From an uncultured Chloroflexia bacterium (GTDB lineage: Bacteria > Chloroflexota > Chloroflexia > QHBQ01 > JADMIH01), in the NCBI GenBank assembly GCA_963797095.1, contig CAWCNY010000005.1, positions 576,001-640,000 on the forward strand: a DNA stretch of 64,000 nt, given 5' to 3'. Under the pieces are notes generated by a model, which was not told the DNA's origin, ran no database searches, and saw only the letters and a program-made list of their open reading frames with translations. Shown here piece by piece: positions 1 through 64,000 of this stretch (position 1 is its first letter; every line of letters begins with the position of its first letter). The translations under genes were made by a program, and so were the position numbers.

Positions 1-367
1 CGAGCAACTCCCGCGCCTCGTCCTCCTGGCTCTCAGGAACAAGCAGGTCCTGCGGCACAAAATCGTTGCCCGAAAACTGGGCAATATCCGCGCTGGGCGA
101 GCGCCGCATCAACACGGGAATGCCCGCGTCCTCAAGCTGGCTCTTGATCAGGCTGCCGATAATGGCGTTCGGCATGTTGGTGACTACTTTCCAGTGGGGA
201 TCGTCGTCTGGCCCGTAAGTGCCGCGACCGCCCTTGATTACATCCAAATGGGGCTGGTCACCCGAATCGATGGTTTCGGTGAGCACACCGCAATCAGGAC
301 AGATCTCTACCCACGGTTCGTAATCGTAACCGCACTTCGGACAGTAGTGCCGTTGCCTCGCGCTCAT
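1..367 (-). CDS. Zinc-ribbon plus DUF2007-like protein (3' end outside the window)
   Basis: Not in the ORF track. Hand translation from ATG 367 gives MSARQRHYCPKCGYDYEPWVEICPDCG...IIGSLIKSQLEDAGIPV...DLLVPESQEDEARELL, i.e. two CxxC plus a DUF2007-like motif. TGGTATAAT lies 6 nt upstream of the ATG. Confidence 0.7.
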   Translation of the reverse strand, partial: MSARQRHYCPKCGYDYEPWVEICPDCGVLTETIDSGDQPHLDVIKGGRGTYGPDDDPHWKVVTNMPNAIIGSLIKSQLEDAGIPVLMRRSPSADIAQFSGNDFVPQDLLVPESQEDEARELL

Positions 368-423
368 GACCCCATTATACCAGACGCACAATGAGCGCGA
401 CGGCGACGCTCTCTGGGGTTTAG

Positions 424-1987
424 CTAGGCTTTGTACAAAACTGGGTCAGTAACAAAGCGCGTAGGCGAGCCTATCCATGTCTGAGCGTGGCACTGATAAC
501 ACATCAGGGTCCTGGGCGGATGTTACATAATCGAAATTGCCCCATAACTCCCTGCGCACATCAGCCAGCACGTCCGAGAAGGTGGCCTCTGTTTTTGGAT
601 ACCACGCTGTTCGTAGCACAGGTATGTCTCCCGATGGATGTAGCTCCTGTCCTATCACCGCTACCAGGCTGTACAAACCCAACAGTCTTGGTGTGCTTCG
701 CTCTATCGCCAGATCTGACCATTGCCGTTGTTGTCTCTACTCCCATGTGCGCCCTGCTCTCCTCAATCGTCACCTCGATGGTCCACCTCCTGATGAAACT
801 GTGCACTACCTCTATTGCTTCTACTGCTTCCTCTTCGGGGTCGGGTGTGAAATAGGCTTTTGGTGGATAGTTACCGGAGGGGTCACGGGTCAGTACCCAT
901 CTGGGGGGTAATACCGCAGAGCTTGCCCTGTACCATACTCCTGTGCCACTCACCACCTCTAGCATTCGTTCGCGCCCGTCATACCAACATACCTTCATGG
1001 GCAACCATTGTGTGTGTGGATCGTCCAGCACCGTGCTCAATTTGGGTAATACTGCCCCTTTCACTCGTGGTCGACCCTTCTGACCCTTACCTTTAACCTT
1101 CCCCTTCCCCACCATCTTCCCACCGGTTATGTCAGGAGCAGGCACACAGGGCACACAGGGCACACAGGGCTCGTACAAGCGCGAATCCAGCCGTAAAGGA
1201 TAAAGGAGCCACCAGAGTGACCTTACGCCTGGTACAACAGAGCCCCAGTTCCAGGATCGAGTAGGCAGTATCACCAATCAGCTTCATGGGCACCACAGTT
1301 GCATCCGGGCACCAATGACGCACTGTGATTATCATTTGCTGAGCTATTTCTCCTATCGTTTTATGAGGATTGCCCTGCTTCTTGCTCACTTTGGGTGTGG
1401 TAGCCAGCACTGAAAAGAATGGGAGTGCCCACGATCTACGCGTCCAGGGTACTTGCACCACTGCCATCATTACCACCCACCTCAGGCCGCTTGATGAGAT
1501 CGCCTGATCCTTGCTCGATTTCATCTTATCTCGATAATGACCTCGTTTGGATATTTTGGAACCCCATCTACGCTCCAAGGTCTCGTCGATAACGATCTCG
1601 AGTGTACCTCCTGCGTGAATGAAGGTGCTGATAATCAATTGGAGAAGCAGACGGCTCATAGTGAGAGAGGACCAGCAAGCTCTATTGAGTACCTGGTGGT
1701 AGAGAGTGCAGTCTCCATCATCGTGTAAACCCATTTGCTTGAGAACGGCAGTGACGGTACTCCTGCCGCGGGCCAGGAGAGTGCCAATCACCAACACTTT
1801 AGCTTTGCGCCAGGTAGGGCGGGTGAAGGCTGGCCGGAAATGCTGAAGGACCTGTATAATCGGTGTGGGTAGGGACATCGTAAGTCTCCAAGTTTAGATA
1901 GAGCTGTGGTAGGCTACTATCTTACAACAAAGAGCTTATGGGTCCCTTTTCCCGCATTAATCCCCCTTATTTTTGTACAAAGTCCGG
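424..1987 (-). mobile_element. IS701-family insertion sequence, decayed
   Basis: Imperfect 17-bp terminal IRs with a perfect core CTTTGTACAAAA (429-440) and TTTTGTACAAAG (1971-1982). Direct repeat TTTAG at 419-423 and 1988-1992. Confidence 0.8.
446..1878 (-). pseudogene. IS701-family DDE transposase split over three frames
   Basis: ORFs 1132-1878, 561-1277 and 446-682 join into one transposase (IDETLERRWG, GDTAYS, RRWTIEVTIEESRAHMGVET). Frameshifts come from a 7-bp duplication TAAAGGA (1194-1207) and a 1-nt insertion near 740. Confidence 0.85.
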
Positions 1988-1988
1988 T

Positions 1989-4506
1989 TTAGGTCCTGCG
2001 CCTGACGGCCCGCCGGGGCAGCACAACAAGGATCACCAACCCCACCACCACCGCCAGCAATGATAGGAACGAGATCAAACTGCCCCACACCCACGAATCG
2101 GGCTTGAACTGCATCACAAGCGTGTGGGAACCTGCGTCCACTCGCACAGCCCTGAAAGCGTGATCCGCGATCTCGATGGGCACGCTTCTACCGTCCACGG
2201 TGGCTTGCCAGCCGGAATACCAGGCGTCGGTTAGCACCACCCAACCGGGCGCGTTCGCCTGTACATCTATCACGATATCCTCCGGCTGATACTGTGTCGC
2301 CATCACGTGCTCTGCACCCTCCGAGCCGCCTGCCGACGCTTCAACCGTGCTGGGTAGGTCGCTCCGCTCCGTAGTTCCAGCTTCGAGCAGCACCGTGTGC
2401 CTGGAGTCCACATCGAAATTGCGAATCCGCTCAACCGTATTGAACCCATCAGGCTCTACTATCATATCGTGCACCAGGAAGAGGCGAGGTACCGCGTTAG
2501 CATCCTGGTAGAGCTTGAAACCCTTGTAGGCATCTACCAGCTTCCACTTCAACGTGTTGGTAAGCTCAGTGCTGGCCGACACCACCCTTAAACTTGGCGC
2601 CAACGAGATCATACAAAGGCGAGTCGAAGTTCTTCTTGGCTATCGTCCATAAATAATCATATTTCTGTAGCTTGAGCGGGTTGAATGCCCCGCCTGCATC
2701 ATACACCTTCCCTTCCGGGTCCTCGCTTACCAGCAGCGCGGTTGACGGCTGCCACACGTTCTGTGCGTCCGAATCGCTATCTACTCTGTAGGGCACGCCC
2801 GTGGCGGGATCTCGCGTCTGCTTATAGACAGTGGAGCGCGCCCCGAACTCCTGGTAGCCCGACAGCAGGTTGTCGGTGGTGGGGTTGAACTGCGAGTTGG
2901 GTGAGAAGATGTCGAGCACAAGCAGCCCCACCATCCCCACGCTCAGCAGACCTGCGCCGACGCGCCCGCGCCAGGCGGCCCACCCCAGCCCCGCCAGCGC
3001 CCCGATCCAGAGGATCAATATACCCAGGTCGTTGATTGCCTGCGGGAGCCTGCTGTACTGCGCGCCTGACAGTTGAAGCGTCTGCGAAAAGAACAGCGGC
3101 ATCACAAAGAGCGCCGCCACACCCACCGCCACGCTCAGGCCGACTAACCACCACATGAGCGGTCTGCGCTTGTGCGCTTCGTCCGAGCGCAGATAGATTA
3201 GCACGCCGTCCAGGCCGAATGCTGCCAATCCCGCCAGCGCGAAGCCCAGCAAAATCAACGCACGACCGCTCGACCGCAATGAGCCGAAGCCCGGCAGGAA
3301 GCCGTAGATCCACGCCCCCGCGATAGAGAGGTCGCCCACCATGATAAGAAGCGCCGCGCCCGCCAGGATCGTGAAGAAGGCCAGCATCCTGCTACGGCGC
3401 AACACGAGGCCCGCCGCCGCCAGCGCCAGCGTCACCACGCCGTTGTAGCCCCAGTTCTCGGTGTTCTGCCAGTCGCCGGGCATATAGTTGCTGGGATTGC
3501 CGCCGTACACACGCGGCAGCAGCATGTTGAGCATGGTCAGTGGTTGGTCGGCATATGCCCCCGCCTCCTCATAGCTGATCGATGCGCGCACCGATTGCGA
3601 GCTAAGTTCCAGGCTTGGCAGCAGTTGGATGGCCCCCAGCCCCAGCATCACGACCAGGGCCAGCGCCCCCTTGCCCACCCACTCCGATGCCCCGCGAGCG
3701 GTGAGCGGCTTGCGGTCGAATAAGAGGAAGAGCCATAAAAGTCCGGCGGCAATCATGCAATAGGAGAATATCTGAACGTGCCCGGCAAGGAGGCCCATCG
3801 CCATGACCGCACCCGCGCCAACGGCCCACGCCCAACCGCCCGGACCATGCGTGTAATAGGCACGACGCAAGCAAAGGAGTATGGCAGGGAGCCACGCCGC
3901 CACCAGGATCATAGGGAGGTGCCCCAGGTGCGCCGTCATGAACCCGCAGAAGGCGAAGGCCACCCCGCCCGCAAGCGCGCCCGCCCGCCCTATGCGCAGA
4001 TCGCGCAGGAACACGTACATCAGCGCCGAAGCAAGCCAGTAGTGGAAGATCAGTAGCCACTCCAGCGAGCCGTAGTCTACCTTCACGAAGAGGTAGAGCA
4101 CCCAGTTGATCGGGTAGAAGAGGCTCGATTGCACATCGGCGGCCAGCGGCATCCCCGCAAATAGGTGCGGGTTCCAGAGCGGCAGCATACCTTGTTTTAT
4201 CTCGGAGGCCGCGTAGAGGTAGGTGGGGTAGTAGAAAGAGGCGATATCTCCCCCACCCTCAGGCATCATGATGCCGCTTTCGATAAGCACTCGCCAGAAG
4301 AAGCCGCCTGTCAATAGCGCCAGCAATCCCAGCCCCAGCACATCGAGGTGCAACGTGGGGCGTCGTCTATCTGCCCTGTGCCACAGGTAGGTGAGGGCCA
4401 GCGCCACCAAAAGGACGCCGAATATCAAGGCAACACCCCATATCTGCAACAGCCCGGGTAGCTGTTCGAGGACCTGCGCCGGTGGTGCCAGGAGCATGAA
4501 ACTCAT
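1989..4506 (-). CDS. YfhO-family polytopic membrane glycosyltransferase (GT-C-like), frameshifted near 2586
   Basis: The N part has PLWNPHLFAGMPLAAD and many TM helices; the C part has VVLTDAWYSGWQATVDG and a final TM. The two ORFs are collinear, offset by one extra base in a G run. Confidence 0.8.
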
Positions 4507-4516
4507 AAAGGGAAAT

Positions 4517-5566
4517 CTACCGCTTACCTATCGCCTGCGATTCGGGCTTGGCGGGCCGCGCCTCGGTGACTGCCAATCCGCCATCCGTAGTTTGCGCGCC
4601 ACCTGAGCCAAGCGCCGCGAAGTTGATCCCCTGCTGGATAGCCGCGATCACGCCCAATATAGCCACGGGCACCAGTCCCACGAAGTGGTAAATAATGGCG
4701 AATGCTCGGCTTGTATCGAGCGGTTGTCCAAGCGTGGTCAGCACCAGGATCACCGCCCCCTCGAATGTGCCCACGTAGCCCGGCGCTGACGGCACCGCCA
4801 TGCTCAGGTTAGTGATCACCACCAGCACAGCGGCCACTACCGGAGTCACCTCCACGTTGAACGCCAGCAGCATGAAATAGACGGTCACCATGTTGACAAG
4901 CCAGGTCGCCAGCGACCACAGTCCCAACTGCACCGCCAGCCCAGGATTGGAGAGCGGGGCAAGCCCCTGCAAGGCGTGATCTGTGCCCTCCGCGATGCGC
5001 GGGCCGAGGCGCGAAGGCAACCGCCCGGCCACCAGGCCGACCAGCCTGCGCGCCAGGTCGGGCCTTACGATCAGAGCAAGCAGCACCAGCGTAACCGCCA
5101 GCACCCCCACGCCCAGCAAGATCACCGGCCCCTGGTCGAAAGCCCCAGGCAGCGATACGAACGGCAGGCTGATCCCCAGCAACAGCAGCAGGGTCAGCAC
5201 ATCAAGCACCTTCTCCACCACTATAGTCGAGAAGACACGTGCCGCCGGTATGCCCGTACGTGCACTCGCGGCCGCCCCCCGCGCCACCTCGCCCAACCTG
5301 AACGGCAGCGGTATGTAGGAGATCATTAACAAACCAAAGAGCAAGCCGACCGGGGCGCGCTCCTCGTCGGGGTGGAACAGCACACGCCACCGCCACACCT
5401 TCGTCATGAAAGTGAGGATATACGGCACGATCATCAGCGCGAACGGCAGCCAGCGCACCCGCGTGAGCGCGTCCCACACGTCGCCCAGGTCGAACCCCTG
5501 GAACGCCAGGTAGAGCGCTGCCACGCTGATAAGTAGCCCTATCAATAAGAGAATAATGCGTCTCAA
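4517..5566 (-). CDS. Lysylphosphatidylglycerol synthase TM-domain / flippase-like protein (UPF0104)
   Basis: Motifs KVWRWRVL, PFRLGEVAR, EKVLD and PSAPGYVGTFE; about 8 TM helices. Confidence 0.85.
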   Translation of the reverse strand: MRRIILLLIGLLISVAALYLAFQGFDLGDVWDALTRVRWLPFALMIVPYILTFMTKVWRWRVLFHPDEERAPVGLLFGLLMISYIPLPFRLGEVARGAAASARTGIPAARVFSTIVVEKVLDVLTLLLLLGISLPFVSLPGAFDQGPVILLGVGVLAVTLVLLALIVRPDLARRLVGLVAGRLPSRLGPRIAEGTDHALQGLAPLSNPGLAVQLGLWSLATWLVNMVTVYFMLLAFNVEVTPVVAAVLVVITNLSMAVPSAPGYVGTFEGAVILVLTTLGQPLDTSRAFAIIYHFVGLVPVAILGVIAAIQQGINFAALGSGGAQTTDGGLAVTEARPAKPESQAIGKR

Positions 5567-5677
5567 TGTAACCGATTCGTCTTCAACAATCGCCCTGCGC
5601 TCTCTGCCTCATCTTTAACCTCCGCGACAAGCACAGGTTTCATGGAGCAAATGGTTGGATTGCCCTGTGCCCACACA

Positions 5678-6433
5678 CTACACCTTCAAAGCCCGCCGGT
5701 ATTTGGCGATCAATTCTTCGGCCTTCTTCCTGCTGTTGCTAACCAGGCTCTCCTGCAACAGGTCCCAGTTCGGGCGCTCGTGATAATCGAGGTGATAGAT
5801 CACGTTCTCGTCCTGCACGGTGGCTGACCGTCCAAGCAGAGGGAACAACTCCGTGAGGAAGGCGATCTCCCACACCTTGTTCCCCGACCGCTGCTTGTCT
5901 AGCACATCTACAGTCGAGTCGTAATAGTCGAGCAGTATGTTCCGCACCAACTTATCCTGCCGGAACACCCCACCCGGCGAGTAGTGCGGCCTCCCGCCCA
6001 GGGCAGTGCGCACGGTCCCGGCGTTCTTGCAATAAGGCGACAGCCACCCGTAGTCGGGGTTGCTCTCGATGTATTGAAGCATCTGGGTGATCGCCCCTGA
6101 GGGCATCACCACATCGTCGTCCATGAAGCAGATATTGGACCCACTGAGAGCCTCCAGCAATGTAAGCCGCCCCAGGCTGAACGCGCGCTTGTCGTCGTGC
6201 AAATGGTCGTATGTGCACCTTATTCCCCGGTCAGCCGCCAGCCGCAGCACCGACTGCACCTCTACCCTATCGATAATCGGCTGCGGAGCCGTGTCCACGA
6301 TATGTATGCGAATACGCTGTTCGTCCTGCAACAACAAAGAAGAAAGCGCCATCGAGAGCGTAGACTTCCCAATAGTAAGGATCCCGATCTCCATCAAAGG
6401 CGCGCTAACGCTGCCGTTCAAATTCACACTCAA
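5678..6433 (-). CDS. Glycosyltransferase family 2-like (GT-A fold); start approximate
   Basis: IHIVD and CFMDDDVV (DxD) motifs. The ORF-track start at 6523 overlaps vanZ, so a start near 6433 or later is more likely. Confidence 0.6.
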   Translation of the reverse strand: MSVNLNGSVSAPLMEIGILTIGKSTLSMALSSLLLQDEQRIRIHIVDTAPQPIIDRVEVQSVLRLAADRGIRCTYDHLHDDKRAFSLGRLTLLEALSGSNICFMDDDVVMPSGAITQMLQYIESNPDYGWLSPYCKNAGTVRTALGGRPHYSPGGVFRQDKLVRNILLDYYDSTVDVLDKQRSGNKVWEIAFLTELFPLLGRSATVQDENVIYHLDYHERPNWDLLQESLVSNSRKKAEELIAKYRRALKV

Positions 6434-6927
6434 ACCTCTACCCTTCCCCTCTTGCGCACGCGCACAATATACCATATCCCCAACGCCGCCGTTGCGGAAA
6501 GCCCATCCACCGCCACATCCCATATGTAGCCCACGCGCCTGGGCACGAACAACTGGTGGATCTCGTCAGTCATGGCATAGAGAGTGCTGACCAGCACCCC
6601 TACTTGCCACACCCGCAACAGCACGCGCCGGGTCGCCGGACCACTCCCCCAGCCTGTGAAATACGCCAGCAAGCCACGCCCCACCAGCAACGCCAGCACC
6701 GAGTACTCAAACACGTGGCCGCACTTGCGAAGCGCAAGCACCCACGGAGGCCCCTCGAACACAGTCCAGGTATTCTGCGACGACACGACGAAGATGGCCG
6801 CCGCCCACAGCACAGCGGGCCCCCACGCCAATGCAATCTCGCGCCAGGAAGGAGATACCATGTCGCCCCTATCAACTTCCCGCTGTTCGTCTGCATGCAT
6901 CATGACAACAAGTATACCAGCACCCAA
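6430..6927 (-). CDS. VanZ family membrane protein
   Basis: RKCGHVFEYSVL and YAMTDEIHQLFVPRR motifs. Confidence 0.9.
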   Translation of the reverse strand: MGAGILVVMMHADEQREVDRGDMVSPSWREIALAWGPAVLWAAAIFVVSSQNTWTVFEGPPWVLALRKCGHVFEYSVLALLVGRGLLAYFTGWGSGPATRRVLLRVWQVGVLVSTLYAMTDEIHQLFVPRRVGYIWDVAVDGLSATAALGIWYIVRVRKRGRVEV

Positions 6928-6968
6928 ACCCTACACCAACCTGATATACTGGGGGCGAAAAACCCCTA

Positions 6969-6997
6969 TGCAACCTTCCCCCACCAACCCACGTATA
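6969..6997 (+). promoter_or_regulatory. Putative ECF (SigW-type) autoregulatory promoter
   Basis: TGCAAC-N17-CGTATA just upstream of the ECF sigma gene. It resembles the B. subtilis SigW consensus TGAAAC-N16/17-CGTA. Confidence 0.55.
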
Positions 6998-7018
6998 TAG
7001 GGTGTATAGGGGAGATGC

Positions 7019-7939
7019 ATGATGACAACGCACTCAGGGGTAGCAGTTTCACATACAACTTTCGCGGTGTCCCTCGGTGACGTGGTGCGCGATAGACTTT
7101 CCGGCTGGCGTCACACCCTCACCGGCGAAGACGAGCGGTCCACCAGGGCCGCCTTCCAGATGCCGCTGGGAGCGGGCGGGCAGAGTAGCGCGGCCCACAC
7201 AGCCACTTCTACCGCCACGGCAACCGCCACTACCGCTACCGCCAGGCCAACAGAGGAGAAAGCAAGACCAGTGTCGACCGACAATGGGCGCGAAACATCC
7301 TCAGCTCTCAGTTCAGCCGACCAGGATCGCCTGGACGTCCGGGCTGCGCTGGCGGGCGACCAGTCGGCCTTTGCCGACCTCGTGACCCGCTACCAGTCTG
7401 CCGTGTACAACATGGCTTACCGCATGCTAGGCGACCCCACCGAGGCCGAGGATGCAGCCCAGGAAGTGTTCGTTCGCGCCTGGAACCAGCTACGCACTTT
7501 CCAGATCGACCGCCGCTTCTCCACGTGGCTCCTCTCCATAGCCTCCCACCACTGCATCGACATGCTACGTCGCCGGAAGCCGACCGCTCCCCTCGAAGGC
7601 GTTGCCCTCTTCCTGCCGTCCGATGCCCCTGAGCCTGATGAGCTGGCTTTGCAGGGCGAACAGCGAGATATGGTGCAGAAATTGCTTAACACTTTGCCTG
7701 AGAAATACCGCACAGTGACAGTCTTGCGCTATTATAATGACCTATCATATGACGAGATAGCCCGCGCTACCGGGCTGACGGAGAGCGCCGTGAAAACACA
7801 ACTCCACAGAGCCAGGCGTATGCTGGCCGAGCAATTGGTAGCCGCAGACCGGGCAAACAATAAGGGCGGGCAAGCTCTCCATAACACCGATCCCCCCACT
7901 CACAGACGAAGAAAGGAGGTGGGCCGAGATGATGCATGA
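7019..7939 (+). CDS. ECF sigma-70 factor (SigW-like) with a long low-complexity N-terminal extension
   Basis: Region 2 EAEDAAQEVFVRAW...FSTWLLSIASHHCID; region 4 LSYDEIA...VKTQLHRAR. Confidence 0.93.
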   Translation: MMTTHSGVAVSHTTFAVSLGDVVRDRLSGWRHTLTGEDERSTRAAFQMPLGAGGQSSAAHTATSTATATATTATARPTEEKARPVSTDNGRETSSALSSADQDRLDVRAALAGDQSAFADLVTRYQSAVYNMAYRMLGDPTEAEDAAQEVFVRAWNQLRTFQIDRRFSTWLLSIASHHCIDMLRRRKPTAPLEGVALFLPSDAPEPDELALQGEQRDMVQKLLNTLPEKYRTVTVLRYYNDLSYDEIARATGLTESAVKTQLHRARRMLAEQLVAADRANNKGGQALHNTDPPTHRRRKEVGRDDA

Positions 7940-8726
7940 AACATTTGATGAACTGATGTCGCTCAAGCTAGATGGCCTGATCGACGACTATGACGAACGT
8001 CGCCTTACCGAGCATGTTGGAGAATGCAACCACTGCGCGCAGATGTGGGCACTATTCCAGCAGGCTCACAGCATCCTGCAAGCCTCCGCGCTGGAGCCAC
8101 TGCCGGTTCCGTCTACCCTCCATTCGAAGGTGATGGTGCAGGTAGCGGCTCCCGCGCTCCAACCGCAGGTCGAAGTCGCAGGCAGCAAACCGTTTTTCTT
8201 ACCGGCCACCTCCACGGGCAGGCTAGGCGACACTCCCAGCCTCCTGGGCGTTGGGGTGCCTGCGATCCCTGCCCCTTCGGCGACGGGCGCGCTTGTTTCC
8301 CCGTATGCCCCTACACGCAGGCTCCCCTCGGCCCCCACTATAGGTCTCATTGATTTCGGTGCCGACTGGCAGGTCCGCGTGCTCAATTATCTCCGCAACA
8401 CAGTTGCCTTCATCCTCGCTATTGCGGGAATCACGGCTCTCCTGCTGGCCCTCACCATCTCCGGCGTAATCAAGCTGGGCGGCGCTTTCGGCGACGGCAT
8501 AAGCACCATCCGTACCCTCTTCGAGGCAGTCGGCGCGTGGTCCCAATCCCTATTCGCCACCTCCGGCTCGGTTCTCATCGCGGTAGTGGCCCTTGTCGGT
8601 GGCCTCCTCCTGCTCGTAGGCTGGCAGGTAGTGGCCGCCTATCAGCGTGCCGCCATCGAGGGCCGCAGCTACACCGGCGCGCTTACCGGTGCTCTCAACT
8701 CAGGCTCGCTGGAGGTAGCAGCCTGA
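7929..8726 (+). CDS. Zinc-binding anti-sigma factor (zf-HC2) with C-terminal TM helices
   Basis: HVGECNHC (HxxxCxxC) motif; overlaps the sigma stop codon; two hydrophobic segments. Confidence 0.85.
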   Translation: MMHETFDELMSLKLDGLIDDYDERRLTEHVGECNHCAQMWALFQQAHSILQASALEPLPVPSTLHSKVMVQVAAPALQPQVEVAGSKPFFLPATSTGRLGDTPSLLGVGVPAIPAPSATGALVSPYAPTRRLPSAPTIGLIDFGADWQVRVLNYLRNTVAFILAIAGITALLLALTISGVIKLGGAFGDGISTIRTLFEAVGAWSQSLFATSGSVLIAVVALVGGLLLLVGWQVVAAYQRAAIEGRSYTGALTGALNSGSLEVAA

Positions 8727-8735
8727 GACTGATAG

Positions 8736-8765
8736 TGCGGGGCGGGTTTCAACCCCGCCCCTGTC
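8736..8765. repeat. REP-like palindrome
   Basis: GGGGCGGG-tttcaac-CCCGCCCC hairpin between two genes. Confidence 0.5.
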
Positions 8766-8823
8766 ACACAAACGCAAAAGGTTTACAAAATAAGGCGTAC
8801 TAGCAAAGAGATAGCTGGATATT

Positions 8824-10062
8824 ATGACACTCAGCATAATTAGACGAATAGCAATCCTGCTCATGACAGTATGGGCCATCCTGATCACTTCGGTAGCCCT
8901 TACCGCCACACCCTCCGCCTTCGCGCAAAGCGAGTCCGGTGACACTGTCGTAGACCATGACCTGACAATTGACTCCGGCCAGACGTTGCAGGGCGACGTT
9001 AAAGTCAATGGCGGCGACCTCACGGTCTATGGCATCATCCAGGGCACAGCCAACGTGGTCGATGGCAACGCCGACATCAGCGGCCAGGTCCTGGGAGACC
9101 TCACCGTGCTTGGCGACGGCAATATCACCCTGGGCGAAGGAAGCTTCGTAGATGGCAACGTAATATCGGCGGGCAATATTGAGATCGATGATAACAGCCA
9201 CGTCACGGGCAGTGTCACATCGCTCGGCGGCAACATCTCCGTATCTGAAAGCGCCATCGTTGATGGCACTACAGGCAAAATCGACAATCCTGCTCAAGCT
9301 ATCGAGAACTTCATCAACTCGAACATGCCGCATACCTCCGGTTCTCCCTCCAACCTCGATGAGCAAATCGGCCCGTTCTCGCGCTTCTTCGGTTGGATTG
9401 GCCTGGGCATCTTTAGCGCGATAGTGCTGACCCTCGCCGTGGGTCTCACAGCCCTCGTGCCGCGTCGCATCCGCGTATCCAGCGTCACCCTTGAGTCCGA
9501 GCCTGGCCCTTCCGTAGTGGTAGGCGTAATCGCGGCCCTGCTCATCTTCCCGGTATTCGGCATAGCCACTATGGCCCTGGCGATCACCGTCGTTGGCATC
9601 GTCCTCATCCCTGTGCTTGCGCTGGCGGTCTTCCTTGCGTTCCTCTTCGGCTTCGTTGTAGTCAGTCAGTGGCTAGGCAAACGCCTGTACGAGAACGTCC
9701 GCCCCAATGATTCGCCCTTCGAATTGCGCCAATCTCAGTCGACCGCCATCGTTATTGAGGTACTATTGGGCGCGTCCGTGATCCTCGCTTCCATGACCTT
9801 CCCTGCTATCTTCCTTCCCGGCTGGATCACTGCTATGCTGCTCGGCATTATCTACCTCGTATCCTGCATAGGTATAGGCTCGGCCATCTTGAGCAAGCTA
9901 GGCACCCTCCAACCCCCCAGGCGCAACGGCCACAGGCGCACCATCATATATCCCACGCCCGTTCACAACCACTACGGCTCGGCCCTACCTCATACCCCGG
10001 TCCATGTCCACGGCAACACACGCCCCCTCGGACCCGTCCCCACCCTTCCCAAAGAAGAGTAA
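8824..10062 (+). CDS. Secreted beta-helix (polymer-forming/bactofilin-like) domain fused to a multi-TM C-terminal domain
   Basis: Signal peptide ending AFA, repeated GDV/GNV-x-GG beta-solenoid motifs, then 4-5 TM helices. This is a typical third gene of an ECF operon. Confidence 0.75.
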   Translation: MTLSIIRRIAILLMTVWAILITSVALTATPSAFAQSESGDTVVDHDLTIDSGQTLQGDVKVNGGDLTVYGIIQGTANVVDGNADISGQVLGDLTVLGDGNITLGEGSFVDGNVISAGNIEIDDNSHVTGSVTSLGGNISVSESAIVDGTTGKIDNPAQAIENFINSNMPHTSGSPSNLDEQIGPFSRFFGWIGLGIFSAIVLTLAVGLTALVPRRIRVSSVTLESEPGPSVVVGVIAALLIFPVFGIATMALAITVVGIVLIPVLALAVFLAFLFGFVVVSQWLGKRLYENVRPNDSPFELRQSQSTAIVIEVLLGASVILASMTFPAIFLPGWITAMLLGIIYLVSCIGIGSAILSKLGTLQPPRRNGHRRTIIYPTPVHNHYGSALPHTPVHVHGNTRPLGPVPTLPKEE

Positions 10063-10224
10063 ACAGCGCTTCAAAAACTGTACTTAAGTACAACCCAAAA
10101 CCTGTCCAGTTTTGTCCCACCAATGCCCTTTAGTTAATGAGGGAGATCCAACCCTCTAGCACCGAAAGATCGCCAAAAACAGCGGAGATAACGGAAAACC
10201 TGTACCAAAGTCTACATTTCACGC

Positions 10225-10923
10225 TCAAACGATCTCAATAATCTCGTCCAGGCGCTTGCGCCGCAAATCGGGAACCATGCACCCCGCCGCCGGATAACCC
10301 ACAGGCAGCAACAGGAACGGCTTTTCGTTGCGCGGTCTCCCCAGGATGCGGTTCAGGAACCCCATAGGGTTCGGCGTATGCGTCACGCTGACCACCCCCG
10401 CCTGGTGCAGGCTTGCGATTAGCAGCCCCACCGCCAGGCCCACCGACTCTTTCACGTAATAGTGCTTGATGTGCCGCTCAGGCTCGCCAGGCGCACTCCC
10501 AGGCTCTACCCCGTAATCTATCTGGAACACCACTATCAGATAGGGCGCATCGTCAAGGAAATCCTTGTGCCAGTCGGTTCCCAACCGGGCCAGGGCATGC
10601 TTCCACTCGTCCGGGAAACGGCGCTCGTAGTTATCACGCTCCTCCGCTTCGGCAGCTTCACGTATCGCGTGCTTAACCTCCGGGTTATGCACCACCACAA
10701 ACCGCCAGGGCTGCTGGTGCGCCCCCGAAGGCGCGGTATTGGCTGTCTCTATCGCGCTCAAGATCAACTCAAGGGGAGGCACCCGCCCAGGAGCGAAATG
10801 CCGCACAGTCCGCCTCTTCCTCATAACATTGAGGAAGTCACGGCTCCGTTCCAATGCTTCGTCCTCCGGCACCGCTTCGTATTCTAGAGGTACATACACA
10901 GCCTCAGGATATTGCTCTATCAT
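10225..10923 (-). CDS. Nitroreductase-fold flavoprotein, iodotyrosine deiodinase (IYD)-like
   Basis: RRTVRHF, APSGAHQQPW, EERDNY, DWHKDFL, YYVKESVG, THTPNPMGFL and LLPVGYP. Confidence 0.8.
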   Translation of the reverse strand: MIEQYPEAVYVPLEYEAVPEDEALERSRDFLNVMRKRRTVRHFAPGRVPPLELILSAIETANTAPSGAHQQPWRFVVVHNPEVKHAIREAAEAEERDNYERRFPDEWKHALARLGTDWHKDFLDDAPYLIVVFQIDYGVEPGSAPGEPERHIKHYYVKESVGLAVGLLIASLHQAGVVSVTHTPNPMGFLNRILGRPRNEKPFLLLPVGYPAAGCMVPDLRRKRLDEIIEIV

Positions 10924-11999
10924 ACGCGCTCACCAACCTCCAGCCCATATGAGGGCAATACGCGCTCGGCAATCGTGTGCATCTCATGCTCCCGCGCAAC
11001 ATACTCGATCCCCCGCCGTCCCAACTCCGACCAGGTCTCAGCGTGCAAAATCAACTCCTCCAACACCGAGTAAATATCGCGCCCCGACGTCCTTCGTCTT
11101 TCGTCCGCAAACGGCTCAGCACTAACTATCGGCAGATCCTCAGCATAACACTTCCGCAGGTCGTCCCGGATGCGACATACTACCGGCACGCCCTTCGCCA
11201 TCATCTCGATAGACACCGTCCCGTACGCGCCGATCATCAACTGGTCAACAGCGATATCCGCCCGGTCGCAGAACTGCACTACCTCGCTATGAGGCACACC
11301 CTCCAGCAGCATCAACTCCATCGGATATCCGGCACCTTTCAATCGCTCGACGGCAGCCACCAGGTGCCCCGTCCCCTTGATCGACCGGTCCGAGGGCGCG
11401 TGCAAGATCCGAACGGGGTCGTCCGCCGTAATAGGCGTCGTGCGCGGCGGTCGAGGCGTCCACTTGCCCAGGTCAACCGGGCCGGGCATCAGTACCGCCC
11501 CTGGCACAAACTCCAGGAGGTCCGGCGTAGACACCAGCGTAACATCCGCCCACTTAGGGTCTGGATGATGCTTTTGCATACACACCAGCGACAGGCACTC
11601 GCTGCACCCGCTAACCTCGTACTTACTGATCGAAACATCCCGCCCGCGCACCTCGCACCCGCAAAAGTGGAACACGATCTTCTTGCCCAGCCGCTTCAAC
11701 AAAAGCAAATCCGGGTAGGGATAAGGGAACAGCGTATTCCCGAAGTAGAGATGAAACACATCGTAACGCCCGATCGCGTCCAGCGCGAACAGTCCGGTCG
11801 CGACCACCTTCTTCACAGGATTATCCCCGTGTGCCAGGTTCAGCGTGCGGTCGGTGCCAAAATCGTACTTGTGCGCCACATACTGGACCGAAGTGGCGTC
11901 AAATCCCAGGTCCCGCTCGGCCCGCGCCAGCAGGCCCGCGATCCCGGCTATATTGGTCGGCGCGTGCAATATTCGCGGCCCGTTCTTGTGCTCTACCAT
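10920..11999 (-). CDS. Glycosyltransferase (GT-B, GT4-like)
   Basis: HAPSDRSIKGT and DQLMIGAYGTVSIEMMAKGVPVV. Confidence 0.8.
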   Translation of the reverse strand: MVEHKNGPRILHAPTNIAGIAGLLARAERDLGFDATSVQYVAHKYDFGTDRTLNLAHGDNPVKKVVATGLFALDAIGRYDVFHLYFGNTLFPYPYPDLLLLKRLGKKIVFHFCGCEVRGRDVSISKYEVSGCSECLSLVCMQKHHPDPKWADVTLVSTPDLLEFVPGAVLMPGPVDLGKWTPRPPRTTPITADDPVRILHAPSDRSIKGTGHLVAAVERLKGAGYPMELMLLEGVPHSEVVQFCDRADIAVDQLMIGAYGTVSIEMMAKGVPVVCRIRDDLRKCYAEDLPIVSAEPFADERRRTSGRDIYSVLEELILHAETWSELGRRGIEYVAREHEMHTIAERVLPSYGLEVGERV

Positions 12000-12008
12000 C
12001 CTTCAATT

Positions 12009-13241
12009 CTAACAAATATCAAGGAGTCTTTCGTATACCTCCACCAATTTCCGCCCTTGCGCCTCCCATGTATATTGCGGCGCTACCCGCAACAGGTTTT
12101 CCCGCACTCCTGCTGCCTCAGCAGGTCTTGTCAGCAGCCCGTTTATAGCCGAGGCATATGCCTGCGGGCTATCCAGCTTCGCCACCATTCCCAGCCCATC
12201 GCTCACGATCACCTTGCGCAGATACGGCAAATCGCTCGCCACGATTGGCAACCCGGCCTGGATGAAATCGAACAGCTTGTTGGGCGAAGTGTAGTAATTG
12301 TTCAAGTCCACCGCCTGATAAGGTATCACCCCTAAATCCGCCGACGCGCAATAGGCCAGGAGGTCGCGCTGGGGCACAGCGGGAATAAAGTGCACCAGCC
12401 CCTCAGGCTCCGCGCTCGCCATCTCCCTCAAAATCTCCTCGTACTCGCCATAGCCCATGAACACCACCACCGCGCCATCAACCAACAGCCGCGCCGACCT
12501 CACTAGGTTCTCCAGTCCCCTTCCCTCCGACATCCATCCCTGGTACAGCACCACCTTGCGCTCAGGTGCCAACCCCAACTGCTCGCGTATGCGGTCATAC
12601 CTTCCGCGTGGGTCGAACCCTTGCGGCGGATCGGGGCAATTCAGCACCACTAGCGGTGGCGGCACGCCATAACGCTTACCCATCTCCTCCGCGATCAACT
12701 CGTTCACCGTGATCGCCAGGTCAGCCTGGGGCAGCAACCTTCCCTCAAGCCGCCGCCAAGATCTGCGCTTCAACCGCACCCAGCGGTTCGCCATCTCAGG
12801 GAAAAGCTCATGCGCATCATACACGAGCTTTGCCCCTCGCTTCCTGGCCGCACTGTAGGCCACCTGCAAGTTATTCAAATCATGCGCGTGATAAACGTCA
12901 CCAGCCCCTCGCACAGCCGGGCTCAGTGCCCGCAAAGTGAAGGTATGCTTCCCGGTCAGCACGCTCCAGAGGGCCGCTGCCTGCGTTCCGCGCGTCACCC
13001 CAGCCAATCGGTACAACCACCCGAACCGTGGATCTCGCCCTCTCACCGCCACCCACTCAACCGGCAGCCCGTCCACGCTGCCCATCTCGTCGCGCTCGTC
13101 ACCCGACCGGGTGATAATCCGCACGTCCAACCCCGCATTGGTGAGTGTACGTGCCTCCTGAAGAATGCGGCGTGTCACCTCCACGTCCTGCGTGATCATC
13201 ACCACTCTGGTCTTCCGTTCGCGTTTGGCAGCTTCAGGCAT
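12009..13241 (-). CDS. Glycosyltransferase family 4
   Basis: YHAHDL, YDAHE and SPNKLFDFIQAGLPIVASD. Confidence 0.9.
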   Translation of the reverse strand: MPEAAKRERKTRVVMITQDVEVTRRILQEARTLTNAGLDVRIITRSGDERDEMGSVDGLPVEWVAVRGRDPRFGWLYRLAGVTRGTQAAALWSVLTGKHTFTLRALSPAVRGAGDVYHAHDLNNLQVAYSAARKRGAKLVYDAHELFPEMANRWVRLKRRSWRRLEGRLLPQADLAITVNELIAEEMGKRYGVPPPLVVLNCPDPPQGFDPRGRYDRIREQLGLAPERKVVLYQGWMSEGRGLENLVRSARLLVDGAVVVFMGYGEYEEILREMASAEPEGLVHFIPAVPQRDLLAYCASADLGVIPYQAVDLNNYYTSPNKLFDFIQAGLPIVASDLPYLRKVIVSDGLGMVAKLDSPQAYASAINGLLTRPAEAAGVRENLLRVAPQYTWEAQGRKLVEVYERLLDIC

Positions 13242-13387
13242 AGGTCCATTGTATGGGCGAGCCTGACCCCGGTCAAGCGCATCGCCTTATATTGAACAAT
13301 GAATGGCTACTTTTCGGCCTGTAAACTGAGCGCCCGTACGAGCGACAATATCACCATCAAATACCATGTAAGGAGGGTACTTCCCCC

Positions 13388-13873
13388 ATGAAACGAGCCA
13401 GACTCACCCTGCTCCTGGTGCTGGCCTTAGCCCCCGTACTTGCGTCCTGCGACAGTGGCACATCTTCATCAGGCGCTGCCTCATGCTCAGGCAGCTTCGA
13501 AGCGTCGGTTGACCAGGACACAATCGTCGCCGGGAACCTCAAGATCGATGTAGACCAGTCAGGCAAACTGACAGGCACACTCACCCCTGCCACAGGTGAC
13601 GCTCTCGCTGTATCCGGTGCAGTAAGCGGTCAGGCCATCAATATAGCCATCTCGATGGGCAACGATCAGTACCTCTTCGGCTCTGGCACATTCACGCAGC
13701 CCGTTAGCCAGTGCGCGGGCGTGGCGGGAGGTACCTTCGCGGTCGAGACTATCAAAGGCGGATCCACTGCGGGCCGCCTCCCGATCCTCGCTGCCCCACT
13801 ACAGCAGCCTCCTTCGCAACTCACAATCGAGAATAAGCGCATAGGCATCTGGGGCTATGCTATCGGCGGCTGA
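13388..13873 (+). CDS. Hypothetical lipoprotein
   Basis: MKR followed by a hydrophobic stretch and lipobox LASC; GGAGG RBS. Confidence 0.7.
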   Translation: MKRARLTLLLVLALAPVLASCDSGTSSSGAASCSGSFEASVDQDTIVAGNLKIDVDQSGKLTGTLTPATGDALAVSGAVSGQAINIAISMGNDQYLFGSGTFTQPVSQCAGVAGGTFAVETIKGGSTAGRLPILAAPLQQPPSQLTIENKRIGIWGYAIGG

Positions 13874-13900
13874 CCGTGATCCGGGAAGCGAGAAGCATAT

Positions 13901-15922
13901 CTAATGAGAGCCGGCACCTTGTCCCGCCCTGCGGAACACATCCAGCCACAGCACAAGGTTGGTCCATCGCCACACCTGTGCAGTGCCCCCAGGCTGTGCA
14001 AGCAGCTCCGGCACTCTTCCTCGTATGTGGTGCAGGTCAAGGAACTCCGACCCTGTGCCGGACGACAATATCTCTAGCAGGCGTCCTTGCCCCGCTTTCA
14101 GCCACTGTTGCTCAGGCGTCTCGAAGCCAACCTTGTCGCGCCGCCACACTATCTCCTCAGGTAAGCTATTCGACACGGCCTCGCGCTGAATCCACTTGGT
14201 CCAACCATCTTTCAACCGCAGGTGTGGGGCCTGGGTGAACACGTACTCCACCAGTCTGTAATCAAGGAACGGCACTCTCGCCTCGATTGAGAATGCCATC
14301 GAGTTGCGGTCCTCATAACGCAAAAGTGTGGGCAGAGAATCTTCAAGCATAAGGCGGGCAAGGTGCGTGTTGAGGTTTCGCAGGTTGGAATAGCCATCGC
14401 CCCAATCCTCCGCGACTCCCCGCACTCTATGCCCAAGGTCGGGAGCAAGCCCCGATCTATCCAACGCTTGCCTCACCCGCAAAGCTCTCACCTGTTTGAG
14501 TAAGGGCGTGGGCAACTGCCCCGCTACCCCGCGCACGAGCAGCGATAGAGGACTTAGGCCCGTGATCTCCTGTATCCGCTGTGCCTCTCCGAGCGCCTGC
14601 GTCAAGCTCCCGGAGCGCAACAATTGCCCCAACCACACAGCGAACGGTCGATACCCACCCAGCATTTCGTCCGCCCCCTGCCCATCAAGCAGCACCGTCA
14701 CCCCTCGCTCGCGCGCCAGCCGCATCACGCACCACTGCGCAAACATACTGGTCGATTGGAAAGGCTCGTCCTGGTACCACACCAGCTTCTCAAGATCATC
14801 CCACAGTCCCTCACCTGTCGGGTACACATAGTTCTCGGCCGCACCCATGTTCTCGACCACCTGCTCAATATATCGCCGCTCGTTCCAGGGTCCTTCCGCC
14901 TGATAGACAGCGCTGACTGTCTGCTGGTGTTCGCCAAGCCGCTCCAACGACACCGCATGCTCTGTCTGCATCAACCTGCCCGCCACCGCCACTATAGAAG
15001 ACGAATCAAGACCCCCTGACAGGCATGTACCAACCGGCACATCGGCGCGCAGTCGCAGGCGTACTGCGTCGGTAAATAGCTCGCCATAGCGTGTTACCGC
15101 ATCAACCTCGGATACATGTGCATCACTTGGCTCAACGGGAAGCGACCAGAACCGGCGTGCCCTGCGCCCTTCCCGCGAGATAGTCGCGTAATAGCCTCCC
15201 GGCAGCGCCTGTACCCCGTTGAAAAAGGTCTCGCCACGCACATGCGACGGCATTACGCCTTCGGCTACATAGCGCGCCACCGCGCCCTCCGACGGGCTGA
15301 AACCCACCAATCCACCCGCCAGCAGCGCCTTGATCTCCGACCCGAAAGCGAACGCGCCATCGCTTCGCGACACAGTATACAAGGGCTTTATTCCAAATCG
15401 GTCTCGCGAAACGACAAGTTGCCTCTTGCGCGCATCCCATAACGCCAAAGCCCACATCCCGTTGAAACGTTGGAAGCACTCGGTACCCCACTGGCGGTAT
15501 GCGGCCAGGATCACTTCACTGTCGGTACCTGTAACAAATCTGTGTCCATAGCCAACCAGTTCGTCCCGCAACTCGATGTAGTTGTACACTTCACCATTGA
15601 AAATCAGCCACGCATCGCGTTCGCCAGCCGGCATAGGCTGGTGCCCTGCGGGCGACAGATCCAGGATGGAGAGCCGCCGGAACCCAAACGCCAGGTCAAA
15701 CCGTTCGCCAATGACCGCCATATACTCGCGGATGTGGGGCAATCCCAACTCGGGCCGCGTATCGTCCCCACCGCACAACACTACACGCCCGGAGCGAGTG
15801 TCAACCAGCAAATACCCTTCATCGTCCGGCCCCCGGTGCCTCAGCGAAGCTATAGCTCTACGCACCGCCCCCAGGTCGACCGACCTGCCGTTTGTCTGCC
15901 AGATACCATAAATACCGCACAT
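13901..15922 (-). CDS. asnB: Asparagine synthase (glutamine-hydrolysing)-type amidotransferase, probably sugar-amidating
   Basis: N-terminal MCGI, HRGPDDEG, RRLSILD, LSGGLDSS, DGQGADE and EARVPFLD. Confidence 0.93.
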   Translation of the reverse strand: MCGIYGIWQTNGRSVDLGAVRRAIASLRHRGPDDEGYLLVDTRSGRVVLCGGDDTRPELGLPHIREYMAVIGERFDLAFGFRRLSILDLSPAGHQPMPAGERDAWLIFNGEVYNYIELRDELVGYGHRFVTGTDSEVILAAYRQWGTECFQRFNGMWALALWDARKRQLVVSRDRFGIKPLYTVSRSDGAFAFGSEIKALLAGGLVGFSPSEGAVARYVAEGVMPSHVRGETFFNGVQALPGGYYATISREGRRARRFWSLPVEPSDAHVSEVDAVTRYGELFTDAVRLRLRADVPVGTCLSGGLDSSSIVAVAGRLMQTEHAVSLERLGEHQQTVSAVYQAEGPWNERRYIEQVVENMGAAENYVYPTGEGLWDDLEKLVWYQDEPFQSTSMFAQWCVMRLARERGVTVLLDGQGADEMLGGYRPFAVWLGQLLRSGSLTQALGEAQRIQEITGLSPLSLLVRGVAGQLPTPLLKQVRALRVRQALDRSGLAPDLGHRVRGVAEDWGDGYSNLRNLNTHLARLMLEDSLPTLLRYEDRNSMAFSIEARVPFLDYRLVEYVFTQAPHLRLKDGWTKWIQREAVSNSLPEEIVWRRDKVGFETPEQQWLKAGQGRLLEILSSGTGSEFLDLHHIRGRVPELLAQPGGTAQVWRWTNLVLWLDVFRRAGQGAGSH

Positions 15923-15963
15923 GGAGGGATTATAACAGACTAAAGGTTGAGGACGTCACAATC

Positions 15964-17331
15964 ATGTCTTATACTACGGCGAGGTCTATTCAAATGGGCA
16001 TTGGTCGAAACAGCATATTTGGGATGGCTGCTGATGTTCTGGTTTTTGGCTTAGGCATCATTGTCAGTATTATTCTCACACGAAACCTCGGACCTGAGCA
16101 GCGAGGAGTTTATGTATTGCTGGTTACCACCAATCTCCTCCTGTCAAATCTGGTTCATCTGAGCCTGGCTAATGCACTCAGCACAATGTTGGCCCGTGGG
16201 CGCTATCGTTTGGGTGAGGCCAATGTAGTTGCTCTGTTATTAGCTGTCGCACTGGGGATTGCATGTCTCCTTGTTGTCACCCTGATCTTTCCATTCATAT
16301 CTGATAGTGTTTTTCACAACGTCCCATATGGCCTTTTGTTGGTATCGCTTGTTCTCATTCCGACCACAATCTATCAGATGTATTGGAGTGCCATCATGGT
16401 TGGCACGAACCGCCCTTTGCTGTTAAGCAAGGTGAATCTATCGACAAACATAGTCAATGCCGTTCTGATGATCTTTCTGGTGGGATTCCTAAGTCTTGGT
16501 ATGACCGGTTTTATTTCTGCATGGACTACAAGTTCAGTGCTCGGTTTTGCAGTTATGGTGTTCATATCCATCAGGATGGACGAGCACACTTGGAAACCAA
16601 GTCGTGCAGCCGTTCAGGACATGCTTAAGTTTGCAATCAAAGGTCATGGAGCTCAAGTAGCTCATCAGATCTTCTTAAGGTTCGATGTTTACGCAGTGAA
16701 TATACTTATCGGTTCAGCCGGTGTTGGCTACTATTCTCTGGCCACATCCCTAGCTGAGAAGCTTTGGTTGCCATTGAACGCAATGCACGCTGCATCAGTC
16801 GGCAAGATTGCACAACTTCCTCAGGATGAATCAGCCATGCTCACTGCTAAGATAACTCGGACATCCGTCTTGCTTATGATATCAGTAGCAATACCATTTG
16901 GTCTGATAAGCCCCTGGTTGATCCCATTTCTATACGGAACCCAATTCGACGCTGCTGTGGGGCCGCTGCTTATTCTACTGGGTGGCACCCTGAGCTTTGC
17001 AGTTATGTGGGTTGTGAACGACTACATTCTCGGCCAGATGCAGCGTCCCGGATTACTCTCTGTAGTTGCATGGATCCAACTTGGTATCAGTGTGCCACTC
17101 TATATAACACTAATACTCTGGCAAGGCATCGTTGGCGCGGCTATTGCTTCAACCATTACGTACTTAATTGCGATGGGAGTTACACTCTATATCTTTTGTC
17201 ATCATTCTGGTCTCAAGCTGGCATCTCTTCTAATCCCCAAGCGCGCTGACTTCGCAGATTACTTACGCGTTCTTGCTTCCATGCTTACCTTCTTGCCGTT
17301 CCTCAAACGTGTCGATCGCCGTCCTTCATAA
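15964..17331 (+). CDS. Wzx-type oligosaccharide flippase; start approximate
   Basis: About 12 TM helices, LTRNLGPEQRG and RFDVYAV...VGYYSLA. Visibly more AT-rich than its neighbours. Confidence 0.85.
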   Translation: MSYTTARSIQMGIGRNSIFGMAADVLVFGLGIIVSIILTRNLGPEQRGVYVLLVTTNLLLSNLVHLSLANALSTMLARGRYRLGEANVVALLLAVALGIACLLVVTLIFPFISDSVFHNVPYGLLLVSLVLIPTTIYQMYWSAIMVGTNRPLLLSKVNLSTNIVNAVLMIFLVGFLSLGMTGFISAWTTSSVLGFAVMVFISIRMDEHTWKPSRAAVQDMLKFAIKGHGAQVAHQIFLRFDVYAVNILIGSAGVGYYSLATSLAEKLWLPLNAMHAASVGKIAQLPQDESAMLTAKITRTSVLLMISVAIPFGLISPWLIPFLYGTQFDAAVGPLLILLGGTLSFAVMWVVNDYILGQMQRPGLLSVVAWIQLGISVPLYITLILWQGIVGAAIASTITYLIAMGVTLYIFCHHSGLKLASLLIPKRADFADYLRVLASMLTFLPFLKRVDRRPS

Positions 17332-17336
17332 CATCC

Positions 17337-18482
17337 ATGCGTGTGCTCATAATCCCCTCCTGGTATCCTACATCTTCGAAGCCTGTGAACGGCATTTTTA
17401 TCCGTGAGCAAGCGGATGCACTTAGTTCAGAACATGAAGTACGAGTGCTTTACCTTGATGTTCTGCCCCGTAAAACGAACGCTAAGCCAAGGCATACTCT
17501 CAAGTCGGATCGAGGTTATGTTGAGGAGATTATTGAGATATCCAATACGACCTTGGTATGGCAGTTTGTATACCTATTGCGCCTGGCCCAGGTACTTAGG
17601 AGGCTTCGTCACGACTTTGTACCAGAGATAGTCCATGCGCACATTGCTGTACCAGCTGGATGGGCTACCGCTTTGCTTCATAAGATTGTCGGTGCCCCGG
17701 TCGTGCTGACAGAAAATAGTAGTGAATTCGGATCTTGGTTGAAAAGACCTGGCTTAAGATGGATGGCTAAATTGGCTTTTTCCCATGTAAATCTTGTCAT
17801 CGCCGTCAGTGAGGGTCAGCGAAAGAGGATCGAAAATACGTTTCACAGGCATAAAGGCATGGTGGTCGTTCCCAATATAGTAGACACCACAAGGTTCAAG
17901 CCGAGCCCCCTACCAGGGTCAGATAGAGCTTATCGCCTTCTGTTTGTAGGTTTGATGGACACGGATCAAAAGGGTGTACAAGTGCTCCTGCGCGCACTTG
18001 CCCTCATACAAGATCAGAATGCACTGGCAGTACCCTTGCATGTAGACATGGTTGGTGACGGAGTCTTAAGATCACAATACGAACAGGAGGCTAAGCGCTT
18101 GCATGTGGACAATATGCTCACCTTTCATGGATTGCTGGAGCATACTGCTGTCGCTCAGTTGCTACGCCACTGTCACGCGCTTGTTTTACCCAGCCTCCAT
18201 GAGGCATTACCCCTGGTAATCATCGAAGCCATGGCGAGCGGGCGCCCCGTCATCAGTACACGATGTGGGGGACCGGAGTATATGATTTCAGACGAAACTG
18301 GACTGTTAGTAGAACCCGGGCAACCAGAACCGCTAGCTGCGGCCATTGTAACCCTGCTTGCCCATTTGGAGAGTTATGACCCTCAGAGGATAGCTGCCTA
18401 TGCAAGCAGTCGGTACAGCTACGATGCTGTATCGACTGCTCTTGCGAGACTATATTTGTGTTTGCGGGCTAATTACGTCTAA
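17337..18482 (+). CDS. Glycosyltransferase family 4
   Basis: IPSWYP and [22 protein letters not shown] (EX7E). Confidence 0.9.
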
Positions 18483-21193
18483 TTTGCACCCGGTCGTAAG
18501 CTGCAGCCAGGATAGAAAGTATTGCCCACTATCTTGGATGTCTGGCCTCGCGTCACATTGCTGTTAGGTCGGAAGTATGGACGGTTGTTGGGTGGTACGC
18601 ATGGCTCAGGACTCCCACACGGATATCCCTGCATGATAAGTCTATCACCCAACCTCTGAATGAAGGGGTAGAAGGTGGATCCCTCAGGTACATCCTCGAA
18701 TGTTTGCCCTGTGGGAATCTCATCGAATCCAGCAGCGTTCGACACAATCTTGGCAAGTTGTCCCCCGGTAGTCGTGGCTCCAGGACGGAAGTATGGACGA
18801 TTGTTCGGTGCTACACAAGGCTCTCCTGGCCCACCACATGGGTAACCGGACATTACTTGGTGTAGCACCAATCGCTCAATCCACAGCCAGAATGTACTTC
18901 CTTCCGGCACATCCTCGAATGTCTGTCCACTTATCGCATCATCGAATCCGGCGGCCGCTGAAACGATCTTGGCTACCTGACCTCTGCTCACATTAGCATT
19001 TGGACGAAAGTAGGGATCGCTGGTGCTGTTGCAAGGCTCACCGGGCCCACCACAGGGGTAGCCATTGATTATCCCCTGACAGGCAAGACATCGCACAAAG
19101 GGATAGGATGTGCTGCCCGGCAATACATCTGCGAACTGAATCGGGCATATTGTAGGGCTGGCTACCGGGCTGGCTGTCGCAGTGCTCGTATGTGTGCTGG
19201 TAGCTGTATTGGTTGGTGTTGTGGTATTCGTGGATGTGCCAGTTGCGGTCGGCGTATTTGTAGCCGTATTGGTCGGCAGAGCGGTGTCTGTAGCTGTTTG
19301 GGTAGGAGTATTGGTCTCGGTTGGAGATGAGGTATTAGTTGGCGTATTTGTTGGGCTGGCGGTATTTGAAGGGGTCTCAGTAGGTATATCTGTAGCTGTA
19401 TTGGTTGGAGTGGAGGTAGGCGTATTAGACTCCCTCCAAGATAGGAAGACTAGGACAGCGATGACCCCGAAGAATCAAGCTTGGTCACGAAAGCATCTGT
19501 TTCACCCGCAAGTGCAGGTTGGAAAGGAGACTCAGTCGGAAAATTCGCGGAATCGGTATAACCGGTTATATAAGAATTGCCACCGGAGTTTAGAGAGATT
19601 TCCTCCCCGATATGGTTACCTGAGCCTCCAAGATATGTGCAAAATTCAAGCCCGGATCCTAATGAGGTAAACTTTGTAACATAGGCGTCGCCATTTCCTC
19701 CATAAGATGGCTGAAAAGCATTCATAACAGGTAGGTCACCTGAGAGTGTATAACCACTAGGTATGCATTGCCTAAGGAATCGACTGCGATGCCGTAACCT
19801 GTATCAGCCCCGCTCCCACCGAAATAGGTTGCACAGGGTTCTGTTGCACCTGCCGCCTCGATCTTGACGTCCTGTATGCCGCTCAAGGATCCTTGATAAG
19901 CATTGTGAGTCGGAAAGTCTGACGACCGGGTATCACCTACGACATAGGCATTTCCGGCAGCATCAAGCGCTAAGCGTGTCGCATGGTCAGGTCCGCTTCC
20001 GCTAACAAAGGTAGAGAACAGCAACCCAGAACCGGAGGAATCGAGCTTTGTTATGAAACCGTCAACTCCTCCGCCAATGCTGAGCTGGACAGCCTTAGTA
20101 ATGGGGAATGATGCAGACGTTGTGGAGCCGATCAAGTAAACTTCCCCTAGGCTATTCACAGCAATGTCCTGGCCTTGGTCGTCTGCTGTGCTACCGAGGT
20201 AGGTTGAATAGATGAGAGTTGTTCCAGCAGCACTTAGTTTGGTTACAAATGCGTCATTCCCGCCCGCATAAAAGGGTTGAAGTGCGTTTGTTATAGGGAA
20301 GTTCGAAGAGAGAGTGGGACCTGTTACATACATATTCCCTTCGCTGTCGATAGCAATACCCTGCCCACGGTCTGTGCTGGTGCCTCCCAGATACGTGGAA
20401 TATAATAGCGTGGGATCGAGCACCAATGGCAATGACCTGTCATACACTCCCATTATGAAACCTACTGTACCATCGCCGTAAACCTTGAATTGGGCCACTA
20501 CGGGCACCTGCGTGCCCCCGACTGTCTGCCAGGCTACCGGGGCGGCTTCAGTAGCCGTCAGTGCTTCCCCATCCTTGGATGAGAGAGTTAGCTGTAGATT
20601 GCCCTGAGCGTCGATATTTGTGTTGCTTATGGCGGTATAGCTCCATCTAATTACTGATGGATCGGCGCCTGGTGCTATCGTATAGGTGCTTTTTAGGTGT
20701 CCTTCTGTGCCTGAGTACGTCAGGTCTATCCCGTCGTAGAGTTGCGAGTATGTGATGCCTGCGTATGTTGGCAGATCGGTGTGCCACTCGGCGGGGTCGT
20801 TGCCTATGATGTAGTTCACCCGGCCCGGCAGCGGATCGCCAACAGCTACGACCGGCAGAGGATTAGCGCCCGCAAACTGGTTCTCAGCACTCCTGTATCT
20901 GGACTGGCCCCTTTGAGGCTGAGCACCACTTCTGATGGAGCGAAGTAGAAGGTGCCTCCTGAGGCTCGCGCCATGTATTGAACTTCGCCGTTGGTTTGCC
21001 CTGCATTGGGCTCGAAGGAGAGCGGCAGTTTGCTGAGGCTAGGTGTGGTGGAAGTCTGTTGGATTGTGTGCGTCACCGACAGGGAAATGGCAGCTACTAA
21101 AGCACTCACAGTTAGCAGGAGCGTAAGTAGAAAAGGCCACATTCTATTGGGAGGTAAGTCTGAGGTTCGAACGCGCGTTGCCTGGGCAAGCAT
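18479..21193 (-). pseudogene. Surface protein with signal peptide, SBBP beta-propeller repeats, Pro/Thr linker and three Cys-containing SLH-like repeats; fragmented
   Basis: Collinear fragments 20846-21193, 19722-20819, 19450-19725 and ~19430-18479. Motifs include YSTYLGG, DAFVTKL, TPTNT and FEDVP...[11 protein letters not shown]...YFRP. There is an in-frame TAG at 19450 plus several frameshifts. Confidence 0.85.
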
Positions 21194-21409
21194 GAGACTA
21201 CCTCCTCAAGTCAGGGCGGGTGAGCGGCATACACTCGAATCGGGCTGGGTCTCCGCAGCCCGGCTTACGGTGCTAGTCTAGCATACTTATACGCGATAGG
21301 CAATAGTACCTTCGCACTGTGGGTATTAGCCCCTTCAGTGGATAGAGCAACGCGACTCACAGTATGTAGCCGTTACCCTGTCGCCTCCTGCAAGGCCTAT
21401 CTTTTTGCG

Positions 21410-22705
21410 CTAGCGCCCCATACCTATATATTGCAGTCCTGCCGACCTTATCTCGGTGCGGTCCAGGCTGTTGCGGCCATCCAGCACAAGCCTGTACCCT
21501 TTGGCCGCCAGCGCCCCCCAGTCAATTGAGCGGTAACCCTCATGGTGGGCCTGCAAGATCACGGCATCGCCCGTGGGGATATCGTCTAGCGGAACAGCAC
21601 TCACGCCGAACTGCTCGATCTCCTTGTCGGTGTAGAGTGGGTCGTTCACAAGTGGGGTGGCTCCAGCCTCCTTAAGCTCCTCGATCAGGCGCACCGCCCC
21701 CGAAAAGGCGATCTCTTTAACGTTCTCACGGTAGGACAGTCCGAGGATCAACACTCGTTTGCCTTTCAGGCCACCCAGCGCTTCTGATACTCGTTCGAGT
21801 GCCCAGGCCGACATGGTATCGTTCACCTGGCGGGCGGTGCGTGGGAGGTTCATCTCACCCTCGCCTGCGCTGTTGATCAGGAAATAGGGATAGACCGGGA
21901 TGCAGTGCCCCCCGACCGCTATGCCCGGCCTCAGGATATGTGAGTATGGCTGGGAATTGGCCGCAAAGATCGCTTCGTCTATGGGCAACCCGCGTGCCTC
22001 GGCGAAGCGGGCAAACTCGTTGGCTAAGGCTATGTTCACATCTCGGTACGTGGTCTCTATCAGCTTCACAAGCTCGGCGGTGTCCGCGTTCTGGGTGGTC
22101 AGGGTGCCCGCACCTTCAAGCACCTTCATGTAGAACTGGTTGGCATGCTCGGTGCATTCTTTGGTGAGGCCGCCCACCACCTTCGGGTATTGCCTCAGGT
22201 CGCGAAAGATGCGGCCACTGTAGACCCGCTCAGGGCTGAAGGCTAGCCGGAAGCCTCGCCCTACTCTTAGTCTGGATCGCTGCTCCAGAATAGGAGCGAA
22301 GCGGGTGCGGGTGGTGCCCACCGGGAGGGTGGTCTCGTAGATGACGAGGGTGCCCGGCTGCAATCCCGCGCCCACCGAGGCGGTGGCGGCATCAATGCTT
22401 CTGAAATCGACTTGATGCGTTGATTCGTCGACGAGCACAGGCACGATAATAACCACCACGTTGCTCTGGCGCACCGCTGCCGTGGTATCGGTGGTGGCGG
22501 TCAGGTAGCCTGAGGCCACGGCATCGCGCACGCGCTCTTCGAGGCCCGGCTCCTCCTTGATGTGAGAGTGCCCGGCGTTGATGGTCGCCACCACTTCGGG
22601 GTTGATGTCGCAGCCTATAACGCGCTGGCCGCTGTGCACGAATTGAGCCGCAAGCGGGAGGCCTATCTTCCCTAACCCCACTACAGCCACTGTGTACTCA
22701 GACAA
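21410..22705 (-). CDS. UDP-N-acetylhexosamine 6-dehydrogenase (WbpA/WecC family)
   Basis: VVGLGKIGLP, FSPER, KLIETTYRDVNIALANE and GGHCIP. Confidence 0.9.
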   Translation of the reverse strand: MSEYTVAVVGLGKIGLPLAAQFVHSGQRVIGCDINPEVVATINAGHSHIKEEPGLEERVRDAVASGYLTATTDTTAAVRQSNVVVIIVPVLVDESTHQVDFRSIDAATASVGAGLQPGTLVIYETTLPVGTTRTRFAPILEQRSRLRVGRGFRLAFSPERVYSGRIFRDLRQYPKVVGGLTKECTEHANQFYMKVLEGAGTLTTQNADTAELVKLIETTYRDVNIALANEFARFAEARGLPIDEAIFAANSQPYSHILRPGIAVGGHCIPVYPYFLINSAGEGEMNLPRTARQVNDTMSAWALERVSEALGGLKGKRVLILGLSYRENVKEIAFSGAVRLIEELKEAGATPLVNDPLYTDKEIEQFGVSAVPLDDIPTGDAVILQAHHEGYRSIDWGALAAKGYRLVLDGRNSLDRTEIRSAGLQYIGMGR

Positions 22706-23744
22706 GGCTCTCTCCCATTTCTATCACTCTCCCATTCATGCCTGCTTGCACCAGCTTTTGTACTATTGCGAGGGCGGCTATGCCGTCTTCTGCCGATACT
22801 ACCGGTGCATCTTCGCCCCTTGTGGCGCTGAGGAATGTTTCAAGCTCGATCCTCAATGGTTCAGACTTGTCGATCCGGAGGCGCACCATATCGCCTTCGC
22901 TCACGCCTGAGATATTGGAGATGGTGTCCCAGTCGGTCTTGACGTAGTTGTTTTCGTAGAAGTAGAGGTCCTGCGTCAGGTAGTTGACGTGGAACATGCC
23001 GCGCTCGCCTGTGATCATCAGCTCGCGTATCTTGGTGGGGGTCAGCCAGTTGATATCGAGCACTCCGATTATGCCATCCTGAAACCTGAGAAGGCCCGAT
23101 ACGAGGTCTTCGTGCTGGGTGTGTATCTGGCGGGCGGTCTCGGCGTAGACGCGCTGCACTTCGACTCCGCTCAGCCAGCGCATGATGTCAACGTCATGGG
23201 TGGCCAGGTCGATTACCACACCTACATCGCGGACGCGAGGGGGGAAGGGGCCAAGCCTGCGGGCGTGCATCTTGAATACTCGTCCCAACTCGCCCGCCCG
23301 CAGGCGGCTGAACAACTCGACTATGGCGGGATTGTAGCGTTCTATGTGGCCGACAGCGAGGAGCACGCCCGCCTGTTGGGCTGCCTGCATCAGCTCGCGA
23401 CCTTCCTCTACAGTGGAGGCTATCGGCTTTTCGACTAGCACATGTATGCGGCGTGCAAGGGCGTCTAACACCACCTGGCGGTGCAGAGCGGTCGGTACGG
23501 CCACTATCACGGCATCGGGCTTTTGTCCATCCAGCATCTGGAGGTAGTCGGTGTAAGACGGGATGCCGAAGCGGCGCGCCGCCCGCTGTGCGGTGGACTC
23601 ATCGGCATCGGCCAAGGCTATAAGGTTGGCGCTATCGATGTCGTGCAGGACGCGCAGGTGGTTGCGGCCCATCGCGCCCGCGCCTATGACGGCTACGCGC
23701 TGCGGGTTATTCTGGGTTACGGTGGAGGATTGGGTGTTGGTCAT
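22698..23744 (-). CDS. Gfo/Idh/MocA oxidoreductase, WbpB/WlbA-like sugar 3-dehydrogenase
   Basis: GAGAMGRNH, VEKPIA, GHIERYNP and DLATHD; gene context. Confidence 0.85.
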   Translation of the reverse strand: MTNTQSSTVTQNNPQRVAVIGAGAMGRNHLRVLHDIDSANLIALADADESTAQRAARRFGIPSYTDYLQMLDGQKPDAVIVAVPTALHRQVVLDALARRIHVLVEKPIASTVEEGRELMQAAQQAGVLLAVGHIERYNPAIVELFSRLRAGELGRVFKMHARRLGPFPPRVRDVGVVIDLATHDVDIMRWLSGVEVQRVYAETARQIHTQHEDLVSGLLRFQDGIIGVLDINWLTPTKIRELMITGERGMFHVNYLTQDLYFYENNYVKTDWDTISNISGVSEGDMVRLRIDKSEPLRIELETFLSATRGEDAPVVSAEDGIAALAIVQKLVQAGMNGRVIEMGESLV

Positions 23745-24018
23745 TCGGTGTCGAGCCTGAGTTGTTTGATGGTTTGGTATACCCCAATGGATACTATTCT
23801 GTATTTTATCTCCTTTTTCATTGTCTCGTTGTTTTTGGGTGTATTCTTCCCTCTACTTAGTAAATGACATTACTCCCCGGATTCTGGACAGGAAATTGGT
23901 ACGAATCTGATAGAGTTTTCCACATCCTTGCGATCTTTGGAAGGGTTAGGCCTGGATAGCGTAGATCAACGCGCCTTTCCTCATGTAACTGTCTCTGGAA
24001 AACCTCTCCGTCCCTCTC

Positions 24019-24125
24019 TGCCATCCTGAGCGAAGGACCTCGATCCTGTCGAACATCTCTTGGGATGACTCGCTCCCCACGATGATCTTGGAGAGCGAGA
24101 TCCTTCGCCTCGCTCAGGATGACAA
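24019..24125. repeat. Intergenic inverted-repeat element (CATCCTGAGCG...CGCTCAGGATG)
   Basis: Arms TGCCATCCTGAGCGAAGGACCTCG and CGAGATCCTTCGCCTCGCTCAGGATGACA. Confidence 0.65.
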
Positions 24126-24167
24126 GGTGGGCATGGGAGGCTACTCCTAAGAGCTCCGCAAGGGATT

Positions 24168-24191
24168 GGGCGAGGCATGCCTCGCTCCTAG
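24168..24191. repeat. REP-like palindrome GCGAGGCATGCCTCGC
   Basis: Perfect 16-bp palindrome; a related copy lies near 47911-47932. Confidence 0.6.
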
Positions 24192-24210
24192 AGGTTGGAT
24201 TGGTTGGCGG

Positions 24211-25290
24211 CTAAAGGGTGTTGACTGCCTCCAATATGGTTTCGAGGTCTTGCTGGGTGAGGCCTGGATGAACGGGGAGGGAGAGGACTTCGCGGGCGGC
24301 TCGCTCGGATTCGGGGAAGGATTGGCCGCCGTAGCCGAGGTCGAGATAGAGTTGCTGGCGGTGGACAGGCACGGGATAGTAGATCTCGGTGCCGATGCCG
24401 CGCTCGGCCAGCTTGCGGCGGGCTTCGTCGCGGTCGAGGGGAGGGAGAACGCGCACGGTGTACTGGTGGAAGACATGGCGAGTGCCTGGGCGCACCTGCG
24501 GCACCTGCACCTTGTCGGCGGAGAGATGGGCGCTGAGATAGGCGGCGTTGGCGATGCGGCGCCCGTTGAAGTCTTCGAGCTTGGGGAGCTGAGCTTTGCC
24601 TATGGCGGCGTGGATGTTGGTCATGCGGAAGTTGTAGCCGAGGCTCTCGTGGTAGTAGCGTACCCTCATGCCGTGCGCCCTGGCGAGTCGTGCGCGGTCG
24701 GCTGCGCAATCGTCGTCTGTGGTGACCATGCCCCCTTCTCCGGTGGTGATGTTCTTGGTGGGGTAGAAGGAGAAACAGCCTGTGCCCCAACTGCCTGCGC
24801 GCTTGCCACCTATTTCGGCCCCGTGTGCCTGGGCCGCATCTTCGATGATCAGCAGGTTGTGCCGCCGGGCGATCTCAGCTATGCGCGGCATATCGGCGGG
24901 ATTGCCGAACAGGTCGATAGGCATGATGGCCTTTGTGTGCTTCGTTATGACGGCCTCTATAGCGTCCACGTCGATGTTATAGGTAGCGGGGTCGATATCG
25001 ACAAAGACCGGTTTGGCACCCACGTACAGGACCGAGTTGGAGGAGGCTATGAAGGTAAACGGAGTAGTGATAACCTCGTCGCCGGGGCCGATCTCGTGGG
25101 CCAGCAAGGCTACATGGAGGGCGGTGGTGCCGTTGCTGGTGGCGATGGCGTGCTTAACGCCACAATAGGCGGCGAACTCCTGCTCGAACTCGGCAACGAC
25201 GCTGCCCTGGGCTAGCTGGCCGGAGTCGAGCACTGCCATTACAGCCGCTTTTTCTTCTTCCCCGATCTGTGGCCGGGCGATGTTGATCAT
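24211..25290 (-). CDS. DegT/DnrJ/EryC1/StrS aminotransferase (WbpE-like)
   Basis: NGTTALH, EDAAQAHGA, SFYPTKN (PLP lysine) and GEGG. Confidence 0.92.
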   Translation of the reverse strand: MINIARPQIGEEEKAAVMAVLDSGQLAQGSVVAEFEQEFAAYCGVKHAIATSNGTTALHVALLAHEIGPGDEVITTPFTFIASSNSVLYVGAKPVFVDIDPATYNIDVDAIEAVITKHTKAIMPIDLFGNPADMPRIAEIARRHNLLIIEDAAQAHGAEIGGKRAGSWGTGCFSFYPTKNITTGEGGMVTTDDDCAADRARLARAHGMRVRYYHESLGYNFRMTNIHAAIGKAQLPKLEDFNGRRIANAAYLSAHLSADKVQVPQVRPGTRHVFHQYTVRVLPPLDRDEARRKLAERGIGTEIYYPVPVHRQQLYLDLGYGGQSFPESERAAREVLSLPVHPGLTQQDLETILEAVNTL

Positions 25291-25301
25291 GTTAGTACTC
25301 C

Positions 25302-25384
25302 ATACGTGATACGTGATACGTTAGGATAGCGTTAGGACGAGGGATGAGTGACGAGGGATGAGTGACGAGGGATGAGTGACGAGT
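25302..25384. repeat. Heptamer-based tandem repeats: (TACGTGA)n and (GACGAGGGATGAGT)x3
   Basis: Read directly in the wbpD-wbpE spacer. Confidence 0.8.
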
Positions 25385-25404
25385 TGCTTATTCCTTGATT
25401 GGTG

Positions 25405-25989
25405 TTATTTGGGTATGTCTAGTGCGATTTCTCGGGCGCAGTGGGGGCATTTCCAGATGTCTTGTTCTTTTGGCTCCAGTTTGTGGCCGCAGGGGCAGGC
25501 CCATCCTCTGAGGCGGGCGGGATTGCCGTATGCTAGACCGTAGTCGGGGATGTCGCGTGTTACCACCGAACCTGCGCCTATCATGGCCCAGCGGCCTATG
25601 GTTACTCCTGGTACTATTATCGACCCGGCACCAATGGATGCGCCTTCCTTTACTAATACGTGGCCTAGCTCCCAGTCGTCATCGCTCTTGAGGGTGCCAT
25701 CGGGGTTGATGGCCCTGGGAAGGCGGTCGTTGGTGAATATCACATGGGGGCCGACGAAGACGCCGCTTTCAAGCTCTACACCATGATAGACGCTTGAGCG
25801 GTTCTGAATCTTAACATTGTTACCGATGTGCACTCCGAAGTCTATGTAAACACCTTTGCCTAGAATGCAATTGCGCCCGATCACTGCGCCCTCACGTACC
25901 TGGGCTTCGTGCCAAACGCGCGTACCCTCGCCCAGTGTGGCTTTGGGTGATACGTCGGCTGTGGGATGGATGTAGATGTTTGGGTTCAT
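25405..25989 (-). CDS. Hexapeptide-repeat N-acetyltransferase (WbpD/WlbB-like)
   Basis: IHPTADV, VWH, FTND-x-PR, GNPAR and a C-terminal CPCG...CPHC knuckle. Confidence 0.9.
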
Positions 25990-25994
25990 GGTGG

Positions 25995-26045
25995 GTGGCG
26001 AGTGGCGAGTGGCGAGTGGCGAGTGGCGAGTGGCGAGTGGCGAGT
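25995..26045. repeat. Heptamer tandem repeat (GTGGCGA)x7
   Basis: Directly upstream of the wbpD-like start codon. Confidence 0.9.
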
Positions 26046-26063
26046 ATTAGCAGTAGTGGTTGT

Positions 26064-27128
26064 TCAGGCGTTGGATAGTAGGTTGGCTATGGCCTGGGAT
26101 GCCTGGCCGTCGCCGTAGAGGTTTGGCGGGGTGTTGGCCGGGCGGGGTTTGGATAGGGCGGCAAGGATTTGGGCGGGGTTGGTGCCTGCCAGGGTATTCC
26201 AGCCGCACTCAACCGTTTCTACCCATTCGGTTTCTTCGCGCAGGGTAATACATGGCACACCTAACCAAAGAGCTTCTTTTTGGACGCCGCCAGAATCGGT
26301 CAGGATGGCGCTCGCGTGCCTTTCGAGGGCCAGCATCTCAAGATAGGAGACAGGCTCGGTGGCGATGATGTTGTCGCCTGGTACAATGCCTGCTTCCTGA
26401 ATAGCTTTGCGGGTGCGGGGGTGGATCGGAAAGACGACGGGCTGCCCGGCCATGCTCAGGGCAGATATGATAGCCGCAAGGTTAGCTGGATCATCGGTGT
26501 TTGAAGCACGATGCACGGTGGCTAGTAAATAGCCATTGCTTTGGACACCTAGCCTTGATAGGACCGCATCGGCATCGCTTCCTTTTTGCTCTACGGCCCA
26601 CAGGATGGCATCGAACATAACGTCACCAACGATATAGACGCCTTCGCGTATACCCTCTTGCTCAAGATTGTAGGCAGCTACACCTGTGGGGCAGAATAGG
26701 AGGGAGGAGAGCCTGTCGGCCAGCACGCGGTTGATCTCTTCGGGCATAGCGCGGTTGAAAGAGCGCAGGCCAGCCTCGACATGGGCAACGGGTATGGATA
26801 GCTTGGCGGCGGCAAGCGCCCCGGCCAGGGTGGAGTTGGTGTCGCCATAGATGAGGACGCAATCGGGCTTTTGGTCGAGGAGGACCGACTCAATGCCAGT
26901 TAGCATGGCGGCGGTCTGCGATGCGTTGGTGCCTGAGCCGACACCCAGGTTGTAGTCGGGAGGGCGCAGACCCAGTTCATCGAAGAAGACGGCAGACATG
27001 GCCCGATCATAGTGCTGGCCTGTGTGAAGGGATATTTCAGTGATGCCTGCGCGCTGGAGGGCGCGGCTTACAGGTGCGGCTTTTATAAATTGTGGACGAG
27101 CACCTACTACGGAAAGAATCTTCTTCAT
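26064..27128 (-). CDS. wecB: Non-hydrolysing UDP-GlcNAc 2-epimerase (WecB/WbpI-like)
   Basis: VGARPQFIK, HTGQHYD, GDTNSTLA, HVEAGLRS and TDSGGVQKEA. Confidence 0.93.
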   Translation of the reverse strand: MKKILSVVGARPQFIKAAPVSRALQRAGITEISLHTGQHYDRAMSAVFFDELGLRPPDYNLGVGSGTNASQTAAMLTGIESVLLDQKPDCVLIYGDTNSTLAGALAAAKLSIPVAHVEAGLRSFNRAMPEEINRVLADRLSSLLFCPTGVAAYNLEQEGIREGVYIVGDVMFDAILWAVEQKGSDADAVLSRLGVQSNGYLLATVHRASNTDDPANLAAIISALSMAGQPVVFPIHPRTRKAIQEAGIVPGDNIIATEPVSYLEMLALERHASAILTDSGGVQKEALWLGVPCITLREETEWVETVECGWNTLAGTNPAQILAALSKPRPANTPPNLYGDGQASQAIANLLSNA

Positions 27129-27157
27129 AAATGTGATGCCTGCGTGGGCCAAAGGGT

Positions 27158-27187
27158 ATTATACCACCCTCATGTGGGAGGTCGCAA
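27158..27187 (-). promoter_or_regulatory. Putative sigma70 promoter of the sugar-nucleotide operon
   Basis: TTGCGA-N18-TATAAT with an extended TG on the minus strand. Confidence 0.5.
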
Positions 27188-27205
27188 AGGGTTTTGCAGG
27201 CTATG

Positions 27206-27369
27206 CAGGGCGGGTGCAAAGTCAGGCGTCAATGCGAAGTTAGCTGGTTGGGCAACCGTGACCGGCATATTGCCAGGTCCGGCTAGGCGTCAATGGCAAG
27301 AGCTACTTTCTCGGAAAGGGTTCCAGCGACCATAATTGCGGGTTCATGCCTGACTTTGCATCCGCCCTG
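27206..27369. mobile_element. 164-bp MITE with ISAs1-like ends
   Basis: 24-bp TIRs (22/24 match, CAGGGCGG[G/A]TGCAAAGTCAGGC[G/A]T) flanked by a 10-bp direct repeat GCAGGCTATG (27196-27205, 27370-27379). Confidence 0.88.
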
Positions 27370-27453
27370 GCAGGCTATGGGTTCGTGTGCAACCTGCAAA
27401 CCTGAACTAAGATTTCGCGAGGTCCTGTGTTTAGCGTTATTCTGAGGAAGTAA

Positions 27454-28491
27454 TTAGCTTGCCTGGATGGGTCTGCCGGAGGCTGCTTCCTGGGGAGTGT
27501 TGTCTGCCAGGCCGCGAAATATGGTCATTATGTCCTGCTGGACGGCAGAGCGTGCAACCCGAATGGCGTTCTTGATGGCTTTGGCATTGGAGCGGCCATG
27601 AGGCTTGATGAGGATGCCGTCGACGCCCATCACAATTGAGCCACCATACTCGGCATAGTCGAGACGGTTGGCGATGCGCCTGAAGTTGGAGCGCAGGGCA
27701 GCGGCCAGGAGCTTGGAGAACAGGGAGGAGGTAAGCTCGGCGCGGATGGAGTTGAAGATCATTTTGCCCACACCTTCGGTTGTCTTGATGATCACATTGC
27801 CTGTAAAGCCATCGGTAATGACCACATCGGCCACGCCAGCCGGGATGTCTTTGCCTTCGATGTTGCCGATGAAGTTGAGATCGCTCTCTCGGAGGAGCTT
27901 GAAGGCTTCCTGCACAAGCTCGGAGCCTTTGATCTCCTCTTCGCCGTTGGAAACGAGAGCGACGCGCGGGTTGGGCACTGCTAGGACTCGTTCTGTATAG
28001 ACCGCGCCCATGCGCGCCCATTGCAACAGATAGTGGGGCTTGGCGTCGGGGGTCGCACCTACATCGGCGAGGAAAACCTTGCCGATGTTGCCCATAGCCG
28101 GGAAGGGAACGCCGAGGGCAGGGCGGTCGATACCGGACACGCGCCTGAGTATGAACGTTCCACCCGCCACTACCGCGCCCGTGTTGCCGCCGGAGACGAC
28201 AGCGTCCACTTTGCCACCGGCAAGCAGGTGAAGGGCCACGGAAAGAGAGGAGTCGGGCTGACGCCGCCATGCGGTAGAGGGTTGGTGTTCGTCCATAGGG
28301 ATCACGGAGGCAGCAGGCTCGATGGGTAGGGAAAGACCGGTGGTATTGGCTTTGCCAAGCTCGCTTTGTAGAGCACCAGGATTGCCTACGAGCACGATCT
28401 CTATTTCGTATTCCCTGGCGGCCAGCACTGCACCGGCCACCGTTTCGACAGGAGCATTATCCCCGCCCATAGCGTCAAGCGCGATTCTCAT
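27454..28491 (-). CDS. plsX: Phosphate acyltransferase PlsX
   Basis: IALDAMGGDNAP, GNTGA, IDRPAL, DGFTGNV and HGRS. Confidence 0.96.
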   Translation of the reverse strand: MRIALDAMGGDNAPVETVAGAVLAAREYEIEIVLVGNPGALQSELGKANTTGLSLPIEPAASVIPMDEHQPSTAWRRQPDSSLSVALHLLAGGKVDAVVSGGNTGAVVAGGTFILRRVSGIDRPALGVPFPAMGNIGKVFLADVGATPDAKPHYLLQWARMGAVYTERVLAVPNPRVALVSNGEEEIKGSELVQEAFKLLRESDLNFIGNIEGKDIPAGVADVVITDGFTGNVIIKTTEGVGKMIFNSIRAELTSSLFSKLLAAALRSNFRRIANRLDYAEYGGSIVMGVDGILIKPHGRSNAKAIKNAIRVARSAVQQDIMTIFRGLADNTPQEAASGRPIQAS

Positions 28492-28632
28492 TGCAAGTTC
28501 CTGTTTCTAGGATTGAAGTTTGAGATTTGAGCTACCGGAACGAGGGTTGTGTTCCTGTAGCATCGAGATGGGGCCATTATACACAAAATCGTCGGATGGG
28601 CTTGCTAGCAACCGGCGAGGGTTGAGATTAAA

Positions 28633-28660
28633 GCAAAAAGCGGCTTTCGCCGCTCTTTGC
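28633..28660 (-). terminator. Rho-independent terminator
   Basis: On the minus strand, AGCGGC-GAAA-GCCGCT followed by a T tract. Confidence 0.7.
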
Positions 28661-28788
28661 ACCGTGTGAGATAACCTTTAGCCACCCGGTTAGACCACCC
28701 AGAAAGCCCCGAATCTCTCTAAACAAGTCTCCTTTGCAGCCAGGCCATCTTTGAATTCAAAGCGTTAGATGAATATCTTAAGCCCTTT
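28633..28788 (-). ncRNA. Candidate ~155-nt small RNA of unknown class
   Basis: Minus-strand TTGTGG-N17-TATACT promoter (28794-28822, extended -10) and a terminator ~155 nt downstream, with no convincing ORF between them. Confidence 0.4.
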
Positions 28789-28926
28789 ATCGAAGTATAG
28801 CAAATGTGGAAAACTCCCACAATAGGTCTAAGGTCGTATCTGGGGTAGGACTCTTGTCGCTCGTTTGTGCGTAATGCGGGACGCTGGGCGAGGAGTGACG
28901 AGTGACGAATGGCGCGCAGAAGTGAC

Positions 28927-29877
28927 TTATCGCGTTTCTTCCAGGCCTGCCAGGATGTCATCTTCGGAGTCGGGGGCCGGAACGCGGCTGGCTACCAGGC
29001 TGTAGTGTTCTGAGCCCATTGCAAACTCGGCTATGTCCTGGGGCATTGTGGTAAAGAGTCCGTTGGGATCGAACTGAGTGCGATGCTGGCGAGCTGATTC
29101 CATCTTTTCGGCAAGGAATGGGCGCACGTCTATTCTGGTGGTGACGGAAGGGGGTACATATTCGGGGGCCTTTTCTTCCGCCTTGTTGTCGGCGCTCTCG
29201 GTTATTTCTTCAACCTCTTTCTCTACGGCTTCTTCGGTGCTCTGATGCTCAGGATCGGCGTCTTGCTGCTCTTCTTCGTCCCAGGGCCACTTGAGGCCGC
29301 GTTCCTTGTACATGTCGTGGGCTTTTATCCAGCCTTCCTCGTTCCAGTGTGTGTAATAGAGCTTGAGAGGGATCCACGGCTCGCCCAGCTCGGGGGCGAA
29401 TGTGGGATCACCCGCGAGATCGAAAGCGCGGTGGGTGACTTTGTTGCACTGTATGTGATCGGGGTGCCCGTAAGCCCCGTTTTCGTCATAAGTGACCATT
29501 ATTTGGGGCTTATACTTGCGCACCAATTCCACAAGCCTGCGCGTAACGACATCGAGGTCGGCGTTATGGAAGTTGGCGGGATTAGCGTTGGCGTCTGTAC
29601 CAGCCATACCGCTATCTCTATAGCCCAGCATTTCGAGGGTACCGATTTCAAGGAGGGCTGTGCCTCGACGTAACTCTTCGCGTCTGATCTCACCCAGGCG
29701 TGGGCGGGCCTCATCGGGGTTAAGGTCGGGATCTCTTATCTCGCCTTCTTCGCCACCGGTTGCCGTGACCAGTACGGTGCGGACGCCTCGTCGCGCGTAG
29801 GATAGGAGAGTGCCTCCTGTGAATACGACTTCATCATCCGGATGAGCGTGAACAGCCATGATTGTAAATTGCTTCAC
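28927..29877 (-). CDS. PIG-L family deacetylase, Mca/MshB-like
   Basis: HAHPDDE, ATGGEEGEI, DSGMAG and YGHPDH. Confidence 0.88.
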   Translation of the reverse strand: MKQFTIMAVHAHPDDEVVFTGGTLLSYARRGVRTVLVTATGGEEGEIRDPDLNPDEARPRLGEIRREELRRGTALLEIGTLEMLGYRDSGMAGTDANANPANFHNADLDVVTRRLVELVRKYKPQIMVTYDENGAYGHPDHIQCNKVTHRAFDLAGDPTFAPELGEPWIPLKLYYTHWNEEGWIKAHDMYKERGLKWPWDEEEQQDADPEHQSTEEAVEKEVEEITESADNKAEEKAPEYVPPSVTTRIDVRPFLAEKMESARQHRTQFDPNGLFTTMPQDIAEFAMGSEHYSLVASRVPAPDSEDDILAGLEETR

Positions 29878-30056
29878 TTTGCTGTACCTCGGTCTTTATG
29901 GTTTTGGGGATTAGTTGGCAGCCTTTTCCCTAGTATAAAACTTTCGGTCAGACTGTGTGAGCAGGGCTTTCAGGGGAGCCAGCCATGACCCTGAGGGTCA
30001 CCAGCGTGTAATGAAAATGAGGGGCTGGCGCGCTCCGTGCTGTGCTATATTCCAGA

Positions 30057-30288
30057 CACTCTGAGCGCAACAAGGTCGGGATACGTTGGTGCATGCAGCT
30101 TTGCTGCCGCGAGCCCGCAGGAGGAGTCTGACCCTGGTGTCCTAAGGCACCGTTGATTGTTGCTCCCGACAGCTACTACTCGGCGTATCCGGGTAACTGT
30201 AACAAGTTTGATAAGCCTGGTAACCCTGGTAACCTGAAGGGAAGCACGTAGAGCAGAATTCTACTAATAGGTGGACACCATGCTCAGT
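30057..30288 (+). ncRNA. Candidate IS110 bridge/seek RNA, copy 1
   Basis: Non-coding leader with blocks conserved in copy 2. Pairings are CTGAGC/GCTCAG, CAACAA/TTGTTG, GGTC/GACC, CTCCC/GGGAAG and GGTGTCC/GGACACC. An extended -10 (TGCTATATT) lies just upstream. Confidence 0.65.
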
Positions 30289-30346
30289 TGTCTTGCAAGC
30301 AACTAAACAGACAAGTAATCAGGCAACCGGACAGGAGGTATCTGCT

Positions 30347-31597
30347 ATGCAAGTGGTTTATGAGCGCTGTTGTGGATTGGACATACACAAGAAGACAGTA
30401 GTGGCTTGTCTTATCACGCCGAACTCTAATAAACAGGAACTGCCTTTGCCTCATAAGGAAGTCAGGAGTTTCGGTACCATGACTAATGACCTGCTGCAGT
30501 TGTCAGACTGGCTCATGGCCAACAGTGTGACAGCAGTGGCCATGGAATTGACCGGAGTTTATTGGAAACCGATCTACAACCTATTGGAGGGAGAGTTTGA
30601 ACTGCTCTTGGTCAATGCCCAGCACATCAAAGCAGTGCTTGGTCGCAAGACCGATGTACGCGATTGTGAGTGGATCGCCGACTTGCTCAGACACGGCCTG
30701 CTGAGAGGCAGTTTCGTACCTGATCGCCCCCAACGGGAGTTAAGGGAACTAACACGATACCGCACGCAATTGATAAGAGAACGCTCTACTGAGGTCGACC
30801 GGTTGCAGAAGACGTTGGAGGGAGCCAATATCAAGCTGGCAAGTGTTGCCACCGACATCATGGGAGTATCGGGGAGGCAGATCCTTTCGGCGTTGCTGGA
30901 CGGACAGGTCGATGAGCGAGCGATGGCGGAACTTGCCAGGGGGCGGATGAGGGAGAAGATACCCCAACTGCAAGAGGCACTCCGAGGATGCTTTGGTGCC
31001 CATCAACGCTTCATGCTAGCTCACCAGTTAGCCTTGATCGACGTGCTAGACGCATCGATTGAGGGGTTGAGCCGCGAGATAGAAGAGAGGGTGAGCCCTT
31101 TTCAGTTGGCGTTGGACTTGTTGGTGACGATCAGGGGAGTGGGGCAGCGCACAGCGGAGGTGATCGTCTCTGAGGTAGGAGTTGATATGAGCCGATTTCC
31201 CACATCTCGGCATCTGGCCTCGTGGGCAGGGATGTGTCCTGGCAACAACGAGAGTGCAGGTAAACGCAAGAGCGGTAGGACCCGTAAAGCTAATCCGTGG
31301 CTGAGAACGGCATTAGTGGAGGCCGCTCAAGCAGCTGCTCACTGCAAACAGAGTTACCTGTCAGCACAATACCACCGGATAGCCAGGCGTGGAGGTGCCA
31401 ACAAAGCTGCAGTAGCTGTAGGTCATACTATTCTCGTTATTGCTTATGAGATGCTGACGCATCAAACCACCTACAATGAGTTGGGAGGAAACTACTTCCA
31501 TGAGCGAGACCGCAAGGCCAAAGAGCGGCGTCTGATCCATAGCCTGGAGCGACTTGGATACAAGGTTTCACTTGAGCCGGTTGCTTCGGCTGCATGA
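30347..31597 (+). CDS. IS110-family DEDD recombinase/transposase
   Basis: GLDIHK, AMELTG, KTDVRD and GNNESAG; intact frame; GGAGG RBS. Confidence 0.95.
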   Translation: MQVVYERCCGLDIHKKTVVACLITPNSNKQELPLPHKEVRSFGTMTNDLLQLSDWLMANSVTAVAMELTGVYWKPIYNLLEGEFELLLVNAQHIKAVLGRKTDVRDCEWIADLLRHGLLRGSFVPDRPQRELRELTRYRTQLIRERSTEVDRLQKTLEGANIKLASVATDIMGVSGRQILSALLDGQVDERAMAELARGRMREKIPQLQEALRGCFGAHQRFMLAHQLALIDVLDASIEGLSREIEERVSPFQLALDLLVTIRGVGQRTAEVIVSEVGVDMSRFPTSRHLASWAGMCPGNNESAGKRKSGRTRKANPWLRTALVEAAQAAAHCKQSYLSAQYHRIARRGGANKAAVAVGHTILVIAYEMLTHQTTYNELGGNYFHERDRKAKERRLIHSLERLGYKVSLEPVASAA

Positions 31598-31706
31598 ATT
31601 CCAGTTATTTTCAGAGGAGAGGAGTTTGTCATGTCGCTGGGGACACCAGCGTATGAATGAAAATGGTTGAGCCACCCCTTGACCATGTGCTATGCTACTC
31701 GTTAGG

Positions 31707-31904
31707 CACTCTGAGCGCAACAAGGTCGGGCTTGGTCTGGTGCTGCGAGCCCGTAAGAGCAGTTTGACCTGGGTGTCCCGAGGCACCACGTATTGTTGCT
31801 CCCATGCCTGTCCAGGCATCACCACTGTTGTGGGTCGGTGATTGGGTTGGGGATGGGAAGCACGCACAGCAGAATCTGTGATCAGGTGGACACCTCGCTC
31901 AGTG
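31707..31904 (+). ncRNA. Candidate IS110 bridge/seek RNA, copy 2
   Basis: Same conserved paired blocks with different loop lengths; TGCTATGCT extended -10 upstream. Confidence 0.65.
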
Positions 31905-31939
31905 TCATGGTAAGTGTCATTTGTCTTAGCAATCTGAAC

Positions 31940-31997
31940 GAACGCGAACGCGAACGCGAACGCGAACGCGAACGCGAACGCGAACGCGAACGCGAAC
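31940..31997. repeat. (GAACGC)x9 microsatellite
   Basis: Lies between the candidate RNA and the transposase RBS. Confidence 0.95.
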
Positions 31998-32018
31998 AGG
32001 GCATAGGAGGTGGCTACG

Positions 32019-33287
32019 ATGCAAGTGGTTTATGAGAGATGCTGCGGGTTGGACATTCACAAGAGGACAGTAGTGGCTTGTATAATCTTGCCAGGAACGC
32101 TGGGACCCACCGGCCAACCCACCGGCCAACCCACCAAGGAAGTCAAGAGCTTTGGCACCATGACCGATGATCTGCTCCACCTGTCCGACTGGCTCCTCTC
32201 CCATCGAGTGACCCATGTGGCCATGGAGTTGACAGGGGTCTTTTGGAAACCCATTTACAACCTGTTGGAAGGGCAGTTCGAGCTTTTGTTGGTCAACCCC
32301 CAACACATCAAGGCGGTGCCTGGTCGCAAGACTGACGTGCGAGACTGTGAGTGGATTGCCGATCTTTTGCGTCACGGGCTGTTGGCTGGGAGTTTTGTGC
32401 CTGACCAGGGACAGCGAGAGCTTCGGGAATTGACGCGCTACCGCACCCAGTTGATAAGGGAGCGTGCTTCTGAGGTCAACCGACTGCAGAAGACGTTGGA
32501 GGGGGCCAACATCAAGCTGGCAAGTGTCGCTACTGACATTACGGGAGTATCGGGGCGTCAGATACTGCAAGCTTTGTTGGAGGGGCAGAGCGATGAGCGA
32601 GCAATGGCCGAGCTTGCCAGGGGGCGCATGAGGGAGAAGATACCGCAGTTGGAGGCGGCTCTCAAAGGGAGGTTCAGAGCACATCAGCGCTTTATGGTAG
32701 CCCAGCAGTTGGCCCACATAGACTTCCTGGACGAGGCCATTGAGAAGGTGAACATAGAGATAGAGGCAAGAATGGCCCCTTTTGGGTGGGCGCTGGACCT
32801 GTTGGAGACGATCCGGGGAGTGGGCCAGCGCACGGCTGAGGTGATCATCGCAGAGATAGGGGTTGATATGGAGCGTTTCCCCACCTCCCGCCATTTGGCA
32901 TCGTGGGCTGGGATGTGTCCTGGGAACCATGAGAGTGCGGGTAAGCGTAAGAGTGGCAAGACACGTAAAGGCAATGTGTGGTTGCGAACGGCGTTGGTGG
33001 AGGCCGCTCAAGCGGCGGGGCGGTGCAAAGGGAGCAAGGAGAGCTACTTGTCTGCTCAGTATCGGAGGATAGCCCGCAGTGGTGGGTCCAACAAAGCGGC
33101 GGTGGCTGTGGGCCACTCTATTCTGGTAATTGCCTATGAGATGTTGAAGCATCAAACCACCTACAACGATTTAGGTAATGGTTACTTTGATGAGCGAGAC
33201 CGGCAAGCAAAAGAGCGGCGGCTGATACATAGTTTGGAGAAGCTGGGATACAGGGTCTCTCTTGAGCCTCTCCCTTCAGCTGCCTGA
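32019..33287 (+). CDS. IS110-family DEDD recombinase/transposase
   Basis: GLDIHK, AMELTG, KTDVRD and GNHESAG; intact frame. Confidence 0.95.
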   Translation: MQVVYERCCGLDIHKRTVVACIILPGTLGPTGQPTGQPTKEVKSFGTMTDDLLHLSDWLLSHRVTHVAMELTGVFWKPIYNLLEGQFELLLVNPQHIKAVPGRKTDVRDCEWIADLLRHGLLAGSFVPDQGQRELRELTRYRTQLIRERASEVNRLQKTLEGANIKLASVATDITGVSGRQILQALLEGQSDERAMAELARGRMREKIPQLEAALKGRFRAHQRFMVAQQLAHIDFLDEAIEKVNIEIEARMAPFGWALDLLETIRGVGQRTAEVIIAEIGVDMERFPTSRHLASWAGMCPGNHESAGKRKSGKTRKGNVWLRTALVEAAQAAGRCKGSKESYLSAQYRRIARSGGSNKAAVAVGHSILVIAYEMLKHQTTYNDLGNGYFDERDRQAKERRLIHSLEKLGYRVSLEPLPSAA

Positions 33288-33303
33288 TCCTGAGTTATTT
33301 TCA

Positions 33304-33339
33304 CAGCAGCAGCAGCAGAGCAGAGCAGAGCAGAGCAGA
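33304..33339. repeat. (CAG)n then (AGCAG)n simple repeat at the IS110 right junction
   Basis: cagcagcagcagcagagcagagcagagcagagcaga. Confidence 0.85.
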
Positions 33340-33541
33340 TACACCAAAAGTATTAGTACCATCGGGCCATCATCCTGGACGAATAGTGTTAGGAGAATCT
33401 AAGCATCGATTTGGGCCATTTGGGTTATTGTGTAGATCAGGCACAGCAGGTAAGATCAGTAAGGCAGCGCGGAATGGTTTACAGCGCGGCCATGAAACCC
33501 ACCCTACGTGTATAGGCCCGAAAATCGAAGGAGCATTTTGG

Positions 33542-34441
33542 ATGAACTTTCTTGCGTCAGGCGTCATACCCTTAGATTCAACTCTCGCGGTCATCGCCAC
33601 ACTGCTGGCAGTGTTCGGCGCGGTTGCTCTTTTGAAGAGCAATACTCGCAACATTTCGCAGCAGAGGCTAGTTCCAGTTCCCTTCGATTTTCCTTTCCCG
33701 ACGGGTACAGTCAGCCAGATATCTCAGGCGAACAACAACCCAGCTTTCGCCCAGCTTTTCGCCAAGCAGGGCAAAAGGGCGCTCGCGGTGCAGCCCACAG
33801 GGTCGGTGATGTCTATGGCAACCACTTTTCCGAGATCGTATGCAGGGCCCGTGGTTGTGCAGGGTAGCAAGTATCTGTGGGAAAGCAGATGGAGCCACCT
33901 TCCAAGTTTCGAGCAGGGGCGTGAAGGTGAGGAGCGCGTGGTGAACAGCCTGGTGAATACGCTCGACAAAGACTGGTATATCTTCCGCAATTTTGTGCTT
34001 CCGACCGAGGACGAGGATATAGATGTTGTGCTTGTCGGTCCAGCAGGTGTATTCGCCATGGAGGTGAAGGCCTGCTCCGGGGAAGTACAGTTCGAGAAGA
34101 GCAGATGTTACGTCAGGACGGCGCATGGTCGCCTGTACAGGCAGAGGCGCGGAACGAACGGACAGGTGAGGCACAGCGCGATCAAGCTCAATGGCTTCTT
34201 GAAGGAGCACGGTATTGATACACAACACTTCGTCAAGCCGATGGTTGTGATGGCTGGTGAGTTGAGCGTAGAGGCGGCCTCGACGCGTGCAGATGTATGC
34301 ACAGTAACAAACCTGCGACCCCGGTTGGGCAAGCTTACATCACGTCCAGCGTTTACACCGGGACAGGTGCGGCGGATAGCGGGCGTATTACAGACCGCCA
34401 CAAAGGAGCAGATGCTCTCAGGGTTGAGCAGAGTACACTAA
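33542..34441 (+). CDS. NERD-domain (PD-(D/E)xK nuclease-related) protein with an N-terminal TM
   Basis: GREGEERV...DIDVVLVGPAGVFAMEVK; GGAG RBS before ATG 33542. Confidence 0.8.
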   Translation: MNFLASGVIPLDSTLAVIATLLAVFGAVALLKSNTRNISQQRLVPVPFDFPFPTGTVSQISQANNNPAFAQLFAKQGKRALAVQPTGSVMSMATTFPRSYAGPVVVQGSKYLWESRWSHLPSFEQGREGEERVVNSLVNTLDKDWYIFRNFVLPTEDEDIDVVLVGPAGVFAMEVKACSGEVQFEKSRCYVRTAHGRLYRQRRGTNGQVRHSAIKLNGFLKEHGIDTQHFVKPMVVMAGELSVEAASTRADVCTVTNLRPRLGKLTSRPAFTPGQVRRIAGVLQTATKEQMLSGLSRVH

Positions 34442-34610
34442 ACCCAGCGCCTTGCAGGCCGGTCAGGTGTGACCCCGGAGTTGTAGAGTCCACCACCGGC
34501 CTCTTTCGCAACAGTACACTGCTAGCAGTATAGCGCATTAGTCTTCTAGATCATTAGGAGCACTTCCTAGAGAATAGGAATTTCATAAAACGGCATCGGA
34601 GAAGAAAGCT

Positions 34611-35849
34611 ATGATAGATACCTTCGATAATCTTACAACAGGGCCATTGAGGGCGATACGAGATAGCCTGGCGAATGTAATCACGGGCGGACTCTCGGCG
34701 CATAAAGTGGACCGGCCCACGACTACGATCATAGTACCGGCCTACAACGAGGAAGAAGGTCTGCCACATGTGCTTGGCGACGTCTTGGAGGCAATTGATG
34801 ACACCTACGAGGTGATCGTGGTGGACGATGGATCGAGCGACAACACACGCGGAGCAGCGGGAGAGTTCCCCGTGAGGCTTATCTCGCATGAGGTGAACAA
34901 GGGCAAAGGCGCGGCTATGCAGACGGGTATCCGGCACGCCAGGGGCGAGAAGGTAATCTTCATCGATGCCGATGGCACTTACCCGGCGAGCGCGATCCCG
35001 GAGGTGGCGCGGCAGCTAAGCTATCATGATATGGTGCGATGCGAGCGGCAGGAAGGCCGGGGCAATATCCCTGTGTTGAACCGCCTGGGGAACGAGGCGT
35101 TCGACCGCATTATCAAGAGCATGCATAGAGTTGAAGGCGGGGACGTGCTAAGTGGGTTGTACGGCCTGAAGAAGAGCGTTCTGACGGCAATGCGCCTGGA
35201 CGCAGACGGCTTCGATATCGAGTTGGAGATCATGATCAAGGCTCAGGCGATGAATATCAAGTCATCGAGCGTACCGATCAGCTACAACCCGAGATACGGG
35301 GTGAAGAAGCTCAACCCGGTACGCGACGGCGCGAAGATACTGGCGCGGGTATTTTGCCTGGCAGTCATGTACAACCCGGTTGCGATGTATGTTGTGCCGG
35401 GCATAGTCGTGGCAGGCCTTGCGAGCCTGGGATTGCTCGGGCTAATCGCAGGGCCGATCATCACACCCATAGCCAATTTCAGCACAAACACACTCATTGT
35501 GACGGCGATGGCGTACCTGGTCGGTTTCCAGATGGTGATCTTCGGGTCAGTCGTGAACCTGTACGCCGCTCAGACCGGTATCGGCACCCCCAACCAGCGG
35601 CTGGCGACACTGGTGGCACGCTTCCCTCGGCTGGTAGGTGGAATCGCCGGGTTCGGAATGGCATTGAGCGGACTGGTGTGGAGCCTGTGGCAAGCGCTGG
35701 CTTGGGTGTTCGGCGGGTTCGGTGAGTTCCACAACACCGAAGCTCTGGTCATATCGCTCTCGCTGTTGGTGTGGGGCGTGCAGGTGCTTTCCACAGTGCT
35801 CTTCCTTACGCTGTTCGCCACATCGGCCAGACGGGCGCTGGATAAGTAA
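34611..35849 (+). CDS. GT2 polyprenol-phosphate glycosyltransferase (DPM1-like) with 4 C-terminal TMs
   Basis: VPAYNEE, VDDGSSD, NKGKG, IDADGTY and FDIELE. Confidence 0.88.
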   Translation: MIDTFDNLTTGPLRAIRDSLANVITGGLSAHKVDRPTTTIIVPAYNEEEGLPHVLGDVLEAIDDTYEVIVVDDGSSDNTRGAAGEFPVRLISHEVNKGKGAAMQTGIRHARGEKVIFIDADGTYPASAIPEVARQLSYHDMVRCERQEGRGNIPVLNRLGNEAFDRIIKSMHRVEGGDVLSGLYGLKKSVLTAMRLDADGFDIELEIMIKAQAMNIKSSSVPISYNPRYGVKKLNPVRDGAKILARVFCLAVMYNPVAMYVVPGIVVAGLASLGLLGLIAGPIITPIANFSTNTLIVTAMAYLVGFQMVIFGSVVNLYAAQTGIGTPNQRLATLVARFPRLVGGIAGFGMALSGLVWSLWQALAWVFGGFGEFHNTEALVISLSLLVWGVQVLSTVLFLTLFATSARRALDK

Positions 35850-35865
35850 GAACAGACTGGCAGAT

Positions 35866-36879
35866 ATGAGGAAGTCGAATATGGACGCTCAGAACATACA
35901 GCTTGATATATCGGTCATCATCTGCGCCTACACAGAGGCGCGATGGGGAGACCTGACGGCAGCGGTCAGGTCGGTACAAACAGGAAGCCGCCAACCCCGC
36001 GAGATCATCGTCGTGATCGATCACAACTCTTCGATGTTCGGGAGGGCACAGGTAGAGATAGCGGGCGTGAAGGTAGCGGAGAACAGGTATACCAAGGGGC
36101 TATCGGGAGCACGCAATACCGGAGTTGAGAAGGCAACTGGAGAAGTAGTGGCATTCCTGGATGATGACGCAATCGCCACGCATCGCTGGCTTGAGCGGAT
36201 AGCGGATGCTTTTAGCCCCGATGTAATGGGCGTGGGCGGCAGCAGCGAGCCGTTGTGGGCCGCAGGCAGGCCCCCATGGTTCCCGGACGAGTTCGATTGG
36301 GTAGTAGGCTGCACGTTCCGAGGGATGCCTGTCGAGCGAAGGACGGTAGGGAAGTTGATCGGCTGCAACATGTCGTTCCGCCGACAGATTCTCAATGTGA
36401 TCGGGGGCTTTCGAAGCGAGATGGGACGAGTGGGACAGCGCCCGCTGGCGGGCGAGGAAACCGAGTTTTGTCACGCAGCCTCCAAGACATGGCCCCAGAT
36501 GAGGCTGGTGTATGAGCCAAAGGCTGCGGTGTTCCACCGAGTGCCGGAGACGAGAGCCAATCTTCGTTATTTCGTGTCTCGCTCATATTGCGAGGGGCTG
36601 TCGAAGGCGCTGATCTCGCGATACGTAGGCGCAAGCGACGCTCTCGCGACAGAGCGCACTTATACTACGCGCACTCTACCCGCAGGATTCATACGCGGCA
36701 TAGGCGCTACCTTCAGCGAGCGATCGATGGCGGGATTGGGCCGCGCGGGGGCAATCGGGATCGGCCTGGGGGTGACGCTAGCTGGATATGTAGTGGGCAG
36801 TGTGTCGGACCGGATGGCAAAGAATGTGCGTGAGCCTCGCGCAACGCTCGGTCTCCCTGAGGGAGAAGGAGCAGCATAA
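35866..36879 (+). CDS. Glycosyltransferase family 2
   Basis: VIICAYT, GLSGARNTG, FLDDDA, GCNMSFRR and EETEFC. Confidence 0.9.
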   Translation: MRKSNMDAQNIQLDISVIICAYTEARWGDLTAAVRSVQTGSRQPREIIVVIDHNSSMFGRAQVEIAGVKVAENRYTKGLSGARNTGVEKATGEVVAFLDDDAIATHRWLERIADAFSPDVMGVGGSSEPLWAAGRPPWFPDEFDWVVGCTFRGMPVERRTVGKLIGCNMSFRRQILNVIGGFRSEMGRVGQRPLAGEETEFCHAASKTWPQMRLVYEPKAAVFHRVPETRANLRYFVSRSYCEGLSKALISRYVGASDALATERTYTTRTLPAGFIRGIGATFSERSMAGLGRAGAIGIGLGVTLAGYVVGSVSDRMAKNVREPRATLGLPEGEGAA

Positions 36880-38000
36880 TGAAGATCCTGATGGTAACCC
36901 CACACTTCTACCCACACATGGGTGGCATCGAGCGCCACGTGGCTTGCATAGGCGAAAGCCTGATCGCCACGGGTCACAAAGTAACGGTAGCTACAGTAGA
37001 CCACGAAGGCAGACTACCACGTGAAGAAGCCGTCAACGGACTGCGGGTGATCCGCTTCCGCACGGCGGGCAAGGGCGTGTATAACGTTCCACTTTCGATG
37101 CTCGCGTACCTTGCACGCGAGGGGCGCGCCTACGACGCAGTGCATGCATTCAATTATGGTGCGCTCCCTCTCTTCTTCGCAACTATCGCCTGTGGCAAAC
37201 GCTGTGTGGTTACGCCTTGTTACCATCGCAGAGGTCATTCGTCATTCGCCAGCAGGCTTCGTAAAGCGTATGACCCATTCGCGAAGGTGGCGCTAAAGAG
37301 GGCAGGCCGGATCGTGTGCCTCTCAAAGGGGGAAGTGCAGGAGCTTTCGTTCAGCCTCGGCATATCCCAGAAGGGGATGATGATTATACCATCGGGATCG
37401 ACAGTAGCGGCATCGCACACACCGATGACCAGGGTAGCACCAGATGGAGAGCGCGTAATCCTGAGCGTTGGCAGGCTTGAAGAGTACAAGCACATTGAGA
37501 GGGCCATCGAGGCTATGATGCATCTCGGTAACAGGTACATATTGGTGATAGTGGGCGATGGGCCTGATCGCGATAGGCTCACAAAGCTTGCCTTATTGTT
37601 GGGTTTGGGGGACAGGGTGAGGTTCGAGGGTAGGGTAAGCGATTATGAGTTGAAGACGCTGTACAGGCGCGCCAGCGTTGTAGTGACGTTCTCCGACTCG
37701 GAGTCGTTCGGGATAACGGTGCTGGAGGCGCTTCATTACGGGAAGCGCGTAGTCTGCTCGGATATACCTGCATTTCGCGATTTCAGAGAGGAGTTCCCGC
37801 AAGCTGTATCGCTGGCAGGAGCGAGCAAGAGCGCGAAGGGTGTGGCCTGGCTTATGCACCAGGCGGCAGACCGCCCGGCGCTCGCACCGCTAGACCTGAA
37901 TGAGTATAGCTGGCAATCGATCGCCGCCAGACTTGCACAGGTCTACGCCAGTTTGAACCGTTCACGAGCCAGTTACAGGACCAAACCATTGGTGAGTTGA
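36879..38000 (+). CDS. Glycosyltransferase family 4
   Basis: PHMGGIE, VGRLEEYK and ESFGITVLEA. Confidence 0.9.
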   Translation: MKILMVTPHFYPHMGGIERHVACIGESLIATGHKVTVATVDHEGRLPREEAVNGLRVIRFRTAGKGVYNVPLSMLAYLAREGRAYDAVHAFNYGALPLFFATIACGKRCVVTPCYHRRGHSSFASRLRKAYDPFAKVALKRAGRIVCLSKGEVQELSFSLGISQKGMMIIPSGSTVAASHTPMTRVAPDGERVILSVGRLEEYKHIERAIEAMMHLGNRYILVIVGDGPDRDRLTKLALLLGLGDRVRFEGRVSDYELKTLYRRASVVVTFSDSESFGITVLEALHYGKRVVCSDIPAFRDFREEFPQAVSLAGASKSAKGVAWLMHQAADRPALAPLDLNEYSWQSIAARLAQVYASLNRSRASYRTKPLVS

Positions 38001-38014
38001 GAGGCCACACATCT

Positions 38015-39292
38015 ATGAGAGTTTTGCTTGTATCCGATTTCTACCCACCCCACACCGGAGGCATGGAAGGGCACGTGCGCGCACTGGCGCATGGCCTGCG
38101 CGCGGAGGGCCACGAGGTGATCGTGGCGGCCACCGAACGGGAAGACGGGCTGGATATGCACGAAGGCATCCAGGTGCACAGGCTGAAGGGATTGTACCAA
38201 CGCATGACCTTTGCGTTCGCGGATAGCGATCGAATGTATCCACCACCTGCGATTGACCCTGAGTTGAGCATGAAGTTGCACGCACTGATAGGTAAGGTGA
38301 GGCCCGACGTTATTCACGCGCACGGGTGGGTTGTGTATTCGGCCCTGGCGGCGAATGCGCTACACCAAGTGCCGTTCGTCAATACGATGCACGACTACGG
38401 CCACTTCTGCGTGAAGCGCGACCTGATGCGCGGAGACGGAAGCATATGTGAGACGGGGAGAGGACCGGATTGCATGGCTTGCGCCAGGACCCGATACGGG
38501 AATACAAAGACGCTGCTTACTTTCGCGGCCACCGGGATGGGGCTGCGCCAGTTGTCGGGAGTGGATGCTTTCATCGCGGTGAGTAAGTTTGTGAGCGAGC
38601 AGAGCGCGCCCTATATGCCCGACAGGCCCGTACATATTATCCCCAACTTCATCGATCCGATGGCGCTCGCGAAGTCGCGGGACAGGCAATCGCAGGGGCA
38701 CTTACCCAGGCGGTTCGTGCTCTTTGTGGGAGTGCTTGTGCCATTCAAGGGCGTAGATGACCTGATTGAGGCATTCAAGCTGGCAAGGGAGCGCAATGCT
38801 GAACTGGAGGATGTTGAGCTGATGCTGATGGGGAGGCAACACCCCTCCGCGAGCTATACCAGCGATCCACGGAACAAGATTACGGTGATGCACAACCCAC
38901 CGAGGGGGATGGTGGTGGAGGCGATCTATTCATGCTGGTTTATGGTAGTACCGTCGCGGGGGCATGACGCCTGCCCCACCACGGTGCTCGAAGGTGTGGC
39001 AGCCGGGAAGCAGGTGATCGGCACGAGGGCAGGGGGCATACCTGAGTTGCTGGAGGACATAGAAGGCGCAGTTATTGTGCCGCCCTCGGACCCCGAGGCG
39101 CTGGCAGCCGCAATCGAAGCTGTATGCGCCCGACAAACCACAGGGTACCAGGGTATGCAGGACCTGAATCCGGTACCGCCCGGCTATATGCCACTGCACC
39201 CAGAGCGTGTTATCGCGGAGACGGTCGAGGTTTATGGAGAGGTGGTAGCCCGCCGGAGCAATATCAAACAGGAAAAGAGGAGGGTAAGCTAA
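38015..39292 (+). CDS. Glycosyltransferase family 4 with a Cys-rich insert
   Basis: YPPHTGGME, HDYGHFC..C..C..C and DACPTTVLEG. Confidence 0.9.
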   Translation: MRVLLVSDFYPPHTGGMEGHVRALAHGLRAEGHEVIVAATEREDGLDMHEGIQVHRLKGLYQRMTFAFADSDRMYPPPAIDPELSMKLHALIGKVRPDVIHAHGWVVYSALAANALHQVPFVNTMHDYGHFCVKRDLMRGDGSICETGRGPDCMACARTRYGNTKTLLTFAATGMGLRQLSGVDAFIAVSKFVSEQSAPYMPDRPVHIIPNFIDPMALAKSRDRQSQGHLPRRFVLFVGVLVPFKGVDDLIEAFKLARERNAELEDVELMLMGRQHPSASYTSDPRNKITVMHNPPRGMVVEAIYSCWFMVVPSRGHDACPTTVLEGVAAGKQVIGTRAGGIPELLEDIEGAVIVPPSDPEALAAAIEAVCARQTTGYQGMQDLNPVPPGYMPLHPERVIAETVEVYGEVVARRSNIKQEKRRVS

Positions 39293-39294
39293 CG

Positions 39295-40497
39295 ATGGCA
39301 CTCAATCCTACAGTGGCGCAAGGCGAGGTATTGCTACTGGGGCGGGCCTTGCACGCACCCTGGAACGAAGGCACACGCGTTATTGCGCGCAACCTGGCGG
39401 CAGTCGCCGGGCTGTTGAGGCCGGTACAGGTGATGTCGCTCACGCGTCGCGAGTTCGACAAGGGCAACGAGGATAGATCTGAGATGCCGGTCAGGCATAT
39501 TTATACGGGCGCGAACTACGGGGCGGTCGGTGACTATGCCAACCTGGGGCGAGTGATCGAGCAGACCAGACGGGTATTGAGCACCAACCGCGTAGCCATC
39601 GCCCACCTGATAGGGACGCCGCTGGCACTGGCACCATGGCTGCATTACCGGGGAATCAGGGTAGTCAATCACATCACTTTGTGCGAGCAGGTGTATATGG
39701 GGCACGTCGAGAGGATGCGGGCGCAACTTGGGTGGCAGATATACGACAGGTGGATTGATATGTATGCGGTCAGCTCACCGGCACTCGTGGGACCTGTACT
39801 TTCGCGTGGGATCAATCCCGCGAAAGTGTGCGTTGTGCCAGCGCCGGTGGACACGGGAATATACAGCCCTGACAACCGCGAACAGACGCGGAGATCGCTT
39901 GGCATCGGCATGGAAGACCTGGCTGTGGTGTATGTTGGAACGCTTTCACCAATGCGCTTCCCGGTGGAGACGATACGGAAGGGATTGGAACGTGCCTCGT
40001 GGAGGGCAAGGAGAAAGGTGCGGTTCTTCGCGTTCGCACCCAACGCTACTCACAGCTACAATCGCTCGTGGAGCGAGGAGGTACGCCAGGCGCTGGCTGA
40101 TATACCCGATGTGGAGGTAAACGTTACGCTTGGCGACCTGAGCGACACCGATAAGGCCCGCTGGTTCCGAGCTGCGGACGCGGTGCTTGTGCCTTTTACA
40201 GCACCCGTGGCGATCGAGCCGCCGCTCACCATGCTGGAAGCAATGGCTTCAGGGGCTGTGGTAACTGCCACGCCGTTTGCCAACCGGTCGGAGAGCATTA
40301 CCAGAGGGGTGAACGGTTATATCTATTCGACGGGCGAAGAGCTTGAGGATACGCTGGTGCACGTGCTTCGTCACACCAACAGCGCACATCTGAAAGAGAT
40401 GAAGCGACAGGCTCGCGAGACAATCGTGCGGCAATATGGTTTTGCTACAGTCGCTGCCAGTGTTGCGAATGTTTGGAGCAGGTTGGAGCGCCAATAA
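39295..40497 (+). CDS. Glycosyltransferase family 4, divergent
   Basis: APWNEG and IEPPLTMLEAMASG. Confidence 0.82.
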   Translation: MALNPTVAQGEVLLLGRALHAPWNEGTRVIARNLAAVAGLLRPVQVMSLTRREFDKGNEDRSEMPVRHIYTGANYGAVGDYANLGRVIEQTRRVLSTNRVAIAHLIGTPLALAPWLHYRGIRVVNHITLCEQVYMGHVERMRAQLGWQIYDRWIDMYAVSSPALVGPVLSRGINPAKVCVVPAPVDTGIYSPDNREQTRRSLGIGMEDLAVVYVGTLSPMRFPVETIRKGLERASWRARRKVRFFAFAPNATHSYNRSWSEEVRQALADIPDVEVNVTLGDLSDTDKARWFRAADAVLVPFTAPVAIEPPLTMLEAMASGAVVTATPFANRSESITRGVNGYIYSTGEELEDTLVHVLRHTNSAHLKEMKRQARETIVRQYGFATVAASVANVWSRLERQ

Positions 40498-40498
40498 T

Positions 40499-42286
40499 AT
40501 GGTAAGCATCTCTACGCAGGAGAAGATTGCTAGCCTGGACGCCGGGAAAAGCGCGAGAGAAATATCGTTTGTTTCGACGCGTGCACTGGCTATGGTGCAG
40601 ATGGTGTGCCTGGTGGTGCTGGCCGGGTGCGGCTTTGGCTCGATCCTGGCGCTCCGCGAGGCGGAGTGGCTCTTGCGGCCAGGCGAACTTGACCTTGCGA
40701 GCGCCCTGCCGACACCCTACTGGCTAATGCTGGCAGTCGGAACGTTGGCCGGGATCATCATCCTGTTGAAGTCGGATTCGGACGCGGCACGAACGGCTGC
40801 TGTGGCGGGGATCGCGTTTCTGTTTGGACCTGCTTTCTTGCTCGGTATCTATCCGGGGGTGGCGGGGTGGGATACTTACTTGCATGCCGCTCCAGCGAGC
40901 ACGCTGCTGGCTGGGCAGGGGATCCCGGCTAATAACTATTACGCTGGGCAGTACCCAGGCACCGCAAGTCTGCTGGCGATTGTATCAGGTGCGACTGGGC
41001 TTAGCCCCGTAGAAGGGGGGATACTGGTCACGGCGGGGGCGGGGATAAGTTTGACGCTGCTGTGGATGGGGATTGCCCGCCACTGGCTCGATTCGCGAAC
41101 TTCAGCATGGGCAGCACTGGGGGTGCTGGCGCTCACGCCCGCTATCTTGACCAATGACCATATCTCGCCGTGGAATGTCAGCTATGTGCTGGTGTGGGCG
41201 ATGGTGCTGTTGCTGTTGGTGGGGGTGGAAAGCCCGCGAGCATGGATGCAGGCGAGCGTAGGCGCGCTGCTCCTCGGAGGGGGCACAGTGGTTGTGCACC
41301 CGTTCATGCCGATCGTGGCGACAGTGCTCGCGGGTGGGTGCGCTTTGCTGGCGTGGAGGCGAGGGTCGATCCAGGGCAGCGCAGCGGGCTGGTTCGCGCT
41401 AATGCTAGCGGTGGCGGCAACCGCCTGGACGATATATGTGGCTACGCAGTACTTCGGGACGGGAGTAGCCTTCCTGAAGAATGTGCTGCTGGGAACGCAG
41501 GATGTGGCAGACCAGTGGACAGGGCTTTCGACATATGAAGTGCTCAAGCGCGCTTCGACGCCCGCTTTGAGCATTATCGCGCTGAGATGGGCTGGGTATG
41601 CCGGGGCTGGAGTGCTGGCGCTGACCGGGCTGGTGCTGCGCAGGACGCGACGGGACGTAGGCGGAGTGCTTATGATCGTGGCGGCGAGCGTGGCTTCGCC
41701 TCTTGTAGGTTTCGCGTCGGAAGCCCCGTGGGTGCAGCGCTTTCTATATCTCGCTCCGCCACTGCTGGTGATGGCCGCCGCTATTTCGTTGAAGGGGTGG
41801 GCAGAGCGACTCAATATGGGTAGGCGTGCCGGGCTGGTGGGGGCACTCTTGATGGGCGCGTGGCTGGTGGGGAGCACCCTCGTGTGGCACCCTCCTACGC
41901 TGGTAAATAGCGTACACCCTGAGGAGTCGACCTTTGTGGTGTGGCCACAGGAGACGGCTGCCGCACGGTACGTGGCAAATCTCAATGCGAACGGGCCTGT
42001 GAGCGTAGGCAGTGATTTGCAGACGATGATCATCTACTCTTACTTCAAACCGAATTATTCACCGTTTGATCACGGTATATCGATGGGGTCAAATCTGACG
42101 GAGCAACTGGGACAGAACATGTTTATGTTCGATGGAGAGTATGTTATCAGGTCGGGCAGGCAGGAAATGGTGAGCTATGGGGCTCAGGATATGGACCCCG
42201 GCTTCTGGCAGGGACTCGACCACAACTTGAATAGTTATAGCGAGAGGATTTACGACAACGGGTTTGTGCAGGTTTACAGGCGGTGA
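40499..42286 (+). CDS. Polytopic membrane protein, GT-C/DUF2206-like polymerase or transferase
   Basis: About 13 TM helices, first-loop GWDTYLH...YYAGQYPG, and an extracellular C domain ending RIYDNGFVQVY. Confidence 0.55.
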   Translation: MVSISTQEKIASLDAGKSAREISFVSTRALAMVQMVCLVVLAGCGFGSILALREAEWLLRPGELDLASALPTPYWLMLAVGTLAGIIILLKSDSDAARTAAVAGIAFLFGPAFLLGIYPGVAGWDTYLHAAPASTLLAGQGIPANNYYAGQYPGTASLLAIVSGATGLSPVEGGILVTAGAGISLTLLWMGIARHWLDSRTSAWAALGVLALTPAILTNDHISPWNVSYVLVWAMVLLLLVGVESPRAWMQASVGALLLGGGTVVVHPFMPIVATVLAGGCALLAWRRGSIQGSAAGWFALMLAVAATAWTIYVATQYFGTGVAFLKNVLLGTQDVADQWTGLSTYEVLKRASTPALSIIALRWAGYAGAGVLALTGLVLRRTRRDVGGVLMIVAASVASPLVGFASEAPWVQRFLYLAPPLLVMAAAISLKGWAERLNMGRRAGLVGALLMGAWLVGSTLVWHPPTLVNSVHPEESTFVVWPQETAAARYVANLNANGPVSVGSDLQTMIIYSYFKPNYSPFDHGISMGSNLTEQLGQNMFMFDGEYVIRSGRQEMVSYGAQDMDPGFWQGLDHNLNSYSERIYDNGFVQVYRR

Positions 42287-42287
42287 T

Positions 42288-43391
42288 ATGAACACAACAA
42301 TGCAAACAAGAGGCATAGCGATTACAGGAGCGAACAGCAAGTATGACCAAGCGCTTACGCACGGGTACTTCGGCAGCGAGGCGACCGGGCTGAGGCCGGA
42401 CAGGATGACGATGGCTCAGGCACTGCAGTTGAAGGCGAACAAGTGGAGCGTGTTGGCCGCAAACGAGGCGGATAGTTATGCGCATCGTGCCGAAAGCGCG
42501 GGCAAGGCCAACAGCGTGGCGGAGTTGATCGGGCAGCAGGGCACGCAGATGAGCGCGTGGGCGGAACTGCTGGCGGACGCGGTGCAGATGTTCGAGTCGG
42601 TAGCTGCGAGTTGGACGCTGATGAAGGCGCTCGCCTCGCCCTTCGCGCTCATGTCAGATATTGACTTCCTGGTGCCGGAGCCTGTGGATATAGCGCGGAT
42701 AACGCTTGAATTGGAGATACGAGGTTTCCGGTTGTACAGATTCCGGTTGCTGGCACACCCACTGAAAGTGATGGCAGTGCCTGATAGACAGGACATCAAA
42801 CAGCCTCCGGCTATAGATATTTACCCGGACGGGATGTGGGTCAGGAAACATGTGATCGACGGCCCCGGAGTGGTGGAACGCAGGAACGCGGATGAGGTAC
42901 GGGGGATCAAGGTATATTCGCCAAGCCCAGCAGACGATCTTTATCTGGTGGCGACGCATGCTTTTTCTCATGGCGCGATTTCGCTCGCCGAATTGGACCA
43001 CGGGACACGATTGGCGGCGGAAGGCGGCAGTTGCTTCGATTGGGACCAGGTGGTTAGGATGGCGGAAGTCTTCGGCTGCCTAAACTCGGTATATGTGTAC
43101 CTGGGGCTGATAGAGAGGATATGCGAGGCGCTTGGACAGGATCGGGTTGTGCCTAAGAGCGTAGTGAAGTCGCTGGCACAGCGGGCGGTGAACAGGCCGA
43201 TAGAGGGTTGGCTGAAGCGGGCGGGCGAGAGTCTTGAGTTTCCACTGCGAGTACCGTTGTGGATCAGCACGGTTCGTTCGGCGCTCTATCATTTGCCGGC
43301 TGTGCTTGGAAAGCTTCGCCCGCGGGAACTGGTGATGGACGCTGCGGTACATGGGTTCGCGGTGGGCACGCACCTTATGAGGAGGGATTAG
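42288..43391 (+). CDS. Nucleotidyltransferase family protein (NTP_transf_5-like)
   Basis: LMKA...MSDIDFLV (DxD), then LYLVATHA...L-E-LD. Confidence 0.65.
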   Translation: MNTTMQTRGIAITGANSKYDQALTHGYFGSEATGLRPDRMTMAQALQLKANKWSVLAANEADSYAHRAESAGKANSVAELIGQQGTQMSAWAELLADAVQMFESVAASWTLMKALASPFALMSDIDFLVPEPVDIARITLELEIRGFRLYRFRLLAHPLKVMAVPDRQDIKQPPAIDIYPDGMWVRKHVIDGPGVVERRNADEVRGIKVYSPSPADDLYLVATHAFSHGAISLAELDHGTRLAAEGGSCFDWDQVVRMAEVFGCLNSVYVYLGLIERICEALGQDRVVPKSVVKSLAQRAVNRPIEGWLKRAGESLEFPLRVPLWISTVRSALYHLPAVLGKLRPRELVMDAAVHGFAVGTHLMRRD

Positions 43392-43663
43392 TGAACGTCA
43401 AACGCACAATCGTTGACAAATCGCTTGGCGTGTTTGGGATGGCCGGGTGTGCCGGATTGGCGCTGGTGGCAGTTCGGAGTTTGGGCACGAAGAGTGTGGT
43501 TGGCACGGCTGGGGGCGGAATGTCGTTGCTGGCTTCGACCGTGATGTTCTACTTCGGATGGCTGCTATTGCGCTATCCCGCTGAGAGGCTGTCGGCGGCA
43601 AGGGATATAGCACGTGACGCCGAGAAGCAGGGCGGACCACTCACACCTCGTTGGAAAGGTTAG
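43391..43663 (+). CDS. Small two-TM membrane protein
   Basis: The GTG start overlaps the upstream stop, with a GAGGAGG RBS; it fills the operon gap. Confidence 0.6.
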   Translation: MNVKRTIVDKSLGVFGMAGCAGLALVAVRSLGTKSVVGTAGGGMSLLASTVMFYFGWLLLRYPAERLSAARDIARDAEKQGGPLTPRWKG

Positions 43664-44364
43664 ATAGAGAAATGCTTGGCGACCGTCTCATTATGATCTC
43701 CGGTATAGATGGCAGCGGCAAATCGAGCCACCTGTCGTGGATTGCCGCTGCGCTGCGCGCCGATGGACAGCCTTACAGATATGTGCGTATGCGCTGGTCT
43801 GCGTTTACCAGTTATCCCTTGCTGGGGGTTGCCCGAATGATGGGGTACGCACCGCGTGAGTACAACAAACGCTCGCAGAGCGTGGTGATCAAGCATCGCT
43901 ACGATGAGAGTGCGATGATGCACAAGCTGTGGCCGATGCTGTTCGCCTTCGATACTGCCATCAACGCCTCCAAGAAGGTGATACGGCCTTTGGAGCGTGG
44001 CGAGTGGGTGCTGTGCGATAGGTATGTGGTGGATGCAATCGTGGATGTGGCAGCTATGCTCAAGGACGAGAACCTGCTACGCGGCAAGTTCGCAGATAAG
44101 CTACTTTCACTGGTCCCGCAAGGCACGCGCAAGCTGTTTCTGGATACCGACCCTATGGTGGCCTTTGAGCGCAAGCTGGATATACCGGAACCGGAATTTG
44201 TGCTGTATCGCAGGCCGCTGTATGGAAGGCTTTCGGCGCTTACCCAAACTCCTGTGATAGATGGCAACCGATCTTATGAGAAGATACAGGAAGATATAGC
44301 CAGGATAGTGGGTTTTGGGCCGCTCGCCGAGCATAGAGGGGTTATCCCTGAGGGGATAGCATGA
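43651..44364 (+). CDS. Thymidylate-kinase-like P-loop kinase
   Basis: SGIDGSGKSS Walker A and LCDRY. Confidence 0.75.
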   Translation: MERLDREMLGDRLIMISGIDGSGKSSHLSWIAAALRADGQPYRYVRMRWSAFTSYPLLGVARMMGYAPREYNKRSQSVVIKHRYDESAMMHKLWPMLFAFDTAINASKKVIRPLERGEWVLCDRYVVDAIVDVAAMLKDENLLRGKFADKLLSLVPQGTRKLFLDTDPMVAFERKLDIPEPEFVLYRRPLYGRLSALTQTPVIDGNRSYEKIQEDIARIVGFGPLAEHRGVIPEGIA

Positions 44365-45734
44365 AGATGGGGTATCGAGTACCGAGTGCCGAGTACCGAG
44401 TGGCGACACCGGTCGGGGGCGCAACACCGAGCGTGCATAGCTCGCTGTGGATGCGGCTGCATTCGCGCGCGCCTCTGCTTGTCAGCAGCGGGACGGCCTT
44501 CCTGGGTACGACATTGACGGGGATACTGGGGTTTGTGTTCTGGGTGATCGCGGCTCGGCTCTATCCGGCATCGAGTGTTGGGCTCGCCAGCGCGGCAATC
44601 TCGGCCATGTTCCTGGTTGGGAACCTGGGAAGGCTGGGGATGGATTACGCCCTGGCGCTCCACCTGCCACAGCAGGGCAATAAGGAGCGGAGGCATACGA
44701 CCGCATTGGTGACGTTGGGCCTGGTGGGCATCGCAAGCGCGGCGTTTGGGCTGCTGTTCATCTTGCAGGGAGCGTTCAGCAGCGAGGTGCGCAACATGCT
44801 GGTCGAAAACGGCTGGCTGGCGGTGGGGTTTGTGCTGGCGTGCGGGGCGTGGGGGCTTGGGCTGGTGCTCGAACAGTTGCTGCTGGTCGGGAGGTATGGG
44901 GGACTGGTGCTGGGGAAGAACGCCGCCTTCTCGGTTGGACGGATCGTGGCTCTGGTGATCCTGCTGCCGCTCGCAGGCGAACGATACGGTATCGTGGCTG
45001 CTACGCTGCTGGGCGTGGGAGCGGGGGTCGCGGTGGTTTGGGCTGCGTTCAGGACCCGTATGGCCTATTCTTTCGGATCGATGCGGGAGAGCGTAGGCGA
45101 GGTGGCAAGGCTAGTTGGAAGCTCAGGCTTCGGGAACTATGTACCTGCGCTGGTGGCAGGACTGCCCGGCTGGCTCCTCCCCGTGACTGTGCTGGACCGA
45201 GCGGATAGCGCCAGCGCCGCCCATTTCTATACAGCATGGATGATAGTGACATTGGTGAACTCGGCACCGGCTGCGCTGGCTTCTGGGATGCTGGCCGAAG
45301 GGTCGCGTGTACGCGAAAGCAGCCGAGCGCTCATATTGAAGGCCTATAAATACGCAGCAGTGGTGATGGTGCCAGCTGTGGCCGTCCTGTTTGTGGCGGC
45401 GGAGCCGATCCTCAGCATATTTGGGAGCGGCTATTCGGAGAGTGGAGCGGAACTGCTACACTGGATGGCGCTCGGCAGCATACCTTACGCGCTGGTGCAG
45501 GTCAACGCAATCAAGCTGCGTTTGGACGGCAAACTCGGCGCACTCGTTGTAGCGGCTGCTCTGCTCAGCAGCATCTGCCTGGGCGGCAGCTATTTCGCGA
45601 TACCGGTATTCGGCCTGGAGTCGGTTGGAATAGCCTGGATGGCAGGCTCGGTATTGGCTGGCATTGTGAGCATTTGGCCTCTCTTGCCTACAATCTTTAC
45701 ACGCGGAGAAAAGACACAATGGCTGCAAGCGTAA
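44361..45734 (+). CDS. Wzx-type polysaccharide flippase
   Basis: LGFVFWVIAARLY...VGLASA, FYTAW and ILSIFG; about 12 TM helices. Confidence 0.85.
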   Translation: MKMGYRVPSAEYRVATPVGGATPSVHSSLWMRLHSRAPLLVSSGTAFLGTTLTGILGFVFWVIAARLYPASSVGLASAAISAMFLVGNLGRLGMDYALALHLPQQGNKERRHTTALVTLGLVGIASAAFGLLFILQGAFSSEVRNMLVENGWLAVGFVLACGAWGLGLVLEQLLLVGRYGGLVLGKNAAFSVGRIVALVILLPLAGERYGIVAATLLGVGAGVAVVWAAFRTRMAYSFGSMRESVGEVARLVGSSGFGNYVPALVAGLPGWLLPVTVLDRADSASAAHFYTAWMIVTLVNSAPAALASGMLAEGSRVRESSRALILKAYKYAAVVMVPAVAVLFVAAEPILSIFGSGYSESGAELLHWMALGSIPYALVQVNAIKLRLDGKLGALVVAAALLSSICLGGSYFAIPVFGLESVGIAWMAGSVLAGIVSIWPLLPTIFTRGEKTQWLQA

Positions 45735-46495
45735 AGTCTAAATCGAGATTGGCCGGTCGTAGCGACATCTACTTCTGTGCCCTGGGCGGCTTTTCGCTCG
45801 GCCTCTACGCGATACTCACCCATTTTTGGGTGATCGACAGGGGCCCACTGGGTGAAGTGCCCACAGCTATGCTCGGCGCGGGGTTGCTGGTATTTCCAGG
45901 GTATAGCCTATGCCGTGCACTGGGCCTTGACCAGCATGGGACGGCTGTGTTGGGTGGGCTTTCATTCGCGCTGAGTCTGGCATTGCTGGCCGTGGCAGGC
46001 GCGGGCGCGTGGCTCATGGTGCAAGAGCTTGACATTACAGCTATCGAGACAGCGGTGCTGGCTCTCACTATTAGCTTTTGCGCTGTCGCGGCTTTGCGCA
46101 GCACAGAGGTGGATGGTGCCCTGAAGGGCGCGCCTGAGCGATGGACCGCGTTGGGATTGGTGCTTGTTCCGCTCCTCGTTGGGGCGGTGGCATTCAGCCC
46201 CGACCTGCCGGTGACCGCCGCAGCACGGCACACCGAGTTCTATTTGAATACGCATACCACGCCACTTACCGTGGATATCTACAATGCGGAAGGCAGGACT
46301 GTAACTTATACACTGGTAGCAGACGACGGCCACAGGCAGGAGAGCATCGGACCTATTGACCCTGGGGTGGATGGGCGTTGGGAAGGCAAATCACCAATCG
46401 CACCACCCGTGGGAGGCACATTGCACCTGTACCTGTACCGCTATGGAACACACCAACCCTATCGCTTGCTGGTGATAGCGGGCGACAACCCATGA
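45719..46495 (+). CDS. DUF1616-like membrane protein
   Basis: VFPGYSL, LSFALSLAL, TEFYL, NAEGRTVTYTL and PYRLL; 5 TM helices plus a small beta domain. Confidence 0.7.
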   Translation: MAASVKSKSRLAGRSDIYFCALGGFSLGLYAILTHFWVIDRGPLGEVPTAMLGAGLLVFPGYSLCRALGLDQHGTAVLGGLSFALSLALLAVAGAGAWLMVQELDITAIETAVLALTISFCAVAALRSTEVDGALKGAPERWTALGLVLVPLLVGAVAFSPDLPVTAAARHTEFYLNTHTTPLTVDIYNAEGRTVTYTLVADDGHRQESIGPIDPGVDGRWEGKSPIAPPVGGTLHLYLYRYGTHQPYRLLVIAGDNP

Positions 46496-46532
46496 ATGGG
46501 GGCCTAAAGGGAGGCAACGAGAGGTCACTAAG

Positions 46533-47531
46533 ATGTCTATACTACGCAACAAACCTACACTACCTTATTGGGGCTACTTGCTGGCGGCTACCGCCGGAGA
46601 GGTGGCTGCGGTGTATGTGCCACTGCTTGGGCTGGGTATCTACACGGCGCTCTTGATCGCCATGCTCACGCAAGGTGTGATGTCGCGAGATGATGACAGG
46701 TGCAACCTGGCCCTTGCCCTGGTGCCTGCGCCGTTGATCCGCCTCCTTTCGCTTACTATGCCTCTCCTTGATTTCCCGCGGGTCGCGTGGTACCCAATGG
46801 TGGCGGTTCCGCTGATAGTCGCGGTATGGCTCATAGCGAGACAAGCCGGCTTCAGTCGTGGCGACCTGGGCCTTCGGATCGGTAACCTGCCAGCACAAGT
46901 GTTGGTGGCACTTTTCGGACCGGCTCTTGGAATTATCGAGTTTGTCATCCTGAAACCCGCTCCGCTCACACGCTCGGAGGATATCTATGAGATCGGGTTT
47001 TACAGCCTGGTGCTCCTGATCTTCACCGGGCTGAACGAGGAGTTGATCTTCCGGGGGCTGATGCAGGCTGCCGCCGGGCGGGTGCTGGGCCGCAGCGCAC
47101 TTCTGTTTGTGTCAATCTTGTTCGGGGTGCTGCACATCGGTTATATGTCGGTGCCGGACCTCGTATTTGTGACGGGGGTGGGGCTTGCGTTCGCGTACCT
47201 GGTACGCTGGGGAGGCTCTATCCTGGGCGTCACCCTCGTGCACGGACTTACTAATATTACGCTGTTTATAGTAGCACCCCTTGCCCTGGCTGATATGGGA
47301 TCGGATGCCGCTACCAGCCTCTTTGCGGTAGCAGGAGCCGGGGTGTTGTTCGCGAGCATCGGCACATTTTGGATATATCGTTCGGCGCGCCGAGACAACG
47401 AGGCAGCTGCGCAACAGGAAAAACCCACCTATCTGGAGAAGCCCGGCGACCTACCAATTGCTTATGCAAGGTCGAAGTATGTAACCAAAATACTTACCGA
47501 CACATTGCTGGCTTCGATTGTTCAACAATAA
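46533..47531 (+). CDS. CPBP (Rce1/Abi, type II CAAX) intramembrane glutamic protease
   Basis: EELIFRG, FGVLH and HGLTN catalytic motifs are all intact. Confidence 0.9.
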   Translation: MSILRNKPTLPYWGYLLAATAGEVAAVYVPLLGLGIYTALLIAMLTQGVMSRDDDRCNLALALVPAPLIRLLSLTMPLLDFPRVAWYPMVAVPLIVAVWLIARQAGFSRGDLGLRIGNLPAQVLVALFGPALGIIEFVILKPAPLTRSEDIYEIGFYSLVLLIFTGLNEELIFRGLMQAAAGRVLGRSALLFVSILFGVLHIGYMSVPDLVFVTGVGLAFAYLVRWGGSILGVTLVHGLTNITLFIVAPLALADMGSDAATSLFAVAGAGVLFASIGTFWIYRSARRDNEAAAQQEKPTYLEKPGDLPIAYARSKYVTKILTDTLLASIVQQ

Positions 47532-47552
47532 CCCTGAGAAGGAGGTGATAAG

Positions 47553-47783
47553 GTGACCACAACAGTTACGACAACTACAGTTACTACCCTGGCGCAGGCC
47601 GCTGCACTGGGCGTGGTGGCGGTGATAATCTTGCTGGCGTTGTTAGCCAACAAGCAATTCATCGCCAACAGCTCGAATGAGCGCCTGCAACGACTGAGCA
47701 AAACGCTTAACGTGGCAATAGTGCCGTTCATGATAGTGTTCGCGGTAATTGCGACCGTCAAGTTTGTTACTGCACTAAGCTAG
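47553..47783 (+). CDS. 76-aa protein with a Thr-rich N-terminus and two hydrophobic helices
   Basis: Perfect AAGGAGGT RBS (47539-47546); MTTTVTTTTVTT followed by a helical hairpin. Confidence 0.8.
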   Translation: MTTTVTTTTVTTLAQAAALGVVAVIILLALLANKQFIANSSNERLQRLSKTLNVAIVPFMIVFAVIATVKFVTALS

Positions 47784-47892
47784 TTATGCATATGGTTCAA
47801 CATAGCCTGTGATCAAAGCGGTCAAGACATGCCCTGGCCATGCGAGCGTTTTGGAACGCATGGGAATGTCGCCTGACGGCAGGATAAAATAT

Positions 47893-47941
47893 CGTTTGCA
47901 CCTTGAGTGTGGGGCGGGGAATGCCTCGCCCCGTGCAAACG
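47893..47941. repeat. REP-like long hairpin downstream of the operon
   Basis: CGTTTGCAC...GGGGCGGGG/CCTCGCCCC...GTGCAAACG. Confidence 0.55.
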
Positions 47942-48106
47942 CCAAACCAGCAGATCACCACAGGGGTGTGGTGTTTTGCACAGTTGCAATCTTGCATCTT
48001 CTGTGTTAGTATTGTACTGTGCTAGCTGATGAGGATGGGCTGGCGGAGACTCAGGCGTATAGCTCAAGCAATCAGGCTCGAGTAGCTCGAAAAGGCGAGC
48101 AAGAAG

Positions 48107-48742
48107 ATGATCTATGATTTTGGTCCGCGCGCTCAGTGGGTCTATACGGTACTACGTGAGCGAATAACAAGCGGGGAGTTTACGCCGGGGATGCGCCTGC
48201 CATCTCATACTGAGTTGGCGGCGGAGTTCGGCGTTGCGCCACTCACTGTGCGACAGGTGCTGTCGCGCCTCGAAGAAGAGGGAATCGTATCGCGCCAACA
48301 AGGGCGCGGTACTTTCGTTCGCGAACAAACCATCCCGGCGGTGCTGATCGCAGAGGACGACCCTGAAATGTCGGCTTTGCTCAGCGCTCACGTCCAGAGG
48401 GCAGGATACAGACCACTCACGGCATCTAACCCGGCGGATGCGATGCAGATACTACAGAACGATCAGAACATCGCACTTATCTTCAGCGACGTGCGAATGC
48501 CTGACCGGGATAGTGGCATCGACTTCATCCGCACGGTACGAAGGCGCTGGTCTCAACTCCCACTGGCCGCTGTAACCGGTTTTCCGGAGGATCTATCGGA
48601 GTTGCATGGCACACCCAAATCACCGGTGCTGATCCTACCTAAGCCTGTGTGGGCGCACCAGATACAGGAAGCCCTACGACTGGCCCTCCGCACAACCTAC
48701 AATAACATGAATTTCGAAAGACCTCACCAGCAGAACCCCTGA
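48107..48742 (+). CDS. GntR wHTH fused to a C-terminal receiver domain
   Basis: RLPSHTELAAEFGVAPLTVRQ...QGRGTFV, then AEDD, FSDVRMP, VTG and PKP. Confidence 0.88.
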   Translation: MIYDFGPRAQWVYTVLRERITSGEFTPGMRLPSHTELAAEFGVAPLTVRQVLSRLEEEGIVSRQQGRGTFVREQTIPAVLIAEDDPEMSALLSAHVQRAGYRPLTASNPADAMQILQNDQNIALIFSDVRMPDRDSGIDFIRTVRRRWSQLPLAAVTGFPEDLSELHGTPKSPVLILPKPVWAHQIQEALRLALRTTYNNMNFERPHQQNP

Positions 48743-48838
48743 TACGCACACAACACATGCTTGATGAGTAGAAGATAAGCCATCGCGAAGTGTAATGGAA
48801 TAGATCGTGCTAACCCACTCCTTTAGATCGGGTCAGTT

Positions 48839-50983
48839 TTGATGTTGCCATCGTCCAACAATATATATCCAGAATCGAACACCTCCCAATCGATGGATAT
48901 GCTCCAGGCGTTGGTATTGGCGATCATGGATGCGCCCGACCGACGCTCTGCTTTAGGGGGCATAGTCAAGGAGACTTGTGTTCGAGCGGGCTGGGACTAT
49001 GGTGAAGCGTGGGTGGTAGAGGCCGATCAAGAGGGTAATAAAGACCATCTGCGCCTTGCCACAAGCTGGCATACAGGAACGCTTGAGCTCGAGTCGTTTG
49101 CCAGCTATAGCAGGAACCTCACAATCGAGAGTGACGGGCCGCTGGCCGGGCGTGCCTGGGCAACCCACGCGCCGGTGTGGATCAAGTCGCTTAAGGACGA
49201 ACCAAAGTTCCGTCGTGGTGCTCTGGCAAGCCGTGTAGGCCTGGTTGCGGGATTCGCAATGCCGCTCTTCACCGAACAGAGCATGATCACGGTGCTAACT
49301 TTCTTCATGACAGCCAGCGAAGAGAGAGACGAGGAATTCATCAATGCGCTTTCGCAATCGGGTCCGATGCTCGGTGCGTTGATGGAGCGTAAGCCTGATG
49401 GGATGGGGGCAGGCACAGGTCTCACGGGGCCGGAACTGATAGATGAGAATCTCAGGTTGAGCCAGGCGCTGCTGTCGAACTTAGTCAATTCGGCTATGGA
49501 CGCGATCATCTCCATAGACGAATCACAACGCATCACCCTGTTTAATCGGGCAGCCGAACAGATGTTCAGATGCTCGGCGGAAGAGGCAATCGGCCAAAGC
49601 CTCGACCGTTTCATCCCTGCGCGGCTTCAAGAGGCGCACCGTGATCTTGTGGCAGAGTTCGGTGAAACAGAGTCGGTAGCGGGGCTACGTCCGCATAGAC
49701 CTGTTGTGGGGCTGCGGGCCACCGGCGAAGAGTTCCCGCTCGAATCGTCTGTTTCGCACACTACAGTCGGGGGACGGAAAGTGTTCACTGCCATACTGCG
49801 GGACATCACGGAGCGGCAGCGCACCGAGGAGGCAAGAAGGGCACAAGTAGCCGCCGAGCAAGCCAATCAGGCAAAGAGCGAGTTCCTATCGCGCATGAGC
49901 CATGAACTGCGCACACCTCTCAACTCTATTATAGGATTCTCAGATCTGCTCAACATGGAAGGGCTCGCGCCACGCCAGCGCGAGAATGTGGGCTACATTC
50001 GGCAGGCCGGGCAGCATCTCCTCCAGCTTGTCAATGAGGTGCTCGATATCACGAGTATCGAATCGGGCGCGGTCAACTTTTCATTGGAGCCGGTTGAGTT
50101 GAACGATGTGATCAATGAGGCGATTGACCTGGTGCGCCCTCTGGCTGCCACACGGTTTGTGCAGTTCAGACTTGAGCCGATGCAGCCCGATCTCTACGTG
50201 CAAGCTGATCGTCAGCGGCTGAAGCAGATTCTACTCAACCTCCTGTCAAACGCTGTTAAGTATAATGTGGAGAGCGGCCTGGTCACGCTCACGGTGGATG
50301 CAGACGATGATGGTCCAATAGGGGTCAGTGTTTCGGATACGGGCATGGGAATCGACCCTGGGAAGATGAGCAAGCTGTTCATGCCTTTCGAGCGATTGGG
50401 GGCCGAACGGCTCGGCGCGGAAGGCACAGGACTGGGGTTAGCGCTCGTCAAACACCTGGTTGAGGCCATGAACGGCACTATTGGAGTGGAGAGCACGCCC
50501 GGCAAGGGAAGCACCTTTTGGGTTGAGCTGCCGCGCACGCAGGCGCAAGTAATGCCTCTGCGGAAACTTGGTACTGCGCCTATCGACACGTCCAGTCTTC
50601 CTGGTTACACATCGACCATATTGTATGTGGAAGATAATCTGTCGAATATCAGATTGGTAGAGCGTATTCTTGAGCACCGGCAAGGTATCAGGTTGTTGAG
50701 TTCTATGCAAGGGAGGCTTGCGCTCGACATTGCTCGCGATCACAAGCCCGATGTGATTCTGCTTGACCTGCATTTACCCGATATTACGGGCCAGGATGTA
50801 CTGCAAGCTCTCAAGAGCGACGCTACAACACATGACATCCCGGTCGTGATTATAAGCGCCGACGCCACACAGGGCACACTCGAACGCCTTATTGCAGCGG
50901 GAGCGCACAGTTATCTCACAAAACCTCTGGAAGTCAGACGCTTCCTGCGTGTTCTTGACGAGACGCTAACCTCCACGCGATAG
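48839..50983 (+). CDS. Hybrid histidine kinase GAF-PAS-HisKA-HATPase-REC; start uncertain
   Basis: MSHELRTPLN, NLLSNAVKY, DTGMGI, GTGLGL and LLDLHLPD. Confidence 0.92.
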   Translation: MMLPSSNNIYPESNTSQSMDMLQALVLAIMDAPDRRSALGGIVKETCVRAGWDYGEAWVVEADQEGNKDHLRLATSWHTGTLELESFASYSRNLTIESDGPLAGRAWATHAPVWIKSLKDEPKFRRGALASRVGLVAGFAMPLFTEQSMITVLTFFMTASEERDEEFINALSQSGPMLGALMERKPDGMGAGTGLTGPELIDENLRLSQALLSNLVNSAMDAIISIDESQRITLFNRAAEQMFRCSAEEAIGQSLDRFIPARLQEAHRDLVAEFGETESVAGLRPHRPVVGLRATGEEFPLESSVSHTTVGGRKVFTAILRDITERQRTEEARRAQVAAEQANQAKSEFLSRMSHELRTPLNSIIGFSDLLNMEGLAPRQRENVGYIRQAGQHLLQLVNEVLDITSIESGAVNFSLEPVELNDVINEAIDLVRPLAATRFVQFRLEPMQPDLYVQADRQRLKQILLNLLSNAVKYNVESGLVTLTVDADDDGPIGVSVSDTGMGIDPGKMSKLFMPFERLGAERLGAEGTGLGLALVKHLVEAMNGTIGVESTPGKGSTFWVELPRTQAQVMPLRKLGTAPIDTSSLPGYTSTILYVEDNLSNIRLVERILEHRQGIRLLSSMQGRLALDIARDHKPDVILLDLHLPDITGQDVLQALKSDATTHDIPVVIISADATQGTLERLIAAGAHSYLTKPLEVRRFLRVLDETLTSTR

Positions 50984-51140
50984 CCATCCGAATCCCAGAA
51001 AAGTAAGGCGAACCTCTAAGCTGGCAGCGAACCGTTAATCAGCATTTCAGATTATGAGACGCTTATAGCTTTACATTTCATTAAGAATTGGGTATGATTA
51101 GGACCGGGTACTATTGAAGGTATCAAGGTGAGCATGTCCA

Positions 51141-53795
51141 ATGCGCAGGTCCTTATCGCTCAACAAGCTGTTACTCATCTTCTCTCTACTTCTTGCATTT
51201 CCCATAGTGGCCGCACTCGCCTACTCTTCCTATGTCGATTGGCAGAATAGTGAGCAAGCAGTTCGCAACGCGAACACGCAGACAGCTAAGATAATCGCCG
51301 CTCAGGTTGACGGGTATATTTCAGATGCGCGCTTCATGTTGGAGCAGATGGCCGCGCGCCCATCAGTACGCAACCTTGACCCTGGTGAGTGCGACCCCGC
51401 GCTGGACGATTTTCTTGCTTTGCATACTCAATTCACCACAGTCTTTACGGTTGGCCCGGATGGGCAACTGGTGTGCTCGACGACGCCGCCTGCAAACCGC
51501 CCAAGCACCGCTTTCGGGGACAGGGCATGGTTTCAGGACCTTGTGGCGAATAACGAGTTCGTAATCAGCGAACCCCAGATCGGGAAACTCAGCGGTAAGT
51601 GGGTGGCGGTACTGGCAGTGCCCGTGCATGGGGCAGATAATCGGACGGCAGGCGTAATAGCTTTCTCATTGGATCTTATCCGCTTCCAGGAGCCTTTCGC
51701 TACGTCTGTGAGCCTGGAGGACACAGTAGTCCGAATCATCAACAACGACGGGACGATTGTTGCATCGAGCGACGCCCCCGAACAATGGGTGGGCAGGAAC
51801 TTCGCGGATAACACCACGGTGCAAAGTGTCCTTTCCAGTTTTTCGGGCCAGGATCAGAGCACCGGACTGGACGGTATCGAGCGACTCCAGTCTTACACAA
51901 CCATAGGGTCGGCAAACTGGCATGTGTGGGTAGGTGAGCCGGTTGAGACGGCATTTGTGGCAGCGCGAGACAACTCCATCCGAAATGGGGTTATCGCCTT
52001 GCTGCTATTGGTGGCGGCGGGGGCTTTCGCATTTATGGCTGGGCAGGGGATCGTTGGGCCCGTAAACAGGCTGGCGCAGGCAGCGCGTGCTGTTGGGCAA
52101 GGCAATCGCGATGTCAGAGCACCGGTGGAAGGCCCGGCGGAGATAGCGGATATGGCCTTGGCGTTCAATGCAATGCTGGCGGCGCGCAACAGGGTTGAGG
52201 AAGACCTGCAGCAGTCTGAAGAGGTATTCAAGAAGGCATTCCAGGCCAGCCCTGAAGCGCTATTGATCAGGCGGCTCAGCGACAATGCTGTGCTTGATGT
52301 GAACCCGGCCTTCGAGGAGGTAACAGGCTTTAGCCGAAAGGAAGTGTACGACGAACCCAACGTCTTCTTCGAATTGCTGGCCGGCCCTGACTACCTGGGT
52401 GTAGTTCCCAATATGCTGGCATCGGGCCAGCCTGTTGTGAACTACGAAGTGCAGTTTCGGCATAAATCGGGTGAGATGCGGGATGCCCTGATCACAGCCG
52501 AGAATGTGGAGATCAGGGGCGAGCGCTGCCTGTTGGTGATAGGGCGCGACATCACGGAAATCCGCCAGGCCGAGCGCGCCCGGTTGGCAGTGGAAGCTGC
52601 CGAGAGCGCCAACAAAGCCAAGAGCGAGTTTCTATCGAGTATGAGCCATGAACTGCGCACTCCGCTCAACGCTGTGCTGGGCTTCACCGAGCTTTTGGAG
52701 ATGGAGAACCCTACGCAAAGGCAGTACGAGAATCTAGAGCATATACGCAATGCGGGGCAGCACCTTCTAAAGCTGGTTAACGAAGTGCTCGATATGGCAC
52801 GTATCGAAGCGCAGCAGATCAACCTCGCTCCCGAACCTGTGCCGGTTAGCGACATTCTCAAGGAATGCGTTGACCTGATCGCCCCAAGCGCCCAAAGAGA
52901 CAACATAGAGATCAGGGTAGCGTCGAACGGGCCAGCGAACGACGGAAGTTGGAATGAAGCGGCAGGCAAAGGTAAGGGCCAATCAGCCGAGCAGTGGGTG
53001 CTCGCCGACAGGCAGAAGTTGCGGCAAACGCTACTCAATCTGCTCTCCAACGCGATCAAGTACAACCACGAAGGAGGCTCGGTAACGGTGGGGTCCTCAC
53101 ACGACGGCAACGGATACATCCGCATCAGTGTAGCGGACACGGGTGAGGGCATATCGCCGGAGCAGATGAAGAGGTTGTTTGTGCCTTTCGAGCGACTTGA
53201 GGCAGGCAGGCGCAACATAGAGGGTACGGGCCTGGGCCTGGCGCTGTCCAAGCTGTTAGTGGAGGCGATGGCAGGACGTATCGGGGTGGAAAGCGAGCAG
53301 GGGAGTGGCTCTACCTTCTGGGTTGAGCTTCCCAGGGTGGTCCTGCGTGCTCATGATCAGGACAGACCGAGGGATGAAATAGAAGGAAGCAGCATGGACG
53401 AGGTAACCCATGAAACTACGACAGGGAATGTGCTCTATATTGAGGACAATCTATCCAACCTCAAGCTCGTGGAGGGGATATTGCGGCACCGGCCGGGGGT
53501 GAAGCTGGCGGCTGCTGTCACAGGGGGTGAGGGGCTGGAAGCGGCCCGGCAAAGCAAGCCTGACGTGATCCTGCTCGATCTCAATTTGCCGGATATGCAT
53601 GGTGAAGAGGTATTCAGGCAGTTGCGGGATGGGGAGACGACAGCGCAGATCCCTGTAGTGATAGTGAGTGCGGATGCCAGCCCTGACCAGATCCGGCACT
53701 TAGAATCGCTTGGCGCTTATTCGTATGTCACTAAGCCCGTGGATATCCATCGCCTGCTTGGACTGATCGATGATTTGTTGGGAAAGCAATCTTAA
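51141..53795 (+). CDS. Hybrid histidine kinase TM-dCache-TM-HAMP-PAS-HisKA-HATPase-REC
   Basis: DRAWFQ Cache motif, HAMP EIADMALAFNAM, MSHELRTPLN and LLDLNLPD. Confidence 0.92.
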   Translation: MRRSLSLNKLLLIFSLLLAFPIVAALAYSSYVDWQNSEQAVRNANTQTAKIIAAQVDGYISDARFMLEQMAARPSVRNLDPGECDPALDDFLALHTQFTTVFTVGPDGQLVCSTTPPANRPSTAFGDRAWFQDLVANNEFVISEPQIGKLSGKWVAVLAVPVHGADNRTAGVIAFSLDLIRFQEPFATSVSLEDTVVRIINNDGTIVASSDAPEQWVGRNFADNTTVQSVLSSFSGQDQSTGLDGIERLQSYTTIGSANWHVWVGEPVETAFVAARDNSIRNGVIALLLLVAAGAFAFMAGQGIVGPVNRLAQAARAVGQGNRDVRAPVEGPAEIADMALAFNAMLAARNRVEEDLQQSEEVFKKAFQASPEALLIRRLSDNAVLDVNPAFEEVTGFSRKEVYDEPNVFFELLAGPDYLGVVPNMLASGQPVVNYEVQFRHKSGEMRDALITAENVEIRGERCLLVIGRDITEIRQAERARLAVEAAESANKAKSEFLSSMSHELRTPLNAVLGFTELLEMENPTQRQYENLEHIRNAGQHLLKLVNEVLDMARIEAQQINLAPEPVPVSDILKECVDLIAPSAQRDNIEIRVASNGPANDGSWNEAAGKGKGQSAEQWVLADRQKLRQTLLNLLSNAIKYNHEGGSVTVGSSHDGNGYIRISVADTGEGISPEQMKRLFVPFERLEAGRRNIEGTGLGLALSKLLVEAMAGRIGVESEQGSGSTFWVELPRVVLRAHDQDRPRDEIEGSSMDEVTHETTTGNVLYIEDNLSNLKLVEGILRHRPGVKLAAAVTGGEGLEAARQSKPDVILLDLNLPDMHGEEVFRQLRDGETTAQIPVVIVSADASPDQIRHLESLGAYSYVTKPVDIHRLLGLIDDLLGKQS

Positions 53796-53938
53796 GTGCC
53801 AGGTTAAGCGTTAATGATCTACACAAAGAGTAAAGCTCAAAACTACACAGGTACCTACTTCCCAGGGTTAGTGCCAAAGGAAACCGCAGATGGGGATGAT
53901 ATGGAAATGGCACCTGGGTGCGAGAGGAGTGATGCGCC

Positions 53939-54988
53939 ATGACAACAGCTACCCTCACGACGACGTGGCCGAATGCGCGTATCCTGGTGGTTGATGACCA
54001 GCCGGTGAACACTCTCCTCCTTGAGAATATCTTGAACAGGTATGGGTTCAGGAATGTGCATTCGATCACGGATGCGCGGGACGTGGTGCCTTTGGTGCGT
54101 GATCTGAAGCCTGACCTGATATTGCTCGATCTGTGGATGCCGTACCTGGATGGGTTTGAGGTGCTGGAGAATCTGAGCGATGTGATCGACGGGAGCGAGT
54201 TCTTGCCTGTGCTGGTGCTGACGGCGGATGTGAACCCGGATAGTAAGAGGCGCGCCCTATCGAGCGGTGCGAAGGACTTTTTGAACAAGCCGTTCGACAG
54301 CCAGGAAGTGATCCTGCGGGTTACGAATTTGCTTGAGACGAGGTGGTTGTATTTGCAGTTGCAGGACCGGAACCGCAATCTGGACGAGCAGGTGCGGAAG
54401 CGCACTTATGAGCTGGAAGCGGCGCAGGTTGAGATGCTGGAGAGGCTGGCGTGGGCGGCTGAGTACCGGGACGACGATACGGGCCGCCATATCCAGCGGG
54501 TGGGGAATAATGCGACGATTGTGGCGGAGGCGCTTGGGCTGGGGGAGCAGTTGACCACGCTTATACAACGGGCTGCGCCTCTGCATGATGTGGGGAAGAT
54601 CGGGGTGCCGGACAGTATTCTTCTTAAGCCGGGCAGGCTGACGGCTGAGGAGTTTGATGTGATCAAGAGGCATACGAATATCGGTGCTCGGATCCTGGCG
54701 GAGGGGCATTCGGCCCTGGTACGGACGGCTGCGAGTATTGCTTTTTCGCACCACGAGCGATGGGACGGGTCGGGGTATCCGGCGCGCGTGACGGCGGAGA
54801 GGATTCCGATTGAGGGGCGTATTGTGGCGGTGGTGGATGCTTTTGATGCTCTTACTCATAAACGTCCTTATAAGGAGCCGTGGCCTATTGAGGATGCCCT
54901 TGCGGAGATACGCAGGAATACGGGGACGCAATTCGATCCTATGATTGCTGAGGCGTTTTTGGATTGTCAGAGGTGTCTTGAGTTGTGA
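53939..54988 (+). CDS. REC + HD-GYP cyclic-dinucleotide phosphodiesterase (RpfG-like)
   Basis: [29 protein letters not shown] and RPYK. Confidence 0.92.
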
Positions 54989-55036
54989 CGAGTGACGAGT
55001 AGCGAGTAGCGAGTGGCGAGTGGCGAGTGACGAGTG
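54985..55036. repeat. Heptamer tandem repeat (GTRRCGA)x7
   Basis: gtgacga gtgacga gtagcga gtagcga gtggcga gtggcga gtgacga, starting at the HD-GYP stop. Confidence 0.9.
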
Positions 55037-55153
55037 GTGAGGTAGGACTATGTTCTGGGCTTGACGGCACTTTTGGGCCATTGATGATATCGATCCTCGG
55101 CGACTATGATGGTTGTCGGGGATTTCTTTTGGCTTGCGATTTGGAAGGATGGT

Positions 55154-55822
55154 ATGCAGCCACTGAAACAGCAAGCACCGTTTCGACTTGGACACAGGCC
55201 CGCGCTGGATGGGTTGCGCGGGATATTTGTGCTTACAGTGGTGGCTCTGCACGCCGGGATACCGTTCATGCAGGGTGGGGGCCTTGGGGTAGATGGCTTC
55301 TTTGTGCTGTCGGGGTTCTTGATTACCTGTTTGCTTTTGCAGGAATGGCAACGCCACGGGGTGATCAGTCTTAATGGTTTCTACGTAAGACGGGCACTTC
55401 GGCTGCTGCCTGCCTTTTACAGCGTACTGGCCGTGATAGGGATAATCACTATGGTGTGCTTGACGGGAGACCTGGCGGTTGATACACAACGGGGATTGCT
55501 CCTTTCGTTCTTGTATTGCAGCAACTGGTTCACGGTGTTTTTCGGGGAAAATCATGTTGGCCTGGGATTATTACTGCATACATGGTCACTTGGTATTGAG
55601 GAGCAGTTCTACCTGGTGTGGCCGGTGTTGCTGATAGGGTTGCTGAGGCTTCGTCTTCGGGAGATGAGGCTTGTGGCCGTGATTGGGACGCTGGCTGTGG
55701 TTGCGTCATTGCGGCGGGTATGGCTTGTGATGATTGGGACCTCCTTTGCGAGGATGTCGTTTGGGACGGATACGCGAGTGGATGCGTTACTGATTGGGTG
55801 TACATGGGGATTGGATGCGTGA
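55154..55822 (+). pseudogene. Acyltransferase-3 (OafA-like), C-terminally truncated
   Basis: LDGLRG, GVDGFFVLSGFLIT, RRALRLLP and HTWSLGIEEQFY. It ends just after RVDALLIG, short of the usual TM count. Confidence 0.8.
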
Positions 55823-55867
55823 TATGCACTCGCTGATGTGCAGCAGGTAGAGCCTGGCATCTTTCAT
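55805..55867 (-). pseudogene. 5' remnant of a HEPN/DUF86 toxin
   Basis: Hand translation [20 protein letters not shown]; ATGA overlap with the MNT stop. Confidence 0.65.
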
Positions 55868-56162
55868 AGGGGGATAGCTTCCTGCAATACTCTATCTCGG
55901 ATGTACCAATGCAGGGCTTTCTCGGTGACAACATCAACCTTACACCCTGGAAGGTCCTGGAGGTCGAGGAGGAGGCCACTCAGGTCGAGGAGATTGCGGC
56001 CAGGGTCAAGTTCTACCAGGATATCAACGTCACTTTCGTGGGTGGCGTCGCCCCTGGCAACAGAGCCAAACAGCCGTACATTCGTACATTGCGCGCCCCC
56101 TGTTCGTTGGCGAGGCGCAATATGTCTATCCGTTTGGCTCTGACTTGCTCGGTGATATTCAA
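55864..56162 (-). pseudogene. MNT (minimal nucleotidyltransferase) antitoxin, frameshifted
   Basis: Removing the 8-bp duplication at 56075-56090 restores ..[51 protein letters not shown]. Confidence 0.85.
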
Positions 56163-56189
56163 TTGCTCATCCAGATGATATTCGACGAA

Positions 56190-58124
<1,935 letters not shown>

Positions 58125-58279
58125 TTATCCACAATTTGATGCTAATATCGCTATCAGTAATTATACCATATTTTGGGGGGATTTGCACGTGAATGTAGCA
58201 CGTGCGTTCTGTTGGCGGTGCCTGAGGAAGAGCTTGTAGGGGGTGCTTCTTGGTTGGATGGGCATGGTGGAGGCAAAGA

Positions 58280-58395
58280 CCCCTCACCCCCGACCCTTCT
58301 CCCCGTTCGAACGGGGAGAGGGGAGAGTAAAAAGAGGAAGTAGAGTTGGGGGACACCCCCCAAACCCCCTGTCAGGGGAGTACCCCTGCACCCCT
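58280..58395. repeat. Cluster of G/C-rich REP-like palindromes
   Basis: CTCCCCGTTCGAACGGGGAG, GGGGGACACCCCC and CAGGGGAGTACCCCTG. Confidence 0.6.
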
Positions 58396-58546
58396 TTTGG
58401 TATGTGGCGGGAATATGATACCTTACCCTGGCAGGGAAGTGCCTCTGCACCCACTCTGTGGGTGGAGATAGTAAATCCGCCTTCGGGACGGCCTTGTTGG
58501 GGCCGGGGAAGGCGGATTTTGTTGGGGCTGGTAGTGGGTCAGGGGT

Positions 58547-59323
58547 TTATTGGATTGTGAAGACTAGCACCTGCTCGAGGCCGGTGGAGAGGCCGTGGGC
58601 TACGAGGGAGTAGGTGCCATTGGGTAGGCCGGTGGTGTCGAGGGTGTAGGAGAAGGCACCGGAGTCGTCGGCGGAGGCCATAGCGTTGAGACCGACGACA
58701 CCGTCTACTGTATCGGAGTTATCCTGTCCGAGGGAGTTACGGGGGACTGTGACGCCTGAGGGGACGTTAACCCAGAAGCTGATCCATTCGTCAGCTTCGT
58801 AGGAAGCGCCTGAGATGGTGATGGGTGTGCCAGCGGGAACGGCGCTGCTGGAAGCAGAGAGCTGAGTGGCCGGACCGTCCATAATTGTGAAGGTGAGCAC
58901 CTGATCTTTACCGCTGGTGAGGCCGTGGGCTACGAGGGAGTAGGTGCCATTGGGTAGGCCGGTGGTGTCGAGGGTGTAGGAGAAGTTGCCATCATCATCG
59001 GCTGTGCCCATATCGTTGAGGCCGATGACGCCGTCCACTATCTCGGTATTGGATTGGCCGAGGGAGTCGGGGGAGATTATAGTGCCTGAGGGCACGTTGA
59101 CCCAGACGCCGACCCACTCATCGGCATCGAAGGAAGAGCCTGAGATGGTGAGAGGGGTGCCAGCGGCAACGGTGGAACCGCTAGCTGATGTTAGCGCTAA
59201 TGGGGAGAGGAGGGAAGCAGTCAGGGTTTGCGCAGAGGCTCTTGTACTGCCGAGGAGGGTGGCAGCGAGGGCCAGAGTGAGACCAGGGGCCGCCATCCAT
59301 TTGAAGTTGATCCTGGTAAACAT
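58547..59323 (-). CDS. Secreted protein with two tandem ~110-aa beta-rich repeats
   Basis: Signal peptide ending ASA; repeat AGTP.TISG...FSYTLDTTGLPNGTYSLVAHGL; 330-bp DNA period. Confidence 0.75.
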   Translation of the reverse strand: MFTRINFKWMAAPGLTLALAATLLGSTRASAQTLTASLLSPLALTSASGSTVAAGTPLTISGSSFDADEWVGVWVNVPSGTIISPDSLGQSNTEIVDGVIGLNDMGTADDDGNFSYTLDTTGLPNGTYSLVAHGLTSGKDQVLTFTIMDGPATQLSASSSAVPAGTPITISGASYEADEWISFWVNVPSGVTVPRNSLGQDNSDTVDGVVGLNAMASADDSGAFSYTLDTTGLPNGTYSLVAHGLSTGLEQVLVFTIQ

Positions 59324-59471
59324 TTGTGTCTCCTGAAAGTGAAGGTTGACCATAAGGGTCCAGTCGGGTCGTTTCTTGTGTCAACTCCACTTTAATACGC
59401 GCACATTAATGACGGGCAGGAGAAGAATTAAGAGTTGATGAAAGGTTAGCCACCGCATGGCTTGATGGAGT

Positions 59472-60575
59472 CTACTTGTATGAGATCCTGGGATCAACGA
59501 GAGTGTAGAGGATATCAACAAGCATGTTGGCGAGAGCTACGGCTACGATTAGCATGAGAGTGATGGCGAGAGTGAGAGGAAAGTCGAGGGGGAGGAGGGT
59601 CTGGCCGGGAGGGCAGGCAAACTCTCCTACCAGACTGGTGACGAGACAGCCGCCAAGGGCCTTGTAATAAAGTTGGCCCATGCCGGGATAGCCGAAGACC
59701 GATTCGACCATGATAGCTCCGGAGAGCACGACGGGCATCATGAGGCCAACGGTGGTGATTATGGGGATGAGAGCGTTGCGAAAGATGTGCTTGAGAACGA
59801 CCCGCTGAAGGCTCAGACCCTTGGCCCAGGCGGTGCGTATGTAGTCGTGACCCAGCACTTCAAGCATCGAGAAGCGGAGCTGCCTGGAGAGGAGGGCGAT
59901 CTGGGGTAGGGCAAGAGTAGTGACAGGCAGGATGAGATGGTAGAGACGGTCGAAGACATTATTGACGGAGTCGCTGCTAGTGGAGGCGAGAGCGCCGGGG
60001 AGGTAGGGGAGCCAATCCCAGCCGAAGCAATTCCTGAACTGGTAGGGGAGTATGCCGAAGAGGACAGCGAGTATTAGGCCGAGCATAAACGGAGGGATGG
60101 AGAAGCCGGTAAAGGTAACGAGGGTGAGGATATGGTCAAGCCTGGAACCCTGCTTGATCGCAGCGATTATGCCGATAGGAATGGCGACAAGTACGGCAAG
60201 AACAAGGGCGAACCCGACCATCAGGAGTGAATTGAGCCAACGCGAGCCAATTACATCGTTTATGGGTTGAGATGGGATGAAGCGCGCACCAAGAACGCGT
60301 TCGGTGACGCCAAAATCGCCCGTGAGGATGCCGGAGCCTCGAATGTGGAGAGGGCCGATTGTAAAGTCAACGCCTTTGGGGATATTAGTCTGAACGTTGT
60401 CATCGTCGAAAACGGTGGAGAACATATCGTCGGGGTCGAAGAGCCAGGCGAAAAAGCTGGCGGGCCAGGGTTTGCCGAGACCGTATTGTTGGTTGAGGGC
60501 CTGCTTTTCGACTGGGAAGCTCCTATTGTACATAGCGGCGGGGCTGCCTGGCATCACATATACAAGGAGCGTGTG
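59472..60575 (-). pseudogene. ABC peptide permease DppB/OppB-like, N-terminus missing
   Basis: YIRTAWAKGL, VESVFGYPGMG and DILYTLVDPRI. The first TM is absent and is replaced by unrelated sequence. Confidence 0.7.
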
Positions 60576-60789
60576 ATGACTCCGCATGGCGTAAACGCCA
60601 GCAGCTTCTACGGTTTTGCACCGATGCATACTCATCCATATGCCATTAAGGTTGCACTATAGGAGACACCTAAGATGCTTTTACGCTGCACAAGGGTTTC
60701 GTGCAACAACCCGCTAACATCTTGCATTATCAAAGTGCGGACTACTACCCGAAGGCAATAGTGGCGTGTAGCATTGGTTAGCTTCCACG

Positions 60790-61657
60790 TAATACTGTAG
60801 GAAAGGCTTACCGTAGATGCGAGGAGATTGCCCCAGGAGACCAGGGGCGGGTCGTAGATGCCCTGATTGAAGTAGGCAAGGACGGCTTCCAGGATTATGA
60901 AGTCGCCAACGGCGAAGGTGGCGGCTACCAGGATGGGGGCAATTGTGTTGGGGAGGAGATGGCGGAAGATGACGCGCCGCCTTCGAGCGCCAAGAGCGCG
61001 GGCGGCCTCGATGAAGGGCTGGGTGCGGAGGGAGAGGATGGAGCCGCGTACGAGGCGAGCAAGGCCCATCCAGCCGAAGAGGGTGAAGACGAGGCTGATC
61101 ACGCCAAGGGTCATGTAGACGCTGGTAGAGGGACTTTGCCAGAGGGGCATGAAGACCATGAGCTGGCGCAGGAGACGAAGGGTAAGCAGGAAGAGCGGGA
61201 GGAGTGGAAGGGCGAGCAGGAGATCGGTAAAGCGCATGATGACGGTATCAATCAGGCCTCCGAAGTAGCCTGCGACGCCGTCCACCAGGGAGCCGATGAG
61301 GACCATGAGTAAGGTGGAGGCGAGGGCCACGAAGAGGGAGGTGCGCCCGCCGACGAGGAGGCGTGTCAGGTAGTCGCGACCAAGCCAGTCGGTGCCAAGC
61401 CAGTGGGTGCCGCCTTTGAGAAGGTCGGCTTCTCCGAAGTGAGCATAGCCCTGGACCGGATTCACCTCATCTACTTTGAACGAGGTGAACATGGGGACGA
61501 AAATGCAGGCCAGAGCGAGAAGGGCTAATGCGATAGCACCAGCGAGGGCACTCTTTTGCCTGCGAAAGCGCCGCCAGACAAGCGCAAATTGAGTTTCTGT
61601 ACGTTTTGGTACAGCACTGAGTGTTTGCCCACCAGAGGTTAGGATTGCATCGGCCAT
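60790..61657 (-). pseudogene. ABC peptide permease DppC/OppC-like, C-terminus missing
   Basis: LGTDWLGRD, FIEAARALGA and SWGNLL. It lacks the final TM and the GDALRDALDP-type tail. Confidence 0.7.
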
Positions 61658-61728
61658 GAGATTGTCCTGATGCTAAATGATAGGCTGTCCAGGATCATAT
61701 CCTTTACTCTGGCCGGATGTTTGAGCTA

Positions 61729-62757
61729 TTACTCTAGTTCTGAGAGGAGTTGATCCTCTTCATCGTAGTTGGGGAGGGGGTATTGGGCAGGGTCGGGTGG
61801 GTTGGCGCGCTCCCAGGCTATTGTGTTTTGGAGGGATTGGGTGGGAGAGGTGGGTTCGATGTAGTTTAGCTCCTGGCGGATGCGGTCGCTGCTTACGGTC
61901 AGGTGCTGGGAGGTGTCGAGGGGGAGGTCGGTGCGGCCTTTGGGGACGAGGACAACACGGCCTTGCCAGCCTGTGATGTCGGCTATGAGGCGAACCCATT
62001 CGGCTTCGGGGTGGGAGGGGGATTCGGCTACGTTGTAGATGCGATTGGAGGCAGGGGGGTTGGTGGCGGCGAGGGTGATGGCCCAGGCTACGTTTTCTAC
62101 GTAGCCGCGTGGAGAGTGCCAGGAGGCGAGGGTTTCGTCGAGGGGGATGGCGGGGCGGGCGTCGTCCATTGGTTTGATGTAGGAGTAGAGGCGGTGCTGG
62201 CTGTCGCCGGGGCCGTAGATCATGGGGAGGCGGAGGACGGTGCCGGGGAGGTTGGAGGGGTCGGAGAGGACGGCTTGCTCCACGAGGATTTTGTCGTAGT
62301 GGTCGAAGGGTTTGCGGGGGTGGTCGTTGGGGAGGGGTGGGTCGGAGCGGTAGGGGTAGAGGCGCTCGCGGAGAGGGGAATCTTCGGTGAGAGGGACGGG
62401 GTCGGGCGGGCCGGGCTCGATCTTGTTGAGGCGGGCGAAGGCGCGGTAGACATCGGCGCTGGAGAGGGCGACGATGCGAGCGGCGTGGCCTTTGAAGGCT
62501 TGCATGGCGGCGTTGGCGTCTTCGGCACCGTTGGCACGCATAAGGATCACTACGTCGGGGTTGAGGGCAGGGAGGTCGGAGGGGATGGTGGTTACGGGGA
62601 ATTTGCCGTGAGGGCTGTGTATGTGGCGGACGGTGGGAGGGAGGTCGGGTTCGTGCTCGCCTGTGTGGAAGACGGTGACGGTGTGGCCGAGGTCAAGAAG
62701 CTGGCGGACTACGAAAGGGCCGAGGAAGCCTGTGCCGCCGATGAGGAGGATATGCAA
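61729..62757 (-). CDS. NAD-dependent epimerase/dehydratase (atypical SDR)
   Basis: IGGTGFLG, SSADVY and LRLPMIYGP. Confidence 0.85.
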   Translation of the reverse strand: MHILLIGGTGFLGPFVVRQLLDLGHTVTVFHTGEHEPDLPPTVRHIHSPHGKFPVTTIPSDLPALNPDVVILMRANGAEDANAAMQAFKGHAARIVALSSADVYRAFARLNKIEPGPPDPVPLTEDSPLRERLYPYRSDPPLPNDHPRKPFDHYDKILVEQAVLSDPSNLPGTVLRLPMIYGPGDSQHRLYSYIKPMDDARPAIPLDETLASWHSPRGYVENVAWAITLAATNPPASNRIYNVAESPSHPEAEWVRLIADITGWQGRVVLVPKGRTDLPLDTSQHLTVSSDRIRQELNYIEPTSPTQSLQNTIAWERANPPDPAQYPLPNYDEEDQLLSELE

Positions 62758-62815
62758 CGCCTTGCTCCTTTCTTTATGGGGAGAAGGGATGGGGAGAAGG
62801 GCCCGATGAGACCCC

Positions 62816-63145
62816 TCAGTCTTGTTGTACTACCTGGCGGGAGATCTTGCCTATCGAGCCCCAGTGCTTGGCGTAGTCGGCCCTCAGGCGGGCGGCGGCT
62901 TCGCCGGAGCTGTAGCTCTGATAGTCGGCGAGGGAGGCGAATTCGTAGACGGTGATGTATTGGGCGGGCCAGTCGGCGGGGGTGGTGTCTTCGAGGACGC
63001 GGTATTTCCAGGAGCGGAGAACTTGAGGCTCGGCGGTGACTTCAGCCACATGGACGTTGGTGTGCCATTCGTTCCATTCGTCGAGTTTGTCTTCCGGGAT
63101 CCACGTGCGGACTATGTAGAGCACATGTCCTGTGGAGTTGTCCAT
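62816..63145 (-). CDS. DUF4286/EthD-like dimeric alpha-beta barrel protein
   Basis: DEWNEWHTNVHV...YITVYEF...AARLRAD; GGGAGG RBS. Confidence 0.65.
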   Translation of the reverse strand: MDNSTGHVLYIVRTWIPEDKLDEWNEWHTNVHVAEVTAEPQVLRSWKYRVLEDTTPADWPAQYITVYEFASLADYQSYSSGEAAARLRADYAKHWGSIGKISRQVVQQD

Positions 63146-63235
63146 GATGTTTGCCTCCCATTGTACTCAGGTTTTATGGACGAAGATATGAAGAAGAAGG
63201 AAGTGCGTGGGCTACTTCAGTGGTATTGTACCTGA

Positions 63236-64000
63236 TCAGTGGGCATCTGCTGCCACCTGCTCCAGTGGTTTGGCGTTGCGGACGTAGCTGTTGATGGTTG
63301 TGGCGAGGCTCAGGACAACGTAGACTGAGCCATAGGCGATGATGGTGCCGGTCGTGCCGAAAACGCCGAGCAGTATGCCGGAGAGGGCGGCACCGATAGG
63401 TTGGAAGCCGTATGCCAGTAGGCGGAAGGTGCTGTTGACACGACCTTGCAGTTTGTCGGGGATGAGGGCAAGGCGGTAGCTGAATTGGACGACGTTGTAG
63501 ATGGGGCCGGTCATCCAGGATAGACCCATGATGATGCCTAGCACCAGGAAGTTGGGAGCGGCAAGGAGCGTAAAGTAGAGGACAACGTTAATCCAGCCGG
63601 TGGTGATAATCACCTGGGCGAAGGAGAAGCGCTTTTGAATCTGGCCGCCTACTACGGCACCGACCACGCCACCGAGAGCGCCAATACTGACGAGGAAACC
63701 GATTTCGGTATCGCTTGCTCCGAGGTCTTTGGCGCGCACTATGAGGATCAGGAAGGTGGCCGCGTTGATGAAGTTGAGGCCGCCGGTGAGGAAGGCCATA
63801 AAGCGGATCAGGGGCTGGTTCCAGAGCCAGGAGAGGCCCTCTCGGATCTCTACGAGAATGTGGCGCTGTTCGGCCGGGCGCTCACCCTGAAACTGAGTTT
63901 TGATGAAGAGGAGAGAGACGACAGAAAAGGCATAGGAAACGGCGTCGAGGATGAAGGGGAAAGCGCGGCTGACGCTCTGGAATAGGAAGGTGCCGATGGG
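63236..64000 (-). CDS. MFS transporter (5' end outside the window)
   Basis: Multiple TM helices and PDKLQGRVNS; the frame stays open to the window edge. Confidence 0.85.
   Translation of the reverse strand, partial: PIGTFLFQSVSRAFPFILDAVSYAFSVVSLLFIKTQFQGERPAEQRHILVEIREGLSWLWNQPLIRFMAFLTGGLNFINAATFLILIVRAKDLGASDTEIGFLVSIGALGGVVGAVVGGQIQKRFSFAQVIITTGWINVVLYFTLLAAPNFLVLGIIMGLSWMTGPIYNVVQFSYRLALIPDKLQGRVNSTFRLLAYGFQPIGAALSGILLGVFGTTGTIIAYGSVYVVLSLATTINSYVRNAKPLEQVAADAH

Follow-up and report, generated by a model that had tools for sequence, protein, structure and literature searches.

Two tandem IS110-family elements with a candidate bridge RNA whose guide order is opposite to that of IS621

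Bridge recombinases are under development as programmable genome-rearrangement tools. To our knowledge, the bridge RNA mechanism is known almost wholly from IS621 and its close relatives. IS900-group elements insert between the ribosome-binding site and the start codon, and no literature linking a bridge RNA with IS900 was found.

In the published accounts drawn on here, the IS621 bridge RNA carries its bottom-strand guides (the left-target guide, LTG, and left-donor guide, LDG) 5' of each stem-loop and its top-strand guides (the right-target guide, RTG, and right-donor guide, RDG) 3' (PMC11208160, PMC11208158). The available description of the IS1111-type seekRNA, for example that of ISEc11, has the order of the target segments for top-strand and bottom-strand pairing reversed relative to the IS110 type, and gives these elements subterminal inverted repeats, 11-13 bp long, that are extended towards the termini by 7 bp at the left end and 3 bp at the right end (PMC11187229). 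The accessible text of a preprint reports 86 bridge RNA models over 32,190 loci, many of which "visibly deviate" from the IS621 structure and still covary with target and donor (bioRxiv 10.64898/2026.10.21.760802).

The locus described here lies in a window of 64,000 nucleotides from an uncultured Chloroflexia bacterium (contig CAWCNY010000005.1), and all coordinates are window positions. It holds two tandem IS110-family insertion sequences, and the ~200-240-nt 5' leader of each most probably encodes a bridge (seek) RNA that directs the DEDD/Tnp recombinase. As read from the sequence, this is a known kind of guide RNA on a scaffold that differs from that of IS621, with the guide order opposite in both loops.

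Two tandem elements and their ends

The elements, their genes and their junctions are as follows.

29970..29978, + strand: left target plus core of copy 1 (TCAGGGGAG)
29979..31619, + strand: IS110-family element copy 1; left end begins CCAGCCATG, right end is TTATTTTCAGAGG+AG
30347..31597, + strand: recombinase gene of copy 1, 416 aa
31620..31624, + strand: AGGAG spacer from the right end of copy 1 to the left end of copy 2
31625..33309, + strand: IS110-family element copy 2; left end begins TTTGTCATG, right end is TTATTTTCACAGC+AG
31644..31654, + strand: segment lying subterminally in the left end of copy 2 (CACCAGCGTAT), with a same-sense repeat in the L5 strand of the leader (CACCACGTAT)
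32019..33287, + strand: recombinase gene of copy 2, 422 aa
33295..33309, + strand: right end of copy 2, in which ATTTTCA is the inverted repeat of left-end TGAAAAT

Judged by domain matches, the products of both genes have a DEDD RuvC-like domain and, after it, a Tnp (Transposase_20) domain. Copy 1 matched Pfam PF01548 at 1.8e-29 and PF02371 at 5.2e-24, and copy 2 matched the same families at 8.4e-30 and 2.3e-24. The NCBIfam model NF033542, "IS110 family RNA-guided transposase", has a cut-off of 140 bits and scored 279 bits on copy 1 and 291 bits on copy 2. The copy 2 recombinase is a distant relative of the IS621 protein (8wt6), with a partial alignment at E 1.7e-15.

The element ends have conserved landmarks. 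GAAAA is found at position +35 of the copy 1 left end, and in 45 of 47 distinct left ends of relatives its distance from the predicted start of the left end is 33-39 nt. TTTTC occupies the right-end place, as in copy 2, in 37 of 38 right junctions. The left target of copy 2, GAGAGGAG, consists of positions 31617-19 plus the spacer. The 9-mer that precedes copy 1 also precedes a partial twin copy elsewhere on the contig, and upstream of it the two flanks diverge. A 99.9% identical copy of copy 2 is present on contig C8 with a different right flank. The gene and right end of copy 1 are 94% identical to those of another copy whose leader differs, and copy 1 looks like a chimera in which the leader of one lineage has been joined to this gene and right end. 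A search for an empty site in 20 relatives did not recover the right flank, and no empty site was found.

The leader RNA scaffold across relatives

The leader features in the two copies are listed below; the -10-like motifs are putative.

30043..30051, + strand: extended -10-like motif TGcTATATT preceding the copy 1 RNA
30056..30295, + strand: candidate bridge RNA of copy 1, covariance-model match of 184.4 bits
P1 30061-66/30282-87, P2 30074-77/30130-33, P3 30136-42/30273-79, P4 30163-67/30239-44, + strand: helices of copy 1
31688..31696, + strand: extended -10-like motif TGcTATGCT preceding the copy 2 RNA
31706..31910, + strand: candidate bridge RNA of copy 2, covariance-model match of 213.2 bits
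P1 31711-16/31897-902, P2 31724-27/31766-69, P2a 31728-31/31749-52, P3 31772-78/31888-94, P4 31799-803/31855-60, + strand: helices of copy 2

A covariance model, R1, was built from four copies in the source genome. R1 gave 69 matches in 88 sources, corresponding to 57 of 80 homologous loci, and almost all of them are located just upstream of the recombinase gene. The gap between the end of R1 and the start of the called ORF varies between -29 and +99 nt, most values being 12-35 nt. The fetched records place the clade in Chloroflexota, Bacillota and other phyla.

The scaffold appears to be specific to this clade, with P1 as a closing stem around two modules. Module 1 would be the target loop (P2/P2a), and module 2 would be the donor loop, running from the long-range helix P3 to P4. 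In an alignment that was itself fitted to the model, 92.0% of cells on 60 distinct rows are paired versus 69.0% after shuffling. Both-side changes occur in 25 of 26 pairs, and 0 of 500 shuffles reached the observed values; as the sequences are related, they represent fewer independent events than n. When the partner was shifted by 1-3 columns, the paired cells dropped to 33-49%. Pairing by helix is 93.8% for P1, 97.5% for P2, 97.1% for P3, 91.7% for P4 and 74% for P2a. At the level of structure, these values argue for a conserved, structured RNA in the long non-coding end beside the recombinase gene.

A sequence-only reading of the window had described five helices shared by the two leaders. 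The CTGAGC/GCTCAG, GGTC/GACC, GGTGTCC/GGACACC and CTCCC/GGGAAG blocks are present in both and these four helices covary strongly, but the fifth, CAACAA/TTGTTG, is paired in 57.8% of cells with little covariation and was rejected as an unconserved helix. The pseudoknot that had been proposed from this helix against GGTGTCC/GGACACC is unsupported because CAACAA/TTGTTG is poorly paired and scarcely covaries. Another candidate pseudoknot, GGUGCY with RGCACC, is paired in 85.5% of cells; both of its sides are conserved, with double changes in only 3 cells.

Each leader had also been placed just after an extended -10. The motif letters occur in both copies, and relatives have similar TGnTAnnnT motifs at the equivalent place, but a two-hexamer scan called no canonical promoter on the + strand. 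Single-sequence folding z-scores of the two leaders, -0.65 and -0.86, are uninformative. Rfam returned no family at E<=1 in the region save two chance-level matches within genes, and Rfam 15 may hold no bridge RNA family.

Guide segments and their junctions

The candidate guide segments are positioned as follows.

30117..30129, + strand: segment A of copy 1, G plus left-target guide plus core AG (30125-26) plus a 3-nt tail
30143..30157, + strand: L5 strand of copy 1 (TAAGGCACCGTTGAT), on the donor loop's 5' side
30249..30256, + strand: left-donor guide plus core of copy 1 (TAGAGCAG)
31732..31738, + strand: position of the right-target guide in copy 2, TTGGTCT, immediately 5' of the conserved GGUGC (31739-43)
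31753..31765, + strand: segment A of copy 2, G plus left-target guide AAGAGC plus core AG (31761-62) plus tail TTT
31779..31793, + strand: L5 strand of copy 2 (CGAGGCACCACGTAT)
31865..31872, + strand: left-donor guide plus core of copy 2 (CACAGCAG)

In the proposed arrangement, the hairpin loop of module 1 would present a short right-target guide, complementary to the core and the right-flank top strand and placed 5' of GGUGC. The 3' strand of module 1 would present segment A as the left-target guide, which ends in the core and continues 2 nt into the element's own left end. The left-target guide runs in the sense of the left flank and would therefore pair with the bottom strand. On the 3' strand of module 2, segment B would consist of CACG, the left-donor guide and the core in the sense of the element's right end. 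The 5' strand of module 2 would carry L5, a same-sense repeat of a left-end segment that lies ~16-30 nt inward.

Segment A repeats the host DNA to the left of the element together with the element's first 2 nt. The longest word shared by segment A and its own 150 nt of upstream DNA has a mean length of 7.94 (n = 50) versus 4.78 in 2,692 non-cognate pairs. A same-sense diagonal connects alignment columns 95-104 with target position -5 through left-end position +2 (n = 49). The guide words are wholly different among elements and track the host flanks, as in CCTAAG, TCAGAG, CTATAAC and GGGTAG. In one MAG, seven copies all follow (TC)AGGAG and their guide is TCAGGAG. C6 of the source genome carries two identical copies with different flanks, CACCTAAG and CCCCTAAG, against a segment A of ACCTAAG, and this pair fixes the element ends exactly. 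In 38 of 49 junctions, with eight dinucleotide types, the segment A tail and the left end begin with the same 2 nt; shuffling gave a mean of 8.5 and a maximum of 18. Left-junction anchoring relied on segment A itself, a dependence that is mitigated by the register-free test, by GAAAA as an independent landmark and by the multi-copy elements. Rows with a shared word of <6 letters were unanchored in the junction tests, and both window copies are among them on the left side. One reverse-strand match (L068:123-333) was excluded from these tests, and identical rows and junctions were counted once. Segment A corresponds to the left target including the core across the family, and the fit is weak in the window copies.

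The right-target guide lies in the first hairpin loop (columns 43-50), 5' of the left-target guide (columns 94-102). Complementarity to the core and right target extends to 4.92 of 9 positions versus 3.40 (n = 37), and 0 of 5000 permutations were as high. The match extends over 8 contiguous nt in the elements at loci L055 and L046. The effect is modest, at 0.36-0.46 per position versus 0.25-0.27, and is seen only in the position-specific tests, being absent from the top 30 cells of the aligned-column comparison. In copy 2, the fit is limited to the core complement CT plus three distal bases.

Segment B repeats the element's right end. The word that it shares with its own downstream DNA is 7.44 letters long (n = 34) versus 4.89 in 1,114 non-cognate pairs, and columns 276-282 equal the right end at 95-100% identity over 7 columns (38 junctions). 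Segment B thus holds a left-donor guide that matches the right end of the element including the core. In 51 of 53 distinct RNAs, segments A and B have an identical core dinucleotide (AG in 32, AA in 11 and AC in 8), and its second base is 0.90-0.98 identical to the junction. Both loops and both junctions therefore share the core. An AG core had been proposed for these elements, and it is present in both window copies, but across the clade the A is followed by G, A or C. A candidate hairpin of the donor guide with its own tail is 58.6% paired in the alignment and is weak in a register-free comparison, at 4.57 versus 4.06 with wobble and 3.27 versus 2.78 without (n = 51).

All the letters, coordinates and matches listed in the sequence-only reading were found in the sequence. 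CACAGCAG recurs at 33302-33309, the right end of copy 2, and AGAGCAG (31756-31762) matches AGAGGAG (31618-31624) at 6/7. The tail TTT of copy 2 segment A equals the first bases of its own left end. The copy 1 left-target guide, CAGGAGGAG, matches its left target at 5/9 ungapped and at 8/8 with one bulged RNA base. TAGAGCAG matches the copy 1 right end, CAGAGGAG (31612-31619), at 6/8 and matches the copy 2 target guide at 7/8. The head-to-tail pile-up in the window can be attributed to one element's target guide being equal to another's right end. At a threshold of 6 shared letters, segment B of copy 2 against its right end is the one comparison in the window that passes; both left junctions and the copy 1 right end fall below it. 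The claim that the segments match their junctions holds across relatives, but the window copies are among the family's poorest guide-to-junction fits.

These weak fits bear on a rival explanation, a chance likeness of short purine-rich words in a leader that is a structured 5' UTR controlling transposase expression and has no guide role. Three of the four guide-to-junction comparisons are weak in the window, the words are just 6-8 nt long and purine-rich, and the leader contains a terminator-like hairpin with a U-rich run, so the matches in the two window copies alone could be chance. Across relatives the matches are far beyond chance. Cognate pairs score well above non-cognate pairs for segments A and B, the guide words vary completely by element in step with the host flanks, and the core covaries between the loops. 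The chance explanation is already contradicted by these guide-junction and core correspondences, and we regard it as extremely improbable. The check that had been suggested for the guide proposal, a covariance model combined with loop-junction covariation, came out in its favor, since both segments follow their junctions across homologs. A bridge RNA with a fold unlike that of IS621, as had been proposed, is supported by the helices, guides and core of 60 distinct homologous RNAs.

L5 repeats left-end positions of approximately +16 to +30 in the same sense. The word shared by L5 and the left end is 6.59 letters long versus 4.95 (n = 46), and 0 of 2000 permutations were as high. Covariation of the RNA stretch from segment A to L5 with the junction is restricted to the two ends of the stretch. 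The whole left end as a paralogue of this stretch was considered and rejected; the middle scored 2.69 against its own left end, 2.54 against others and 2.67 after shuffling (178 of 1000 permutations).

Segments A, B and L5 could instead act as DNA, either as extra recombinase-binding sites or as gene-conversion copies, with the folded leader employed otherwise. Segment B and L5 each repeat, in the same sense, part of the element's own ends, as a DNA-repeat model also predicts, and covariation within the element fits RNA and DNA alike. Segment A, however, follows host DNA outside the element and varies among elements, and the hairpin loop holds a segment that complements the right flank. The segments also occupy fixed single-stranded places of an RNA scaffold with compensatory changes, and in the available reports IS621, ISEc21 and CazIS110-1, of the same protein family, are experimentally RNA-guided. 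A purely DNA-level role is accordingly judged very unlikely, and guide segments in an RNA are preferred.

A guide complementary to the core and the start of the left end, as expected for an IS621-type right-donor guide, gave no signal (cognate 4.67 versus non-cognate 4.69, n = 49). This result bears on a third alternative, an ordinary bridge RNA of the IS621 type, in which each stem-loop has its bottom-strand guide on the 5' side and its top-strand guide on the 3' side; the layout described here would then stem from an incorrect fold. A local hairpin, GGUGUCC/GGCACC, is possible in both window copies and could be read as the stem-loop that follows segment A. The 5' arm of this hairpin covaries with the distant 3' arm instead (P3, 97.1% paired with 7 of 7 double changes), and GGCACC is invariant. 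The right-flank complement is located 5' of segment A, nothing 3' of segment B is complementary to the left-end start, and no Rfam match was obtained at E<=1. An ordinary IS621-type RNA has, in our judgment, very little chance of being correct.

Proposed mechanism and comparison with known systems

The bridge RNA would be transcribed, bound by the recombinase and paired with DNA as in IS621, and L5 may read the right donor. Since the target guide and L5 follow the integrated left junction colinearly, one RNA could zip along the left target, the core and the left end. This layout would be suited equally to excision and insertion. The GGUGC of the target loop and the GCACC of L5 may dock and join the two loops. 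The right donor would be read on the bottom strand twice, by the 2-nt tail and by ~10 nt of L5, with no core-adjacent top-strand guide. Tentatively, this arrangement could be a distinct architectural class, combining an IS1111-like guide order with an IS110-like position, although we consider this reading, with its twofold recognition of the right donor, doubtful.

The clade would perform the same job on a differently wired RNA. This RNA differs in that the guides of both loops are in reversed order, the second core base varies, the target guide runs across the integration junction and a canonical right-donor guide is lacking. The clade would widen the design space and yields testable ideas on recognition of the right-donor end.

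Several features agree with the published description of IS621. The RNA maps to the long non-coding end on the left, upstream of the gene for a DEDD + Tnp recombinase (PMC11208160, PMC11208158). It has two guide-bearing modules with the target before the donor, left guides in the top-strand sense with a 2-nt core common to target and donor, and a short right-target guide complementary to the top strand. Other features differ from that description. The recombinase is only distantly related, at 416-422 aa versus a 328-residue chain, and the core is A[G/A/C] rather than CT. The same-sense guide, 5' of the stem-loop in IS621, is 3' in both loops here, which is not the IS621 layout. In the donor module the closing helix is long-range and surrounds the P4 hairpin, and the left-target guide extends 2 nt into the right donor. 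In place of a core-adjacent top-strand right-donor guide, a same-sense strand copies a subterminal left-end segment.

The present clade may be among the 86 published models, and the accessible preprint text describes no layout like the present one (bioRxiv 10.64898/2026.10.21.760802). The ISEc21 seekRNA and the CazIS110-1 bridge RNA are likewise reported as upstream non-coding RNAs bound by or purified with the recombinase. A feature in their published description resembles the junction-spanning segment A. Compared by description, ISEc21 has the top-strand match 3' of the bottom-strand match, and the present clade has the opposite order.

The present elements are not IS1111-type elements. The non-coding region is downstream of the gene in the IS1111 type as described and upstream here (PMC11187229), and the inverted repeat is ~7 bp and asymmetric, the left arm being 33-39 nt inside its end and the right arm ~8 nt inside the other. 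The clade nevertheless shares with the IS1111 type the reversed order of target segments (PMC11187229) and the possession of subterminal inverted repeats, here ATTTTCA / TGAAAAT.

Tandem IS110 elements and their relatives in the same genome

Two IS110-family elements lie head-to-tail in the window, separated by an AGGAG spacer, and two defective relatives were located elsewhere in the genome.

29979-31619: IS110-family element copy 1, head-to-tail with copy 2
31625-33309: IS110-family element copy 2, head-to-tail with copy 1
C5:63119-63754, minus strand: defective twin of copy 1, truncated about 290 nt into the gene
C2:669316-670325, minus strand: defective relative of copy 2 with an internal deletion, missing the RNA 3' half and the gene's 5' part

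Both window elements carry intact recombinase genes (416 aa in one, 422 aa in the other) whose products share 81% protein identity. Domain searches identified DEDD_Tnp_IS110 and Transposase_20 in both proteins, which score far over the cut-off of the NCBIfam 'IS110 family RNA-guided transposase' model. The solved IS621 and ISCro4 recombinases are distant kin (E = 1.7e-15 and 3.2e-13, partial alignments). Both recombinases also show, at residues of about 189-345, a weak, sub-threshold likeness to the TIGR-Tas RNA-guided endonuclease model of NCBIfam (30-33 bits against a cut-off of 100). In copy 2, the gene has an in-frame 12-nt repeat, ACCCACCGGCCA (2.6 copies, 32105-32135), close to its 5' end, a place where copy 1 differs. 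A non-coding left end of about 370-400 nt precedes each gene. A perfect hexamer array, CGAACG in 9.8 copies (31939-31997), separates the RNA from the start codon in copy 2.

Another tandem pair lies on contig C8; its first element (L002; C8:92450-92740 compared) has a third, diverged leader, and its second shares 99.9% identity with copy 2. Contig C6 contains two identical, more distant copies with different flanks, which diverge immediately before CCTAAG on the left and immediately after CAGAGGAG on the right, fixing the element ends exactly. Where copy 2 has its hexamer array, a 10-nt array, GGATCAGATC, occurs in the C6 copies.

A conserved leader RNA scaffold

The sequence-only reading proposed that both leaders encode a bridge RNA with five paired blocks and an AG core. 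Its words and coordinates were all correct on re-reading of the window sequence, and alignment of the two leaders showed that the paired blocks are conserved and the loop lengths vary. The extended -10-like motifs that it placed ahead of the leaders were found by direct reading, but a simple promoter scan of the plus strand called none.

The covariance model that it had suggested was built from four leaders, with helices P1 (closing), P2, P2a, P3 (long-range) and P4, and was searched against the copies in the genome and 80 homologous public-genome loci, mostly from Chloroflexota and in part from Bacillota and other groups. There were 69 matches covering 57 of the 80 loci; the 23 unmatched loci have mostly the most distant proteins or truncated upstream DNA. 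Nearly all matches stop a short way upstream of the gene, with a gap from model end to called ORF start of -29 to +99 nt (mostly 12-35 nt). Paired cells made up 92.0% of those observed versus 69.0% after shuffling (60 distinct rows), figures that overstate independence because the rows are related and were aligned by fitting to the model. Both-sided changes occurred in 25 of 26 pairs, and the observed values were reached by 0/500 shuffles of the 60 rows. Sliding the partner by 1-3 columns lowered pairing to 33-49%. Pairing was 92-98% in P1, P2, P3 and P4 and 74% in P2a. The diversity of pair types at single positions (five to six in P1 and P3, for example) is nonetheless hard to explain other than by conserved pairing. 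In the long-range helix, the first C8 element has GGGTATC/GATACCC in place of GGTGTCC/GGACACC, a compensatory change. The fifth block of the sequence-only reading, CAACAA/TTGTTG, was paired in 57.8% of cells and is not a family feature.

The P4 loop varies widely in length across the family, and the enlarged P4 hairpin of copy 1 contains a 9-nt repeat, TAACCCTGG (2.6 copies, 30212-30234). A local GGUGUCC/GGCACC hairpin followed by a U-rich run gave terminator-like calls at 30135-30152 and 31772-31787. It competes with P3 and sits between the target and donor modules; if it were a terminator, it could yield an RNA with the target loop only.

Guide segments and element junctions

Two segments of the scaffold are highly variable among elements. 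Segment A (G, 6-7 variable bases, the core dinucleotide and a 3-nt tail) lies between P2a and the P2 3' arm, and segment B (CACG, 6 variable bases, core and tail) lies between P4 and the P3 3' arm. The guide-junction matches of the window by itself are not above chance. At a threshold of six shared letters, the sole pair to pass was copy 2 CACAGCAG with its own right end, a perfect fit of the donor guide; both copy 1 guides and the copy 2 target guide fell below the threshold against their own junctions.

The family-wide comparison bore out the predicted loop-junction covariation. In a register-free test, the longest word shared by segment A and its own 150 nt upstream was 7.94 versus 4.78 for non-cognate DNA, and the values for segment B and downstream DNA were 7.44 and 4.89. 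In a positional comparison, the left flank's final five bases, the core and element bases +1 and +2 are repeated in the same sense by segment A (n = 49). Segment B repeats, also in the same sense, the right end's final five bases and the core (95-100% identity, n = 38). When the junction was anchored without the tail, the tail opened with the same two bases as the left end in 38 of 49 junctions (shuffled mean 8.5), with eight different dinucleotides represented. An independent check on this boundary came from a conserved GAAAA, which follows the predicted left-end start by 33-39 nt in 45 of 47 distinct left ends. In 51 of 53 distinct RNAs, the cores of segments A and B agree; the proposed AG is the commonest (32 RNAs), and AA (11) and AC (8) also occur. 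In IS621, the left-target and left-donor guides are the same-sense segments containing the core, and they pair with the bottom strand according to the text of Durrant et al. 2024 (PMC11208160) and Hiraizumi et al. 2024 (PMC11208158), and by analogy segments A and B correspond to these guides.

Right-hand counterparts were looked for by complementarity and likeness. The P2a hairpin loop contains a conserved (U)GGUGC, and immediately 5' of it the reverse complement of the core plus right flank recurs, matching over 8 contiguous nt in L055 and L046, 7 in L089 and 8 of 10 positions in one C6 copy. In a fixed register, the complementary fraction over the first four flank positions was 0.36-0.46 versus 0.25-0.27 (n = 28; 0/5000 permutations), and with two registers allowed 4.92 versus 3.40 of 9 positions were complementary (n = 37 related elements; 0/5000 permutations). 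There is thus a short right-target guide, located 5' of the left-target guide. No complement to the core plus left-end start was found anywhere in the RNA (4.67 versus 4.69). The donor-loop 5' strand (L5; A-GGCACC-N6-8 ahead of a conserved UGUYG) instead repeats, in the same sense, a left-end segment located after a small terminal hairpin, with matches of 12/12 in L093 and 8-11 nt in L051, L081, L041, L050 and L077. The word shared by the whole L5 and the left end was 6.59 for cognate and 4.95 for non-cognate pairs (46 related elements), and the variable last 8 nt gave 5.30 versus 4.05; 0/2000 permutations were as high in either case. We infer that L5 may stand in functionally for a right-donor guide and act on the bottom strand; the alternative is that the likeness is a shared protein-binding motif. 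The RNA stretch between segment A and L5 was rejected as a left-end relative, having no similarity to the left end. Both sides of a proposed loop-loop pairing are invariant.

Segments A and B are ACCTAAG and AGAGGAG in the C6 leader. In the first C8 element, segment A is TCAGAG (flank GGTCAGAG) and segment B is AGAGGAG, compared with its right end. The actual right end of copy 1, AGAGGAG, is the one specified by this C8 RNA. From start codon to right end the two elements are 94% identical, and their leaders are unrelated (window 29979-30356). Copy 1 thus looks like a recombinant of two lineages, whose guide no longer matches its own right end. Copy 2 has the target guide AAGAGCAG, which matches the left flank of copy 2, GAGAGGAG, at 6/8 and the copy 1 donor guide TAGAGCAG at 7/8, so copy 2 appears programmed to insert after the type of right end that copy 1 RNA specifies.

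Insertion sites and comparison with known systems

Many elements are flanked on the left by a right end from their own family (ATTTTC, 6 nt and core), as at window 31605-31625. Seven loci (L023, L027 in its second hit, L031, L033, L050, L063 and L068) hold elements directly after another element's right end, and the target guide of L031 is nearly its own donor guide. Stacking head-to-tail appears habitual in the clade. A search of 20 relatives for the right flank found no empty site.

One MAG contains seven copies of a single element (L035-L040 and L095), all right after (TC)AGGAG, and the six with an anchored right flank (L035-L040) have an ATG start codon 3-7 nt past the right end. This arrangement places the element between a Shine-Dalgarno site and its start codon, and the AAGGGAG right end would provide a replacement Shine-Dalgarno site. 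The copy 2 right end leads directly into a (CAG)n/(AGCAG)n array (33304-33339), and the C8 copy has the same array in another copy number ahead of the flank divergence; the array may be either target DNA or element-made.

The IS621 loops are described in the text of PMC11208160 and PMC11208158 as a stem, bottom-strand guide, stem-loop and top-strand guide, with a CT core. The window clade differs in having the opposite guide order in both loops and in using a long-range helix to close the donor loop. Siddiquee et al. (PMC11187229) describe in their text two target-matching segments whose order is reversed between IS1111-type and IS110-type RNAs. The guide order of the window clade is IS1111-like, but unlike IS1111-type elements its non-coding region is upstream and its inverted repeat is short and asymmetric (ATTTTCA/TGAAAAT). 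Diverse bridge RNA structures were already reported in the text of Durrant et al. 2024 (PMC11208160), and that of a 2026 preprint (bioRxiv 10.64898/2026.10.21.760802) describes 86 models, many deviating from IS621. Judged against the text of these earlier reports, the predicted window-clade RNA is a bridge RNA of a kind already known, and its layout is a variant.
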